Assembly: GCA_002811645.1 (NCBI GenBank)
Contig: PDIP01000103.1
Coordinates: 1-64,000 of the forward strand
Length of the DNA stretch: 64,000 bases
Origin: Corallochytrium limacisporum Hawaii
Taxonomy: Eukaryota; Protista; Pluriformea
Reading direction: 5' to 3'
In this document: positions 1-64,000 of the stretch, piece after piece
Layout of the letters: the number at the start of each line of letters is the position of its first letter
Numbering within the stretch: position 1 is the first letter of the stretch
Notes under the pieces: generated by a model
The model's input: the letters and a program-made list of their open reading frames with translations, nothing else
The model's database searches: none
What the model was told of the DNA's origin: nothing
Translations under genes and position numbers: made by a program

Positions 1-42
1 AACCTGAACCTGAACCTGAACCTGAACCTGAACCTGAACCTG
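1..42 (+). repeat. Telomeric repeat array (AACCTG)7, G-strand unit TTCAGG
   Basis: Seven perfect hexamers starting at base 1. The C-rich strand runs 5'->3' into the contig, as expected at a left chromosome end. Followed by a degenerate ACCCTTAG. Confidence 0.85.
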
Positions 43-756
43 ACCCTTAGAAGACTTGCATAAGGAAAATCGGAGCGCCATGAGTGTTCATCGGAGAGGA
101 GGAGAAATATTTTTTCAATATTAATTATGCCCATATCGGAATCAACAAGCCAAGGGGCAGCCCAACCCGACTCACAAGTGGATCAAGTATGGTTAGCAAG
201 AAAGTGCGCAAGCAAGAAATTGTGTGGTGCCCAGAGTACGCACCCGGGTGTATGTGTATAAACGTGCAGAGAAGAGTTGTCCTTCTTGCACCGGCATGAT
301 GTATTTGCTGATTGGGTTACATATCCCTATCGAACAATTTAATAAATGCTATGCTTTTTCATGTTACGGAGGAAACGGGGATCGAAACTTCCAAAGCAGA
401 AGAGTGACTTACCGTCACCCGAATTAGAAAGGAAAGCGAGAGTATTATCCTAGGGGGTGAAATCCGAACAGCCTAGCAAAGTTGCTAGAAGCGCCCTGGG
501 CAAACCGGAATTCAAGAAGTGATCAAAGGAGTTTTGAATCATAATATACTTCAGTGCTGTACTTCAATAAATATCACATTATTCCTCTGTAACAAATAAG
601 CCATGACGGGTATACCACGGTCTATAATCTGACATCATGTCCACCCAAGTATTTGAGGGCACGAATGATAACACATCTACAGTGATCACCACAGAGATAA
701 ATAACAATACCTCCACCTAACATCAAGGAAACAATTTTCACAAACAGAAACTCACC

Positions 757-1362
757 ATGGTGGCCTCTGTGATCCCCAAGATCGGTGCACTCTTGTGTAG
801 CTCTGTCGGCGCTGGCTTGCTGATGAACTCTGGATTGTTTCAACTCAGTCATAAGTCCCTAGAGACAACCGACCAAACGATCATATACTCTGTTCCCCAA
901 GTTCTCACTCAGGGACAGACAACAATCTTAACTGGTTTGGCAATCGGAAATGTTTTAGGTAGCGTTATGGCTGTCCTCTTTCTTCTTGTAATTATCAAAC
1001 CTGCGGAATCTAACCCCTTCATGTTCCTGTTCCTGAACTCAATTTTCTCTTTTTTATGGACCATTGTCATGGTGGTACTGGCAGGTACCTACCTTAGTCA
1101 GTTTCACAAGAAACTTCCGACTGTTAAGAGCTCGTCAGGTTTTGTTTCCCCTAAGATATCTCTCATCACAATCTTCAATAGCAGCTTCCCGGACAGTTCC
1201 ATATATTCCAGCGTTGCCGTGTTCACCTTTATTGCCGCGTTCTGCTGGTTATGTGACTTTATTATGTGCTGCGTCTATCAAACTAGAAAGGCTAAAACAT
1301 CTAAAACCGATGATTCCAGGACGCAAACCAGTACAGCGGGCCTAGAACTCATGACAGTGTAG
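757..1362 (+). CDS. Orphan four-TM membrane protein (MARVEL/tetraspan-like topology), 201 aa
   Basis: ATG in CACCATGG context. Four hydrophobic segments (IGALLCSSVGAGLLM, LAIGNVLGSVMAVLFLLVII, FLFLNSIFSFLWTIVMVVLAG, VAVFTFIAAFCWLCDFIMCCV) and a basic cytosolic tail. Confidence 0.7.
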   Translation: MVASVIPKIGALLCSSVGAGLLMNSGLFQLSHKSLETTDQTIIYSVPQVLTQGQTTILTGLAIGNVLGSVMAVLFLLVIIKPAESNPFMFLFLNSIFSFLWTIVMVVLAGTYLSQFHKKLPTVKSSSGFVSPKISLITIFNSSFPDSSIYSSVAVFTFIAAFCWLCDFIMCCVYQTRKAKTSKTDDSRTQTSTAGLELMTV

Positions 1363-1767
1363 GTTGTTTTAGATCGGTAACGCATCCTCCCTGAACCATC
1401 TACCGCTATGGAATGCTTTTAAGTGTTACTCGCTCCGCATTGACCGATATGGGTTCGCAATCTTAAATCAATAATCTATAGAATGGCCTCCATTTCGAAC
1501 TCAGAATGATATCTAACAAGAAACCGACGCAACCCGTATAGCTCACCGGCAATACCCTTTTCCCCTTTCGTCCGAATGAGTACCACGGTACGTCACCATT
1601 GAGCCTACCCGATACAGCTGCTGCAGAGTGTGTTCTTGGAAGCATCGACATCCCGTTTGCAGGCCGCACAGATGTCAGGAAAAATCAAAGTGAGTGACAG
1701 CAGAAGCTGTAACACATCAGTTGTACGCAGTACCGCATAAAGGCCTTATAGTCACTGACGCCCAAAG

Positions 1768-1775
1768 TATTTAAA
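1768..1775 (+). promoter_or_regulatory. TATA-like element upstream of the Cys-rich secreted gene
   Basis: TATTTAAA about 115 bp upstream of the ATG at 1889. Confidence 0.3.
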
Positions 1776-1888
1776 GGTGTATTGCGCGCCTACATCAACT
1801 TCATAACCATAATCAACTAATTTTAAACTAATTAGCTTTCGACATTGCCCATAGCATTGATCGATCAGCAAACCTGTCCCTGTTCATC

Positions 1889-2299
1889 ATGAAATCGTTC
1901 ATTCTTGTAGGCCTCAGTGCCATTGCTGGTATGGCAGCTGCGTCCCCTGCCAAGTGCCAGCAGCCCGAGTCGTGCACAATTGCTACTGAATGCTGTGACA
2001 ACGAACCGTTCCTCATGACCTGCGTCCAGTCCAAAGAAGGGAACTGTGTTGCATACAACCTCAATGGCAATCCCCGTAGGATCAACGATCCATGTGATGA
2101 CAACAGCGACTGTATGTCACAGTGGTGCCAGAATGGCTTCTTCGCTCCCAACCTCGTCAATATGAATCCACCAGCTCTTGACGACGGCGAAGACTGCTTG
2201 TGGGACTTTTCTTGCAAGGGAGGCTGGTGTGCCCCAGCTCCGGGTGACTCTGGCGTGTGCAAAGACCGCGCCCTCTCTGACGATCCCCCCAAGTGGTAA
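1889..2299 (+). CDS. Small secreted Cys-rich protein (knottin-like module plus two C-x5-C-x4-C modules), 136 aa
   Basis: Signal peptide MKSFILVGLSAIAGMAAA. 13 Cys; the first six form C-x5-C-x5-CC-x8-C-x7-C. Then CDDNSDCMSQWC and CLWDFSCKGGWC. Confidence 0.85.
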   Translation: MKSFILVGLSAIAGMAAASPAKCQQPESCTIATECCDNEPFLMTCVQSKEGNCVAYNLNGNPRRINDPCDDNSDCMSQWCQNGFFAPNLVNMNPPALDDGEDCLWDFSCKGGWCAPAPGDSGVCKDRALSDDPPKW

Positions 2300-3665
2300 A
2301 TGGTTTGAGACAATAGAACCCGCCGTTGTATTGGTTTAACCTCTGAGACATCCAATTCTGCCCTTCTTCTTGTAAAACAGGTGTTCATTGTTCACGATAT
2401 GTGACACATCTCGAAGAGCACGGCTTGCAAGTTGCTCTTGACCCCATCGTCGAGTCTTGGGAATGCGTGCCAGGTCCCCCCACGGCTCCTCGCCGTTTCT
2501 CAACTCGCCCGTTCTGGGTCAGAATAACTCAATAAATCTCTAAGTTGGTGGGTGTCACAGAAATTTCCAGCCCAAAGTACAGCCAGCTTTTGGAGCCATC
2601 ACCGCCCGTTGCTGCATAATACCACGTATGTTCGTCCTGTGCTCCCATTTGTACATCGATTGCTCGCGATTTGGACAACCACCCACCCCATGTGAATTTG
2701 CCAGTATGTCCCAGCATTGAACAAGAAGTTGCCGCTGCCTTGTCCTCCATTGAATCCAATATACGAATAAGGAAAGGGGATCCAGCACCATTGTATAACC
2801 CAAAGGGTATTCTATTCTGTTAGTTTCCATCCCTAAGATTCGGATTTTTTTGAGACTCCCCAATAAAAATATGTGGACGGATGTTTTAGACAATGATTCA
2901 GAAGAAAAGCCATGCCATGAGACCCTACCAAGAGAGAGGAAGAATTCTGCGGTCGCCAACTGCTGATATCCACCGAAATTTCCTGCGCCGTTGGCATTCT
3001 CGTTGTTACAGTCGGTGATTCCATGCAAGTAGGCAGCGATGGACATTCTCACCAAAAGCGAACACCATTGAAATCTATACCCGGGTTTCTTGCAGGATGA
3101 TCGTATGCATGCTGATAAATCAGATTTCTCCTTGCATTGCGCCAGAACTATTGAAACTGGTTTTCGCTAAGGCGCACTCGGTTTCTACGGTCGGGTAGCA
3201 GCAGCAGGTATGCGATATATTACCAATATCCCTACATTGGCCACTTGCAAGCCCCTCCATAGTCAAAACCCTTACAGAGGAGATTGGTATAGGACAACTG
3301 ATGGCGGCATGAAGATCGGGGAGCATGCCATCAGACACCACACCGCAAGCAACGGTAAGGCCTCCGATATAGACTTCCCCAGCTCAGTAGAGAATTAAGG
3401 AAGCCGGGTTCGGCTACCGATGAATGCTTTCTGAACAAACTGGAATGAGTATATTGTCTTCTCTCCGCCCCCGAAACCGTCAGTCGCCCAGGTTTCCAGG
3501 CGAGCCCCATGTCCCGGACAAAGTCCAGGCTTTAGAAATGACTTTAGCGGTATCAGGATTCAATATCAGTAATAGAGAGTGTCTTTTCACAAGATGAACG
3601 CTGCCGTAGACTTCAAAATCAGTGGATGCTTGGCCTTACCTAAAGACTTTCACATTCGAAGGCAT

Positions 3666-5207
3666 TCAGCAAGTACGTTTGATTGTGTACATATGACCTG
3701 CTTCGTCTGCAGGCTCATACTGAGTACAAACATCGGCAATAATCAGAGACGTGAGATCAAAATTGTCATTTGCTGCCGAACCTCGTGCGCTCTGACTACT
3801 GCAACCCCTCATGAGCGGATACTTCATGGACATCTCTCTGTCACAGACGTTGCTGTGACGGTCTTCCTCGGTCATATTGGTGATGTCGCAGCCCCAAATT
3901 TCCATGAATAGGGAACCAGCATTGCCTTCTGCCACTCCGTTTGCTGATGTATGGATCAGGCTGTTAACAAACGTGTCCGACCACTCTGCGCCGATAACAT
4001 CTTTCGCCAACTTAACCACATTCAAGATTTTCGCTGGGGTAGTATAGTGTCCGTACCACACAAGATCACGCACAGAGTCTGAATAGTCGCCATTCTGGTT
4101 CTTCCGCAAGGGTGTATATTGCTTGCCCCAGCCCTGGACATGAAATTGGAGTCCGGCATAGTTCTCATTCCATACAGCCTCACCGGTATAGAATATGTCA
4201 ACATTGACTTCATCGACAGACAGAGATATGTTCACAAGAGCATTGTCCGGCACCTGTACGGTAGCCGAATACTCATATGCTTGTGAGGACTCATGGCTGC
4301 TGCTTTCTTCGCTTCCGAAAGCCTGGCTCGAAGTTTCCTCTATGCCCATGGTGAAACTAGAGCTGACCTCAGAGCTAAAAGCACCCATTTCGAATTCTGC
4401 ACTGGCTCCAAGACTCCATTCATTACTCTTAGTTACACTGTCAGCAACCTGGCAAGAAGAGAAGGATGTGAAGGTTTGTGTCATGGTCTCTTCGTACAAA
4501 AAAGAGCTTGGTATGCAGGTGTTCAAGTTGTTTTCGAGTAGGAACGATTTGGGAGCGCCAAATTCGCGATCTGATTGAACTGACCACAGGGCTGACTTGA
4601 GGGAAACTGGGGAGTTTGCCAACTCCAAAATGGCATTCAGATCAGTTCCTGTATAGTCATCAGGAAATGCAACATATTTCGGGACAAAGTTTTTGTCATC
4701 ATCAGATCCCTCGACACACTTTCCCTTCATGGTCACGTTAGGGAAATCCTTTGGAAAGAGATCGTGCAAGGCATTCATCCAAGCATCCCGACGCTCTTTG
4801 TTCTCAGGAGTTTCAGGTACGAAATACGGCGCCATCAGGACGGGGCAAGTCACAGCATTAAGCTTGTAAAGCAAGCTCCTCCAAGGACTCCACACTTTGT
4901 CATGTTTCGACGGAACGGCAAAGTTGCCCATTCGAGGACTCATGTAATTTTCAAAGTCGGTTCCCAGTCTTGCGACTTCTTTAGCCAAGACCTGGATGTC
5001 GACAACGCCACCAATGATAGCGTCCTTGAACGAGTCCGGGATATCTTCTTCCCAGAACGAAAGATCGGCTTCCCAATCGGTGAAATCAGGATCCTCCTCG
5101 TTCTCACATGCACCTCCAGCACTGCGTGATGTCATGGGATAAGCAGAAACCATGGCCATACCAAGCACAATGGCCGCAAGTCTAGAGGCGTGCTTCATAG
5201 TTTTCAT
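3666..5207 (-). CDS. Secreted aerolysin/ETX-MTX2-like beta-pore-forming protein, paralog A, 513 aa
   Basis: Signal peptide MKHASRLAAIVLGMAMVSA. S/T-rich strands flank an amphipathic hairpin (NEWSLGASAEFEMGAFSSEVSSSFTMG), followed by VQVPDNALVNISLSVDEVNVDIFYTG. Aligns along its length with 7728-9563. Confidence 0.75.
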   Translation of the reverse strand: MKTMKHASRLAAIVLGMAMVSAYPMTSRSAGGACENEEDPDFTDWEADLSFWEEDIPDSFKDAIIGGVVDIQVLAKEVARLGTDFENYMSPRMGNFAVPSKHDKVWSPWRSLLYKLNAVTCPVLMAPYFVPETPENKERRDAWMNALHDLFPKDFPNVTMKGKCVEGSDDDKNFVPKYVAFPDDYTGTDLNAILELANSPVSLKSALWSVQSDREFGAPKSFLLENNLNTCIPSSFLYEETMTQTFTSFSSCQVADSVTKSNEWSLGASAEFEMGAFSSEVSSSFTMGIEETSSQAFGSEESSSHESSQAYEYSATVQVPDNALVNISLSVDEVNVDIFYTGEAVWNENYAGLQFHVQGWGKQYTPLRKNQNGDYSDSVRDLVWYGHYTTPAKILNVVKLAKDVIGAEWSDTFVNSLIHTSANGVAEGNAGSLFMEIWGCDITNMTEEDRHSNVCDREMSMKYPLMRGCSSQSARGSAANDNFDLTSLIIADVCTQYEPADEAGHMYTIKRTC

Positions 5208-5350
5208 GATTAAGTATTAAGTTTCGTTTCAGAATTGTTTGCACGAAATACAAGTTTTACTCAGGCTTGAGAACCAAAGTTGGTCAGATTGACGATATGA
5301 GCCTTGATCAGATCGATCATTGACGCCAGCCTTTCATGAACCTAGGCGCC

Positions 5351-5358
5351 CTTTTATA
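5351..5358 (-). promoter_or_regulatory. TATA box of paralog A
   Basis: Minus strand reads TATAAAAG about 145 bp upstream of the ATG at 5207. Confidence 0.5.
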
Positions 5359-6661
5359 GGCGAATGGGCAAATTTTCTTTCGGGCTGCATGTTGAATCGC
5401 GAAGTCGCAATGTGTACTCTCATATTCATTCCGAAAGAAACAATTGTATAGCAGGGACATTGGAATGCTGTGTACTACGTAAAAAGGTCTCGTCATTCAG
5501 TTGACACCAAGCAGTAAGGCAGAAGTGGCTTGAGTCCAGACCAGTCGATTTCACAAGGCAGTGTACTACAGGACCGACACCATGGCAGCCACAATTGCCA
5601 TTCTTGGAAGATCTGATGACGGCGATAGACGACCCACCGATTGCACAAATCTGACCCGTGTGTTGCCGAGCCTTTGGACCAACTCCTCCTCCCCCAAACC
5701 CCCCCAGAGGGGGGGGTTGTATTGGTCTTCATTCCACTGCCAAACTATTCTTATCGGTATCCCCCTTCCATAAAGGGCCGGGTGGAGGTAGGAAGAACAA
5801 ACACGGGACCTCCGCGTAGGGGAAGCTTCCGGGTCAGGATACGAAAACAGTACCTCAAGTACATTTGCTATGGAATTTATTGACAGCAGAGGACCCAATC
5901 GCCGACAGGAATCTTTGTGGTAGTAGCTATCCCTAAGCAAAGAAGACGGGACATGAAGAACGGTTAGCTGTTACATACAACAATCGTCGTAAACCGCATG
6001 GGTACAATCTCATAGACGACTAAGAAATTGGACTCTAAGACTCATAATTTCACTATTGACGTCAAATTTTCCTCTAGAAAACATGTCAAACTACGACAAT
6101 TTAACCGCAAATTGTTTGGTTGACTTAAGAAACCACAACGATGTGGCCAACGAGACCACACACCAAGGCACCAGTATCCTCACGAGTTGTACACACCATA
6201 GTGAGAACCAGGGTGCCAAGAGTGCATACCAAAGTGAAGCTTACAAAAATGCAGTCCATTGTGTCCTCTGCTGGCACACTCACCTAAGAAGAATTGTCCT
6301 GTTTGGTTACAGCAATAATGATCATCGGAGTCTTGTGGACAGTCCGCGATGGTATGTGCATCATCGGCAATGTACAAGACCATCGAAGTAGAGAAAAGAA
6401 CATCTTGGTTCTGCAATGGTTTTCTAATATCCCAATGGTGCATACTGGAACTTTAACAAAATCTTCTTCCGTCGTACGAAGGACGAAAGAACAACAGATC
6501 ATGCATCCTTTCTGTCCTCGTATACATGTGGTGTCGGGTCTGACTTTTCCTGTGCTTTTCACATTGACGATTTATGACGCACTTAACATAGACAAATCAA
6601 CGAGGGTTCGCTAGTAGAGGACACGCGCCAATGGGTTCTTCCTCATTGGGACGGAGAATAG

Positions 6662-7016
6662 TAGTTTGATCGCTGGACCCAGGTGAAGCCTTCATGGTCA
6701 GGTGAGAATTCTCCGCCTTGTTATTCTTTGACCTCAGAACGTATTGTATACGCATACTACGATCTATCAATCCGTCATACATTACAGAACACTGTACACC
6801 CAAGATAGAAAGAACACTGGCCATGCTGATGTAGAGCTTCCTCGCGCAAAACTAGTTTGGCCGCGCTACCCAGGTGCGGCCAACATTCTCAGATGAGCCT
6901 CTCTGCCTTGTTGCTCTTCGAAATCAGAGTGTATTGTATACTCATAGTTCAAGGCTAGCAATCCGTCATACATCACAGAACACTGAACGCCTTAGATGAG
7001 AAGAACCTTCGACATG
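6662..7016. repeat. Diverged ~190-bp tandem duplication (possible pseudogene remnant)
   Basis: The blocks cccaggtg, gccttgtt, gtattgtatac, caatccgtcatacat and acagaacactg each occur twice about 190 bp apart. Both copies encode GVQCSVMYDGL on the minus strand, with stops or frameshifts. Confidence 0.7.
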
Positions 7017-7727
7017 AAGCAACTCTGTTAGCACAAATTCGCCACATCCTTGGTGCTACGCTGGACGTGTTCTTTGGCACTATACAATCAAGAAATCATT
7101 CAAATGTCTGGCATCTCATGTGTATACCCGGCCATCTGTATAATACGTAGGTCTACAAGAAATGTCTGGAACTTTGCCCCATTAGTCGATCCCTCACACG
7201 TCACAGACATGGCGGCGGCGCTGCTTGAACCGCTCGTGACAGCGCTATCTCTCGCTGCAGATGGTAATTTCCGTGCGGTTTAGTAGAGGTGAACTCTTCA
7301 ACCTCAAGCCGATTTACCCGATTAGTTCTGAAGTTCCCCCAAGACCAAGTGACAGGGGGGGGGGAGGCCCTTTAAATATCCACCTCGGCGCAGGAACATC
7401 TTGATCAACTCACGGAGAAACACTTCATGTTTAGGGCAGTCCTAAGGTCAAGTCTCAGCAAGGCGAAGAAGACATTACTATCAAGTAGCCAATAGAAAAT
7501 ACAATTTCTTGCAGAAGCCAAAACGGACTGAAACTTAGACTCGATATTTGCGCTTGCATTGCGATGCCGTGCCATGCCATGTTACCGATGCCCAGCTCAG
7601 GTATATATACCGCACGGTCTAGGGATCTCTCTGATCCCAAAATATCATTCATGGGCGCCCAGATCAGTGTATCCAAGTTCCTATATCCTACTGACCTCTC
7701 CTTGTCCCTTTGGTATTTACCCCAACC

Positions 7728-9563
7728 ATGAGATGTTTTGCTTTGGAAACCAACAAGCAATTGCTGGCCTTGCTCTTGGTGGCTCTGCCTCATACCATGG
7801 GCCATCCATTGCACGAGCGTGAAATTGAAGAGTCATGCTTGTACAGCTACTGCGAGGAAAACGAAAAGTCAGCGAATGGAGAACCAATCGACCCGCTCAA
7901 ACCTTTGCTCTGTGGAGGACACTACGGCACAGGGTTTTACCGCACTAACTCCACTGGATGGGACGGCAACCTGTTGCCCATGCGAGACCAAATCAATGCC
8001 GTTAATGGCCATCTCATAATTGAGGACATGGCCAAAGAAGTTCAACAAATGGGTAGTGATTTTGAAGACTACATGGCACCCAAACTGGGTGACTTCACAA
8101 TTATGAAGGATGGCAAGATTAACCCTTGGGATACCCTGTTGTACAAGCTCAATGCAGTTGCCAGTCCAGCTCTGATGGCACCGTTCTATGTCGAACGCAA
8201 ATCTGAGAATGAAGGAGACTGGGATGCGTGGTATGATAGCTTGATTGACATGTTCCCGCACGGGCTCATGGACGATAACGGCAATGATCAGAAAGAATTG
8301 TGTGCTCGCGATTCCAGTAAAGACGGCATCCGCTATGTCTCATTTCCTGCGTATCACTTCAAGAGCTCCCAAGGTGATTCCAACCGTAACTTTGAATTCC
8401 AGGAACCCTTTGAGATCGTTTCCCGCGTCTGGCAAGCAAGTGCCGAGCTTCACAAAGGCTCGCCGCGAGAACTAATCATGGTAAACAACTTCCATGTGGG
8501 ATGCCAAGAGGGCTCTCTCGCGTACGAGGAATCTGTCATCAAGACTTCCACTGCATCCTCTTCATATGAGTACGAATCTAGCATCACACGTTCCAGCGAA
8601 TTTGAAATGAGCGCCTCCGTTTCCTACGAGATGGAACTTGGTTTCGGTCTAGGAGTGTCTCCGACTTTCAAAACAACAGTTGAAACAGGCCTCAAAAACG
8701 GACTTGAGAGCACCTCTTCCGAGGCTTTCGGTGGAGGGGAATCGTATACTGAGGCAGAAGAAACTCTTGTGAGCTACGGACCCGTAGCAGCAGACTTGCC
8801 TCCACGTTCCGTTACAAACATTACCATGTACGCTGACCAGGTCATTGCGGACATGCACTACACTGGCGACGCTATCTTTGACGACGAATTTCTTGGACTT
8901 CAATTCTACATTGATGGATTTGGTGAAACCAGTGTCCGTCTCGACTCGTATGATGAAAAGGACATTAGGCAGGCCATCGAAGACAAACTCCTCACTACGC
9001 CGGCCAGGATTAAGGAAACGCTTAATCTTGCTGCCAAGGTCATCGGTGCCGAGTGGTCCCCAGCGTTCATAGATAACCTGGTGTCTGCCTCTGGCTCCGC
9101 GAACATTAGGAGCAAAGTGGGGGACAATGTGATGATGAAAGTGTACCAATGCAACCTCGATGATCTGGAAGCAAACGGCTATGTTGTTAACGGCCGTCCT
9201 AAGTGCGATGAGGAGCTTGCAACATTGTACCCAGTAGAACACGACTGTGATGGTAACCCACTTGAGACTGAGACTGAGACGGAGACTGAGACGGAGACTG
9301 AGACGGAGACCGAGACTGAGACGGAGACGGAGACTGAGACGGAGACTGAGACTGAGACGGAGACTGAGACTGAGACGGAGACTGAGACGGAGACGGAGAC
9401 TGAGACGGAGACTGAGACGGAGACTGAGACCGTGACTGAGACGCAGACGAAGCCCCCGAAGCCCCCGAAGGATGATCGGCCGTGGTGTTTCAAACGCCTC
9501 CCATCTTGCTTCAAATTCGAACTTATCACTACGTTCTCTTGGTACGTGCGCGATGACTGCTGA
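7728..9563 (+). CDS. Secreted aerolysin/ETX-MTX2-like beta-pore-forming protein, paralog B, with (TE)n stalk and short Cys-rich tail
   Basis: First ATG at 7728 (the track start at 7710 is TTG). Hydrophobic LLALLLVAL. Shares LLYKLNAV, YTG, TTPA and VIGAEWS blocks with paralog A. Hairpin EFEMSASVSYEMELGFGLGVSPTFKTTVETG, then DLPPRSVTNITMYADQVIADMHYTG. Confidence 0.75.
   Translation: MRCFALETNKQLLALLLVALPHTMGHPLHEREIEESCLYSYCEENEKSANGEPIDPLKPLLCGGHYGTGFYRTNSTGWDGNLLPMRDQINAVNGHLIIEDMAKEVQQMGSDFEDYMAPKLGDFTIMKDGKINPWDTLLYKLNAVASPALMAPFYVERKSENEGDWDAWYDSLIDMFPHGLMDDNGNDQKELCARDSSKDGIRYVSFPAYHFKSSQGDSNRNFEFQEPFEIVSRVWQASAELHKGSPRELIMVNNFHVGCQEGSLAYEESVIKTSTASSSYEYESSITRSSEFEMSASVSYEMELGFGLGVSPTFKTTVETGLKNGLESTSSEAFGGGESYTEAEETLVSYGPVAADLPPRSVTNITMYADQVIADMHYTGDAIFDDEFLGLQFYIDGFGETSVRLDSYDEKDIRQAIEDKLLTTPARIKETLNLAAKVIGAEWSPAFIDNLVSASGSANIRSKVGDNVMMKVYQCNLDDLEANGYVVNGRPKCDEELATLYPVEHDCDGNPLETETETETETETETETETETETETETETETETETETETETETETETETETETETETVTETQTKPPKPPKDDRPWCFKRLPSCFKFELITTFSWYVRDDC
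9264..9449 (+). repeat. Coding hexanucleotide repeat (GAGACT/GAGACG)n encoding poly-(Glu-Thr)
   Basis: About 30 tandem GAGACN units, in frame within the 7728-9563 ORF. Confidence 0.95.
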
Positions 9564-10752
9564 TCATGCACATTTCAAGACCTTGACTCTCTTAAAGGCA
9601 ATAACGTGTCGCACGTAGGGCGAACAGTTACCAGTGACAGCGGAATAGTTGTTGACTAATACATTCCTTGCACACCTGATTTTGTTTTCGACTTCTGGCT
9701 GGTTTCCCATACATACGCTGTCCGTCAAGGACCTCAATCATCGTGCTCCCGAGTAGACTTTCTGTAATGAATGCAAGCAGGGGTGCCACAGACACCGTAA
9801 TATTTCGAGAATTCTTAAAAGACTTTGATGGTGTCCACGTTTTCCGTGGTGCTTTCTCGTCCGGGGCGGCACACCACGTACGCGGTAGATAGCCCAGGCC
9901 AACAGGACCGGACAGAGACAGTGCCCTCTTCCGGATGCTCATCCCTTAATTTCTGTGCGCACGACGACCGGACGTGTTGAGATTCGAATGTCGGTTTCCC
10001 GGAGGAGCGTCGACAAGGTGCATGTTGCCGGACGCATTCAGTTTTCCGGGACGTCAAGCGTGCTCGAATACACGCTCGCAATGCGGTCTCTTGGGAATGT
10101 GGGGGAGAGGTGCAGGTGGCTTCAGAGAATCCATTTTCAGGGTGACAAGATGATACCTTAGTCGTTAATTTTCCAGCCTTCAATATTATGTGGGAACTCT
10201 CGCAACAGGGAGACTCTTTGCATAAGAAGCAACGCACTTGCACTGTGTACTACTCCTAATTGCGACTACCCAATAGATCCCCCGTTGAGCACCAAGGCAA
10301 TTGTCGTGCTTTTTGGCGCGACGCAAAGCGGCAATACCGGGGACACTAATTGATTCATGGTGACAGCAGGCGAAAATCAAGGAAATGAGCACTATTACCT
10401 AAAGAAGTGGAAAAGGAGCAGAACAAGCACCCACCAACTGCCAAGTGTATGGGACATTGGAAGAACCCTTGTGAGTCCACCCACGGTTGGGTGGTACCAG
10501 TACCACAGAACAGCGAGTGGAGCGGGAGAGAAAAAAAGAAAGGGGGTGGGGGCGGGAAGGAGGGGAAGGGACAGGGGAAGGGAGAGGGCAAGAGAACAAG
10601 GAGGCAGCAAGGGAAAAGGGCAGCTTGGGACTCAAGCCCCTGTATCGAGAGCTTACCTAGGTAGGTTTTGTCGGGTTCTAAGGGAAGGGGCGTCATGTTG
10701 CCCATGTTCGTTCCTTTAAACTGTCCCTATGGTTCTAGAGAGCGCTACGTTC

Positions 10753-12346
10753 ATGGAAAGAATGCCCATTTTCAGAACAGGACTCCCTGGCACATCGTTG
10801 GTACTAATTGCAATCGTGTTCCTGATCTCAATGCGACGATAGTGAACGTTATACACTTTCTGACGAAAGAGATCAAATTACCATGTTTTCCCCCAGTATC
10901 AAAACTGCCACAAGCAACAATGATGATGGTTTCTTTTTTGTCCAAAACTTCTCAAAAAATATATCAAGTGCTACCATCGACATTGACAGTGAACTGGCCT
11001 CCTGTTTTACGCACAGTATGTTCGAATATCCTTCTGCAATCATCCAGGCCGTTAATGTCTCTTCAAACGGCACATCACCTGACTGTGATTTTGCAAGCGG
11101 TAGTGTTGTGGTTGACGATGCCAATGGTGGTAAACTGAACGTGAAAGCCACCATGCGAAATGGCGGTCTGAGCCCCAACGGTGGCAAGCCGGTGGTAGAG
11201 ATAACTGACATGTATCTGACACCATTCGGAACAGGCACAAATCAATGGCGTGACAATGATGTTGTTACTGTTTATTACAACGCCTATGATTCGAATTACA
11301 TGACCACATGCGATTGGGACTACTGGTTACTGAATCGTGGATGCCCCGGTGTGTCCATGGACAACATGCAAGGAGGGGTGAACATACCTGTTACCGGTCA
11401 GATAACGTTCCTAGGATTCGGTGAGGTGAATGCGAAATTCACGACGATAAGCGACGATCAGAGACCGCTTGTATGGGAACGCTCACTCGATTTTACACAG
11501 CCATACGGAGGCACAAACTTATCCCAAGACATCATTGCCACAAAGGAAATGTGTAATGTGAAGAGTGCTGTCTATGAAGTATATGTGACACCCCTTGATA
11601 ATCATTTGGTTTTCGATTTGGACTACAGCTGGGGAGCCCTAGGCTGCGAGGTCCACGTCACCGCAGGTACCGAGTATGGTGAGGTGGTCAAGGATGATAT
11701 GGTAGTCGTATGGACAGCACCAGCACGTAGTGAGTATCGTTATGATGACTGGCCCGTGACTCGAATCGCCGCTTGCACGATTGCGGAATTTAATTCACAG
11801 ACTGGCTGCGGTAGTGTAGCGCCATCAGAAGTCATTGGTGGCTTAAATATCCCAAAGAATGACATTCCGTACACGGGCCAGCTTCAGTTTTTCAATGCAG
11901 TGCTCACATTCGGTCATACGCATTCCAGCAGCAATGCTTTGGACCTAGTCTATCCTCCAAGTGTCACATTTCCAGGCTCCAAAGCCTTTTCAGAGAACAC
12001 CCAAGGAGTGATCGCTAGTCGTCAGCAATGCCAAGTATCGAAAACCACCTACACTATTGCATTCTATAACCCTGAAGCTACTGATCCTGGCTCACTAATT
12101 TTGGACATCGACTACGTCTGGCTCAATGGAGGATGTACGGTGCAAATCACTGGTATCTCGCAATCTGCCGGTGCTATAGACGACGATGGGATCGTTGTAT
12201 ACACGGCACCGAAAACAAAGAAGGACGACGCAGTTCCAGAGACCATTCTTGAAGTCTGCACTACCGTGTACTGGTCAAGTCATGATGGTTGCCCCCACGT
12301 AACAGCCGCCGATGTCCTTGGCGGCATTAACGTGCCCAGCCCTTGA
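10753..12346 (+). CDS. Secreted protein with three tandem copies of an uncharacterised ~150-aa Cys-containing beta-rich domain; apparent frameshift after the signal peptide
   Basis: Main ORF is 10883-12346 and is open upstream to 10826 (SQCDDSERYTLSDERDQIT). Repeats begin DQITM/GQITF/GQLQF and end GGVNIP/GGLNIP/GGINVP. The adjacent frame 10753-10842 encodes MERMPIFRTGLPGTSLVLIAIVFLIS. Confidence 0.7.
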
Positions 12347-12698
12347 AAATTTTCCAATTTGAAATCATTATTTTGGACTTTCCCGCATCCGGGGGAAGCT
12401 GTCGTTGCCCATGCAGTCTGCCGTGGACCATAACTCAATTTAGCAAGTACCGTTTCCGTTTGAGGGTGTAACGTTATTTGGCCCCGATCCAAGAGGCCGC
12501 CTCATGATACACTGAGGATCCGAATTACCGATGTCTATGCCACCGTTTTGTATTGAAGCGAGGACTTGCGAAGAGTCTGGTAAACAACTAGTATAAAACA
12601 CAAGTCTGTGGAATATCAATAAATCTCTGGAGAGTCTCTTTGTTGGTTCGTGGAGATTGTGTGCCTGCTGGCAGAATGTTTGCGACCGAATAATGGCT

Positions 12699-14273
12699 TC
12701 AATAGAAGGTCTGACCGAACGGGTTTCCGGCATTGGCTGCCATGGGTTGTCCATACATGTTATAAGCACCCATTTGGGCTCCAGCGGGATACCCGGCAGG
12801 TGCCGGCTGGGCACTGTACGCAGGAGGTGCACCAGCCGCTGGAGCAGCATAACCGGCTGGAGGCTGGGCTGCGATGTAGCCCGCAGGGGATGGTGTGGTA
12901 GCAGCACCCACGGGGGGTGCCCCGTACTGACCTGGCATAGGAGCCGGCGCACCGGGAGCAGCAGTGGATGGCTTCGGTGCGTGCATGCCCGCAACGGCAC
13001 TAACACCTGCGCCACCATTCAAGTACGCGTAAGGGTCCCCGGATTGAGCCGCAGCTTCCACTGGGTTGACCAACTTGGCCGCTTCTTCCGCCTTCTTCTG
13101 AGCCTCTGTCTTGACCCCTCCCGCAGCATCTGAGCTAGCGTACGCTGCCTGCACCTCGGCAGCCACGTAGGTCTTGCCACCGTTCTGCAGGGCATGCTCC
13201 ATGAGCTGACGGCGGTGTGAATCGAGCTGTGTCTTGGTACTGGTGTACTGAGCATTGAGAGACCCAACTGCGGGGTTGATGTGGTTGTCCAACTCCCACT
13301 GCACCCAAGCCAGAGCGCGCTGTACCTCTCTGGCACTAGCCTTCAGGAGCTTGAGACCTTTCCGAATCTGCTGATTGACAATGGCATCGCCAACGAAACC
13401 ATTGAGCAAAGAGTCAAGCAGCAAACCCATCTGTCTGCCAGACTCTACCTTCACGGCAATCATAGTGGGGACCGCCTGCCTGGCCTGATTGATCAGCTGT
13501 TCGGCCTTGGCACCGGCAGCCTTAGCGCGCTTAATGTGCATCTGTTTGCCAACATTCATGCCAAACTGGCCTGGGCCCCGATTGCGAGGACCGTTGACAA
13601 TATTTCCGACCTGATTCATTTGACCCCAACGGAGGGCTGCCTGCATCTGCTGCTCAGCCGATTGGCAGCACTTGTCGGCCTGCTGGATCATGCTGCGCGC
13701 GCTTTCATAGCGCTGTTTATCAGCATTCGCGGCCTGCAAACTCGGCGCAAGGCGGAGGAAATGCACCTCTAATTCATTCTCTTTGGCATCACCCGCACCA
13801 CCCTGACCGCGGAAGATACGTTCCAACATACCCGCTTCCTCAGCTTTGAGCTGCTTCAGCTTGGTGTCCGATCCCTTGAGACTTTGCAGGGTCTTCTCCT
13901 CTGCGGTAAGGTCAGTCTGGTGCATGCCAACCTCTGTTTGCAAATTCCTGATCTTTTCTGTTAGCTCGTTGATTTCATTCTTAATTTCGCCTTCCTTACC
14001 GCTGATGCCTCCCTTTTTGAAACGGGCACCGAAACGCTTCGGGCCACGATGGCCAAGTTTCTCCAGCTGTTCGTCGAGTTTTTTCTTCTCCGCTTCGGTC
14101 TTGGCCAAGTACTTCTTGCTCGACTGAAGCTGAGCGTTAATACCCGCACATTTCTGGTATTGAACATTAGCCTTTACTTCAACATTTTCCGTGCTGAGAC
14201 GCAGGATCTCCTTTGTAACTTCATCAAACCGCTGCAGATCACTCTGCGCGACGGTGCCAGCAGGGGCTGCCAT
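12699..14273 (-). CDS. Uncharacterised coiled-coil protein with a P/A/G/Y-rich low-complexity tail, 524 aa
   Basis: Long ORF with heptad-rich helices. C-terminal PPAGY/PPAY repeats ending NPFGQTFY. Confidence 0.85.
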   Translation of the reverse strand: MAAPAGTVAQSDLQRFDEVTKEILRLSTENVEVKANVQYQKCAGINAQLQSSKKYLAKTEAEKKKLDEQLEKLGHRGPKRFGARFKKGGISGKEGEIKNEINELTEKIRNLQTEVGMHQTDLTAEEKTLQSLKGSDTKLKQLKAEEAGMLERIFRGQGGAGDAKENELEVHFLRLAPSLQAANADKQRYESARSMIQQADKCCQSAEQQMQAALRWGQMNQVGNIVNGPRNRGPGQFGMNVGKQMHIKRAKAAGAKAEQLINQARQAVPTMIAVKVESGRQMGLLLDSLLNGFVGDAIVNQQIRKGLKLLKASAREVQRALAWVQWELDNHINPAVGSLNAQYTSTKTQLDSHRRQLMEHALQNGGKTYVAAEVQAAYASSDAAGGVKTEAQKKAEEAAKLVNPVEAAAQSGDPYAYLNGGAGVSAVAGMHAPKPSTAAPGAPAPMPGQYGAPPVGAATTPSPAGYIAAQPPAGYAAPAAGAPPAYSAQPAPAGYPAGAQMGAYNMYGQPMAANAGNPFGQTFY

Positions 14274-14535
14274 TGACGTGTTTTCTGAGTATGTCTACGA
14301 AATTGGTTCGCCTATTTTACGATGTGGAGTACTGATCCACGAATATTGACCTTCAATACCCTTTTCATTCCCTCTTCTCTGTTGATGCACAGACAAGGGT
14401 GCCCTAAATAGGTGAGGCTGCGCCCGTGGAGTGGAATGTGGGGGTGGCGCTGCCCTCTTGCGGAATTCCGCCCACCACGTTCTTCCCCCCTCTCCGGCTT
14501 CCACCAAGTTGCATGCAAAATGCCCTACTCCTCTT

Positions 14536-14538
14536 TCT

Positions 14539-14574
<36 letters not shown>
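14536..14574. repeat. (CT)n/(GA)n microsatellite
   Basis: Dinucleotide run seen directly. Confidence 0.9.
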
Positions 14575-14577
<3 letters not shown>

Positions 14578-15055
14578 TTGTCACAGCTCCCTCGCTCTCT
14601 CTCCCTGTCTCTCGCAGCTCCCTCTCCCTCCTGTTCCCGCAATCGCGTCCAGTCCCTTGTTCCTGCACCATAGAATTTCAGTCGCAAGTTTTTGGTATTG
14701 AATTGCTTACTCTGTTGATTGTGGTGGATAATCCGGTCTAAGCCGGACCGCAGGGTAAGCGATTCCGAGAGAGCCCGAGAGAAAATTAGAAATCACCGGT
14801 TCCCCCCCCTTCCCCCTTCCCTCCGCGGAGGAATGGAAGAAAGAAGTGATGTAGGGGTGTAAAGAGCCCCGAAAAGAAAAAAAAAATTAAACAACACACA
14901 CACCAGCTCACAAAAATGAGAGCAAGGCTCCCCACGGAGTGAGGGAAGGAAAGTGTACATGACACCGACTCCCCCTTCTACCTGGGGCCTCTCTCCACCT
15001 CTCTCTCCGCCTCCACCCGCGGCTTTTTTCGGAATGGAGTCGAAGCAATCTCAAG

Positions 15056-15076
15056 CTCTCTCTCTCTCTCTCTCTC
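15056..15076. repeat. (CT)n/(GA)n microsatellite
   Basis: Dinucleotide run seen directly. Confidence 0.85.
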
Positions 15077-16464
15077 CCTCCCCCTTCCTTCTCAAGGTCG
15101 GGAAGAAGAAAAGGGGGTGACTGGGGATCTTTGGATTGGGAGTGGTGGCAGTGAGGATTAAGCATCCTCTTAGGTTTTCCGATTATACACAATGTATTGC
15201 CTTGCACAGAAGCCAGTATAGTGCGGGATGGTATACTTGTGCTTGGATTTCTGTGTTTGTTTCGCGGTTGGGGCTCCTCGGGAGGACTCTCAAGGCAGAG
15301 CGAGCGAGATAAAAATGTGATGAGGGTTTGCTTTGGTCTGCATGCCGCACGGGCGTTAGGCGTGTGGCGGTAGTTTGGCACCATGTCAAGGGGGAGGGCA
15401 AGGGTCAACAACGAGAGACGAAGAACCCCACGGAATGTTGCACTTTTGCTTTTTTCATCACTTTCATCTGCTGGTTTGTTTGCTGTACTCCCCACAAAAT
15501 GGATCTGGGATGTCGCCCCGCCCGCTCTCCTTGGTCAAAAACCGCAACAGCACCACGCAGGCTGCACTGAGCATGGTACCGGGAAAAAACTGAGCTTGTA
15601 GCTAGCAGCCGAAGCCATCTCCACCTGCCATCCGAGAGCCGACTGGCGAGAAGAGATGTCGACTTCCCGACTCCACACTCACTCACTCACTCACATCCAT
15701 CCATCCTATATATCCCGATACCCACTGAAGCCAGTGCACACAAAGGATAGGCAGACAAGTGACGTACATTTGGCAACCCACTGCGCCGTTATTCAGAGAT
15801 ATTGGCGAAGATCACTCTCGTGCTTGGTGCGCTGGGGGAGTAGCAGCTGACACCTTAAGGGTGCGCTTTACCTGCCGCCGGCTTGGTGGGGATGGCCCGC
15901 TTCCGTCTCCGTACTGACGGACCGCGACTCTGTTTTCACAGTACGTTGTGACGCCATTAATTTTGCTTACAACCAAAAAAAAAATGTTTTTTCTTTTGGG
16001 TGTGCGTAGGAGAAGAGGGTGGGGTAGGGGGCGCGGACCTGTCGTGAAGAGAAGGCATGATCGGGGACCCAGTTGTTAAACACCGGACAAAATTTTTCCT
16101 TTCTTTCGTAATTTTGTATTATGTCCCTGACTCTCCTGACTGAGGAAAAAAATACCTTCTTCCACCGACGGGACCCCACGGGAACAGAAGAAAAAGTACA
16201 TGAATCATGCGGAAATGACGGGAGGGTGCTCGGTACACACTGGCCGAGAAGATAGGGGCTGTGTGGTTGGTTGTGGGTGGGTGTATTTGGCCCCGTCGGG
16301 GGGCGGGAGGTAAGACGGTCGTCCCGCTGTTGGTAGGCCATTTTGTCCTCGCCCCCCTCCCAACCTCCCCCACCCCTGAGGCAACGAGTAGGGACGAGCG
16401 TGCTCGGGTTGAAGACAAGCTTTGGTCATTCCAAACTGTTGTACATCATTTTACTGATACTCAT

Positions 16465-16522
16465 TTGCCTCTGTGGCCACGAATGCCGTAGTCATTGCCT
16501 CTGTGGCCACGAATGCCGTAGT
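16465..16522. repeat. 30-bp tandem duplication
   Basis: ttgcctctgtggccacgaatgccgtagt occurs twice with period 30. Confidence 0.9.
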
Positions 16523-17840
16523 ACTCTCCTTCTCGGTATGCTGTTGCATGTTTGAAATGTGCACACTGAACATGGATACAGAAGCGCATACATCCACATC
16601 GATGGTGGGAGAGAGTATTCATTTTTGCGTACATCACGTGGGTTATCATGACTATAGCTCGAAGGTACACATAACATTGTGTGAAGCCAAGCATCTTCAC
16701 GTCAACAAGCATCCTGAGTATCAGCATCAGCAGAGCTACGCAACATTTTCTGCGCTTCGCAACGTAATCCAGCGCTGGTTTCGAATCCGTCTGAAGAAGC
16801 ACCTATTCTGAAATACCTAACCAGCTCCTGCCTCGCAGAGCACCCAAACAAGCGATCAGAGGTGAAATGTTCCTCTGTCCCAGGCGTGACCAGGGAAAAA
16901 TCCAAGGAAGATAACCCGCTTCCATGGAGGAATCCATGATCACCACCATGATGGGACCCTTACTGTAGGGAGAACTGTTCCCCGGTGTCGAATCCTACTC
17001 CTTTAGGGTCGCGGAATTGACAAGAAGAAAAGGGGGGAAGGGAGGGAGTCGATTTCCATAGTGAGGATGCAACTCGCGCGCCTATGTCCAGTCGGCCGTC
17101 TAGGTGGGCACGCGACACATAACTTGCAAATGCAATCCTTCAGTAGTAAACAGAGGTCTCATTTATGCTTACAATCAGACGACTGACGGGAGATGGCATA
17201 CATGTTTCCTTCCCAGTTAAACCGTCAGTGAAATTCTCAAAATGGTATAAATGGCCAAGTATGCTTCTTGTGGGCGACTTGGTGTTCAACGTTTAGGGAT
17301 ATCCTTTCGCCCCTAACAAGAGAGAAATGGTACTTCAAGGCAGAACGCTGTTGAAATTACTAACTCGGTAGCATGCATCCGCTCCACAAAAAGGGCAGGT
17401 GAGTGAATGGGGCGCCGAACCAGGCCTTCCCTACCCTTAGTATTGACGACGGAACAGTAAGAGTAGGGTTCGTGTAATTGGGCACTCCGCTAAAAAATTA
17501 ATGCCATTAAGGTCTTCGATGCCCTTGTAAGAAAATTGAGGAGGAGATGGCGAGTTAGACAAGTTCCTTAGAATGCTCGAACCTGTACATCCCAAAGGCT
17601 AGGGTTAGGGCTAGGACATACAAGTACCAAGTCACAGGTAGTCACTTGTATCTTACCAGGTATTGTCAATGTAGTGGTTTAATTCTTAAGATGTGGTGGA
17701 CAGTGGTATGGGTCCAATGATATTGTAAGTGATCGAGCTGAGAAGTTCCAAAATGGCTGTAGCCACAGATATCTTGTCGCGGTGATGCACAATCTGTTTA
17801 TAAATTCGCTTTCAGCAACAAGTTTTTGAACCCGATCTGC

Positions 17841-18050
17841 CTATACATTTCCTGCATATTCGATCTTCTTTTCACCGTCGCGACGGGTGAGAATCAGATA
17901 CCATGCGTGGATCACTCCAGGAAGCCAGGCCAGGAGTGTTAACAATATGTTGATCAAAAGGTGGAGATCACAGCGAACCTTAAAGAAGGCTGCCAGAGGA
18001 GGCAGAAATACTGCCAAGATAATCAAGCAAACGTCACCGCAAGTTCCCAT
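17841..18050 (-). CDS. PMP3: Pmp3/UPF0057 plasma membrane proteolipid
   Basis: IILAVFLPPLAAFFKVRCDLHLLINILLTLLAWLPGVIHAWY is the family signature. Start at 18050 preferred over the in-frame ATG at 18074. Confidence 0.92.
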   Translation of the reverse strand: MGTCGDVCLIILAVFLPPLAAFFKVRCDLHLLINILLTLLAWLPGVIHAWYLILTRRDGEKKIEYAGNV

Positions 18051-18426
18051 GATGTTGGTGAGTGCCCTAAACATGAAGTAGAGTTTTCTGACTTGCCATT
18101 GTGGTCCAGGATCCGAAAGACTTGGCCGCTCTCATATACCATAGACCACGATTTCGGTTGAAGCCTAGAGGACCTAGGGTCTTACTGTCAATGCGCTACA
18201 TCATCTTATCGATTCAAAGAGGTAAGCTAAACGCACATACACTGACCAGGACTTAGTAATTAGCTACTGTTTGCGCTGAGCCAGCAAACGAGGACAATAA
18301 CAAAGGGTGTACAGGTTGTTTCCGACGTCCATCAATCTTATTCGATGTGCTAGCCCATAACGCGAGGCTGTCAGTTGATGGCCTGTAGGTCCTAGGTTGT
18401 GAATGATCTCGATCGTGTCTCCGTGA

Positions 18427-18506
18427 TTGAGAGCCAGTCCGAGGGGTATGTGTGTGTGTGTCCGCTTTGAGAGCCAGTCCGAGGGGTATGTGTGTGTGTG
18501 TCCGCT
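18427..18506. repeat. Perfect 40-bp tandem duplication containing (TG)n
   Basis: ttgagagccagtccgaggggtatgtgtgtgtgtgtccgct occurs twice. Confidence 0.9.
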
Positions 18507-20040
18507 CTGTGCCCGAAAAGAGTGGGGGGTTTGGGGTGGGAGTGTGGTTTTACTGCATGCAGCCGAAGGAGTCACCTTCTCCTCTGATGATATGATCAAC
18601 CGGAAACGGGGACTCTTTCACTCGGATCGAAATCCCCTATACAAATTAACCGGAGTCTGCGAGGGTTAATAGTGTAGTTTTCGAACACGATCTAACTTTT
18701 CTCATTTCCCTATCGGTCCCGTCACTGAAAAATTTCTTTTACTTTGTATGCCTCACCCTTCCCCCCTTCCCCCAACAAACCAGTCGGCCAGTGGCTTTTC
18801 CCTAAAGCCATACTTTCAGTATGGAAATCTGAATGGTCGGGAGGTGTTGGTGGGGAGCCCGTTAGTCATCGATGACGAAACAGCCCACGTTTTTCATCGC
18901 TTTGTCTGATTGAAGAAAATAAAGCCTAGTTCTTACTAAAGGTGTTCACATATATACACCGCTAGATACGTACTCAATCAACGACTGTGTATAGGTGGCA
19001 CCACCCTTGAGTAGTATGGTTTCGGCGACGTTGACTGGGGAAGGGCAGGCAGACCACAAACGGCCGCAGTGAAAGTCACTGGAGGGTCCTCGGACCACAC
19101 AGCCGACGGATTTCAAACCCACTCTTCTTCAACTTGAAGTGCTCTGCTCTACCCAAGATAACCACTTAAGATGATCATGTTTGCCTTTTAACATTGACAT
19201 CCAAAGTACCACGGAAAGCTGGGGAATACGAATTAATGGTGTGTGACAATGCATGGGCCCACACGGACGAACGCCATACTAAGTGGACCTCGCCCAGTAG
19301 GTTTCTCACTGATCCCGAACTCGTCAAACCTCCAGATTCCGAAACGACTGACATGGTCCTGTTGAATGCACAGGCATGCTGTTCTGATAGAAATGGGCTC
19401 TGGATATGGTTTCTTTGGTGATGACGGTGATGGAGGATGACGGTTGCACCTAGGTGTACTGCGGGTGTCGAGAGATCTCTCGAGGACACATACGGAGAAT
19501 CGAAGGCAGGGGTCGGAAGGGCATGGCAACCAAGAATCCCCCGGGGGAGGGCAACTCATCGACTGTGTATGCATTTTGTACTGCATATTCTGACCTGTGT
19601 TTTTTTCTATCTTGTGGTTTATATATCGTCACAAGGTGGGGGAATTGTTCGGAGTGTATTTTTTTCAATGCTTAGGTGTTTGTAGGTAATGTACCAACTG
19701 GATAACAAGCACAAAAGGGAGGGTCGGTCGCGGGGTGCACACACCCAGAGGGCCTTTTGCGGGCAGGCCGCGGATTCGACAGGCTCTCACACAGTGTCCA
19801 AAATATGTGTGCTTGCTGCTTTCAGAGGTGGTCAGCACAGCATACAAGGATCCAATCTGAACGATCCTGATACATGAGCATCTCATAGTGACCCCCTATA
19901 TCTTAGTCTCATTGGGCTGCGTCTGCTGTCCGCGGTCGGATGCCTGCGGAATTTGGGGTTGTTGCGAACTGTTAGTACATACGACTTGGCAATTTTGCAA
20001 TCTTTCCACATTCAGCCTAGAGCTCGTGTTTTTAAACAAT

Positions 20041-20919
20041 TTAACCCTGGCGCGAATTGCCCACGTTCACGGTAGGCACAGTGTCAGAGTCACTGCAGGT
20101 AACAGTAATGATGCTGTTGATGAGATCAGCCTTTTGGTTCTCAGTCATATTGTGGCCAAGAGACTCGAGTTTCTTCACGGCATCGTCGGCAATGCCTACG
20201 GCACCCTCAACAAGCGTGTGGCGGGCCTGCACGGTGGCGGCAGCTGCCTGTTTCTTCAACATCTGTGCGGCGATTTCCGTGGCATAGGAGATTTCGTCCA
20301 GACGGAAGGAGAACACCTTGGCACCTGCACGGGTCACCTGCTTCTGCAGTTCGGTGGCCATAATTTGGTTGACGTGTTCGTAGTCTGACCTGAGGGAGGG
20401 AGAGCCGTCGGCGGTTTCGTATGGGTAAAGACCGACAGTTTGACGGAGCACGGTCTGGGCATTTTGACGGACAAAGGCGTTGTGGTTTTCAACCTCCAAA
20501 AGGGCCCTCATGGCATCAGTGTATTGGTAGCACACAATGGCACTGACCATGATGGGGTTACCATTGTAATCAGTGACCTTGGCAGAAGGAAGGTCAATGG
20601 TGATCTTCTTGGTTGTCACGGTCATCACCTCACGACCGCAGGGGTTCACGACGTGGCAACCTGGTTCGGTAAGACGCTTGTGGTACTTACCGTACTGCAG
20701 AACGATAGCTTCCTCACGTTCGGACAAGCACACACAAGAGCACAAGATCGTGCAAGGCAAGAAGAGAAGACCCAGGCACAGGGCTAGGGGGTGGTTAGAT
20801 TCCGTTGCATGCCACTCCTTGTCAACCGCATCATCGTCGTAATTGGGAGCTTGGGGAGTTTGGCCGGAGGTGGTTGGCTGGGTGGAAACCACAGTCTTTT
20901 CTCCATTAGCGGTACCCAT
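20041..20919 (-). CDS. SPFH/band-7 domain membrane protein, 292 aa
   Basis: Cys-rich hydrophobic anchor; KVTDYNGNPIMVSAIV, LRQTVGLYPY, EISYATEIAAQMLKKQAA, ARHTLVEGAVG. Confidence 0.9.
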   Translation of the reverse strand: MGTANGEKTVVSTQPTTSGQTPQAPNYDDDAVDKEWHATESNHPLALCLGLLFLPCTILCSCVCLSEREEAIVLQYGKYHKRLTEPGCHVVNPCGREVMTVTTKKITIDLPSAKVTDYNGNPIMVSAIVCYQYTDAMRALLEVENHNAFVRQNAQTVLRQTVGLYPYETADGSPSLRSDYEHVNQIMATELQKQVTRAGAKVFSFRLDEISYATEIAAQMLKKQAAAATVQARHTLVEGAVGIADDAVKKLESLGHNMTENQKADLINSIITVTCSDSDTVPTVNVGNSRQG

Positions 20920-21640
20920 GTTGTGGATTTGGCTCGCAAAGGCTTAAAGTAGTATTCAAACAAGTATTCTTCGTTTCAGACACACCCCGAAAGGCTACTT
21001 ACTCGTATGTCAGGATCAGTAACCCTACTGTTGTGGGTTGATGTCTTTTGTACCTGCCGGCCGCGGGTATCGAACCAACCGCACAAAGGGTAGAATCGTT
21101 TGCTCAAAATGACCTGGGCAGGTGTGAAGAAAACCGGCTCAACCGATCACAATAAAAAAAAGACGCACAGAACACCAAGTGACACTAACGAGAAGAAAAG
21201 CACATGAACCCGTAAAATGCTTTGGAGGCTCATCCCTTCATTTCAACCCCTCTTACCAACGTCTGTACCTCTGTGCCCGCCTGCCCTCCCCTCGGTCACC
21301 GCAGCGCAGTATTCCATACACCGGCGCGCCATTCGATAGTTCTGCTGCTGCTCTGTTTCCTTGTGTGTAGCACTCAGTCCGGAATCGCCGTGCTGGTCCC
21401 CAGGGCCCACTTTCTTTTTTCCCTTGCCCGGACTTTGTCGAGTTAGATTTGCGGTGGTATTCTCTTCTTTATTTTTTTTTTGTATTTTGCGGGAAATTGC
21501 CTTCCAGTAAAATGAGTTAGCAACCCTTACCCCCTTCCCCACACAACCCCTGGAGTTCTTTCCTTTTTTTTTAACTTTCATTGCACCGGTTACCCCAACA
21601 GGGAGAGACCACACCCGTCGGTGGGTGTCCCCCCTTTTCC

Positions 21641-21643
<3 letters not shown>

Positions 21644-21699
<56 letters not shown>
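21644..21699. repeat. (CT)n/(GA)n microsatellite
   Basis: About 28 dinucleotide units. Confidence 0.95.
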
Positions 21700-21701
<2 letters not shown>

Positions 21702-22238
21702 CCCATTCCCCTCCTTTCGCTCCAGGACCAACAGAGAGTCGAGAGGGAGGGGGGGGGAGAGCGAGCGCCGGAGGTGGGGGAGCGGAGGAGGAGCTGCTGG
21801 CTGGGCTCACCACCACCACCACCACCCTTTTGGAAGCCTTGTGTTAACGGCTCGGGCTCTCTCTCCCAGTTGGTAGCTGATAATGTATATATATCCGCGC
21901 CCTTTCTCCACTTTGCTCGCGAGCTGCGCAAAACTGGGCTGGCTGGCTGGGCTGGCTGCTTTGTTGGGAAGGCCGAAAATTAAAAAAAAAAATGGCGAGT
22001 TGTGTTCATTTCTTTCGCGGAATAACACAAGACCGCCGTGCGAGAAAGCATTATTAGTGTGGTACTGTCTCCGGTGTCTGCTGAACTCCCCTCCCCGCCC
22101 CCTTCCCCTCCTTTTGCCGACAGATTTGGTAGCTGTGGTCCAAACGCGGATGTTTTGAATGAAGAAAAAATAAAAAGACCGGTTGTTGAACAGAGATTGG
22201 TACTTTCACTGCCGTGTGAGCATGCATTCCCGTCATCA

Positions 22239-22242
<4 letters not shown>

Positions 22243-22287
<45 letters not shown>
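22243..22287. repeat. (CT)n/(GA)n microsatellite
   Basis: About 22 dinucleotide units. Confidence 0.95.
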
Positions 22288-22291
<4 letters not shown>

Positions 22292-25200
22292 TTTCCTTCT
22301 TGGCTGTGTGTAAAGTCTAAGCGAGTCACCATCCCCAGCTATCTACACCGCGACCGCATACTTTCCTTTTTTTCCCCGGTTCCCTGCCGACTGTCCTGTT
22401 TCCCGACTGCCAATCGTATATTTTTCCAAGGTTTCATGAGTTCATAAGGTACTTGTCTACGACGAGTTGCTGAATTTCGGTTGCGCGTACCATCCGGCCG
22501 CGACTTGCTGCGAACTCGTGCCCCTGTCGCGTCGCGCACTCCGGGCGGCTTCGAATACGAAGAGCGCGCAGCCATTGCCAACCAAAAAGGAAAAACAAAA
22601 TTCAGGCCAAGACAACACTCTTTGGTATTTGTGTGTGTGGCTAACCATACTACCACCAGACCACTCTGTGTCTCATTCGCTCTGTCTGTTCTCCAATGGC
22701 GCCTCTTCCCCCCTCCCCCCGGGATTCCCGTCATTGATACACACGTACCAAAAAAAAATGGAACTGAAGGAAAACAAAAAAAAAAAGGCGGCTCCAGCGA
22801 TTACCCACCCACGCACTCTTTTTATACTACGACAGTAGATAATTTGGGATCCAATATTTTTTTTCTCTTCGAATTGTCTTGGCAAGCTCTGACTGCAGGG
22901 CTCAGAGGAGCCAATGGCCACAGGCTTCAACTAACATTAATAGAATTGTAAGTCACACTTACAATTCCAAAGATTTTGTAATTTTATAGATATAGAGAAT
23001 ACATTCGGAAATGTGAATACACGAAAATGACCATTGACTGAGGTTACATTCCTTTTCCAGAATATGTCCTTTTGTCAGTAACTGAGCACCCCGGAAATCT
23101 AAATTCAAAACAGATAAAGGGACGCCGGATCTGAGAATATCATACGTTTAGTACGCAATTTGGACAGGCAAATTGTAGGGAGGATGTGTGGAACGGAAAG
23201 TGATCGGTTTGTGCGGCTGGACGGAAATCAACTGCCGCATTTTGTGCTGGGCGTCTGATCGCGCGAAAGATACTAGAACTGGTCAGCAACCGCTGCAGCA
23301 TTAAACAAGTTCTCATCATATTCTTGCAATCAAGCAGCGATGGGCAGCCTTTCATTTGTCACTTCAAAAGATTCAGTCGTGCGTGCTTGTTACGTATCAC
23401 CCTGATGTGGGGCCGTCCTGATGATGGGTTACTGACGCACGGTCGTTACCCATTCTGTGATCCCTGTTCCGGTCACTATTTTCGTGTGCGTCCGAATTGA
23501 ACAAAGATCGTAACAGTGATGGGAGCAAAACAGTCGGAAGATGGATCAAGCAAATGTGGATTCAAGTGTAACCAGCATTTCTCTGTTTTGCGTGGGCTGG
23601 CTGATGATGTCTGATTCGTATCCGCATGGGGACAGACAATGCCTGCCCAACTGCCCAGTTGGTTGTTGATGCTGGCCATCGTTGATTAGCACCCCGTGTG
23701 TCTCTCTCTATATCGCGCGGATGCAGTTCTCGCGAGTCATCATCAGTCTGCTATGGTCATGGAAAGGCAAAAGGCGCACAGCCCCGAGAATGTTTGAACT
23801 TAAACATAACTTAGTCTGGAACTGAACATGCTGATAATGACATCGGCCATTCCCTTGGTTATCCCGTACATGATGGATGCTGTGGGTTTGATACACGCAT
23901 CAGATACAACAACATGATGTCCGCCATAGATGAGTACCATTGCCATGTCCTTACCGCTTTGTGCGGACGGTTTCAAACATTGCTGTGATTGACCGTTTGG
24001 CACTAGTCTCGTCAAGTGCAACCTGCGCTGTGGGCGGATCACGGGATCAGTGTCCGTGTGAAGAACAGTGTTTCATCCTCTCGTAGGACTCATTCAAGCA
24101 CGTAACGCCAATCCGAATGGACATAGTTTTAGCCAGAACGTTCCCAGCACGAGGTTCCTGGACCTGCACGCAATATGTCGAAGGATGCTTATTCTTCCCT
24201 TCCATGTCTTAGTCACGGGCAGCACCGGCTAGGTTCTCCAACGCGCCCGCGGGTATCTCACACGTTTACACGCCAATGGCCATACCTAATGTGCTGCGTT
24301 GGCAAGGGATTCCGCGCCCGGAATCAGAAAAACACACCTCTGTAGAGCTTAGATGTCGTGTTTCGAATGTCAGTCCACTCCGAGATCCCATATTTCTCGC
24401 CTGCATTCTGTGCTGGTTTCTCTATTGATCTCAAGCGTTGTTTTTGGGGGGACAACGGGGGAGCTGTGGACTGCGCTCAACTCCCCACTGTGTCGGCAGC
24501 AACCCTGCAATAGTCACCAGAAAACTTGCGCACCACAAGTTGTTCGGAGCCGGTCGCGTATCTCCTATGAAGACCACATCTCGCGTACATATAAAAAAGT
24601 ATGGATATTTCAAGCACGTATTGACTATTTTGAGATTGAAAGTGGAGTTCCACTTGCCTCAGATTTGCCGTGGAACGGTTGGGCTGCCCCGGTTCAGTGG
24701 TAGGCAGCAGTGGCGGCTCCGGACTGCAGTTCAGCGGAAATTTTTCCCATGCAAATCGCCCAGGAAGGAAAGTCTTAAGTGCTAAGGGCCGGTGCCGAGT
24801 AGCCCGAATGGGGCTGGGTGTTCGCCGAGCACCTTCGTCAGAGCTTGGTGACCATATGTTCTGGGCGGTGACAATTCCGGTACTGTGAGAACCAGGGAGT
24901 CTGCCCAAGAAAAAAATACTTCTTCGTACCTTCCCTTTGTGCGTAAGTACTGTGTCCGGGAGGACTACGGAAGAACCCAGAAACCGGGCCTGCACAACGC
25001 TACCGAAGGGGAGTCGCTGTTGGGAGCGAGGGCGGGCAAGGGGGGTTTGTGGGGGAGTGAAAGGAAGCGTGTATGGCTGGGAAAAGAAAGACCCGAGGGA
25101 AACCCCCTATCAAAACTTTGTGGAAACCACAGTTTCCAATTTTCTTCATGAAGAAAATTTGACTGCTTTGCTACCCGCGACCGGAGTTGGGGAAATAAAC

Positions 25201-25598
25201 TCTGGATAATTTTTTTTCCAACCCTTCGACACTACGAGACAGATCATACACACACCGAGAGACCAATGACTCCCCGACCGTTCGCATGGACAGGTCGGGG
25301 AGGACAGAGCGCTGCTAACGGGGGAGGGGGGGGTTGGACAGAGCTGGTCGAAGACGGGAGTCTATTTTAATATATTTCAAAGTTATTAAATTGGACTCCC
25401 GATCGGGAAGAGGAAGGGGAGCTGGACACCTTCGGACGCGTGTCCCGTGTATGGATCCCTATCGGCTGCAGATGATGTCAAATGCCATTGAGTGCAGGTA
25501 CTTTGACTGAAGTGAACATGCAGGGTGATCCTGAATTCTCAAAAAGACTTTTCTGATCCCATTAACCGACTTTATTTCAGTGTGTACTGTAGAGAAAC

Positions 25599-26159
25599 AT
25601 GGGTGAAAAGAAGGGTGTCGTGTTTGTGTGCCTCGGCAATATTTGCCGCAGCCCTATCGCGGAGGCAATCTTTGCGTCGCTGGTCAAGGACCGTGGTCTC
25701 GAAGACGAGTGGTTCTGGGACTCTGCGGGCACCAGTGGATGGCATATTGACGAGGATGCTGACCCTCGTACACTAGCAGTGTGCAGGAAGCATGGGATTC
25801 CCTGTGACTCCAGGGGGCGGAAGTTTGTCAGTGAAGACTTTGAAAAATTTCATCATATTTTATGCATGGACAATTCCAATGTTCGCAATGCCCTCAAGGT
25901 TGCACCTTCCCAAGATCTAGCAAAGAAAGCTGAATTGATTACAGGATATGATAATGGTGGACCCGCAGAAATCCAAGATCCTTACTATGTAGGTATGACC
26001 ACTGCACCTTCGGGAACGGCTTGCTCTGGGTGAACCATGATCGCTAACGGATATCTCTCTCCTTTTCTTTCTTGAATACAGGGTGAAGGTGATGGGTTTG
26101 AAATTGTGTACCAGCAGCTACAGCGCTGCCTTAACGGATTCCTTGAGAAGCATGGATAA
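25599..26159 (+). CDS. ACP1: Low-molecular-weight protein tyrosine phosphatase; exons 25599-25988 and 26082-26159
   Basis: P-loop VCLGNICRS, DSAGT and DPYY. Intron GTAGGT...GCTAAC...TACAG; splicing restores DPYY|GEGDGFEIVYQQLQRCLNGFLEKHG. Confidence 0.95.
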
Positions 26160-26557
26160 CGCAGGTAGTTCATCCTCACGTAAATGCATTCACATACATG
26201 CAACAGGCAATAGAGCGGCCATTTTGGACCGAGTATTACACATACGGATTCTGGAATTTATCTGTTTTGGCTTTGTGGTACTTTTTCTTCCGGAATTTCT
26301 CTGACCGGGCGGCGTTCCAGTACTTTGAGTATGGAGGTACCGTTTCCCCGCTCCGGCACAGCGTCTGGACCACGGCATCGTTTTCGTGTTCCTCATTCCG
26401 CAAAGCTGAAACACTAAGTTTCCACTTTCACCGACCGAGTTATGGTAGATCAAGGTAGTAAGTGTGGAATATAGGAGTACGTTAGGTTACTAAATTGCAT
26501 AGTATTTTTGTTGTTTTTATTATTTTTCCTTGGGATCCATAAATACAGCAGATAGTC

Positions 26558-27487
26558 ATGGAGAACCTGAGTCGTATCTTCAACGGCATCCCCGGTGGCA
26601 GACCGCAGGCCGGTGGAGACAATCCTATGGTGGACACTGCTGAGCAGGTCTACATTAGTTCTTTGGCGCTGCTAAAGATGTTGAAGCACGGACGGGCGGG
26701 TGTACCGATGGAAGTCATGGGTCTGATGCTGGGAGAATTCGTTGACGACTACACTGTTCGAGTAATCGATGTGTTTGCCATGCCCCAGAGTGGTACCGGT
26801 GTGTCTGTAGAGGCGGTCGATCCTGTATTCCAGACTAAGATGTTAGACATGTTAAAGCAAGTGGGACGCCCCGAAATGGTAGTTGGTTGGTATCACAGCC
26901 ACCCTGGTTTCGGCTGCTGGCTATCCGGTGTCGACATCAACACGCAACAGAGTTTCGAGGCCCTAAATCAGCGTGCCGTGGCCGTGGTTGTCGACCCAAT
27001 TCAAAGTGTAAAAGGCAAGGTCGTGATTGATGCATTCCGTTTGATTAGCCCGCAGCTGCTTCTGCTTGGCCAGGAACCTCGTCAGACCACCTCCAACATT
27101 GGCCACCTGCACAAACCGTCCATTCAAGCACTTATCCACGGGCTGAACCGTCACTACTACTCCATTGCCATCAACTACCGCAAGAACGAACTTGAACAGA
27201 AAATGCTCATGAATTTGCACAAGAAATCATGGACAGATGGATTATCGCTGCAGAATTACGAAGAACACCACCATCTCAATGAGAAGACGGTGAGCAACAT
27301 GCTGGAACTGGCCAAGAACTATAACAAAGCAGTGCAGGACGAGGACAAGCTGACAAAGCAGGAACTGGAGATCCGCAACGTCGGTAAGCAGGACCCCAAA
27401 CAGCACCTGGTGAAGGAAATCGATGTGCTCATGACCACGAATATTGTCCAGTGTCTTGGTGCCATGCTGGATATTGTTGCCTTCTGA
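26558..27487 (+). CDS. PSMD14: 26S proteasome deubiquitinase Rpn11
   Basis: JAMM motif [17 protein letters not shown]; [18 protein letters not shown]. Confidence 0.99.
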
Positions 27488-27610
27488 GGTATAGGAAAGT
27501 GGCACAAAAATTCTGTAACAGAGAGCAGCATAACCAATAGATCAGAAAGAGTACTTCAAGTATCACCTTGCGCTAAATTTTAAGATTGCTAAGATTCCTA
27601 TTAGAATGCC

Positions 27611-29704
27611 TTACCTGTTTTCCAACGGGGGATAAGAGCCCTTGGTGCGCCAGTAAACATTGCACGCACTGCAGAGTCGGTCATTGTTGGCACCGATGCG
27701 CCAACCGGGGGTTTCACTGGTGCCACAGTGATCGCACGTCGGCTTCGGTCCGATATCCACTTCCGGCTTTTTGCTGGGGAACGGAGCAAATTTTGAACCC
27801 CCCTGCTTCCAGGGGCGGTGCACCGGGCCAGAGGAGGCCGCTTTGTTGCCGTGGCCTTGACTATCTCGGCGGCCTGGCGTACTCAGGACAACACTTTCGT
27901 AGAGACCAGGTGTCGGATCAGCTTCAACAATGGCCCCATTGAGGGCTTTAACGCTTGCGAGATCCTGCGGCTTACTCTCATAGCATGCAATGCTCAGACG
28001 CCGTGTGAGGTAACAAGCCAGGTGCATTTCTGCTGGTGTAGGTTCACCGGCAGTTTTGGAGGTGTTGAAGCCATTGTTTAGGCGCTCTTGCTGAAGCAGG
28101 TACAGTGCAGCAATGAGAGTACTGTTCTGGTCCAGGAATGCGTCAGGAGCCGCCTTCATCTGTCTGTATAAGGCCGCGAGCTCTCCTTCATCTGTGGTCA
28201 CGAATGACACGTCCAGGTCGTTCTCGTAGAGCCAGATCAAAGTATCCTTCAGCACGGGTTCTATCGCAGGCACGCGCTGTTTGTCCGATTCCAGACCAGC
28301 CATGGGTGCTGCAGGGGGCTCCTCGCCACGGTCCTCCACTGGTGCCTCCGTCTGGCCCTCTTTCAAAGGTTCCGTGTCCGGAAGAAACGGGTCGGATATT
28401 TGCCTGGGCAACATCTCTGGGCCCGTAGCTTCATCCTTCTCATTCTGCTCCTTTTCAGCCTCGTCGATACCTGCCTGTGCCAGTTGCGAGAATACTCCGC
28501 CTGTGATCTCATCGAGACGTGCGGTAATTCGCTGGCTGACTTTGTCCGAGTCTGTGCTGTCGTACATTTTAAGCAAGCTGTTGGCATACAGCACACCAGA
28601 CTCGTCATGCCAGAGATCCCGAAGCAATTGACTGTCCTCCTGGCCCAACGTCGCCTCGGTGGAGTCGTAGTGTTGAGCAAGTGTGTCGAACAGCCGGTGT
28701 CCACGCAGACTGCCAATGTTTGCCGGCTTCAAGGGCCGCACAGCTGCCTTTGCCCGGTCCCTTACGGAGACATTGTACACGTGCTTCTCCACCAAAGTTC
28801 GCAGAGACTTTTGGACCTTGTTCGTTTCGGTTGCGCCTCGGTACTCTATGTACTCCGCAATCAATTCCCTCGGCAGATCGATCTTCGTGTTTTCTTCCTC
28901 TTCCACGACGGCCTGAGTTTCCACCGCGGCAGGTGCAGCTGTACCATCAGATTCTGCCTGACCTTCGGTCTTAGACGAAGCTTCCGTGTGTCCTTGCTGT
29001 TGGTCAACGTCCATGGCGTCGGACGGCTTTTCCCCTTCCTCTTCGCCTTCGCCATCTTTTTTCTCTTCGCCAGTGCGCCTCAGACCTTTACTTTCCAGGA
29101 TCTGTTCTTCCTTGGCCTGCCAGTTCTTCTTGCTCTTTTCGACCATGTTTTCTGCCACGCCCTTTAGTTTCTTAGCCTCCCGGTAGTAGATACTCCGATC
29201 ATCATTGAAGGTCATACAGTTATCGCAAATGAGCTTTAGGTCGTCTATGTATGCTTCCAGCGTCCCGTACATCATGCCTTTAATCTTTTTTTCCATGGTG
29301 GAAAGGTCCATGGGTTTCTTGATTATGTCCCGATATCCTGGTACATCTTCTTCACTCACGGGCTCAAGGAAAAAACCATAGTGGTCTTTCGCCATAATCT
29401 TTTGGTGCAGGGGCTGCAAGAACTCTGCAAGGGCGCGTGTTATTGCACTAAGTTGAGGTACCCCACTGCCCACTTTGATGTTTTCTCCATGTTTATCCGA
29501 AGTCACCGTTGATGAGTCCTTACGGCCACGCTTGCCGGCTGAGTCAGCCTTCCCCAGTCCAAGCTCTTTCCGCCATGAGCGCAGTCTTCCTTTCGTCCGC
29601 GGCTCAACTTGTTCCGTTTCCTTTACAATCTGAGCCTTTCTTCCAGATTTCTTTAGCGAAAAGCGCAGTTTCAATGGCCTGCTTTGCAAATGTAAGACCG
29701 CCAT
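27611..29704 (-). CDS. BRD7/BRD9-like bromodomain protein with a C-terminal GATA-type zinc finger, 697 aa
   Basis: Bromodomain (FFLEPV..DVPGYRDIIKKPMDL..NCMTFN). BRD7/9-type blocks HYDST..DSQL and LQQERL..EMHLA. C-x2-C-x17-C-x2-C finger at 27662-27736. Confidence 0.88.
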   Translation of the reverse strand: MAVLHLQSRPLKLRFSLKKSGRKAQIVKETEQVEPRTKGRLRSWRKELGLGKADSAGKRGRKDSSTVTSDKHGENIKVGSGVPQLSAITRALAEFLQPLHQKIMAKDHYGFFLEPVSEEDVPGYRDIIKKPMDLSTMEKKIKGMMYGTLEAYIDDLKLICDNCMTFNDDRSIYYREAKKLKGVAENMVEKSKKNWQAKEEQILESKGLRRTGEEKKDGEGEEEGEKPSDAMDVDQQQGHTEASSKTEGQAESDGTAAPAAVETQAVVEEEENTKIDLPRELIAEYIEYRGATETNKVQKSLRTLVEKHVYNVSVRDRAKAAVRPLKPANIGSLRGHRLFDTLAQHYDSTEATLGQEDSQLLRDLWHDESGVLYANSLLKMYDSTDSDKVSQRITARLDEITGGVFSQLAQAGIDEAEKEQNEKDEATGPEMLPRQISDPFLPDTEPLKEGQTEAPVEDRGEEPPAAPMAGLESDKQRVPAIEPVLKDTLIWLYENDLDVSFVTTDEGELAALYRQMKAAPDAFLDQNSTLIAALYLLQQERLNNGFNTSKTAGEPTPAEMHLACYLTRRLSIACYESKPQDLASVKALNGAIVEADPTPGLYESVVLSTPGRRDSQGHGNKAASSGPVHRPWKQGGSKFAPFPSKKPEVDIGPKPTCDHCGTSETPGWRIGANNDRLCSACNVYWRTKGSYPPLENR

Positions 29705-30801
29705 AGTTTCTCTCCTTGGTTACAATCTTTGCACTCTTTCTACTACGACACCATGGCGATTGTTCCCTTGTCGTTCCGGGCCGAATCCAAAATATAAACA
29801 AAATCCTCTATCTTTGTTTCGAGTTCAATGTCACGACATTTTCGTGTTTCCATATCATGGCTGTAATACCTGTTTCCGACGCTCACCAATCTCACAGCTT
29901 AACCACCCGGACACAGCAGCGCCTTTCCAGAACAGCATCAAGTGCGCGGGACATTCCGATGGTCTGGGTTGGGTTGCCCCGGGGAGGAGGGAGGGGAGGG
30001 GGGCCACCGCGAACGCACATTTGCAGTCTTGGGTCCTCCGCTGCACGCCCGCAACATAGAGCCTACTACGTTCTGCCATACCCAGCAGTCCTTCTCACAA
30101 ACGCGAGCCAAGCGCTCCGGACTCCCCCTTCCCACTGGGGCTCCCAGAAAGCCAATCTTCCCATCCGGTACCGTACTACTGCACTGCTGTGGCTACGGGG
30201 TCCATTATGCACGATACACCGGGCGCTCCATTGACCCCAAGCCTGAGCCGCGCGCGCAAACACACACCGTAGAAGAGGGGGCAGCACCAGGGAAAAAGAA
30301 TAAAAAAAAAAAAACCAAAAAGGAAAGGGAAAGAAAATAGGCCCCTGAAGGTGGAGCAATTTCCCTCCTGGAGGAGCATGACAGGGCGTGAAGTGTGTAC
30401 ATATTCGATACAATCGAATGAAGCAGACGACGGCGGGCAACCGGCCCGCGAATCTAAGACAAGGGACTAAAGATCCACCATGGTGTCAAAGAGAACTAAA
30501 ATGGTATGTATGTAATGTGTAAACGAACAGATACGAGACGGGCACTGAAAAGAGATGCAAGGCAAAAGGAAGAACAAAAACAGGAGGAATACCTGCCCGC
30601 TCTCTCGTGTGCCGCGCTATTGATGTGTAGCTTCTGTCAATTCCGCTTTTCAAAAACTGCGCTATGCGCATACTTGTGGAGGATGAACATGGTGTGAACA
30701 CTGGAGTGATCCTGTGTTACTTCCGGACTGGTGTTTTCTCAATATGACGTGAACTAATCTGCTGAGCTCCTGGCCCAGGGTCTTATGTACCGGGAGGAAC
30801 C

Positions 30802-31647
30802 CTAGCATGCCTCAGCTTCCTTTTGTTGGGCCATAAACTGCTTGTACTGGAGGTGGCACTCGTTAATGACGTTGATAGCATAGTCTTGGTCCTTGCATTC
30901 CCCGTCAAAGCAGTACTTGTTCTCTGGCTTGCCATCGACGGTCTTGTACAAACGGTACCAGTTGCGAATTTCGTCAATGACCTCGGGCTTTTCCCGCTTC
31001 AGATCCTCGAGAGTATTCAATACCGGTGCCATTTCATCGTCAGTCTTGATACAGATCACCTTCCAGTCGCACTCTCCCTCGTCGATTAATCCAAGGATGC
31101 CGAGGGGCTTCACGGGAGTCACGCACCCCACGCCCAGGGTCTTTGATCCAATCTCTACTACATCAATGGGGTCAGCGTCTCCCCTCAGGCCAGTTTCGTT
31201 GATTTCGTTGGGGTCTTCGTAGGTCTGAGGCAGCATGCCGTAGTTGTGCAGAACAGGCCCATAGCTAATCTTGCGAGGCTTGCCGTTCTTGACATCCACC
31301 TTAATGGGCGTCATCGGTTCTGTAAGGTTGACTTCACACTTGTCCTGTGTTCCCCGTGGCATCTCGCAGACAAAGTTAAACACATTTCCTGCCCCGTTAG
31401 CCTTCAGGGGGATGTCATGCCAGATGGAAATGGTTTCACGCTTAATGCAATCCCGCATGAGTACTTTGTAGTCCAGTGTTCCCTCGTCACCGCTTACCTT
31501 CACAGCGTATCGGGGTGTACCCTTGGCCTGCAGGGCAAAGTGCCGGGTGGCCACAGCCCCGCACGCTGGTGCTACCATCTTACGTCCAAGCTGCTGTGCA
31601 TGCCTGGACATTTGTAGGGTAGCACGGTTTGCTACCAAAGAGAGCAT
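30802..31647 (-). CDS. Family I soluble inorganic pyrophosphatase with predicted mitochondrial presequence
   Basis: SIWHDIPL, NYGMLPQTYEDP, GDADPIDVVEIG, DEGECDWK, YKTVDGKPEN. Arg-rich, acid-free N-terminus. Confidence 0.95.
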   Translation of the reverse strand: MLSLVANRATLQMSRHAQQLGRKMVAPACGAVATRHFALQAKGTPRYAVKVSGDEGTLDYKVLMRDCIKRETISIWHDIPLKANGAGNVFNFVCEMPRGTQDKCEVNLTEPMTPIKVDVKNGKPRKISYGPVLHNYGMLPQTYEDPNEINETGLRGDADPIDVVEIGSKTLGVGCVTPVKPLGILGLIDEGECDWKVICIKTDDEMAPVLNTLEDLKREKPEVIDEIRNWYRLYKTVDGKPENKYCFDGECKDQDYAINVINECHLQYKQFMAQQKEAEAC

Positions 31648-32198
31648 GTTGATCCCTTCCTTTTCTGTTTCCCTTTTTGATTTTATGAAGCGTACTCGCT
31701 ATCTGTCTTTTATGTCTAGTGCCAAGAATGTTAATTTCCGGCGCAAAAACTTATTCCGAATTAATTCCGGCTATCGCTATTCAGCTTTCCCGTCGTGATT
31801 GTGTCTATGACTAATCATGTAAATCCCACGTGAATTGAAGGTAACTTCGGCACTTCAAACACCTTCCCAGTGCTTCCTATATTCAGTGTCCACCCGGAAA
31901 CAGTGACCAAGGGGTGAAGAAATTCTAGTAAGCCACATTGTCGGAACGGTTTGCGAGTTTCCAGCCCAGAAGCCATCATCTTGCGCACTTCTCAAAACTT
32001 CTTGAAACTTTGAGGTCGCTCTCCCCAGGCCGCACCAGCGCCGAGACGTTTTGTTTTCTTGGCCACCAGAGCCCGATGGCCAATCCGGGACCGTGTGCGA
32101 GTCATAGTATTGGGCCCTTCTCTCCCAAACCCCCCCCCCTTCCCCTTCTCTGGGCTTCGGATCCCCTTGGGTGGGTGGGATGGTTCCCCCGGGAGAAA

Positions 32199-32395
32199 NN
32201 NNNNNNNNNNNNNNNNNNNNNNNNNNNNNNNNNNNNNNNNNNNNNNNNNNNNNNNNNNNNNNNNNNNNNNNNNNNNNNNNNNNNNNNNNNNNNNNNNNNN
32301 NNNNNNNNNNNNNNNNNNNNNNNNNNNNNNNNNNNNNNNNNNNNNNNNNNNNNNNNNNNNNNNNNNNNNNNNNNNNNNNNNNNNNNNNNNNNNNN
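32199..32395. other. Assembly gap (197 N) with near-duplicated flanks
   Basis: tcggatccccttgggtgggtggga...gggagaaa appears on both sides of the N run. Confidence 0.95.
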
Positions 32396-35300
32396 TCGGA
32401 TCCCCTTGGGTGGGTGGGAGGGTTCCCGCGGGAGAAAACCCCTCATCGGTGCGGTCCCGCACTCCCCCTCCCCCCCCCTTCCTGGGGACTAAGTCTATTT
32501 TTCTTTTTTGTCGCCTTCGCGCGCGCGTGGTTCTCCACTACCCTCACCTCCCCTTCCATACTTTCCGCGCCTCTTTTTTTTCATAATGAATATATTGAGA
32601 TTTGGGCTTCCGGCTGGATGCATATTCTAAAAATGTGCTCCTCCTTGGGGATCCAAAGCATTCTTCTTCTCCCCCCCCCCCAAACCTCCTCCTCCTTTTC
32701 TCCTTTCTTTCCCCCGGGGCAGACCAACTTCAAAACAGTCGGGATGCTGTTGTACAGCATAGCTGCGTGTTCGAGATAAAAAGTGACGGCGTGTTCCTTC
32801 AACCGCGCTCACCGGGTATTACTTTTTCCGATTTTGTGTACTTAATTTGCCAAAACCCAACTATTTTTTTCTTGTTTGGCACGGTCTGCTGACGCGATTC
32901 CCACTACGAAGCGGCTAACGTAACGGCACACGACAGACGAAAACCAGGAAAAAATATGGTATAGTTCCTACCATGAAGGCAGGTCAACAAAAAACTTCAG
33001 GGCAGACCAATGCATAGGATGGATCCTAGGACAGCCACAAACGAAGAAAAAAACACTTGCTAAGCCGACGAATTTCGGCATACGACCTCCAAAAATTTCC
33101 AGAAACCATTGTCGGTTGAGTAGTCGATGAAGGCCCCTTTACTGGAAGTATTGGCGGCTCCGTGTGCTGATCGGCCATCAGACTGGAAGGGGATTCCCCA
33201 AGGGACAGGCCGCGGAGAAGCCAAGAGAGAGGAGGGCCACAGAGAAGACATCATGCGAATAAAGGAATGGCTTGGTGTTGATTGGAAGGAAAGGGAATGG
33301 GACATAAAAGGTCTCGAAAGAAGTCGAACCTTTTCGCGAAAAGCACGGGAACAAATAAAAACTAAACCGGCGCAAACAAAAAAAAATAATCAAAATTTCA
33401 AGAACCCGGAAAAGAAACGTTCGGTAGACGAAGAGCAGCTAAACAACCGTAAGATCCGCCACCTACCGAACCAGCGAGGACACATCCGACAAGCATTCCA
33501 CTACCTGGGCACCACCAAGGCCGTACATCATCACCATCTCCTATTATCTTTCGTGCTTCTCCCTTTCTCTCTAATTCTTGGGTTATTTATTGTTCTCAAC
33601 TGTCCCGGGGTTGTATGCCCCCGTGCTTTGCAGTGCTGCATGTCTTAGATCGCCCGTGCCAGTCACGAGACCTTTGAAGGGGGGGGGCCCGGCGGGGAGG
33701 GGCGAACGACTGGCTGTTGTCAATCGATGAACGGTCGCGAAAAAAAAGAAAAGAAAGAAAGAAAAGACCGGCCCGCCGAGGCTCCTCCTTGTCCTGTACC
33801 CATACAAAACAACCGCACTGGGGGGTGGGGGACCGGCCAATGGCTTTCTTCTCCCAGCCCACCACCAAAAGCAGAGCGGGGTGGGGTAGATTGCCAAAAA
33901 TAAATCACCGCTTCGCCTGCAGCATCTCCACCGGGGTCCGGGGAACTCGGGAAACGAGAGCGAATGGCGAGGGGAGGGGAGGGGCGCGCGAAGGTGGTCC
34001 CCCCGTTTCGTGAGGGGTTGATGGATCAAGAAAAGAAAGGGACGCATACATTTACTACTATAACAGAGGAATAGAACACACCAACTGCAATTCGTGGATA
34101 GTTTTACTTTTTCTTTTTTCTTCCTTTTTTTCTTTGTGTTGGCTGTCGTCCATGTGTGTGTGTGTGTCAGTGACGTTATTTCGGTGGGCCGCCTGTTCAG
34201 TATTCCGGAGAACAAGGGACTGCTTGCACACACACCTCTCTTGCAAGAGCCGCGGGTAGGGAGAGAGGAAGATTTTGGAGCCCCGCGGGAGGGGGGGGAG
34301 GGAGAGGAATGGTCTCGGGGCTGATGGTGATCAACCACTGCGGTATATACGCCTTGGCGGGCGGTCCCGCAGATTTGGCCGCTCCCCTGTCTCCGGGAGA
34401 GGTCCTCTTGAGATGATGCCCTGAGTGTTTCTTTATTGTTGACACTGCCTTCATGATAGGAACTATACCATATTTTTTCCTTCTTTTCTTGTTGGTGCTT
34501 TGGTCGGGGTTTTGGTCGGATCCAGTTGTTCTGGATCAATGCTGTCGCTGACGCACGGGTGCTCTCTGTTCCAGCAGTGGTCCCCGCTGTCCGTCCAGCA
34601 GCACGGATCCTTAAAAGAAAGTCAGCAAAATGAAATTCGTCGTTTTTTCCTCTTTTTTTCTTTTTCGACCGACGCAGACCGAAAGGCACGGGATCGAGTG
34701 GTGGTGGGTAAGGGGCACAGCCCGGACTGCAGCAAGCACGAATTGCCTCTCCTCCCGGTGTCGTTGAGTGCCAATTCGCCCATTGTTTTACCATAGAGAA
34801 CCAATCGGGAATCTGGGAAAATGGGACAGCAGACAAAAAGCAGTTGACGTTGCAAAATATTCTCGACGGCCCTTCCCTTCTGTTCGCACGCGGCTCTCCA
34901 TCGTTGTCCTTCCTTGAATCGGGAGACGGTGTGGTGTCCCGTTCGCAAGTCTTGGAAACCCAGAACGCGGGCGGCAATAGTTTCATATATTTACCTAGCA
35001 GATGATCGTCATATCACTTGGGCACACCAAAACGACACCCAGGTGAAAACCCATCAAGAGCGAATAGAGGAGAGAGCGGGACAAGAGAGAAAAGAGATCG
35101 GTGGGCGGCCTGGGACCAGGTGATAGATACCTTTTATTGCCGACGATTGCGGCACTCCTGGCATGCTGGACTATAGCTCACACCGCCCAGAGGGGACTTA
35201 AAGAGGTTGTCGTCTGTGAGAAACTACGACATTGACAAAGATCTCTCTGGGCGGATCATCGCTGATTGCGCTCCCATGCACTTTGCATATCTTGGGTGCA

Positions 35301-36149
35301 CTGTGCCACTGCGCCGTCTGGCACACTTCCATCTAGTGATGTCGGAAAACACACTGGTTACGCGGGTGCATCTAATTCTGTGACAATGTGCCGGAACACG
35401 AAGGAATACAGTGGAATTTGTGGAGCAAGAAGGAACACGGCCCCGAATTCCCGGAGCGTGTGTGGATCTACTGTAATTCAGTGCTCGACACATCGAACCG
35501 CGATCATTCATGCGACCGCGGAAACAAAATACAACTGAGGAAATCGTCAGCCATGTGGCCGGAGTTTTCTGTTTGAGCCACCCTTCCAGGGCCTGACAGT
35601 CGTTGTCCGGCCGCCCATAGTGCGGGATTGTCGCCCATTTCCGCCCCCCCCCCCCTTTTCCCGGGGTCCCTTTGTCTCATAGTACCACCAGCTTTTGGGA
35701 CTTCAGATCCGGGAGTCTATTTTCAGTTGCACCGCTCTCTGCCCGGTAGCTGGCTCCGGAATTAGGGTGGTTGCTAATACTGTTAGGGCATCAGCTTAAT
35801 TGTGCACTCCCCCTACTTTGCCGCCCTTGTGGGGGAGCTGGGGGACGGCTGATCTTGGGCGGGAGAAACCGCTTAAGCTAGCAGCCAGTTCCAGGCGGAG
35901 TCCACAAATCTGCGAACCCAGTCGATGGTGAAGGCGCAGGTATTCTGAGCGCTAAACAACTTTTAAAATCTTCTTAACCTGGCAGAGTTTAAATAGCAAT
36001 TATTTGAGTTCTATATGCAGAATGTGTGAAGAAGTGAGGACGGATTTAGTCTACTGAAGTTTTTGTGTGTCCTGAAGGAGTACTCTGGAAACAATGTAGG
36101 CAAACAAACGGAGCGTGTCACTAAAATTTAAAGACAAGAGGCTAAGAGC

Positions 36150-37742
36150 ATGATCTTCGAGCTTCCTCGACCAGATATTGAGCCTGAAAGGCTTATGCAA
36201 TTACAAACTTTTATTTTCCAAAAGTCAGGTGGGACGGCGCCTCGCACCGTACACAATAAGAGTGCAGCCCAGTTGGCTGCAGGCCTACATGTGCTGTCAG
36301 ACCGGGACCGGCAGACCTCTGTACAGATTGCGCACCGCAACTCCATTACGCAAGCCAAGGAAGAATCGGCGAGTAAGGAAGGCGAATCCAAACAGGATGA
36401 CGACACCAAGGACGAGGATTTGAAATTGGAACAGATCAAACGCATGACCCAGGCGGAAAAGGACGCCCGGAAAACAGAACTTCAGAGCAAATTGGACGAA
36501 TTGGCGGCAGAGAAACAGAAACTTTTTGATCAACTGAAACATGCGCTGCAGGAGGATCAAGAGGACCAGGCTGCGGGATCCAAGGAAGGTACCGCTATCC
36601 AAACGCCGGCTCTGACACCACGGAGCCCACGAGATCAGTTTGAGTTTGACAATGAACAGGAGGCAGGCTCGCAGGGTACTGATATGGGCGCTTCGGAAGC
36701 GGGACCTGTGACAGTCCCTGCAATGGCCATGGGTGGCGTGGCCAGCGTTGCTGCGGGTTCACTGATGAGCTCGCCACGTGGATCATCATCCCTGCTGAAG
36801 CAGGTCAGCCCGTCCGCAGCCGCCACCCGGGCAGCTCTATCTCACCAGGGCGGGGTTATGCCCATGTCGTATGGACGCATGCCACCATCGTCTATGTCAG
36901 GGGCTGGCGGGCGAACACCACCTCACATACCAGTCGGCGCACCACTCCCGGGACACGACCACGGACTTAACCCGTACCGTCGTGGCTCCCTGAAAATGTC
37001 CATGGACCAGCCACCCCCTGCCGAAATCCCCCCATCAGGATACGCCGATCGCGCTGCCAATAGTCAAGGGTTTCGGCGCCGGTTCCAGTCCGAGACAGGC
37101 TCCGTGGATCCGCACTCTGCTCCGCCCTTGGAACCGGGTCAGCTGCCCGGCAGCACAGTATCGGGCACTTCGGGCGGACAGGCCAGTCTACGTGCGTCGC
37201 GCGAGGATGCGCCTCTCGGTAGTTCAGGCGGTCCGCCTCGCTTCCCAGGCGGTGGTCCCAGTGACCGTCCGTACGGTCCGCCCCCGGGAGGGGAAGATGG
37301 TTACGGCTATCGTCGGCGCATGAGTGAGCGCGACTACTTCCATGACCGTGACCGCAGGGGGCCACCACCGGGTCCAGGAGGACGTCCGTACGAGCGTGAC
37401 CGCCGTGATCGTGACTGGGACAGGGACAGAGACCGTGGTGGCGGCCCCATGCGCGGACCGCCACCTCCAGGCGACGACCGCTACAGAGATCGGGACCGAG
37501 ATGATGCTGGCCCGCCGGGTGGCTACGACCGCCGTGATAGGGATTATGGCGGGGGCTGGGACCGTGACCGCGACCGCTACCGTCGAGGCGGCGATCGTCG
37601 CTTCTACCGTGGTGGTGGTGGTTACGGGCCTCCACGCGAGCCGCGTGACCCGCGCGATCCGCGCGACTATGGTGACTCTCGCGGAGGCCGTGGTGGTCGC
37701 AGGCCGTTCTTCCGCGGTCGTGGCCGTGGTGCCCCTTACTGA
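36150..37742 (+). CDS. GPS2-like coiled-coil protein with RGG/RD-rich tail, 530 aa
   Basis: LQSKLDELAAEKQKLFDQLKHALQED resembles the GPS2 coiled coil as I recall it (LEEKLLALQEEKHQLFLQLKKVLHEE). N-terminal ELPRP. Low-complexity RD/RGG C-terminus. Confidence 0.7.
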   Translation: MIFELPRPDIEPERLMQLQTFIFQKSGGTAPRTVHNKSAAQLAAGLHVLSDRDRQTSVQIAHRNSITQAKEESASKEGESKQDDDTKDEDLKLEQIKRMTQAEKDARKTELQSKLDELAAEKQKLFDQLKHALQEDQEDQAAGSKEGTAIQTPALTPRSPRDQFEFDNEQEAGSQGTDMGASEAGPVTVPAMAMGGVASVAAGSLMSSPRGSSSLLKQVSPSAAATRAALSHQGGVMPMSYGRMPPSSMSGAGGRTPPHIPVGAPLPGHDHGLNPYRRGSLKMSMDQPPPAEIPPSGYADRAANSQGFRRRFQSETGSVDPHSAPPLEPGQLPGSTVSGTSGGQASLRASREDAPLGSSGGPPRFPGGGPSDRPYGPPPGGEDGYGYRRRMSERDYFHDRDRRGPPPGPGGRPYERDRRDRDWDRDRDRGGGPMRGPPPPGDDRYRDRDRDDAGPPGGYDRRDRDYGGGWDRDRDRYRRGGDRRFYRGGGGYGPPREPRDPRDPRDYGDSRGGRGGRRPFFRGRGRGAPY

Positions 37743-38359
37743 ATGCAGCATCGTGTGTCTGGTGGTGCCCCAGTACTGAAGAATACAGAACATATCTAAT
37801 TTGGTTCACCAGTGACTCTCAGGAGAATAGAAAAGGCCTCAACCCCCCCCCTTTTTCCCTGGGGGTTTTTTCCTTCCCAAGAAGCAGAGGCCGGCTGGCC
37901 GCAGCGGCCCATGTGATTTTGCAGATATCCAGGACTATTAAGATCCTAGACACTTAGGTCTTAGCCGGAACCATTCTGAATGTACGAGAGTTCCGGCACC
38001 AGGTCGGGGAGAGTCCGCTTTATTTGTACCCTGGTTTTGGGGGCGGGGAACTCGTGGAGGAGCCGTGATTTTGGTGGCTGTCGCTCCGTTGGTTGGACAC
38101 TCCGCCAGATTTTGATCGAAATCGTCACTACCAAGCACATTGTGGCCCGAAACACAGAAACGCAAAATCCTTAAGTCTGAAGCTTTCAGCATGGGTGGAG
38201 CTTGAAGGTGTTTGATAGGTGAGCGCCAGGTACAAGATAAAGATCATTGCTTTCCAATTTACTGAAAATTTGGCACCGTCAGCGAGCACCGAACGGACCT
38301 CGAAGGATGTGATTGTAGGGCTTAATAACCAATCATCATATAAGACTGTCAACAGAACC

Positions 38360-40099
38360 ATGCAATACCCTGTTCTACGATTACATGGTCTCCGGACCTC
38401 TCAAATCAATGGGACAGGAGCCAACCTCTTGCGACCGACGCTACTCGGGTTCGGGAGGGGTGCTGCGTCGTACCATTCGTCCACGGGTCCATGGAATCGC
38501 CAGGGATTCCGCCGCCCCAGCAACCGATGGCTATCACAGAGTGCGAGCGCTGTCGCTACAGAAAGCACCGGTCAGCCTCTGCCGTTCTCACACCCGCACC
38601 TTTTTGACAATGACCGGCATCTTGCACCGGGCTTTACTAGCGAAGAGTTTGCCCTGCGAAGGTCTACACTCATGAAACGCCTCGCCACAAACAGTCGGTT
38701 CACTGCGGCTCCTTTAGAAGATGGTAGTCTACGTGTTGCTGCCATTGTTTTTGGCAATGCCACTGCCACCATGACTAATGACATTCCCTACGTCTTCCGG
38801 CAGCACTCGGACTTCTTCTACCTCACGGGATTCGACGAACCTGGAGCAGTGCTCCTGCTGCAGGCCACGGTCTCCGGTGCGGGTCACACCACGACAATGA
38901 GTGACAGTGAGAACGTCGAACAACGAATCGGGTTCGGTACTACAGCATGGGGCACCACACCATCTTCTATTGAAGATGAGCAACTGGAAGTGTACATGAC
39001 AATGTTCGTGCCGCCGAAGGATCCGGAGCGAGAGATGTGGGACGGACCCCGCACTGGTATTCAGGGAGCGATGCAGTATTTTGGTGCGGATGAAGCATTC
39101 TCCACTTCAGAAACGGTGCATCGGATCGCATCGACGCTGGATGCTCGAAAGACACAAGCGGTTTACATTAGCCAACCCTGCATACAGAGCGCGGACCATT
39201 TGGGTGTCACGGCGGGTGTGCGCCAGGCGCTTCAGCAGCAGCAGGAGAGCCGGCCCACGTTGCAACTGATGGGCATCGACGATGTCGTAGAGAGCATGCG
39301 GGTCATTAAGACACCCGCAGAAATTAGACAATTACACAAAGTCTGCGATGTGAGTGCAGAGGCAGTCCACGAGGTAATGCGAGCGACCAAGCCAGGTATT
39401 GGTGAGCACTATCTCAGTGCTAGACTTGAGTATGAGTGCCGTAGCCGCGGGTGTGCGCGCTTGGCCTACCCTCCGGTTGTGGCTGCCGGTAACAATGCCA
39501 ACACTCTGCACTACGTGAGCAACGACCAAATCTGCCATGACGGCGACCTGATCCTAATGGACGGCGGGGGTGAGTTGGGATACTACTCCGCCGATATCAC
39601 GCGCGTGTGGCCTGTTAACGGCAAGTTCTCCAAGCCTCAAGCAGATATTTACGATGCAGTATTGAACGCACAGAAACAGATCATTGAGGCCGCAGGGCGA
39701 CCGAACACAAGCCTCGACGGGTTGCACCGACTTAGCATGGAGCTCCTCGCGGAAGAGTTGCGAAAGTTGGGGATCTTGCCAGCATCCGCGCCCAGTGCGA
39801 CGATGGCGCATCTCATGCGCAAATTTTACCCGCACCACGTTGGGCACTGGCTTGGTATGGACGTGCATGACACTGGATCTGTGTCCCGGGCCATGTCACT
39901 GCGTCCTGGGATGGTGGTCACCATCGAACCCGGTCTTTACTTCCCAAAGGACAGTCGCGACATACCCGAAGAATACCGCGGCATTGGAATCCGCATTGAG
40001 GACGATGTATTGATTGAGGGTGAAAATCAGGTGAGTGTTTTGACCGAACGGTGCGTCAAGGAACGCGATGCCATTGAGGACCTCATGCGGTCTCCTTGA
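38360..40099 (+). CDS. XPNPEP3: Mitochondrial Xaa-Pro aminopeptidase 3 (Icp55-like, M24B)
   Basis: NDIPYVFRQHSDFFYLTGF, WDGPRTG, YSADITR, PHHVGHWLGMDVHD, TIEPG, GIRIEDD. First ATG at 38360 begins a presequence-like N-terminus. Confidence 0.93.
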   Translation: MQYPVLRLHGLRTSQINGTGANLLRPTLLGFGRGAASYHSSTGPWNRQGFRRPSNRWLSQSASAVATESTGQPLPFSHPHLFDNDRHLAPGFTSEEFALRRSTLMKRLATNSRFTAAPLEDGSLRVAAIVFGNATATMTNDIPYVFRQHSDFFYLTGFDEPGAVLLLQATVSGAGHTTTMSDSENVEQRIGFGTTAWGTTPSSIEDEQLEVYMTMFVPPKDPEREMWDGPRTGIQGAMQYFGADEAFSTSETVHRIASTLDARKTQAVYISQPCIQSADHLGVTAGVRQALQQQQESRPTLQLMGIDDVVESMRVIKTPAEIRQLHKVCDVSAEAVHEVMRATKPGIGEHYLSARLEYECRSRGCARLAYPPVVAAGNNANTLHYVSNDQICHDGDLILMDGGGELGYYSADITRVWPVNGKFSKPQADIYDAVLNAQKQIIEAAGRPNTSLDGLHRLSMELLAEELRKLGILPASAPSATMAHLMRKFYPHHVGHWLGMDVHDTGSVSRAMSLRPGMVVTIEPGLYFPKDSRDIPEEYRGIGIRIEDDVLIEGENQVSVLTERCVKERDAIEDLMRSP

Positions 40100-41672
40100 G
40101 TTCCCATCAATCAGAACAACTCCGCATATGCACCATCTGTACACTGCAGTCATATTCCAACATAATCAACCACCACAAAGATCATCATCACTAAAGAAAC
40201 CACCATCTCTGATATGTAGAGCCTCCTGACGTCTTTTTTTTATCCATTCCAGTATATAACATGCGCTCGGCGACTCATTACAGTAGCGATTCCTTCGCTT
40301 CTGGATGCAGTGACACTCAGGGTGTAAGACAGCCTCGGTTCCATCCGCCACCTACGTCCCCCCTTTCTCGACCCATACCCGTATATTCAATTTGGTCCAT
40401 TGTTAAATATAGCAACAGTCTCGAAAACCCGTCCCTTGTGAATGTACCAACCCCATCCAAAACGGTAGTGAACACGGTTGGTAGCAAAAAAACCGGACCC
40501 CCCCCCCTAATCCCTCCCCTAGCCTTAGTCCCAAACGAGAAAACTAAGGGGAACCTGGGATCACAAAGCTTTTCTGACACAAACACACACACACCACGGA
40601 CCTGTGGTTGGTTGGGGCTCGGTCATTTTGTGCTTTTGCTTTCTCCCCCACACTTGCCCTGCCGGGGGATTGTTTTGCCTTTTTTTTTTTTTTTCTTCAG
40701 TGTTCCGAAAACGGGGGACCCCCCGGGAGGAGGGCAGGTGGGGAAGGGCGGCCAAATCCCGGGGTAACCAGCTGGTCAGTGTCTACCGGTACGGTACTTT
40801 TGGTTAGCTTGGGGGAGGCGGGTGTTGGGGGGTGTTTTTATTTTCTCCGTGCTTCCCGCCTTTTGACGCGCTTGCTGCTGCACTGCACCCTTGGCCTAGG
40901 GATGAATTGCTCCATACTCCCGTGTACTCTTTCCACGCCCGTGGTGCTGCGCCGGGGCACGGGGCCCTTGGAACAAGGGCCCCGAAACACACAAAAACGT
41001 CGAGGAGGCAGGCCTCTTATTTGATAGGGGCCTCCACACCAGCGGTCCACCACATCTGGGGGTCCTGTCACTTTTCATATTTTTTTTTCTCTTTGCTGCT
41101 GAGGGGGTGTATTGCCATCCCTCCCATCCCCATGACCGTTGGGACCATTTTCGTGCGGACCGTGGACATCAGCAGACCCAAGGCCAATGGTTTGGGACAA
41201 CACGGGAGAACTGGAAACGGGTGATCCGGGAAGGAACAATAAACGGAAATTAAGAGATGACAAGGAAATCACTAACTGGTTTGCAAGAGTTCGAAACAAG
41301 GAGATTGACAGTGGAATGGAAGATAAGTGATGAGAGTGTCGAATGTTATATCCTCAGTTTATCTTTCTTGGGTATCAGCGTGGAGAAACAACAGTCTTCT
41401 AGGAGATTGACGATGGTCCCTTTGTATCTTAATTTGAGATGCCGGCCTAGGATAACAGACGTAGGTAATTCAAGGTGTTTAGTGTGCCTATCTTACCGAT
41501 CCTGTCACTAGAACGTCGGATGACAATGTCAAACAGCAGGAACGACGCAAAAGACTTAGATATGCAGTCTTAGGGAACACCTTTAAAGACGGAAAGAAGG
41601 TATTAGGATCCATACTATTTCTTATATTTCGTCGGGAGTCATTCTTTACACCAGAGTAACAACAACGAAAAG

Positions 41673-44208
41673 ATGTCGTACTCTGCAAACGCTCCGGCTC
41701 TGTCGGATACCGAGCGTGGTGTGTACGAGAAAGTATTCAGTGAACTGCGCAAGGGAGCAGACGGTAACCCCGACCCTCAGGCAGTGATTGAATGTTTGCG
41801 CACATCCAAACTGGAAGACCGCGTTTTGGGTGAAATTTGGAATGTTAGCGGTCTGTCTGCCGGTGCAAACAAAACTACTGTTTTTAATGCATTGAAGCTG
41901 GTGGCGTCTGCACAAGGCGGAAAGGGAGTGAACCGCCAGGCACTGCAGAGCCAGGGACTGAACCCGCCAAAGGTGCAGGTGGGCGGTGGTAGTACTCCCG
42001 GGTCTGGTGCTAATACACCACAACGTAAGGCGAGCTACTCGTCGCAAGACAGCAAGGCCGGATCAACATCTTCTGGAGCTGGAGGCGATGCGCCCCCAAC
42101 TCCTGCCGAAGTGTTACGTGGGTTGGCCCTTTTTAGTGCCGAGGGAGCACAGAGTGGCCAGCTTTCGCCTGATAAGGTCCAAGCTTTCCTGCAAAAAAGT
42201 GGACAATCTCGGGAAATCCTCGGTTCCGTATGGGCTTTGTGCGGTCCCCAGAGCGGCAGCTGGGATATCCCCAGCTTCACCAAAGCTTATATTGTGTTGC
42301 GTCGCAAAGCTGAGGGTTCCATGCCGAGTGTACCACAGCAGCTGCCAGCGAGCTGGAATACTGTGATCACTTCACACTCTCCAGAAAATTGGGCGGTGCC
42401 AGTGGCTGACCGCGTGGTTTTTATGCAATACTTTGACCGCTTGTCTAACAATGGGCCTGGGCCAGTGCCCAGTGCCGCAGTGGTAGATTTCCTGGGTAAG
42501 AGTGGTACCTCAAAGGACAAGCTAGCTCGCGTGTGGCAGCTAGCGACTGAGGGGCTGCAATCAAGCGGTGACATGCGGGCAGATCAGTTTGTACTGGCAG
42601 GCTACCTAACAAAATTAGCATCTGCCAACGAACTGCCCGCGTCTGGTCCTCTTCCGCCGTCTCTTATTCCCCCGTCCTTCCGCCCTGGAAGCCAGCACAC
42701 CACATCAGGCCAGATGGCCGGTTCTGGGGCAGGTGGTCTCTCGGCCGCCCTTAGCTCGAGTGCTCTAGATGATCAGCCCATCGAGGAGCCCAAGATGCGC
42801 CAAGCGGATCTGATTAACTTGTTGGACGACTTGCCGGCACCACCGAAGCTGACGCAGTCTGAGGACAGTCTTGTAAACGAAATCAAGACACCGGACGATC
42901 TGCAGCGTGACATTGAGAAGACCGCGCAGCAGAATCAACAGGTTCAGCACGTGAGCAATCAGTTGGCTGGACTGAAGAGTGCCATTAACCAGGAAACTGA
43001 TGTGGTGAATGAAGCTCTTGAAGGGGAGAAACGCAAGATCAAGATCATGCAGGAAGAAAAGAAGGCAATTCAGGAAGAGACACAGCACCAGGACCAGCTG
43101 CTAAAGGACAAGGACAAGCAAATTGACGACCTCAAGGCCCAGGCAGAGAAGGATAGTCGGGAACTCCAGGAGCTGAAGAAAACCCTCAACCAGCGACAAG
43201 AGGAGACCCAGACTAAGGAAGTAGAGTTAAATCGCCTTAAAGAGGAGCTAGAGAGTCTACGCAAGGAACTGTTGGACGTTAGCACGCAGATCAAGAAGCA
43301 GGAAAACGAAATCACCCGGATGGACAACGAGATAAAGAAGACTTCCGTCGACGCTGAAAAACTAAAGCGCGATATCGAAGCAGGCGGTGGCCGAGCCGAC
43401 GACATCCCGTTTGCAGGCGACGCCAACATAAACATTACCACGACCGGCATTGGATCACCCGCTGCGGGATCCAACACGGCCAGTATCTCATCCAAGGCCT
43501 CCGGAACCGCTCCTAGTAATGATCCGTTCGGTGGTACCATATCTCTGGCTTCGGCGGACGATAATCCGTTTGGAGAGGCGGGTGCATTCGGTGCTCGCGG
43601 TTCAAAGACCAGCGGTGACGATCCGTTCGGCGGTGCTGACAACCCTTTCGGCAATGACTCTAGCGACCCTTTCGGCAGTAGCTCCGCGGCACCTAAGAAA
43701 GGCTCCACTCCCGGTGCTAAGGGAGCCTTTGAAGGAGATGCTTTCTTCTCCAAGGGAAGTGGTGGTCCAGCGGCGAGCGACCCGTTCGGCGGTGCCGCGG
43801 CCAACGGTGCCAGCAACGACGACCCATTTGGCAGTAACACTGCATTTGGAGGTTCAGGTTAGTATACCATTTCTGTTTATCTGTTCAACTGCTCGATGGA
43901 TACGATTTTGACTGTTTGATACTGACACTGTCTCACTTTTCTCAAACGATTTTTTCAACCATGCAGGGAAGGCTACGGAATCTAAGTCTGACAACGCTGG
44001 ATGGGGATTTGATCCATTCAGTGGTGGTGCTGGTGGTGGTCAAAGCTCCCTCGGTGCTGAGTCCGCGAGCGCGACTCTTGCCCGCGAACTCAGCAACTCC
44101 TCTGCTGCGTCAAAATCATCCTCGAAGGCGCCTCCGAAGCCTATCGAACAGATGACAGAGGAGGAGCAGATCCAGTGGGCTATTGAACAAAGCAAGTCTG
44201 AGTCATAG
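41673..44208 (+). CDS. EPS15: EPS15-like endocytic adaptor; exons 41673-43857 and 43967-44208
   Basis: Three EH-like domains (LGEIW, LGSVW, LARVW), coiled coil and many DPF/NPF motifs. Intron GTTAGT...TACTGAC...TGCAG. Exon 2 adds DPF and the UIM TEEEQIQWAIEQSKSE. Confidence 0.88.
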
Positions 44209-44341
44209 GTTGCACAACATATCAAACAACCAACACCAGGCCACCGATAAAGGATCACCATTGTCATAGTAAGCTATTACATTTATGTGTTTTTTTACAA
44301 GCGATATAATGCTGTCTGAGATTCAGACCAGGTGACGTAAC

Positions 44342-45208
44342 TTATTTGATGATAGCACCGTTGAGAGATGAAACCTTGCAGACACCCTTGCCCTCAATAG
44401 CGAATGGGATTCCCTTGTAGCAGGCAACACCCTTGTCGTCCACATTCAGGTCAGGCTGGATGCTCTCAAATACCTTCCGCTTCGGATTCAGTTGGGCATC
44501 GGGCGTGCGGGGATATCCTTCGAAGCTAACCAGATCGCCGGGTACAGCTCCTGCCGGAGGCTCCAGAGCTTCGCACTTGTCGGTCGCCTCCGCGCACATT
44601 ACCATGGCCTCGCTGAGGATGCCACGCATCTTTGCTGGCTTTAGATTGCAACAGAGGATTACCATACGGTTCTGCAGATAATCCATTGGTACAAACTTGA
44701 CAAGACCACTGCAAACAGTGCGGATCTCTCCATTGCCAAGGTCGCACTTCTCTACATACAGACCATCGGCATCAGGGTGCCGATCTACTTCAATTATCTT
44801 TGCCACCCGGAAGTCAAGACGAGAAACTGTGTTTTCTTTGGGGGCTTCGTTGCCTTTGGCTTTGGCATCAGCGCCTTTGTTCTTCTTCTCCTTCTTCCCT
44901 CCTTCCGAAGGGACTGTTGCTGCTTTCTTACCACCTTTGGTGGGTATGGACACTCCTTTGGCTCCATTGACCGAATACACATTCGATCCGTTTGCGTTTT
45001 CAAGTCTTTCCAGTTCGTCAATTAAACTCTTGACCGTCTGTTGCAACTCAGTCTGTTCATTCAGTGCCGCACTAATGGTGGGATCTACAGGAACAGCACC
45101 CATACCATTACCAAGCACTGCTTTCATGCGCGCAAGTTCTTGTTTCAGGTAACCGATCATGGCTTCAGCCTCGCTGGCCTTGCCTTCCAGAACATCTAGT
45201 TCAACCAT
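44342..45208 (-). CDS. AIMP1: Aminoacyl-tRNA synthetase complex-interacting protein 1 (p43/EMAP II)
   Basis: N-terminal coiled coil (AEAMIGYLKQEL), Lys-rich linker, OB-fold SRLDFRV..HPDADGLY..NLKPAKMRGILSEAMV. ATG at 45208. Confidence 0.92.
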   Translation of the reverse strand: MVELDVLEGKASEAEAMIGYLKQELARMKAVLGNGMGAVPVDPTISAALNEQTELQQTVKSLIDELERLENANGSNVYSVNGAKGVSIPTKGGKKAATVPSEGGKKEKKNKGADAKAKGNEAPKENTVSRLDFRVAKIIEVDRHPDADGLYVEKCDLGNGEIRTVCSGLVKFVPMDYLQNRMVILCCNLKPAKMRGILSEAMVMCAEATDKCEALEPPAGAVPGDLVSFEGYPRTPDAQLNPKRKVFESIQPDLNVDDKGVACYKGIPFAIEGKGVCKVSSLNGAIIK

Positions 45209-45855
45209 TGTGTACAATACTCACCGGATTCAAAACTTGCAATGAGCAGCAATGTTCGAATGTTTTACTGCAGAGAATGTGCTCAGACTCAAATAGTTTA
45301 CCTGAAACAAAGTGGGTAACTTCATCGGTCAAAGTACATAACGATATGGATATCGCGGTCCTGTGTATGGTTGCGCACTGTTCCCCTGCTGACCTTGGCC
45401 GCTCGTTTGCTCAACACTACGAATGGCAAAACTTCCCCGGGCTGTCACGCGGGTTGACAATGAATGGGAGTCCATTTTATGCAAGAATCAGAGTTCTGGT
45501 TACAGAGACGGAGGGTAGGAGGGAAACCATTTTTTGCCCTGGAGGGTCCCCCTTGAGCTTAGGCGCGAGTCTCACCGAGCGGAGGTGTCAATATTGCGGG
45601 ACAGTTTGGCTCGACCGGAAAGGTCTCATCGGGTACGGGATGGGTTGGTCTCGGGCTTGTGAAAGCGTCTGTGAAGGTATTTGATATATTCCTTTTGTTT
45701 CCAAAATACTAACGATTAAATATCATATTTCTGAAAATGCGAAAAGAATCCGAGAGAAGAGGTCATAGGAGTTGAGTGAGCACAACAACGATCTGGGAGC
45801 AAGATGTGAGGTTGCTAGGAATACGACGAATTAAAGCTAAAGATCCACTAAGACC

Positions 45856-48800
45856 ATGGGGTCCAAAAATGACACAGACAAAGTTCTGTTTCCCACAGGA
45901 GGGATACAGGCGCACTTTTCGCCTTTGGTAAACTTTGCAGGTGCAATTCCTGCACCGGTACCCGAGGTCGAGTCAAGCGTTAGTCCTTTGGAGCTGGACA
46001 AGGCCTACGCAACAGTCAGTGAAGTTGTTGACCGTAGTTCTGATTTCGTAAAAGAACAGGTTTCAAAGATATGGCGTCAGCGTCGGAAGCACATACCGAC
46101 AGCTGCGCATGAAGTTCTGTCAATTCTTGATGGAAACAGTCCGTCTGATTTGCTTGATGCTTTAGGACAAAGGTTTGCAGTAGAAGGATCTGAAATAGAT
46201 ACTTCTCATGCCTATGGTGTACCATCAAGCCCTCCACCGACATCAATTCTGGATGATACTGATGTTGCCAATGTTGCATCGGAGTCAACACCGATAAAGC
46301 AAAAGCGTAAGGCTAGTGTGAAACGGGTAAATAGGAACCAAGTGACCCAGCAAATGTCCAAGGAGAAGATCGTGCAGAACTTCCTGAAATGCATTGATAA
46401 TGTACTTGATGCATGCAACGTAAGTCCTACTGATGATATAAATGAAGCACGGAATGCCATTCCCTGGGACTCTGACAGTTCAACGCCAGATCAACGTTAC
46501 ATTGAGACTGCTGCTCTGAAGCGCCTCGCAACAGAAGCGGCCACCGTTCGGTATCATGCAGGGCTTGAGGATATTTCCCTCTCTCGCGTTTTGCCTTTGG
46601 TCTTTATCCTCGCGTTTAAGATTCGGCAGGGTGCCAATGTGAATATGGAACTAGCCAAAGCTGATCCAAAGACGTTTGCTGAACATCTGAGAGAAGTGAT
46701 TAGCAGTGGACAGGTGTACTTGCATTTGCTTCTAAGTCCAGGTGCAAAGGCAGAATTGTTTGTGCATGATGTGGTTCGGGACCTCATCAGTGGTACACAA
46801 AAGATATTGACCAATTTTGTTTACCCCATCTGTGACAACTTGGTTGTGGCCGGTGACGCAGATGAGGACATGGCTGAAGCATTCGGCGGGCCGAAGAGAC
46901 GCAAGACAAAGAGCAGCGGAGCAAAGATTATTGCGAGTCATGACGATGCGAAGGCAATTATTCGGACGACGTACGCAAACAGCACTCGGCTAGTCAGCAA
47001 GATTACGGCCGAAATCTGCGGTGTGATGCAATCTTTCGCGGACTTATTGCAGAGGTATGGCCTTCCAGACACAGATTTGGTTTCGCTATCGTCGCTGGCC
47101 GTGAAGCCTTTGTTTGTAGATAATGTATTAGATGTACAGCAAATGGCTCTAGCAATGCTGCGGGTGATGGCCTGTCGTTACGCAGAGCACCGGGGTATCA
47201 TTCTGGACGAAGTGTTCGGGTCCCTTAAGCGCCTACCCAAGACTAAGAGAAACATGCGCACGTTCAAGCTGCCAGATGGAAACCATATTCAGATCATTAC
47301 TGCGCTGAGCATCAACTTGGTAGAAGCATGTACCTACAAACGCGACGTCAGTAGGAGTCAGAACTTGCTTCCAGAATTCAGAGCCATCGCACAAAGCTTC
47401 ACTGACGCAAAACATCTGGCTGCGACGTTGGTAAATCAGTTTGTCGTTATGGTTGGCGAACGACAGGAGGAAGATTCACCAAAGCTTATTTTTGAAACTT
47501 TTGTGGATGATCTTCTCTTAGCGCTAAATTTCCAACAGTATCCAGCGGTAGAACTGCTTGTGGATGTTCTCAGTAAGCTTCTCATTCGTCAGATGACGCA
47601 AAAGAACACAAAGGTGCACGTGAAATCCATTGCCCTGGAAAAACTGGGTCTTATAGCCACCAAAGTGTATCAAGACATGGGCACTCTTACGGACCTTGAA
47701 TCCGAGGATGGCGGTGCAAAGACGGCCTTGACATTCTTGAAGGAGTTGCAAATGGCGCGCTGCACGTGTGGACGAGGAGACATTGGTACAGAAATGGTCG
47801 AATGTGAGAAGTGCGAGCGGTGGTTCCACTATGCGTGCGTTGGGTACAAGGATACGGAACGACTTCAGTCATGGCTTTGTTTCCGTTGTCGCCGTGACTC
47901 CGCCATTAAGAGTGAAAACGGCAATGGAATGGATCTGGACGACGAAGATGAAGAGTACCGAAATAACATTTGGTTCAACAATGAATCCGAGTTGCTAGAG
48001 AAAGTACAGGCCACCACGGAAGAAGAAGCCCGTTTAGCGCTCCATGCGCTGCTCCTTGACAATCTGTGCAAGGATAATTATGTTTCAGCACTTAGCCGCC
48101 ACTTCCTCATAAGTAAGTGGCTGGTTGAGCGTGAAGCTAAGAGTTCTGGGGATGCAGATGAAGAGGACCAAGAAGGTATGGATGAGGAGGCTCCAGTTGA
48201 GCTAAACAGTTCTGTGGAAATCAGTGATGATACAAAGAAACTCTATCTAAATCCGCACTACTGGTACGATGAGACCATTCATTCCTTTGGTCCGCCGCGA
48301 CAAGCGACCATATCTGACAACACAGCCCAAAGAATCATGCTGTTCTTGATGAGCCAGACAGGTGTGCACAGGAACCGGGAGCAGTTACACATTACTCTGA
48401 CACATTTTCTTTCAGATAGTGCTGCGTTGATGAGGACCCGAGCCATGAAAGCCATTACCTCTGTGATGGAAGCATGCCCTCCTCTGCTTGCCAAGGAAGA
48501 CACCAGAGACACGCTATTGAGTACACTCATGGACAAGAGTACGATGGTGCGGGAAAGCGCCGTGGAACTTATCGGTCGCGTGGTCAGTCATCATGTGACC
48601 CATCTGGATCAGTACTATGATGCGTTGGTCAGGCGCTGTAAGGATGTAGGTAAGTCGGTCCGGAAGAAGACAATCAAGACTTTACGAGACATTGCGGTCA
48701 CTCATCATACACACCCAAGGGTTGCTGACATATGTTTCCACCTCAGCGGCCGCCTCAGTGACGAACCATCCATAAAGGATCTGGTTCAGGAAACCCTTAC

Positions 48801-51312
48801 GATGATCTGGTTCCCAGAAGTCTTCGTGGGAACGAAGAAAGACATGCCGGCGTACGCAGCGGTCGGAAGCGATTCCGTGGAGGATGCAGAGATTCTCCGA
48901 AGGGCGCGAATGATTGTTAAGGTTGTGCACCAATATCTCGACCAAGATGTGCCACCTGTATGGCTTGAGAGCTACGTGGAAGGACTCTTGGATCCGAAGG
49001 CGTCATCAGTCAGTGGGAAGCAAGCTGCTCAGGAGCTTTTCCAGCGAGTCGTGGATACCATGGTGGACTACATCAGTGATCTGCAAAACCTTCTGCATGT
49101 CCAGGACAACTCCACGCAGCAAGAGGAGGAAAAGGTCAACGCTGTCCCACAGCAGGACTCTGAGTACAGCCGTATGGAATTGGTGGCCACATTCTGCACT
49201 CTCGATCTCCTGTCGCAGGGAGAACCCAAGTTGCTACATCGTCACATTAGCGTATTGGCACCGTATCTCATTCCGGATAGTGAGTCTCCTATTGATCCAC
49301 GCATTGTGATGTACTCTGCCCAGATTCTTGGACGCATGGTCGATGACCTTAGGTCGCGTGATGCTGCTTTCCTGAAGGATGTGGAGAAGCACCTTGCATC
49401 GCATATTATTTCCGGTAAGCCTGCAGTGGTGCGTGCGTGTGTGGCGTGCCTCAGCATCATTGTGCAAGAAATCACTAAGAACTACGACCTGATCCGCAAA
49501 TTGTACACAGCAATGTACAATGTGCTCGAAAAACATATGGCACAAGAGAAAAAGACAGGCAAGGAAGTGAAGGGTGGTGCGCAGCTCAAGCGAAGCCTCT
49601 TTACGGTCGGTCTCATTGCGGAAAAAAGTGATCTAAAAGATCTGGTCACTGCAAAGAGCAAAGGGGATGATGTCGAGAAGAATCTACTGAATGCATTAGT
49701 CTACTATGCTGGCAAGAGAACTCCCGATCTTATTTTGAAGGCCCTGGAAGCATTGGGGCACGTTGCCATGCGGGATGGACAATTCCTCTTGGAGGACCGT
49801 CTTACCCAAATATTTGAGCGCATATTTAAGCTGACCCAGAGCAGCAATGAAGTGATCACATTGAAGCGCCAGTTGTTGGTCATTATCATGGATGTGCTAA
49901 AGAACGAGGAGCGTAAGATGCAAGCGATGGAGGTGCTCCGTGAGAAGGCTCGTCAAGATGCCAAGGCCTTGACCGATGCTGAGCGATTGCGTCTCGATAT
50001 TGGTGGCTACAAGGCAGCAGACAATGCCGACAGTGGTTTGTCCATTGGCCTCATGCAACGGTACCTGGGCCGTGTACTTGATCTCCTGTCCACGGCGAAC
50101 CCATCGCTTCGCGTGAATAGTCTGCAGGTAATCCAGATCTCACTCCGCAACGGTCTCTTTTTGCCGACTGAGTGTATACCAGATCTGATTGGTCTTGAGG
50201 CCGACGAAGACAGTAAGATCCGGGACAGTGCAGCTCAGATGGTAGGTCAGATCTACGAGAAGCATCCTGACTTCATTCCCATGCAATTAGGCGCCGGTGT
50301 GGAGAAGTGCTGGTTCCAGGCTCAGATTGTACAAGCCAGGACTTCTCCGGTGTCAATCCCCACTGATGATACCAAGGGCGATCTAGGTAGTCAGACTGAA
50401 GTTGTCGACGCCGATCGCGTATACGGTTACCGTGAGAATCCGGGTGTCATGTCGCTCATGACAAACACATTCTTGATGCTGCGTCGCAGCCGCCAAAACC
50501 GCCGCATTCTCATGGACACCCTCCTGAAATACTTCAAGCACAAAGAAGCTGCTGCAGAGCGCTCTTCCAAGAAACGCAGCAAAAAGGGTAGCGCAAAAGG
50601 ATCTGCCAAGAAGTCCAATGGTAACGCAAATGGTGATGAAATTGGGGACGATCACTTCAATCTACACAAATTGCGCTTTGTGGCTGAGATTGTGGCACAC
50701 TTCCCGTACCATCTGACAGAAGAACTGCTCTACGTGATCCACGGTATCGATCAGTACGTGTCCAAGGCTAGTTCCTCGCTGGTCGATCACTTGCAGGCCG
50801 CAATGATCCAAGCCACAGATACAGGCGCCACTGACGGCAGTGAGGAAACCTTGGAACTTATTGCCAGTGCTCACTCTATGTTGCTCATGCTTTCCATCAA
50901 GTTCCACCTCGTCCAAGGCTACGGCGTACCTCTGGCCAAGATTCAGGCATACAAACCCAGTGTCAAGGCGCGTCAGTTTGACTTCCCGTGCATGAAGAAG
51001 CCGGAGGGTCCCATGGCTTTGTGGACAGACACTGTTTTGTGGACGACCCCACTACGGAGTGATGCGGAAGGTCTGAACATGCTTGCAGACCTTCTGCAAA
51101 AGGCATTACACGAGAATGCTAAGTACCACGTTGAAGAGAATGAAGAAGGCGAAGACGAAAAGGAGCCAGCTCCGGAAGGAGATGTCGACGTCTCCATGCA
51201 AGTCGATGCCGACGGCAATCTCATTCTGCCAGCTAATCCCCTGGATGACTCTATGGCGAACGAGGACACCATCCCGGAGGCGGCCTACATGGACAGCTCC
51301 TTCCAGGAGTAG
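45856..51312 (+). CDS. NIPBL: Cohesin loader NIPBL/Scc2 with an internal PHD finger, 1818 aa, intronless
   Basis: HEAT region RTRAMKA..DKSTMVRESAVELIGR..DVGKSVRKK, DSGLSIGLMQRYL, GLFLPTECIPDLIGL. PHD finger at 47761-47889. Confidence 0.93.
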   Translation: MGSKNDTDKVLFPTGGIQAHFSPLVNFAGAIPAPVPEVESSVSPLELDKAYATVSEVVDRSSDFVKEQVSKIWRQRRKHIPTAAHEVLSILDGNSPSDLLDALGQRFAVEGSEIDTSHAYGVPSSPPPTSILDDTDVANVASESTPIKQKRKASVKRVNRNQVTQQMSKEKIVQNFLKCIDNVLDACNVSPTDDINEARNAIPWDSDSSTPDQRYIETAALKRLATEAATVRYHAGLEDISLSRVLPLVFILAFKIRQGANVNMELAKADPKTFAEHLREVISSGQVYLHLLLSPGAKAELFVHDVVRDLISGTQKILTNFVYPICDNLVVAGDADEDMAEAFGGPKRRKTKSSGAKIIASHDDAKAIIRTTYANSTRLVSKITAEICGVMQSFADLLQRYGLPDTDLVSLSSLAVKPLFVDNVLDVQQMALAMLRVMACRYAEHRGIILDEVFGSLKRLPKTKRNMRTFKLPDGNHIQIITALSINLVEACTYKRDVSRSQNLLPEFRAIAQSFTDAKHLAATLVNQFVVMVGERQEEDSPKLIFETFVDDLLLALNFQQYPAVELLVDVLSKLLIRQMTQKNTKVHVKSIALEKLGLIATKVYQDMGTLTDLESEDGGAKTALTFLKELQMARCTCGRGDIGTEMVECEKCERWFHYACVGYKDTERLQSWLCFRCRRDSAIKSENGNGMDLDDEDEEYRNNIWFNNESELLEKVQATTEEEARLALHALLLDNLCKDNYVSALSRHFLISKWLVEREAKSSGDADEEDQEGMDEEAPVELNSSVEISDDTKKLYLNPHYWYDETIHSFGPPRQATISDNTAQRIMLFLMSQTGVHRNREQLHITLTHFLSDSAALMRTRAMKAITSVMEACPPLLAKEDTRDTLLSTLMDKSTMVRESAVELIGRVVSHHVTHLDQYYDALVRRCKDVGKSVRKKTIKTLRDIAVTHHTHPRVADICFHLSGRLSDEPSIKDLVQETLTMIWFPEVFVGTKKDMPAYAAVGSDSVEDAEILRRARMIVKVVHQYLDQDVPPVWLESYVEGLLDPKASSVSGKQAAQELFQRVVDTMVDYISDLQNLLHVQDNSTQQEEEKVNAVPQQDSEYSRMELVATFCTLDLLSQGEPKLLHRHISVLAPYLIPDSESPIDPRIVMYSAQILGRMVDDLRSRDAAFLKDVEKHLASHIISGKPAVVRACVACLSIIVQEITKNYDLIRKLYTAMYNVLEKHMAQEKKTGKEVKGGAQLKRSLFTVGLIAEKSDLKDLVTAKSKGDDVEKNLLNALVYYAGKRTPDLILKALEALGHVAMRDGQFLLEDRLTQIFERIFKLTQSSNEVITLKRQLLVIIMDVLKNEERKMQAMEVLREKARQDAKALTDAERLRLDIGGYKAADNADSGLSIGLMQRYLGRVLDLLSTANPSLRVNSLQVIQISLRNGLFLPTECIPDLIGLEADEDSKIRDSAAQMVGQIYEKHPDFIPMQLGAGVEKCWFQAQIVQARTSPVSIPTDDTKGDLGSQTEVVDADRVYGYRENPGVMSLMTNTFLMLRRSRQNRRILMDTLLKYFKHKEAAAERSSKKRSKKGSAKGSAKKSNGNANGDEIGDDHFNLHKLRFVAEIVAHFPYHLTEELLYVIHGIDQYVSKASSSLVDHLQAAMIQATDTGATDGSEETLELIASAHSMLLMLSIKFHLVQGYGVPLAKIQAYKPSVKARQFDFPCMKKPEGPMALWTDTVLWTTPLRSDAEGLNMLADLLQKALHENAKYHVEENEEGEDEKEPAPEGDVDVSMQVDADGNLILPANPLDDSMANEDTIPEAAYMDSSFQE

Positions 51313-51592
51313 ATCTGAACCAATAATTAAAGTAAATACCGGCTTATGTTATTCACAATTTAGAGTTGGAACGACGAGTGACATGGAACACAGAACCCAA
51401 GCAGGATGTCATCTTCAACCCCTTCGGGTTTGCACAGATTGTTATGTTTCGTATATTTTTGATTTTAGTAATTGAAGGCTTTGCCAGTGTCTTTGTTTTC
51501 CATCCAGTGCGAATGTACGCCAGAGTGGACAACAGGTGGACCCGGTGTGATGATAGCTTCGTGAAATATTTATGAAAAGTGCTGGTCATAGA

Positions 51593-52159
51593 TCACAAAA
51601 TCTCGCACTTCTTCTTCTTCTGCTTCGGTGCCTCTACCTTCTTTTCCTCTTGCGGTAGCAGCCGTTCAATCTCCCGGATCGTCGAATGGAAGGCCTCGTC
51701 AACGTTCAGTCCAGTCTTGGCTGATGTATCAAAGTATGGAACCCCAATCTTCTCTGTCCATGCGAGAATGTCTTCCCGCGTGACCGTCCGTTCATCTTCG
51801 AGGTCGGCCTTGTTGCCAATGACTGTCACCGGCACTTTATCTGTGTCCTTGACACGCATTACCTTGCCGTAGAGGTCCTGAAGTTCCTTGAAACTACTGA
51901 TTGAGGTGATGCTAAGCACAAGCAGAAAGCCATCTCCGTACTGGAACGATGAGTCCCGGAATGAGGCAAACTCTTCCTGGCCCGCGGTATCCACAATTTC
52001 CAGCGAGAACTCTTTTCCGTCCAATGTGACCTGTTTCCGGTAGCTCTCTTCGATAGTGGGATCGTAATATTCTGCAAACTTCTTCTTCAAGAACTGGATG
52101 GTGACACAGCTCTTTCCGACACCACCGCTGCCGACTACTACAACCTTACACTCGCGCAT
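51593..52159 (-). CDS. Ras-family small GTPase, 188 aa
   Basis: GSGGVGKS, YDPTIEESYRK, DTAGQEEF, NKAD, TSAK, polybasic KKKK and CaaX CEIL. Confidence 0.97.
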   Translation of the reverse strand: MRECKVVVVGSGGVGKSCVTIQFLKKKFAEYYDPTIEESYRKQVTLDGKEFSLEIVDTAGQEEFASFRDSSFQYGDGFLLVLSITSISSFKELQDLYGKVMRVKDTDKVPVTVIGNKADLEDERTVTREDILAWTEKIGVPYFDTSAKTGLNVDEAFHSTIREIERLLPQEEKKVEAPKQKKKKCEIL

Positions 52160-54678
52160 ACTTCTTGTGCTGTTGTGATCTGTTGATGAAATAGAGGTGC
52201 TGATCTAACAGACTTTCTTCTTCCGTACCTTTTCTATCGTACCACTGCTTTCTGGCCGCAAAACTGTACAAGCGAACTTCGCAGACACTGCTCAACCGTG
52301 ACCAGTGCAATAACCTGCAAAGAGGCTCACAGTTCTCCGTGTCTCTTCTTTACCGACGTCAAGTCTCTGTTTTTGGGGGTGGGGAACTGGTTCCTATTCA
52401 CAGATTCCCGGAAAGAATGGTAACATAGGCTTGCTCTCCCTTGATTTACAATTTACTCAGCTGTAGATTCTCTTTCCTTGCCTCAAGTGGTCACGATCTA
52501 CAGTCTGAAATAGCCACTGGTCTGATCTGGAGGCATCGTTTGGTTCCATTTCGTCATGTTCTCGGCGGCCATTTCCAGGCCCAGAGGATAAGGTCGCTAC
52601 GATATCATAGTGACGCGGACAAAAATGAAGAAACTTCGAACGGAAACGCACGAACAGGCCCCCAAAGACACAAATGTCCCGCGAGTCACAGAGGAACGGA
52701 TCGATCGCCGGTTTATTACTCCCGCCGTCTCACCAACTGCCCACCCCCCCCTCCCCACCAACGCTAACCCCCCAGCCAACGTCCAGCGCGTACTGACACT
52801 ATGGGAGAAGGAACCAAAGAAAGAATACCAAAAAAAAGAAAAAAGAAAGAGAAAAATGGACCGGTCGCTGGGGGCGGTCAGGAGTCGGACAAATAGTAAA
52901 ACACCGTCGTCCCCCCCCCCCTCTCCGGTACTGGGCGGAGCGTAAGGCAGGGACGAGGGGACGACCCGGAGAGAAGGGAGAGGTGGAAAGGGGGGGGGAG
53001 TTTGGGGTTGGATGCGCCGCCCCTCTTTGTCGAGGAAGGGGGGTGGTGGCCAGGGGCCCCACCGGGACCTCTTAGGAACCCGAGGCCTCCATTGGACCAT
53101 TGTCGCTATTGAGTACTACTCACCACCTTTTCTTTTTCTCCCCTTTTGCCGTTTATTTTTTTTGGTTCTTCTTTATTCTGTCGTCTCTTTTGTTTGATAG
53201 TTTTTACTGTTCCTTCTGCCGGAGCTCCCTTGCTTGCTGTCTCGAAGGAACTTGGGGCTACTACTCCTTATCCAGAGATAAAAAAGAACAGCACTTTCCC
53301 TCCTTTGTAAAGTATATTAAAAAAGGGAGGGTTCTTTAGTCTTCTGCGTTTCTCTCCTCCATAGATACTCCAGGGGACCAACACAAAAAAAAAAGTTGGA
53401 AACCGAGGGGCAGAAAAAAAGGGTTAGAGGGTACGGACGGTGCCTTCCAATCCTCTCCCCCTCCCCCTCCCCCAACACCGAAACCTTCGCCTCTTAAAAA
53501 TTCATAATCTTCAAAAAATAAAGAAAAGTGTTCGGCGGCGGGAAAAGCCAGGAGCCACCCCCCCCCCCGGGGGAGCAGGGGTGGTTCTTTCCGGACGAGT
53601 GTTTGGGGGGGGCCGTCGGACTGCCGTAGCTATGGCAAATATATGGCATTTTTTCTTCTAAATACCACTCTATCTTCCCTAATCTCCAGCAGCAGCCCTC
53701 CCCCTATCTCTTCGCAGTCTTTGTTGTTCTCTACAGGGGCCCATTGTTTGGCGCCATATTCCAATGGAAAATCACGTACCTAAAGTATGGGAATTGCGAA
53801 GAACTAGCACTGTTAATTGGAGATCTCGAATTATAATAATACCGTATGTTTATAAATCATTTTCTACATAATATATATAACAGTATATGAATTATTTCCA
53901 GAGTTTACGCATACTTATAAACAGTCCCTGTGCGCGGCGAAGCATTTGCAACAAATCTGACCAATAGAAGGCTCTATACATACCCAACTATCCAATCACA
54001 ACGAAATGACACACTGCCACCCCCCCCCCCCGGGGGGAAGATATTTTAAAACTCTCCGGATGTGCATGTCCCGCCCGGGCTGTTTTCACACACAACACGC
54101 CCCCGCAACTAACACACAAAAAGAAAATCTATCCAAATTTTTTCCAATGCTGAGAAAGAATTAACTGCTTTTCTTGGGTGCCCATTTTCGGGACCGAATC
54201 CACCACCGGTGTATTTTATAGTAAAATAATGGGAAACGTCAAGCCATCAATCTCAGTACTAAATATACTAGAATGCCCTTCTTTTCGTACTCAATGTATT
54301 GGGCTCCGCAGACCCATTTGGGACCGACCTGATGGTCTTGCATGGATTCAAGTACCGAAAGTACCGCTGTGCCGCGACAGTGAACCATACTGCCCAATGG
54401 GCAAATGAACCTTAAGAGTACTGAATGCATGGGCTGTGCTCCTTACGAGACACTTATGGTCACTTTCACGGCCTATGAGCCTTTCCAAGCAACTTGAGTA
54501 TCGAAACGAATGGGATATGATACACACATTGCATTACTCATTCCTATGCCATTATAATTTGTCACAAACACATTTAAGATCACGTACTTGAATAAACAAG
54601 AAGTCCATGACCAGTGAAGTATCTCTTGTAGAAGATCATTCCGGGATATATTCGGGTAATCTGATATAAACTATCAAG

Positions 54679-55080
54679 ATGGTGTTGCCTCTCAAGAAGC
54701 GTCAGATCGTTAAGAAGCGTACCAAGAAGTTCATTCGCCACCAGAGCGATCGGTATGACAAGCTGAGCCAGAACTGGCGCAAGCCCAAGGGTATTGATAG
54801 CCGTGTCCGTCGTCGTTTCCGTGGTGTCTACCTGATGCCTTCCATCGGTTACGGATCCAACAGCAACACCCGTCATGTCCTGCCCGACGGGTTCAAGAAG
54901 TTCTCCGTGAACAACGTTCAGGAGCTCGAGATGCTGCTGATGCACAACCGGGTCTACGCTGCCGAGATTGCCCACAACGTCTCCGCCAAGAACCGCAAGG
55001 ACATTGTTGCCCGCGCCCAGGAGCTCGGAGTTAAGGTTCTGAACCCCAAGGCCCGCGTGCGCTCCGAGGAGACTGCATAA
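54679..55080 (+). CDS. RPL32: 60S ribosomal protein L32 (eL32)
   Basis: [38 protein letters not shown]. Confidence 0.99.
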
Positions 55081-55941
55081 ATTTATGGTCAATTGGTTTA
55101 GAAGTATTAGCAAAGATCACCCTTGGGTATTTACCAATGTTTTCGCAGACCGTGGCATTGTGGCCTAGCTTACACAATTCTCTGACGGAAGGGTTTACCC
55201 AGGTCGAGCATCAATCACAACACATTTCCTATTTTCAGACGACCAACTGAATTCGGTCGTCTGTAAATTCAACATCTCCATGAGCACATACTCGCATGCA
55301 ACATAACACAAGCTGCACAGATGTTCAATTGGGCTTTCTGGGGTCCCTTCCCTGAGCACTATAGCATATGTGTGCAGTTGCTGTATTTAACATATTTACG
55401 TTTCGTAAATTTATCGTTTAAAATTAAAGTTCAAATAGCATATTTTAACATGACGTATCGTGTATGGTGTTTCTTGACGAGCGTTCTGGCTGCCTTCCAT
55501 AGCTTCCGATCCTTCTCCTTGTGAGCAATCCACGGTTTCGGGTGTGATCCGCGGATACAAAGAGGTCATCGACATCTGGAAGCATTCCACCCAGGAAAGG
55601 AAGATGCGAAGCATTCTAGCCAAGAAAGGAGGATGAGAAAGCATCATAAGAACTGGACATCAAATTGCAGAAGTGGCTCATCATCAATGTCGGCCACGGG
55701 TCAATCTATCGTGGTTCCGCGCTCACTTGTGTGTCTCCAAATAACATCAAAGACCAACTCGCCTCGTTGACATGCGATGCACATGACACGACATCTCAAA
55801 TGTGTTTTCCAGGGCAAAATTTCATGAAGCATTCTGACGGTATTTGTCTCTATGTATAATGAAGTATCTATTTATGGTGTGGTATGGTATTCGCGAAGCG
55901 TGTTACAATTAGTTTTCGATTTCATAAGATCTCGATTTCGT

Positions 55942-56211
55942 TTACTCTTGAGCAGCAGCTTCGCGTGCTGCCCGAGCAGCCTCGCGAGCATCCGAACGCT
56001 TCTTGCCAACGCGGTACATGAAGTCCTTGTAGCGGCAGATCTCATAGTCATGCTTCAGGTGGTGGCATGCGTTCATACTGTAGTTGTTCTTGATGCGGCA
56101 CTCATTCAAGGGGATGAGAATGTGTGCGCATACATCCCGGAATGCTAAAGGAATTTTGGCATTGGCCATTTCCTCTTCTGTGGCAATCTGCGGAAGCTGT
56201 TCTACCGGCAT
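55942..56211 (-). CDS. NDUFB7: NADH dehydrogenase 1 beta subcomplex subunit 7 (B18)
   Basis: ATEEEM..IPLAFRDVCAHILIPLNECR..CHHLKHDYEIC, a twin Cx9C. Confidence 0.95.
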   Translation of the reverse strand: MPVEQLPQIATEEEMANAKIPLAFRDVCAHILIPLNECRIKNNYSMNACHHLKHDYEICRYKDFMYRVGKKRSDAREAARAAREAAAQE

Positions 56212-57366
56212 ATTGATTTGTTCTCTTAACTATACGATTTTGTTATTGTTTACTGATGCTATGCCCTCTCCTGGGTAAAACATACACTGACCAAACACTA
56301 ACAATTAGCCACTAATACTTCCCTTGTTCGACTTACTCTATTACCAGGAACTGCTGGTCACAGGGGTTTCCCGGAACTGTATACAGAGCAGACCTATATT
56401 CGTGATGTAATCCGGGGTGCTAGTATACGCACAAACCTGCAAACAACCTACTACCAAATACCATGTGTGTGATCTGTGTTGGCACACCGGGCACGAATAA
56501 ACCTTCGGTAATGCGCTAATCGTTTACGCACTCGACAGCAATTTTAGTGCGATATTACCATCATCATCCTTGGAATATACAAAACCATACCGTGCCACTG
56601 CAATCTGGGTACAGTAAGCTTCTCCTCACAGGCTTCAGCACCACGGGGCCATTGCTTCCTCCACCCTGCAAGACTAGGCCCCTTGACCCCAATAGCCAAT
56701 CTGCTGCCTAAACCACGGGTCTTCCCCCCCCCCCTCCGCGGCTTGACTCTGTGCGCGTGACCAAAATGGCTTTGGGCCAAGCTGCTAATTGTATGTAAGC
56801 CACACAGGGGCCGGATGGGGGGGGAGGGGAAGCGGGGAGGAGTAAGTAGGCCACTGGCTGAGAAAAAACACAAGTCCCTACGGTACCTCCTCTACACTTC
56901 AGTACCGGCGCAGGTTTCGAAAGCTTTGTCGAGTTTGTTTGTGTACGCGAACTGAAGAATCAATCAGGGCAGGAAATCAACTGCTGGCGGATACATTTGA
57001 TCCTTACCTGTTGGAGATTGATTGCTGGTATACTGAATCACAGTCCTTGTACGCCCACTCACTGTAGTCCAGTGCACGGACTTGATTTATGTTTCAATCA
57101 CATAATCAGTAGTAACCCAGTGTACCCAGTCACAGTGCGCTGAATCGGCACACAGGAGAAAAGCCAGTCCGGGCAGGGCCGTTCATGGTCCGAGGTTGTG
57201 GTCTTTTCGGTACCTGTTGGCCGATGGACACCAGTAGCTGTGTAAACGGGATCAGTTCGTACCTCACCATCCCCATGATGTGGTAATTAAACGCCACCTT
57301 GCATGTGTGCTGATGGAATGTTACAGGCGTTTTGGTTTCAGTTTTCGAAATTTTGGGATCAGCATC

Positions 57367-58260
57367 ATGGCCAGCCACAAGGACGAAGTAGAGACCAAGG
57401 TCGCCAACTACTACGACTCGCAGGATGCGTCCATATTTTACGATAAAATCTGGGGTGGCGAGAGCGTTCATTTAGGTATTCATCCATCATGGAAGCTTGA
57501 CAAGCTCAGCTCGGTCGAAGAGATCAAGATTGCTAGCGATGCAGCTGACGAGATCATGGCTCAGCAGATCCTGAGCATTGCTCTCCGCACTCCACCGACT
57601 GCTGAGCATCCTTGCCGGATCATCGACCTTGGATCCGCCCTTGGATCCCTGGCTCGCATGCTAGCCAGTGGATCTCCCCACATTCATGTCACCTGCTACG
57701 ATATCTCCAAGGAAGAGAACGAAAAGTGCCGCAAACGCAACCGAGAACAGGGCCTGGACTCACAAATCGAAGTCTATGATCGCAGCTTCCTCGATGTCCC
57801 CGCTGACCTCCCCAATGATAAGAAGTACGACTTCGTCATCTCCCAGGACGCTATGCTACATTGCACTGATCATATTGGCCTGATCCAGCGCATGGCTGGC
57901 ATCGTCAAGCCTTCAGGCAACCTCATCTTCACAGACATCATGCAGAGCAGTCGCGTTAAGGGTGACGAGCTCAAGGATGTTTACGCTCGGCTGCATCTTG
58001 ACCGCATGGCTAGTACGGACATGTATGTTTATGAATTTGCCAAGTACGGCGTGGAGCTCATGAGCTACCAGGAGCGGACCGACCACCTGGTTGCCCACTA
58101 CGCTAGTACCAGACACCTCTTGGTCACCACGGGACGGGAACTTGGTGTCAGCCAAGCCTACATTGACAGCGTAGGCACAAGCTTGCAGAGCTGGGTGGAC
58201 AACGGTCGAAAAGGTTTGGTGCAATGGGGCTACTTTCATTTCCGCGCGCCCTTGGCTTGA
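57367..58260 (+). CDS. SAM-dependent methyltransferase, sarcosine/dimethylglycine N-methyltransferase (SDMT)-like
   Basis: YYDSQDASIFYDKIWGGESVHLG, IIDLGS, SQDAMLH, LIFTDIMQ, VYARLHL, SWVDNGRKGLVQWG. ATG at 57367 in CATCATGG context. Confidence 0.85.
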   Translation: MASHKDEVETKVANYYDSQDASIFYDKIWGGESVHLGIHPSWKLDKLSSVEEIKIASDAADEIMAQQILSIALRTPPTAEHPCRIIDLGSALGSLARMLASGSPHIHVTCYDISKEENEKCRKRNREQGLDSQIEVYDRSFLDVPADLPNDKKYDFVISQDAMLHCTDHIGLIQRMAGIVKPSGNLIFTDIMQSSRVKGDELKDVYARLHLDRMASTDMYVYEFAKYGVELMSYQERTDHLVAHYASTRHLLVTTGRELGVSQAYIDSVGTSLQSWVDNGRKGLVQWGYFHFRAPLA

Positions 58261-58391
58261 TGAGTTACCCAACCGAATCATCCGCATTTTTTGTAAAATT
58301 AGTCTGTAGTAGGCGGAAGAACCCGTACAATAAAAATACTAAGCGTGAAGGAATAATGTGTGCTTTTGTAAAGGAGTTTGTACTAGAACGA

Positions 58392-61300
58392 TCAGTTGTT
58401 GTCTACTACCTGTGAGGTCGAAAGGGATTCCTGTCCAAGATCATTGCCGTCAGTATCAGCATAGAGATCAGCAAGCACGCGGGGTGCTACTTCGATGCGG
58501 TTCTGACGCAGAGATGAATTGAGGTGACAGCCCACGTCTTTCAAGCCAGCCGTGGCATTCGGACTGTCGTTGGTCCCAGAATCAGTGAGCATGGAACCAG
58601 ATAAGGCGCCACCACGAACAGGGATCGCCGCACGGTCCGGGGGCGGCCCACGCCGGGCTTGTTCTATGCTTTCGTTCAGTTTTGCAATCTTGGACCGCAA
58701 CTGTTGTTCTCGATCGCGGATCTGCAACAACGTAGACGACTGTGGTAAATTACGGAGCTGTGCGGGTGCCAGGTTCTCGTTGCTTACTCCAGCACCACTC
58801 ATGCGGTCGCGGGGCGGCCGACGCCGGGTGCCCGGCTCTGCAGGTGAGAGTAGGTGCTCTGCGTCGTGCTTGAGCCGCGTGATGCTCATACGCAGATCGT
58901 GGAGATCTTCCCGGTGCAGCTCGCCTTGCTGTCCAGCCTGTGCCACGGTCTCGGACAATTGCTTCAAGCGCTGATGCACAGTCTCTGCTGCCTTAGCCTG
59001 GCGTTCCGCATCTGCTATGGGGTCATTGAAGGAATAGGGAACGGCCGGTGCGCGGGAGTAACGGAAGCCCGTATTCGTGGCATCGACGCGGACACGCAGT
59101 GGGCCCGATGGTGCAGCAGGGAGCGGGTGTTCGGTGCTATGATTGGCGTACTTGTTGCCAGTGTCAGAGGGCACATACCGGCCATCGTTGTGGTGACGGT
59201 TGCGCCTCATCAGAACCGCTGTGTCGAGATGGGCTGTCGGGATGTTCTCAAAGAGGGCAGTGATGCTATCAATCTGGGCCGGTATACTTGCCTTTTGCAT
59301 GCCCCTAGGAACCTCATCCTCTTCGGTAGTTAGATCATCGTTATTTTCGCGACGCATGGCATTGATGAAACTGCCACGTTCCAGAATGGTTTGCAAAGTA
59401 ACATTAGGCCTGGCAAACAGACGTCCGCGGAGATGACCACCTTCACCCGGCTGGCCATCTTCTAAGCTCTCAGCTGCGGCGTTGGCAGAGGTCAAGTTAC
59501 CAGCCGGCAGGCGCAACAGGGGTAGCATGCACAGAAGGCGCTCTGGGCTACTGATGAAGCCCTTGGCGTGACTACCTTTGGTATGCTTAAGAATGTCGCT
59601 TAGGCCGGGCAAGGAGTGCTTGAGAAGCTTTGCGCGGCCTTCCAACTGCAGGCGACGGCGCGTAAGGATTGACCGACGCATCTCCAGCGCATCTAAACCC
59701 CTAATGAGTGCCCTTCGTAGGTTCTGCAGTGTGTCCTGATCGTACGTGGTACCCAAAACATAGTCGATCCGCTTTCCATCCGCCGACATGGCTGCACGCA
59801 GTGTGTGCTCCCCGGTGAAAGCCATGGAAATATTGGAGACGTTGCCGTCAGTGTTGAGGTTACCGGCCTGGCCATCCTGCAGCTCTTGCAGATCCTTCAA
59901 TCGGTCACGCAAAACTGTTTCCTGGGCATCCACGATGAGCGTCGAACGCACGGTGTCATCCACCTGGCTAGACAGTGTGAAAAGCACCAGGGCCCACCAG
60001 ATATCAATTATTGGCGGTTGTTTCGGATGGAACGTTCTGCTGCCAGCTTCTTTGTCTTCGGTTTTACCGTCCAGTCTGCCATCATCACTACTACTCTCCT
60101 CTTTCGGTATTGGATTCAGGAAGCGCTCGCATTCTAGGATACCACGTTCAGCACGGCGCAATTTGCGTTTACTGATGAAGTCCTCTTCAAGGAAGAGAGC
60201 AATGGCTAATTCGATCTCAGCCCGTTGTTCCTCGATCATTTCTCGGAGTGGGCTACGCGCAAGCATCAGACGCTTACCAATCGCTTCGTTTGGCTCTACT
60301 GGCTGCGATCTGTGGTCATCAGAGGGCAACACATCATCATCAGGCCCAAGAATAAGGTCTTCATGGCCCAAATATCCCTCCATAACGGCGGCACGGTCGA
60401 GAGCCAGCAAATCATGAATGACATCCCCGCGCACGGTAAGGTATCGCATCACTCGCTTGGCGAGCTCAGCACCATGGGCATTCAGATCTACACGCTGTTG
60501 ACGGAGAGTGTGTTGTTGATGGACAATTTCTTTCCGCAGGCAGCAGGCAGCTGCTCGGCTGGAATCTTCGTGTCCTCGGTAAAGTGCTGTCAAACGTTGG
60601 TGTCTCAACTGCGTCAGTTCCCTCTGCATGGCTGCCAAACGCTGTTCGGCTATGGCGAGAGCTGTTTTGTCAATGTTTCCCGCATTGGAATCAGATTCAT
60701 GCCTCAAGCCGTCCGAAGGCACGGCAATCCCTACCACGTTGCTGAGGCGTACGCTGTGGATCTGCATTCGCAGCTCAAATGCATCTATGTCCTGAGCCAG
60801 AACCTCCTCGGACTTTGTCATTCCTATAATTTCTGTCGCAAAAGTGTTCTTTTCGACAGTTGACGGCTTGGAGGTAGGCGGGCGCTCTGGGTTCTCTGCC
60901 TTACTGATAACATCGGCCCTGGGTGTAGATACTTGCGGGGTCGTCTCTACCGTAACGGTAGTGGACTCCTCGTCGCAAAGAGTCCGCTGCTGGCCCACAG
61001 TTTGCACCGCTGAGTCCGTGGGCAGCTCGGTCTGGTAGCGGACAGTGCATGTACCATCAGCTCTGATGTCACTGACCATTCGCGACTGTGCCCTGCCTCC
61101 ATTTGCTTCAGGTAGCTTTCCCGGCGTAGAACTGTTCCGTGCTCTATCAGGCGACGGCGAAGCAGCGCCCGGCGATATATAGGCTGGCGTGACTTTGCCT
61201 GCTGTCCGACTTGTTGGAGATACAGGAGTTGGCTCTGCAGCCGTTGCTGGTGTCAAAGGCCCGGCTGAAGCTGTTGGCTTGGCGGTACCTTTATCAGGTA

Positions 61301-63974
61301 GGGAAGTGCCCAAGGAGAGAATTCTTTCGGTAGCCTCGCGAGCAAAATCAAGACCTCCTGGCCACGCTGGTACCAGGGCCAGTAATGAAGGCACTGGTCT
61401 CCCATCTTTGGTGGTTGAGGGTTCAGATGGTCTCAAATGGTGCAAGACAGTCAGTTGTGCCACACGACCACCTCGTTGAGCAATTTGGACAAGCGCTCCT
61501 TGAATATCATTGGCCAAGGATCGCAAGGCATTGGTCTCTTGTTGCACACGCTGCCGGTCTTCAGTGAAAAGGCGCCTGATATCTCGCATCTGCCCCGGAG
61601 TCCCACCTCTTAGGCGAGAAACCTCTCGACTTTCGCCTACAGCAGCCGGTTTGGAGGCAGCTTGGAGCAACTTCAGTGTCGTCCGCAGCTCATTCTTCTG
61701 GGTGTCGAGCTTGGCGCGTCGCTGGGCATACAATCGTTCAGATGGTTGCAGAGCCTGTAGGCGCTCAACCGTCTCGTTGTACTTAGGATTTCCCGGAGCT
61801 GCCTTCACCAGTTCATGTTCTTGCTCGTCCCAGTCTGACGCTTCCTCGACCGCCTCGGAAACCACTGACTCGAGCCTTTTGGACGCGCCTGGCTGCTTGT
61901 CCTGACGCACTCGCTCAATTTGAGACATGGAAGCAACAGATCCCACAATTCCTAGTGGCGCTCTCAGCTCAAGCGTGTCGTCCACTACGTAATCATCTGG
62001 CAGTTCTTCAATGCGCAAAGCACTGGCAACTAACTGGCCCCAATGAGACGACACCACAGAGAGGTTTGATCGCAAAGTATGCAGTGACTGCTGCCTGCGA
62101 TAGTGTGGATCATGGAGAGGTGGTGGTTTGAGCCCACCATCTCCTCCGGTGGGTTGCCCAAGCAAATCAACATGTTCCTCCGACAGCACGCCATGGGATG
62201 TAATACTGTTCAGTGCTTCGCCAGCCTGCGGCACATCCCACAGCTGATAAAGCTGGTCTGTGAGGTACACCAGAACCGACTCACTTTCCTCCAACGCTGC
62301 CGATGAAGGGGCCGTAACGACTTCATCGGCTGCGCTCGCTGGCGATTCACCACCGAGCACGGCCAGTCGATGATCAGCGGCTTCAGTGATGGTAAGAACG
62401 GTGTGCTTGCCAATTATTCTCTGCTCTTCCAGCTTCGTGTTACGCAGAACAGCAGCTTTTCCCATCCTACTCAGAACATGCCTCTCAAACTTTTTCAAAC
62501 GTTTGATGTGCCGTTGTCGCACGGGAAGTAGGTTGCGTGTCAAGGGATCCAAGAGAACACCCTTCTTCTTCTGCTCTCTAGTTTCAACCACAGCTTCTTC
62601 AAGGTTCATCAATTCCCTGCGGAGATCCTCAAGTTGAATACGACAAGTTTCCCACTTATCATTCGCTTCAGCAACTGCAAGCTGTGATTGCCGCATGTTT
62701 ATCATGCTATCAAAAGCCCTCCGCAGGTCCGAAAATTGGGTCTGTGGATCAACAGGTGCTCGTACATTCTCTTCTACAACGAACACCAGGCCGTGCGCAG
62801 TCAAGTCATCCGTGGCCTGACGTTCAATCACAAACCGCCGCCGGCGCTGACTCTGGGCTAATTCGTGCTTGTAGCGACGAACCTCTTCGCGCAGGAGCCG
62901 CTCTTCCTCCTCCCCGGCAGCTAGTGCTGTTTTGGCTGCATCGCAGGACTGGGACATCCTTTGCTTGAGTTCTGGATCCAGAGACAGCAAATCTGCTTTG
63001 GCTTCTACCTCCTTGCGTAGTTTGCTGAAGGCGTTCTTGTTAATTTCATTTTCTGTGATGACTTCAAGGAGCCTGAGCATAGACTCACTTTCGCCCGCGG
63101 CTGCTTCAGCAATAGCCTTTTGTACGGCCTGTACAGAGTCTGACACCTGAAGTTTGCCCTTCGGGATCTCCACGTCAGATTCAGACCCAACAGACGCACA
63201 GTGGAGCACAGCACTGCTGGGAAAGTGCCGGAACGAGGAGCCAAAGCCTTGCACCTCAGCGGCTTCAGTTTGAGGGGTACTGGCAATCGAGGGTACAGTG
63301 GGCCCACTTGGAGCCAAACACACTTCGTTCACCGTGCTCTCACTTCCGGAACCTATGAGTAATGAGGAACGTCGTAGGCGACGCGGATGTTTCCCGAGGC
63401 TGCGCAATGACCCTGTTGCCAAGGATTCCGTACCCGCTACAGCTGCAGGAGCAAAGGAGACGGATGATGAGCCTCGTGCACGATCCACAAGAGATGGCTT
63501 TGGCAAACTCAAAACATCAACGCTCTTGCGCTGCGAGTTTTCATCAGAGGAATATCTGTCTGTGTCTGGTATTTCGGGGACCGACGGTGCTGTCGGACCA
63601 GTGGAAGGTCCTTCTGATCCTTCTGAACGTCCTCTTGTGTTGTCCAGGGCCGCCGGAGGCGACGTAACGTTTTGTTTTGCGGTAACGGGGGACCTGTTCG
63701 CGGTGTTCGACACTGATTCTACGGGAGGTGTGGTTACTGGCTCTACATCGGAGACGGTAGACCGGAAATGCCCGAACGATTGTAACGCATCGGCACTCAC
63801 GACATATGAGTGACTTCGCACATTTTTTGACTTCTTTCTCGGAGGGAATGCGGCGGATTGCGTGTGCTGTGCTCGTGCAGAGCCAAACCGATCAACAGAC
63901 GACGTAGGTTGGCTCTGCGGTCTACCTTCGAAGGAAGAGACTGCACTGTGGAAAAGCATGCTTGAGCGGTTCAT
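58392..63974 (-). CDS. Large uncharacterised coiled-coil/low-complexity protein, 1860 aa, intronless
   Basis: 5.6-kb open frame. S/P-rich disordered stretches alternate with E/R/L/Q heptad helices. No motif recognised. Confidence 0.85.
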   Translation of the reverse strand: MNRSSMLFHSAVSSFEGRPQSQPTSSVDRFGSARAQHTQSAAFPPRKKSKNVRSHSYVVSADALQSFGHFRSTVSDVEPVTTPPVESVSNTANRSPVTAKQNVTSPPAALDNTRGRSEGSEGPSTGPTAPSVPEIPDTDRYSSDENSQRKSVDVLSLPKPSLVDRARGSSSVSFAPAAVAGTESLATGSLRSLGKHPRRLRRSSLLIGSGSESTVNEVCLAPSGPTVPSIASTPQTEAAEVQGFGSSFRHFPSSAVLHCASVGSESDVEIPKGKLQVSDSVQAVQKAIAEAAAGESESMLRLLEVITENEINKNAFSKLRKEVEAKADLLSLDPELKQRMSQSCDAAKTALAAGEEEERLLREEVRRYKHELAQSQRRRRFVIERQATDDLTAHGLVFVVEENVRAPVDPQTQFSDLRRAFDSMINMRQSQLAVAEANDKWETCRIQLEDLRRELMNLEEAVVETREQKKKGVLLDPLTRNLLPVRQRHIKRLKKFERHVLSRMGKAAVLRNTKLEEQRIIGKHTVLTITEAADHRLAVLGGESPASAADEVVTAPSSAALEESESVLVYLTDQLYQLWDVPQAGEALNSITSHGVLSEEHVDLLGQPTGGDGGLKPPPLHDPHYRRQQSLHTLRSNLSVVSSHWGQLVASALRIEELPDDYVVDDTLELRAPLGIVGSVASMSQIERVRQDKQPGASKRLESVVSEAVEEASDWDEQEHELVKAAPGNPKYNETVERLQALQPSERLYAQRRAKLDTQKNELRTTLKLLQAASKPAAVGESREVSRLRGGTPGQMRDIRRLFTEDRQRVQQETNALRSLANDIQGALVQIAQRGGRVAQLTVLHHLRPSEPSTTKDGRPVPSLLALVPAWPGGLDFAREATERILSLGTSLPDKGTAKPTASAGPLTPATAAEPTPVSPTSRTAGKVTPAYISPGAASPSPDRARNSSTPGKLPEANGGRAQSRMVSDIRADGTCTVRYQTELPTDSAVQTVGQQRTLCDEESTTVTVETTPQVSTPRADVISKAENPERPPTSKPSTVEKNTFATEIIGMTKSEEVLAQDIDAFELRMQIHSVRLSNVVGIAVPSDGLRHESDSNAGNIDKTALAIAEQRLAAMQRELTQLRHQRLTALYRGHEDSSRAAACCLRKEIVHQQHTLRQQRVDLNAHGAELAKRVMRYLTVRGDVIHDLLALDRAAVMEGYLGHEDLILGPDDDVLPSDDHRSQPVEPNEAIGKRLMLARSPLREMIEEQRAEIELAIALFLEEDFISKRKLRRAERGILECERFLNPIPKEESSSDDGRLDGKTEDKEAGSRTFHPKQPPIIDIWWALVLFTLSSQVDDTVRSTLIVDAQETVLRDRLKDLQELQDGQAGNLNTDGNVSNISMAFTGEHTLRAAMSADGKRIDYVLGTTYDQDTLQNLRRALIRGLDALEMRRSILTRRRLQLEGRAKLLKHSLPGLSDILKHTKGSHAKGFISSPERLLCMLPLLRLPAGNLTSANAAAESLEDGQPGEGGHLRGRLFARPNVTLQTILERGSFINAMRRENNDDLTTEEDEVPRGMQKASIPAQIDSITALFENIPTAHLDTAVLMRRNRHHNDGRYVPSDTGNKYANHSTEHPLPAAPSGPLRVRVDATNTGFRYSRAPAVPYSFNDPIADAERQAKAAETVHQRLKQLSETVAQAGQQGELHREDLHDLRMSITRLKHDAEHLLSPAEPGTRRRPPRDRMSGAGVSNENLAPAQLRNLPQSSTLLQIRDREQQLRSKIAKLNESIEQARRGPPPDRAAIPVRGGALSGSMLTDSGTNDSPNATAGLKDVGCHLNSSLRQNRIEVAPRVLADLYADTDGNDLGQESLSTSQVVDNN

Positions 63975-64000
63975 GCTAGTGTGGCCACCCAGAGATCCTG

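Follow-up and report, generated by a model that had tools for sequence, protein, structure and literature searches.

A species-restricted family of predicted aerolysin-fold proteins in Corallochytrium limacisporum, known so far from one species, whose head recurs as a module of a protease

Corallochytrium limacisporum, described as a small free-living osmotroph with a genome of 7,535 genes (PMC5560861), appears to encode a species-restricted expansion (so far one species) of aerolysin-fold proteins, the head of which doubles as a stand-alone module of a protease. Two members of the family, here called A and B, are encoded within the window, that is, the whole 64,000-nucleotide stretch of DNA analysed. 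They are paralogs, and we think it probable that each is a secreted, self-sufficient pore former of this fold, likely used against neighbouring cells.

The preliminary description had reported two head-to-head ORFs, and both are indeed present (Table 1), open, free of introns and separated by a spacer of 2,520 bp. In BLASTP they share 31% identity (E 8e-69); their proposed similarity throughout holds for the 448 aligned columns but not for the C-terminal tails, which fall outside the alignment. The motifs quoted for the pair were all found, with the YTG strands beginning at 4190 (A) and 8859 (B), and B additionally carries a Glu-Thr repeat that had gone unmentioned. A tBLASTn search for further subtelomeric copies, run on the window, returned A and B as the sole homologs; a third, weak match was discarded as an antisense frame of B's repeat. 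An exact look-up in the public protein collection did not return ORF B, nor do two lists of homologs contain it; it is probably an unannotated gene. Contigs of runs X1 and X2 span neighbouring genes but neither A nor B, and are uninformative on expression either way.

The pair had also been placed next to a telomere. The contig does open with a telomere-like array, the only one in the window, whose unit AACCTG reads TTCAGG on the opposite strand and whose G-rich strand runs toward the contig end; since the array is short, a telomere is likely, and no firmer statement is warranted. Third-position GC content (0.51 for A, 0.54 for B) lies inside the range for the window (0.49-0.64) and thus gives no sign of recent transfer. 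The window is intron-poor, and 0.0 introns per kb are reported for the species (PMC5560861). Of ten proteins from the window that were tested, seven are single-member EukProt records. No Rfam matches were found in positions 1-14400.

Several other features were observed in the window. At 6657-7016 the A-B spacer contains a tandem duplication, imperfect and about 170 bp long (period 190-191, pieces 72-81% identical). A 136-residue protein with a hydrophobic N-terminus, 13 cysteines and no Pfam match is encoded at 1889-2299 (+); contigs of runs X1 and X2 at a 90-95% level of likeness point to paralogs, and the protein, which belongs to this same subtelomeric block, may be a secreted effector. 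At 757-1362 (+) lies a 201-residue membrane protein with a weak MARVEL match (E 0.018), at 10883-12346 (+) a 487-residue ORF with apparent internal repeats and no Pfam match, and at 32199-32395 an assembly gap of 197 N.

Table 1. Features of the A-B locus, in window coordinates; protein domains are predictions
Feature	Position	Strand	Remarks
Telomere-like (AACCTG)x7.8 array	1..47	.	sole such array in window
ORF A	3666..5207	-	aerolysin-fold protein, 513 aa; public record begins at Met4, 510 aa
A: linker and two-cysteine C-terminal tail, candidate pro-peptide	3669..3800	-	residues 470-513
A: strand beta5, closing the pore-forming core	3885..3950	-	residues 420-441
A: head, C-terminal half ('insert after YTG')	3951..4169	-	residues 347-419
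A: pore-forming module, strands beta1-beta4 and stem loop	4170..4604	-	residues 202-346
A: alternating polar/apolar hairpin, predicted membrane-spanning	4341..4418	-	residues 264-289; mostly helical in soluble-state model
A: helical head, N-terminal half	4629..5114	-	residues 32-193
A: likely signal peptide	5142..5207	-	residues 1-22; hydropathy, cleavage site inferred
TATA-like box, 144 bp before A	5352..5358	-	consensus match only
TATA-like box, 119 bp before B	7602..7608	+	consensus match only
ORF B	7728..9563	+	611 aa, paralog of A; apparently not in public protein set
B: likely signal peptide	7728..7802	+	residues 1-25; hydropathy, cleavage site inferred
B: pore-forming module	8406..8885	+	residues 227-386; by alignment to A, without own fold model
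B: alternating hairpin	8601..8705	+	9-residue apolar/Gly insertion at tip
B: in-frame hexamer microsatellite	9263..9442	+	60-residue Glu-Thr repeat, linker before tail
B: Pro/Lys spacer and three-cysteine C-terminal peptide	9444..9560	+	

A and B almost certainly have the aerolysin fold, judging from a confident, template-free model of A. Predicted strands occupy residues 202-226, 232-266, 303-319, 323-345 and 420-441, with a loop at 268-296 (the strand labels follow our own mapping). The superfamily is described as having five strands, of which beta2 and beta3 are joined by a stem loop (PMC5654971; PMC11053738), and this core is recovered for A by prediction and for B via alignment alone. A structural search with the model ranked the aerolysin family first and listed Cry23Aa1 among the top matches; the best alignments to Dln1 and SaroL-1 span model residues from about 175 to 420. 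The five-strand core predicted for A, together with these searches, supports the aerolysin/ETX-type beta-pore module suggested in the preliminary description. Sequence models were less telling: neither A nor B matches Pfam ETX_MTX2 (PF03318) or Aerolysin (PF01117), and the best family relative reaches 21 bits against ETX_MTX2, under the curated cut-off of 22. We file A and B under neither entry. The missing Pfam match, together with a match to a serine-rich model and an early fold model from three sequences (pLDDT 36, no meaningful structural match), could suggest that a Ser/Thr-rich composition alone creates the resemblance, among unrelated secreted glycoproteins. This we regard as highly improbable, since the ranking obtained from the confident model is purely structural, and the strand order and split head agree with the published topology (PMC5654971).

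The hairpin can be assessed directly in the sequences. As had been claimed, polar and apolar residues alternate: 11 of 13 lipid-face positions are apolar in A and 10 of 13 in B, against 0 of 13 on the lumen face of either, and the predicted lumen would be acidic (net charge over 13 positions, -5 in A and -3 in B). The pattern recurs in all 25 aligned members (8-12 of 13 apolar on one face, 0-2 of 13 on the other); the positions were chosen from the family profile, so that shuffle p-values are post hoc. This amphipathic loop is flanked by Ser/Thr-rich strands, Ser and Thr making up a fraction of 0.39 in the pore module and 0.14 elsewhere. The stem loop of A is predicted as two helices although its sequence alternates strictly; a helical stem loop is also described for CPE and HA3 (PMC5654971).

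The preliminary description recognised no match for either the shared N-terminal domain or the insert that follows YTG. In the model, the two are halves of one discontinuous helical head, located at the standard membrane-binding position of the superfamily, where the membrane-binding domain is described as comprising the N-terminus and the beta4-beta5 loop (PMC5654971; PMC11053738). The layout thus agrees with the scheme, and binding is a prediction. The high-confidence model of A shows a mainly helical head and not an all-beta lectin of the jacalin or beta-trefoil type, as carried by natterin/Dln1, LSL and SaroL-1. Some structural alignments begin at model residue 73-83, so that the head may in part be distantly related to that of ETX/aerolysin.

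That the head is an independent module follows from another relative, P0011 (record Clim_evm1s30). Here a Reprolysin/M12B domain (E 2.6e-13) is followed by three head-only repeats, in each of which profile positions from about 32 to 193 join directly to 337-409, the beta1-beta4 segment of about 145 residues being missing every time. This architecture is known from the protein record, not from its DNA. The closest solved relatives of the protease are snake-venom proteases (E 5.8e-13). All 52 PDB sequence matches of P0011 fall on the protease part; the head-only repeat gave no usable match in the Atlas and no PDB sequence match, a result that shows neither a new fold nor an absence. The P0011 record has no clear signal peptide and may be cut short. 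Other unusual architectures are those of P0017 (about 230 extra residues at the N-terminus), P0026 (half a head and a tail, without pore module) and P0029 (a head fragment), which may be natural variants or broken gene models.

To define the family we relied on a phmmer scan of 1.84 billion representatives, as word-based searches retrieved only A and P0004 (56% identical to A) and nothing for B. The scan gave 28 matches at E<=0.001, A included. Names were checked for 20 of the other 27, and with P0004 and P0037 this makes 22 named relatives. Every one of the 22 carries the EukProt tag 'Clim', which we take to stand for Corallochytrium limacisporum, although the tag does not occur in the main text of the genome paper (PMC5560861). 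The idea of a new subfamily in a protist is therefore upheld, in the form of an expanded family. Including A and B it comprises 31 sequences, of which 25 with a pore module were aligned (five fragments and P0011 were left out). Outside close pairs, members share 20-38% identity. Six core cysteines are nearly invariant: their positions are covered by 22-25 rows, and 22-24 of these have the cysteine. In the tree of 25, A is sister to 12s208 (support 100/99), and the two form one group with B and 11s10 (100/100).

The 22 named genes are spread over 18 scaffolds, and for 17 of them the gene index does not exceed 12. Provided that the names reflect the sequence of genes on a scaffold, the family lies preferentially at scaffold ends, which need not be telomeres. 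In scans that reach close relatives only, we found none on plasmids, in 45 candidate stretches from viral contigs, in 51 from prokaryote genomes or in 436 from metagenomes; with that reach, a donor can be neither named nor excluded. A single viral model was matched at E 6e-4.

The head-to-head arrangement had been taken to suggest a two-component pore, co-regulated from the shared upstream region. Two further adjacent pairs occur among the named relatives, one on scaffold 108 (85/86) and one on scaffold 33 (82/83), the members of the former belonging to different subclades; moreover, hairpin tip and tail differ between B and A, as they might in distinct partners, and the structural match Cry23Aa1 is itself half of a binary toxin. 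However, the partner of Cry23, Cry37, has an unrelated fold. A and B both keep a complete hairpin and head. The family is dispersed, with about 30 members: 4 of the 22 named relatives stand in adjacent pairs, and the remaining 18 have no adjacent named family member. The sister of A, too, is a third gene, 12s208, and not B. Finally, each gene is preceded by its own TATA-like box, the two lying 2.25 kb apart with no other such box in the spacer, which argues against co-regulation from a common region. An obligate A-B pore co-expressed from the spacer is therefore quite improbable in our view, though a shared enhancer or mixed A/B oligomers may exist.

Both proteins have a single N-terminal hydrophobic stretch and, by hydropathy, no later transmembrane-like segment, and so are likely secreted. 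Many members of the superfamily, but not all, are described as precursors activated by loss of a terminal peptide (PMC11053738). In this family the two-cysteine tail is likely such a pro-peptide, because alignments of the A model to epsilon toxin and Mpp proteins extend to its end (as judged from ranges only). A dibasic [KR]R site is present in the tail linker of 11 of 19 members, compared with 14 of 389 core windows, though not in that of A itself. Tails are short or absent in 6 of 25 aligned rows, B's having been trimmed for the alignment, and the B tail gave no significant match to the family tail profile (E 0.16).

By analogy with the superfamily, we are fairly confident that A and B do form pores, and we lean towards an outward-directed role in which each paralog acts alone. 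Each protein would be secreted as a soluble precursor, a disulfide-stabilised monomer, and its head would bind a ligand exposed at the surface of foreign cells. The tail, predicted to pack where the pro-peptides of epsilon toxin and Mpp proteins lie, would be loosened or cleaved; monomers would then assemble into a ring, which in the superfamily has 7-9 subunits, and the hairpin with its flanking strands would refold into a transmembrane beta-barrel. The paralogs may have diversified for different targets. Predation, as proposed initially, sits uneasily with the free-living, osmotrophic habit described for the host (PMC5560861). This way of life favours competition, defence (e.g. against grazers) or lysis for nutrient release, which are, by analogy, the likely roles.

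Alternatively, the fold might have been recruited to a task that is self-directed or non-lytic, be it as a protein of the wall or matrix, in adhesion, or in reshaping the cell's own membranes (e.g. in daughter-cell release). The osmotroph is reported to form palintomic colonies (PMC5560861), B's stalk-like repeat is typical of surface proteins (a PARP-like match stays below cut-off), the head also serves the protease P0011, and the same fold occurs in a non-toxic protein, 2D42. Nonetheless we hold this to be unlikely. The strict alternation of the hairpin in all 25 members at such low identity implies selection for membrane insertion, and neither A nor B has a GPI-like or transmembrane C-terminus. 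Moreover, expansion with divergence at scaffold ends is a pattern typical of conflict genes.

Compared with the ETX/Mtx2 (Mpp) class, represented by Mpp75Aa1.1 (7ML9), Cry23Aa1 (4RHZ), Cry51Aa (4PKM/5HD2), epsilon toxin (1UYJ) and Sip (8HX3), the Corallochytrium proteins are longer (about 490 residues versus 250-320), share 7-15% identity with it, stay below the Pfam ETX_MTX2 cut-off, and differ in the mainly helical head of about 230 residues, the six near-invariant core cysteines and the stem loop modelled as helical. Aeromonas aerolysin (1PRE, 5JZH, 9FMX) has a separate N-terminal small lobe not seen here, and the family shows neither sequence similarity to it nor a PF01117 match. SaroL-1 of the choanoflagellate Salpingoeca rosetta (7QE3/7QE4) is described with a beta-trefoil lectin head (PMC9468336), in contrast to the split, helical head in Corallochytrium, and was not among the matches of the family's sequence searches. 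The biomphalysins of Biomphalaria glabrata are likewise reported as a lineage-restricted expansion, with 23 aerolysin-like genes, a conserved lytic part and variable recognition; however, their homology to aerolysin is recognisable and their origin has been traced back to a bacterial gene (PMC8047071), whereas our searches found no donor or outside homolog for the Corallochytrium family. The yeast killer toxin K62 family, too, has an aerolysin fold and belongs to microbial eukaryotes; it came to light through structure prediction alone, and its described S/T-rich alternating loop, dibasic site and role in competition resemble those proposed here. K62 proteins are much smaller, and their homologs, >1,000 in number, extend over fungi, plants and bacteria (PMC12691639), while the Corallochytrium family has so far been met in one species.

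The aerolysin fold was already known from bacteria, fungi, animals and one choanoflagellate, including the snail expansion, so that its occurrence in a protist is in itself no surprise. What is new is the presence of at least 25 pore-module paralogs, missed by Pfam cut-offs, in the small genome of a free-living osmotroph. The literature searched, largely outside subscription journals and confined to the main text of the genome paper, contained nothing on aerolysin or pore-forming proteins of Corallochytrium and described no weapons of this organism. The head-only repeats on the protease amount to a natural experiment, indicating that the split aerolysin-type head is independent and that the pore module is inserted into it. 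One could go further and propose that the protease and the roughly 25 pore formers share one private head targeting the same foreign surface, with the protease trimming or assisting pores and the paralogs co-assembling into mixed ones. We rate this as rather unlikely; if true, it would be a protease-plus-pore cascade in a unicellular animal relative, evolved independently of animal complement and venoms. The divergent natural barrels, with lumen-face net charges from -5 to +2 across the family, would provide a panel for nanopore work, and the family as a whole offers a testable handle on defence and competition in the unicellular relatives of animals.
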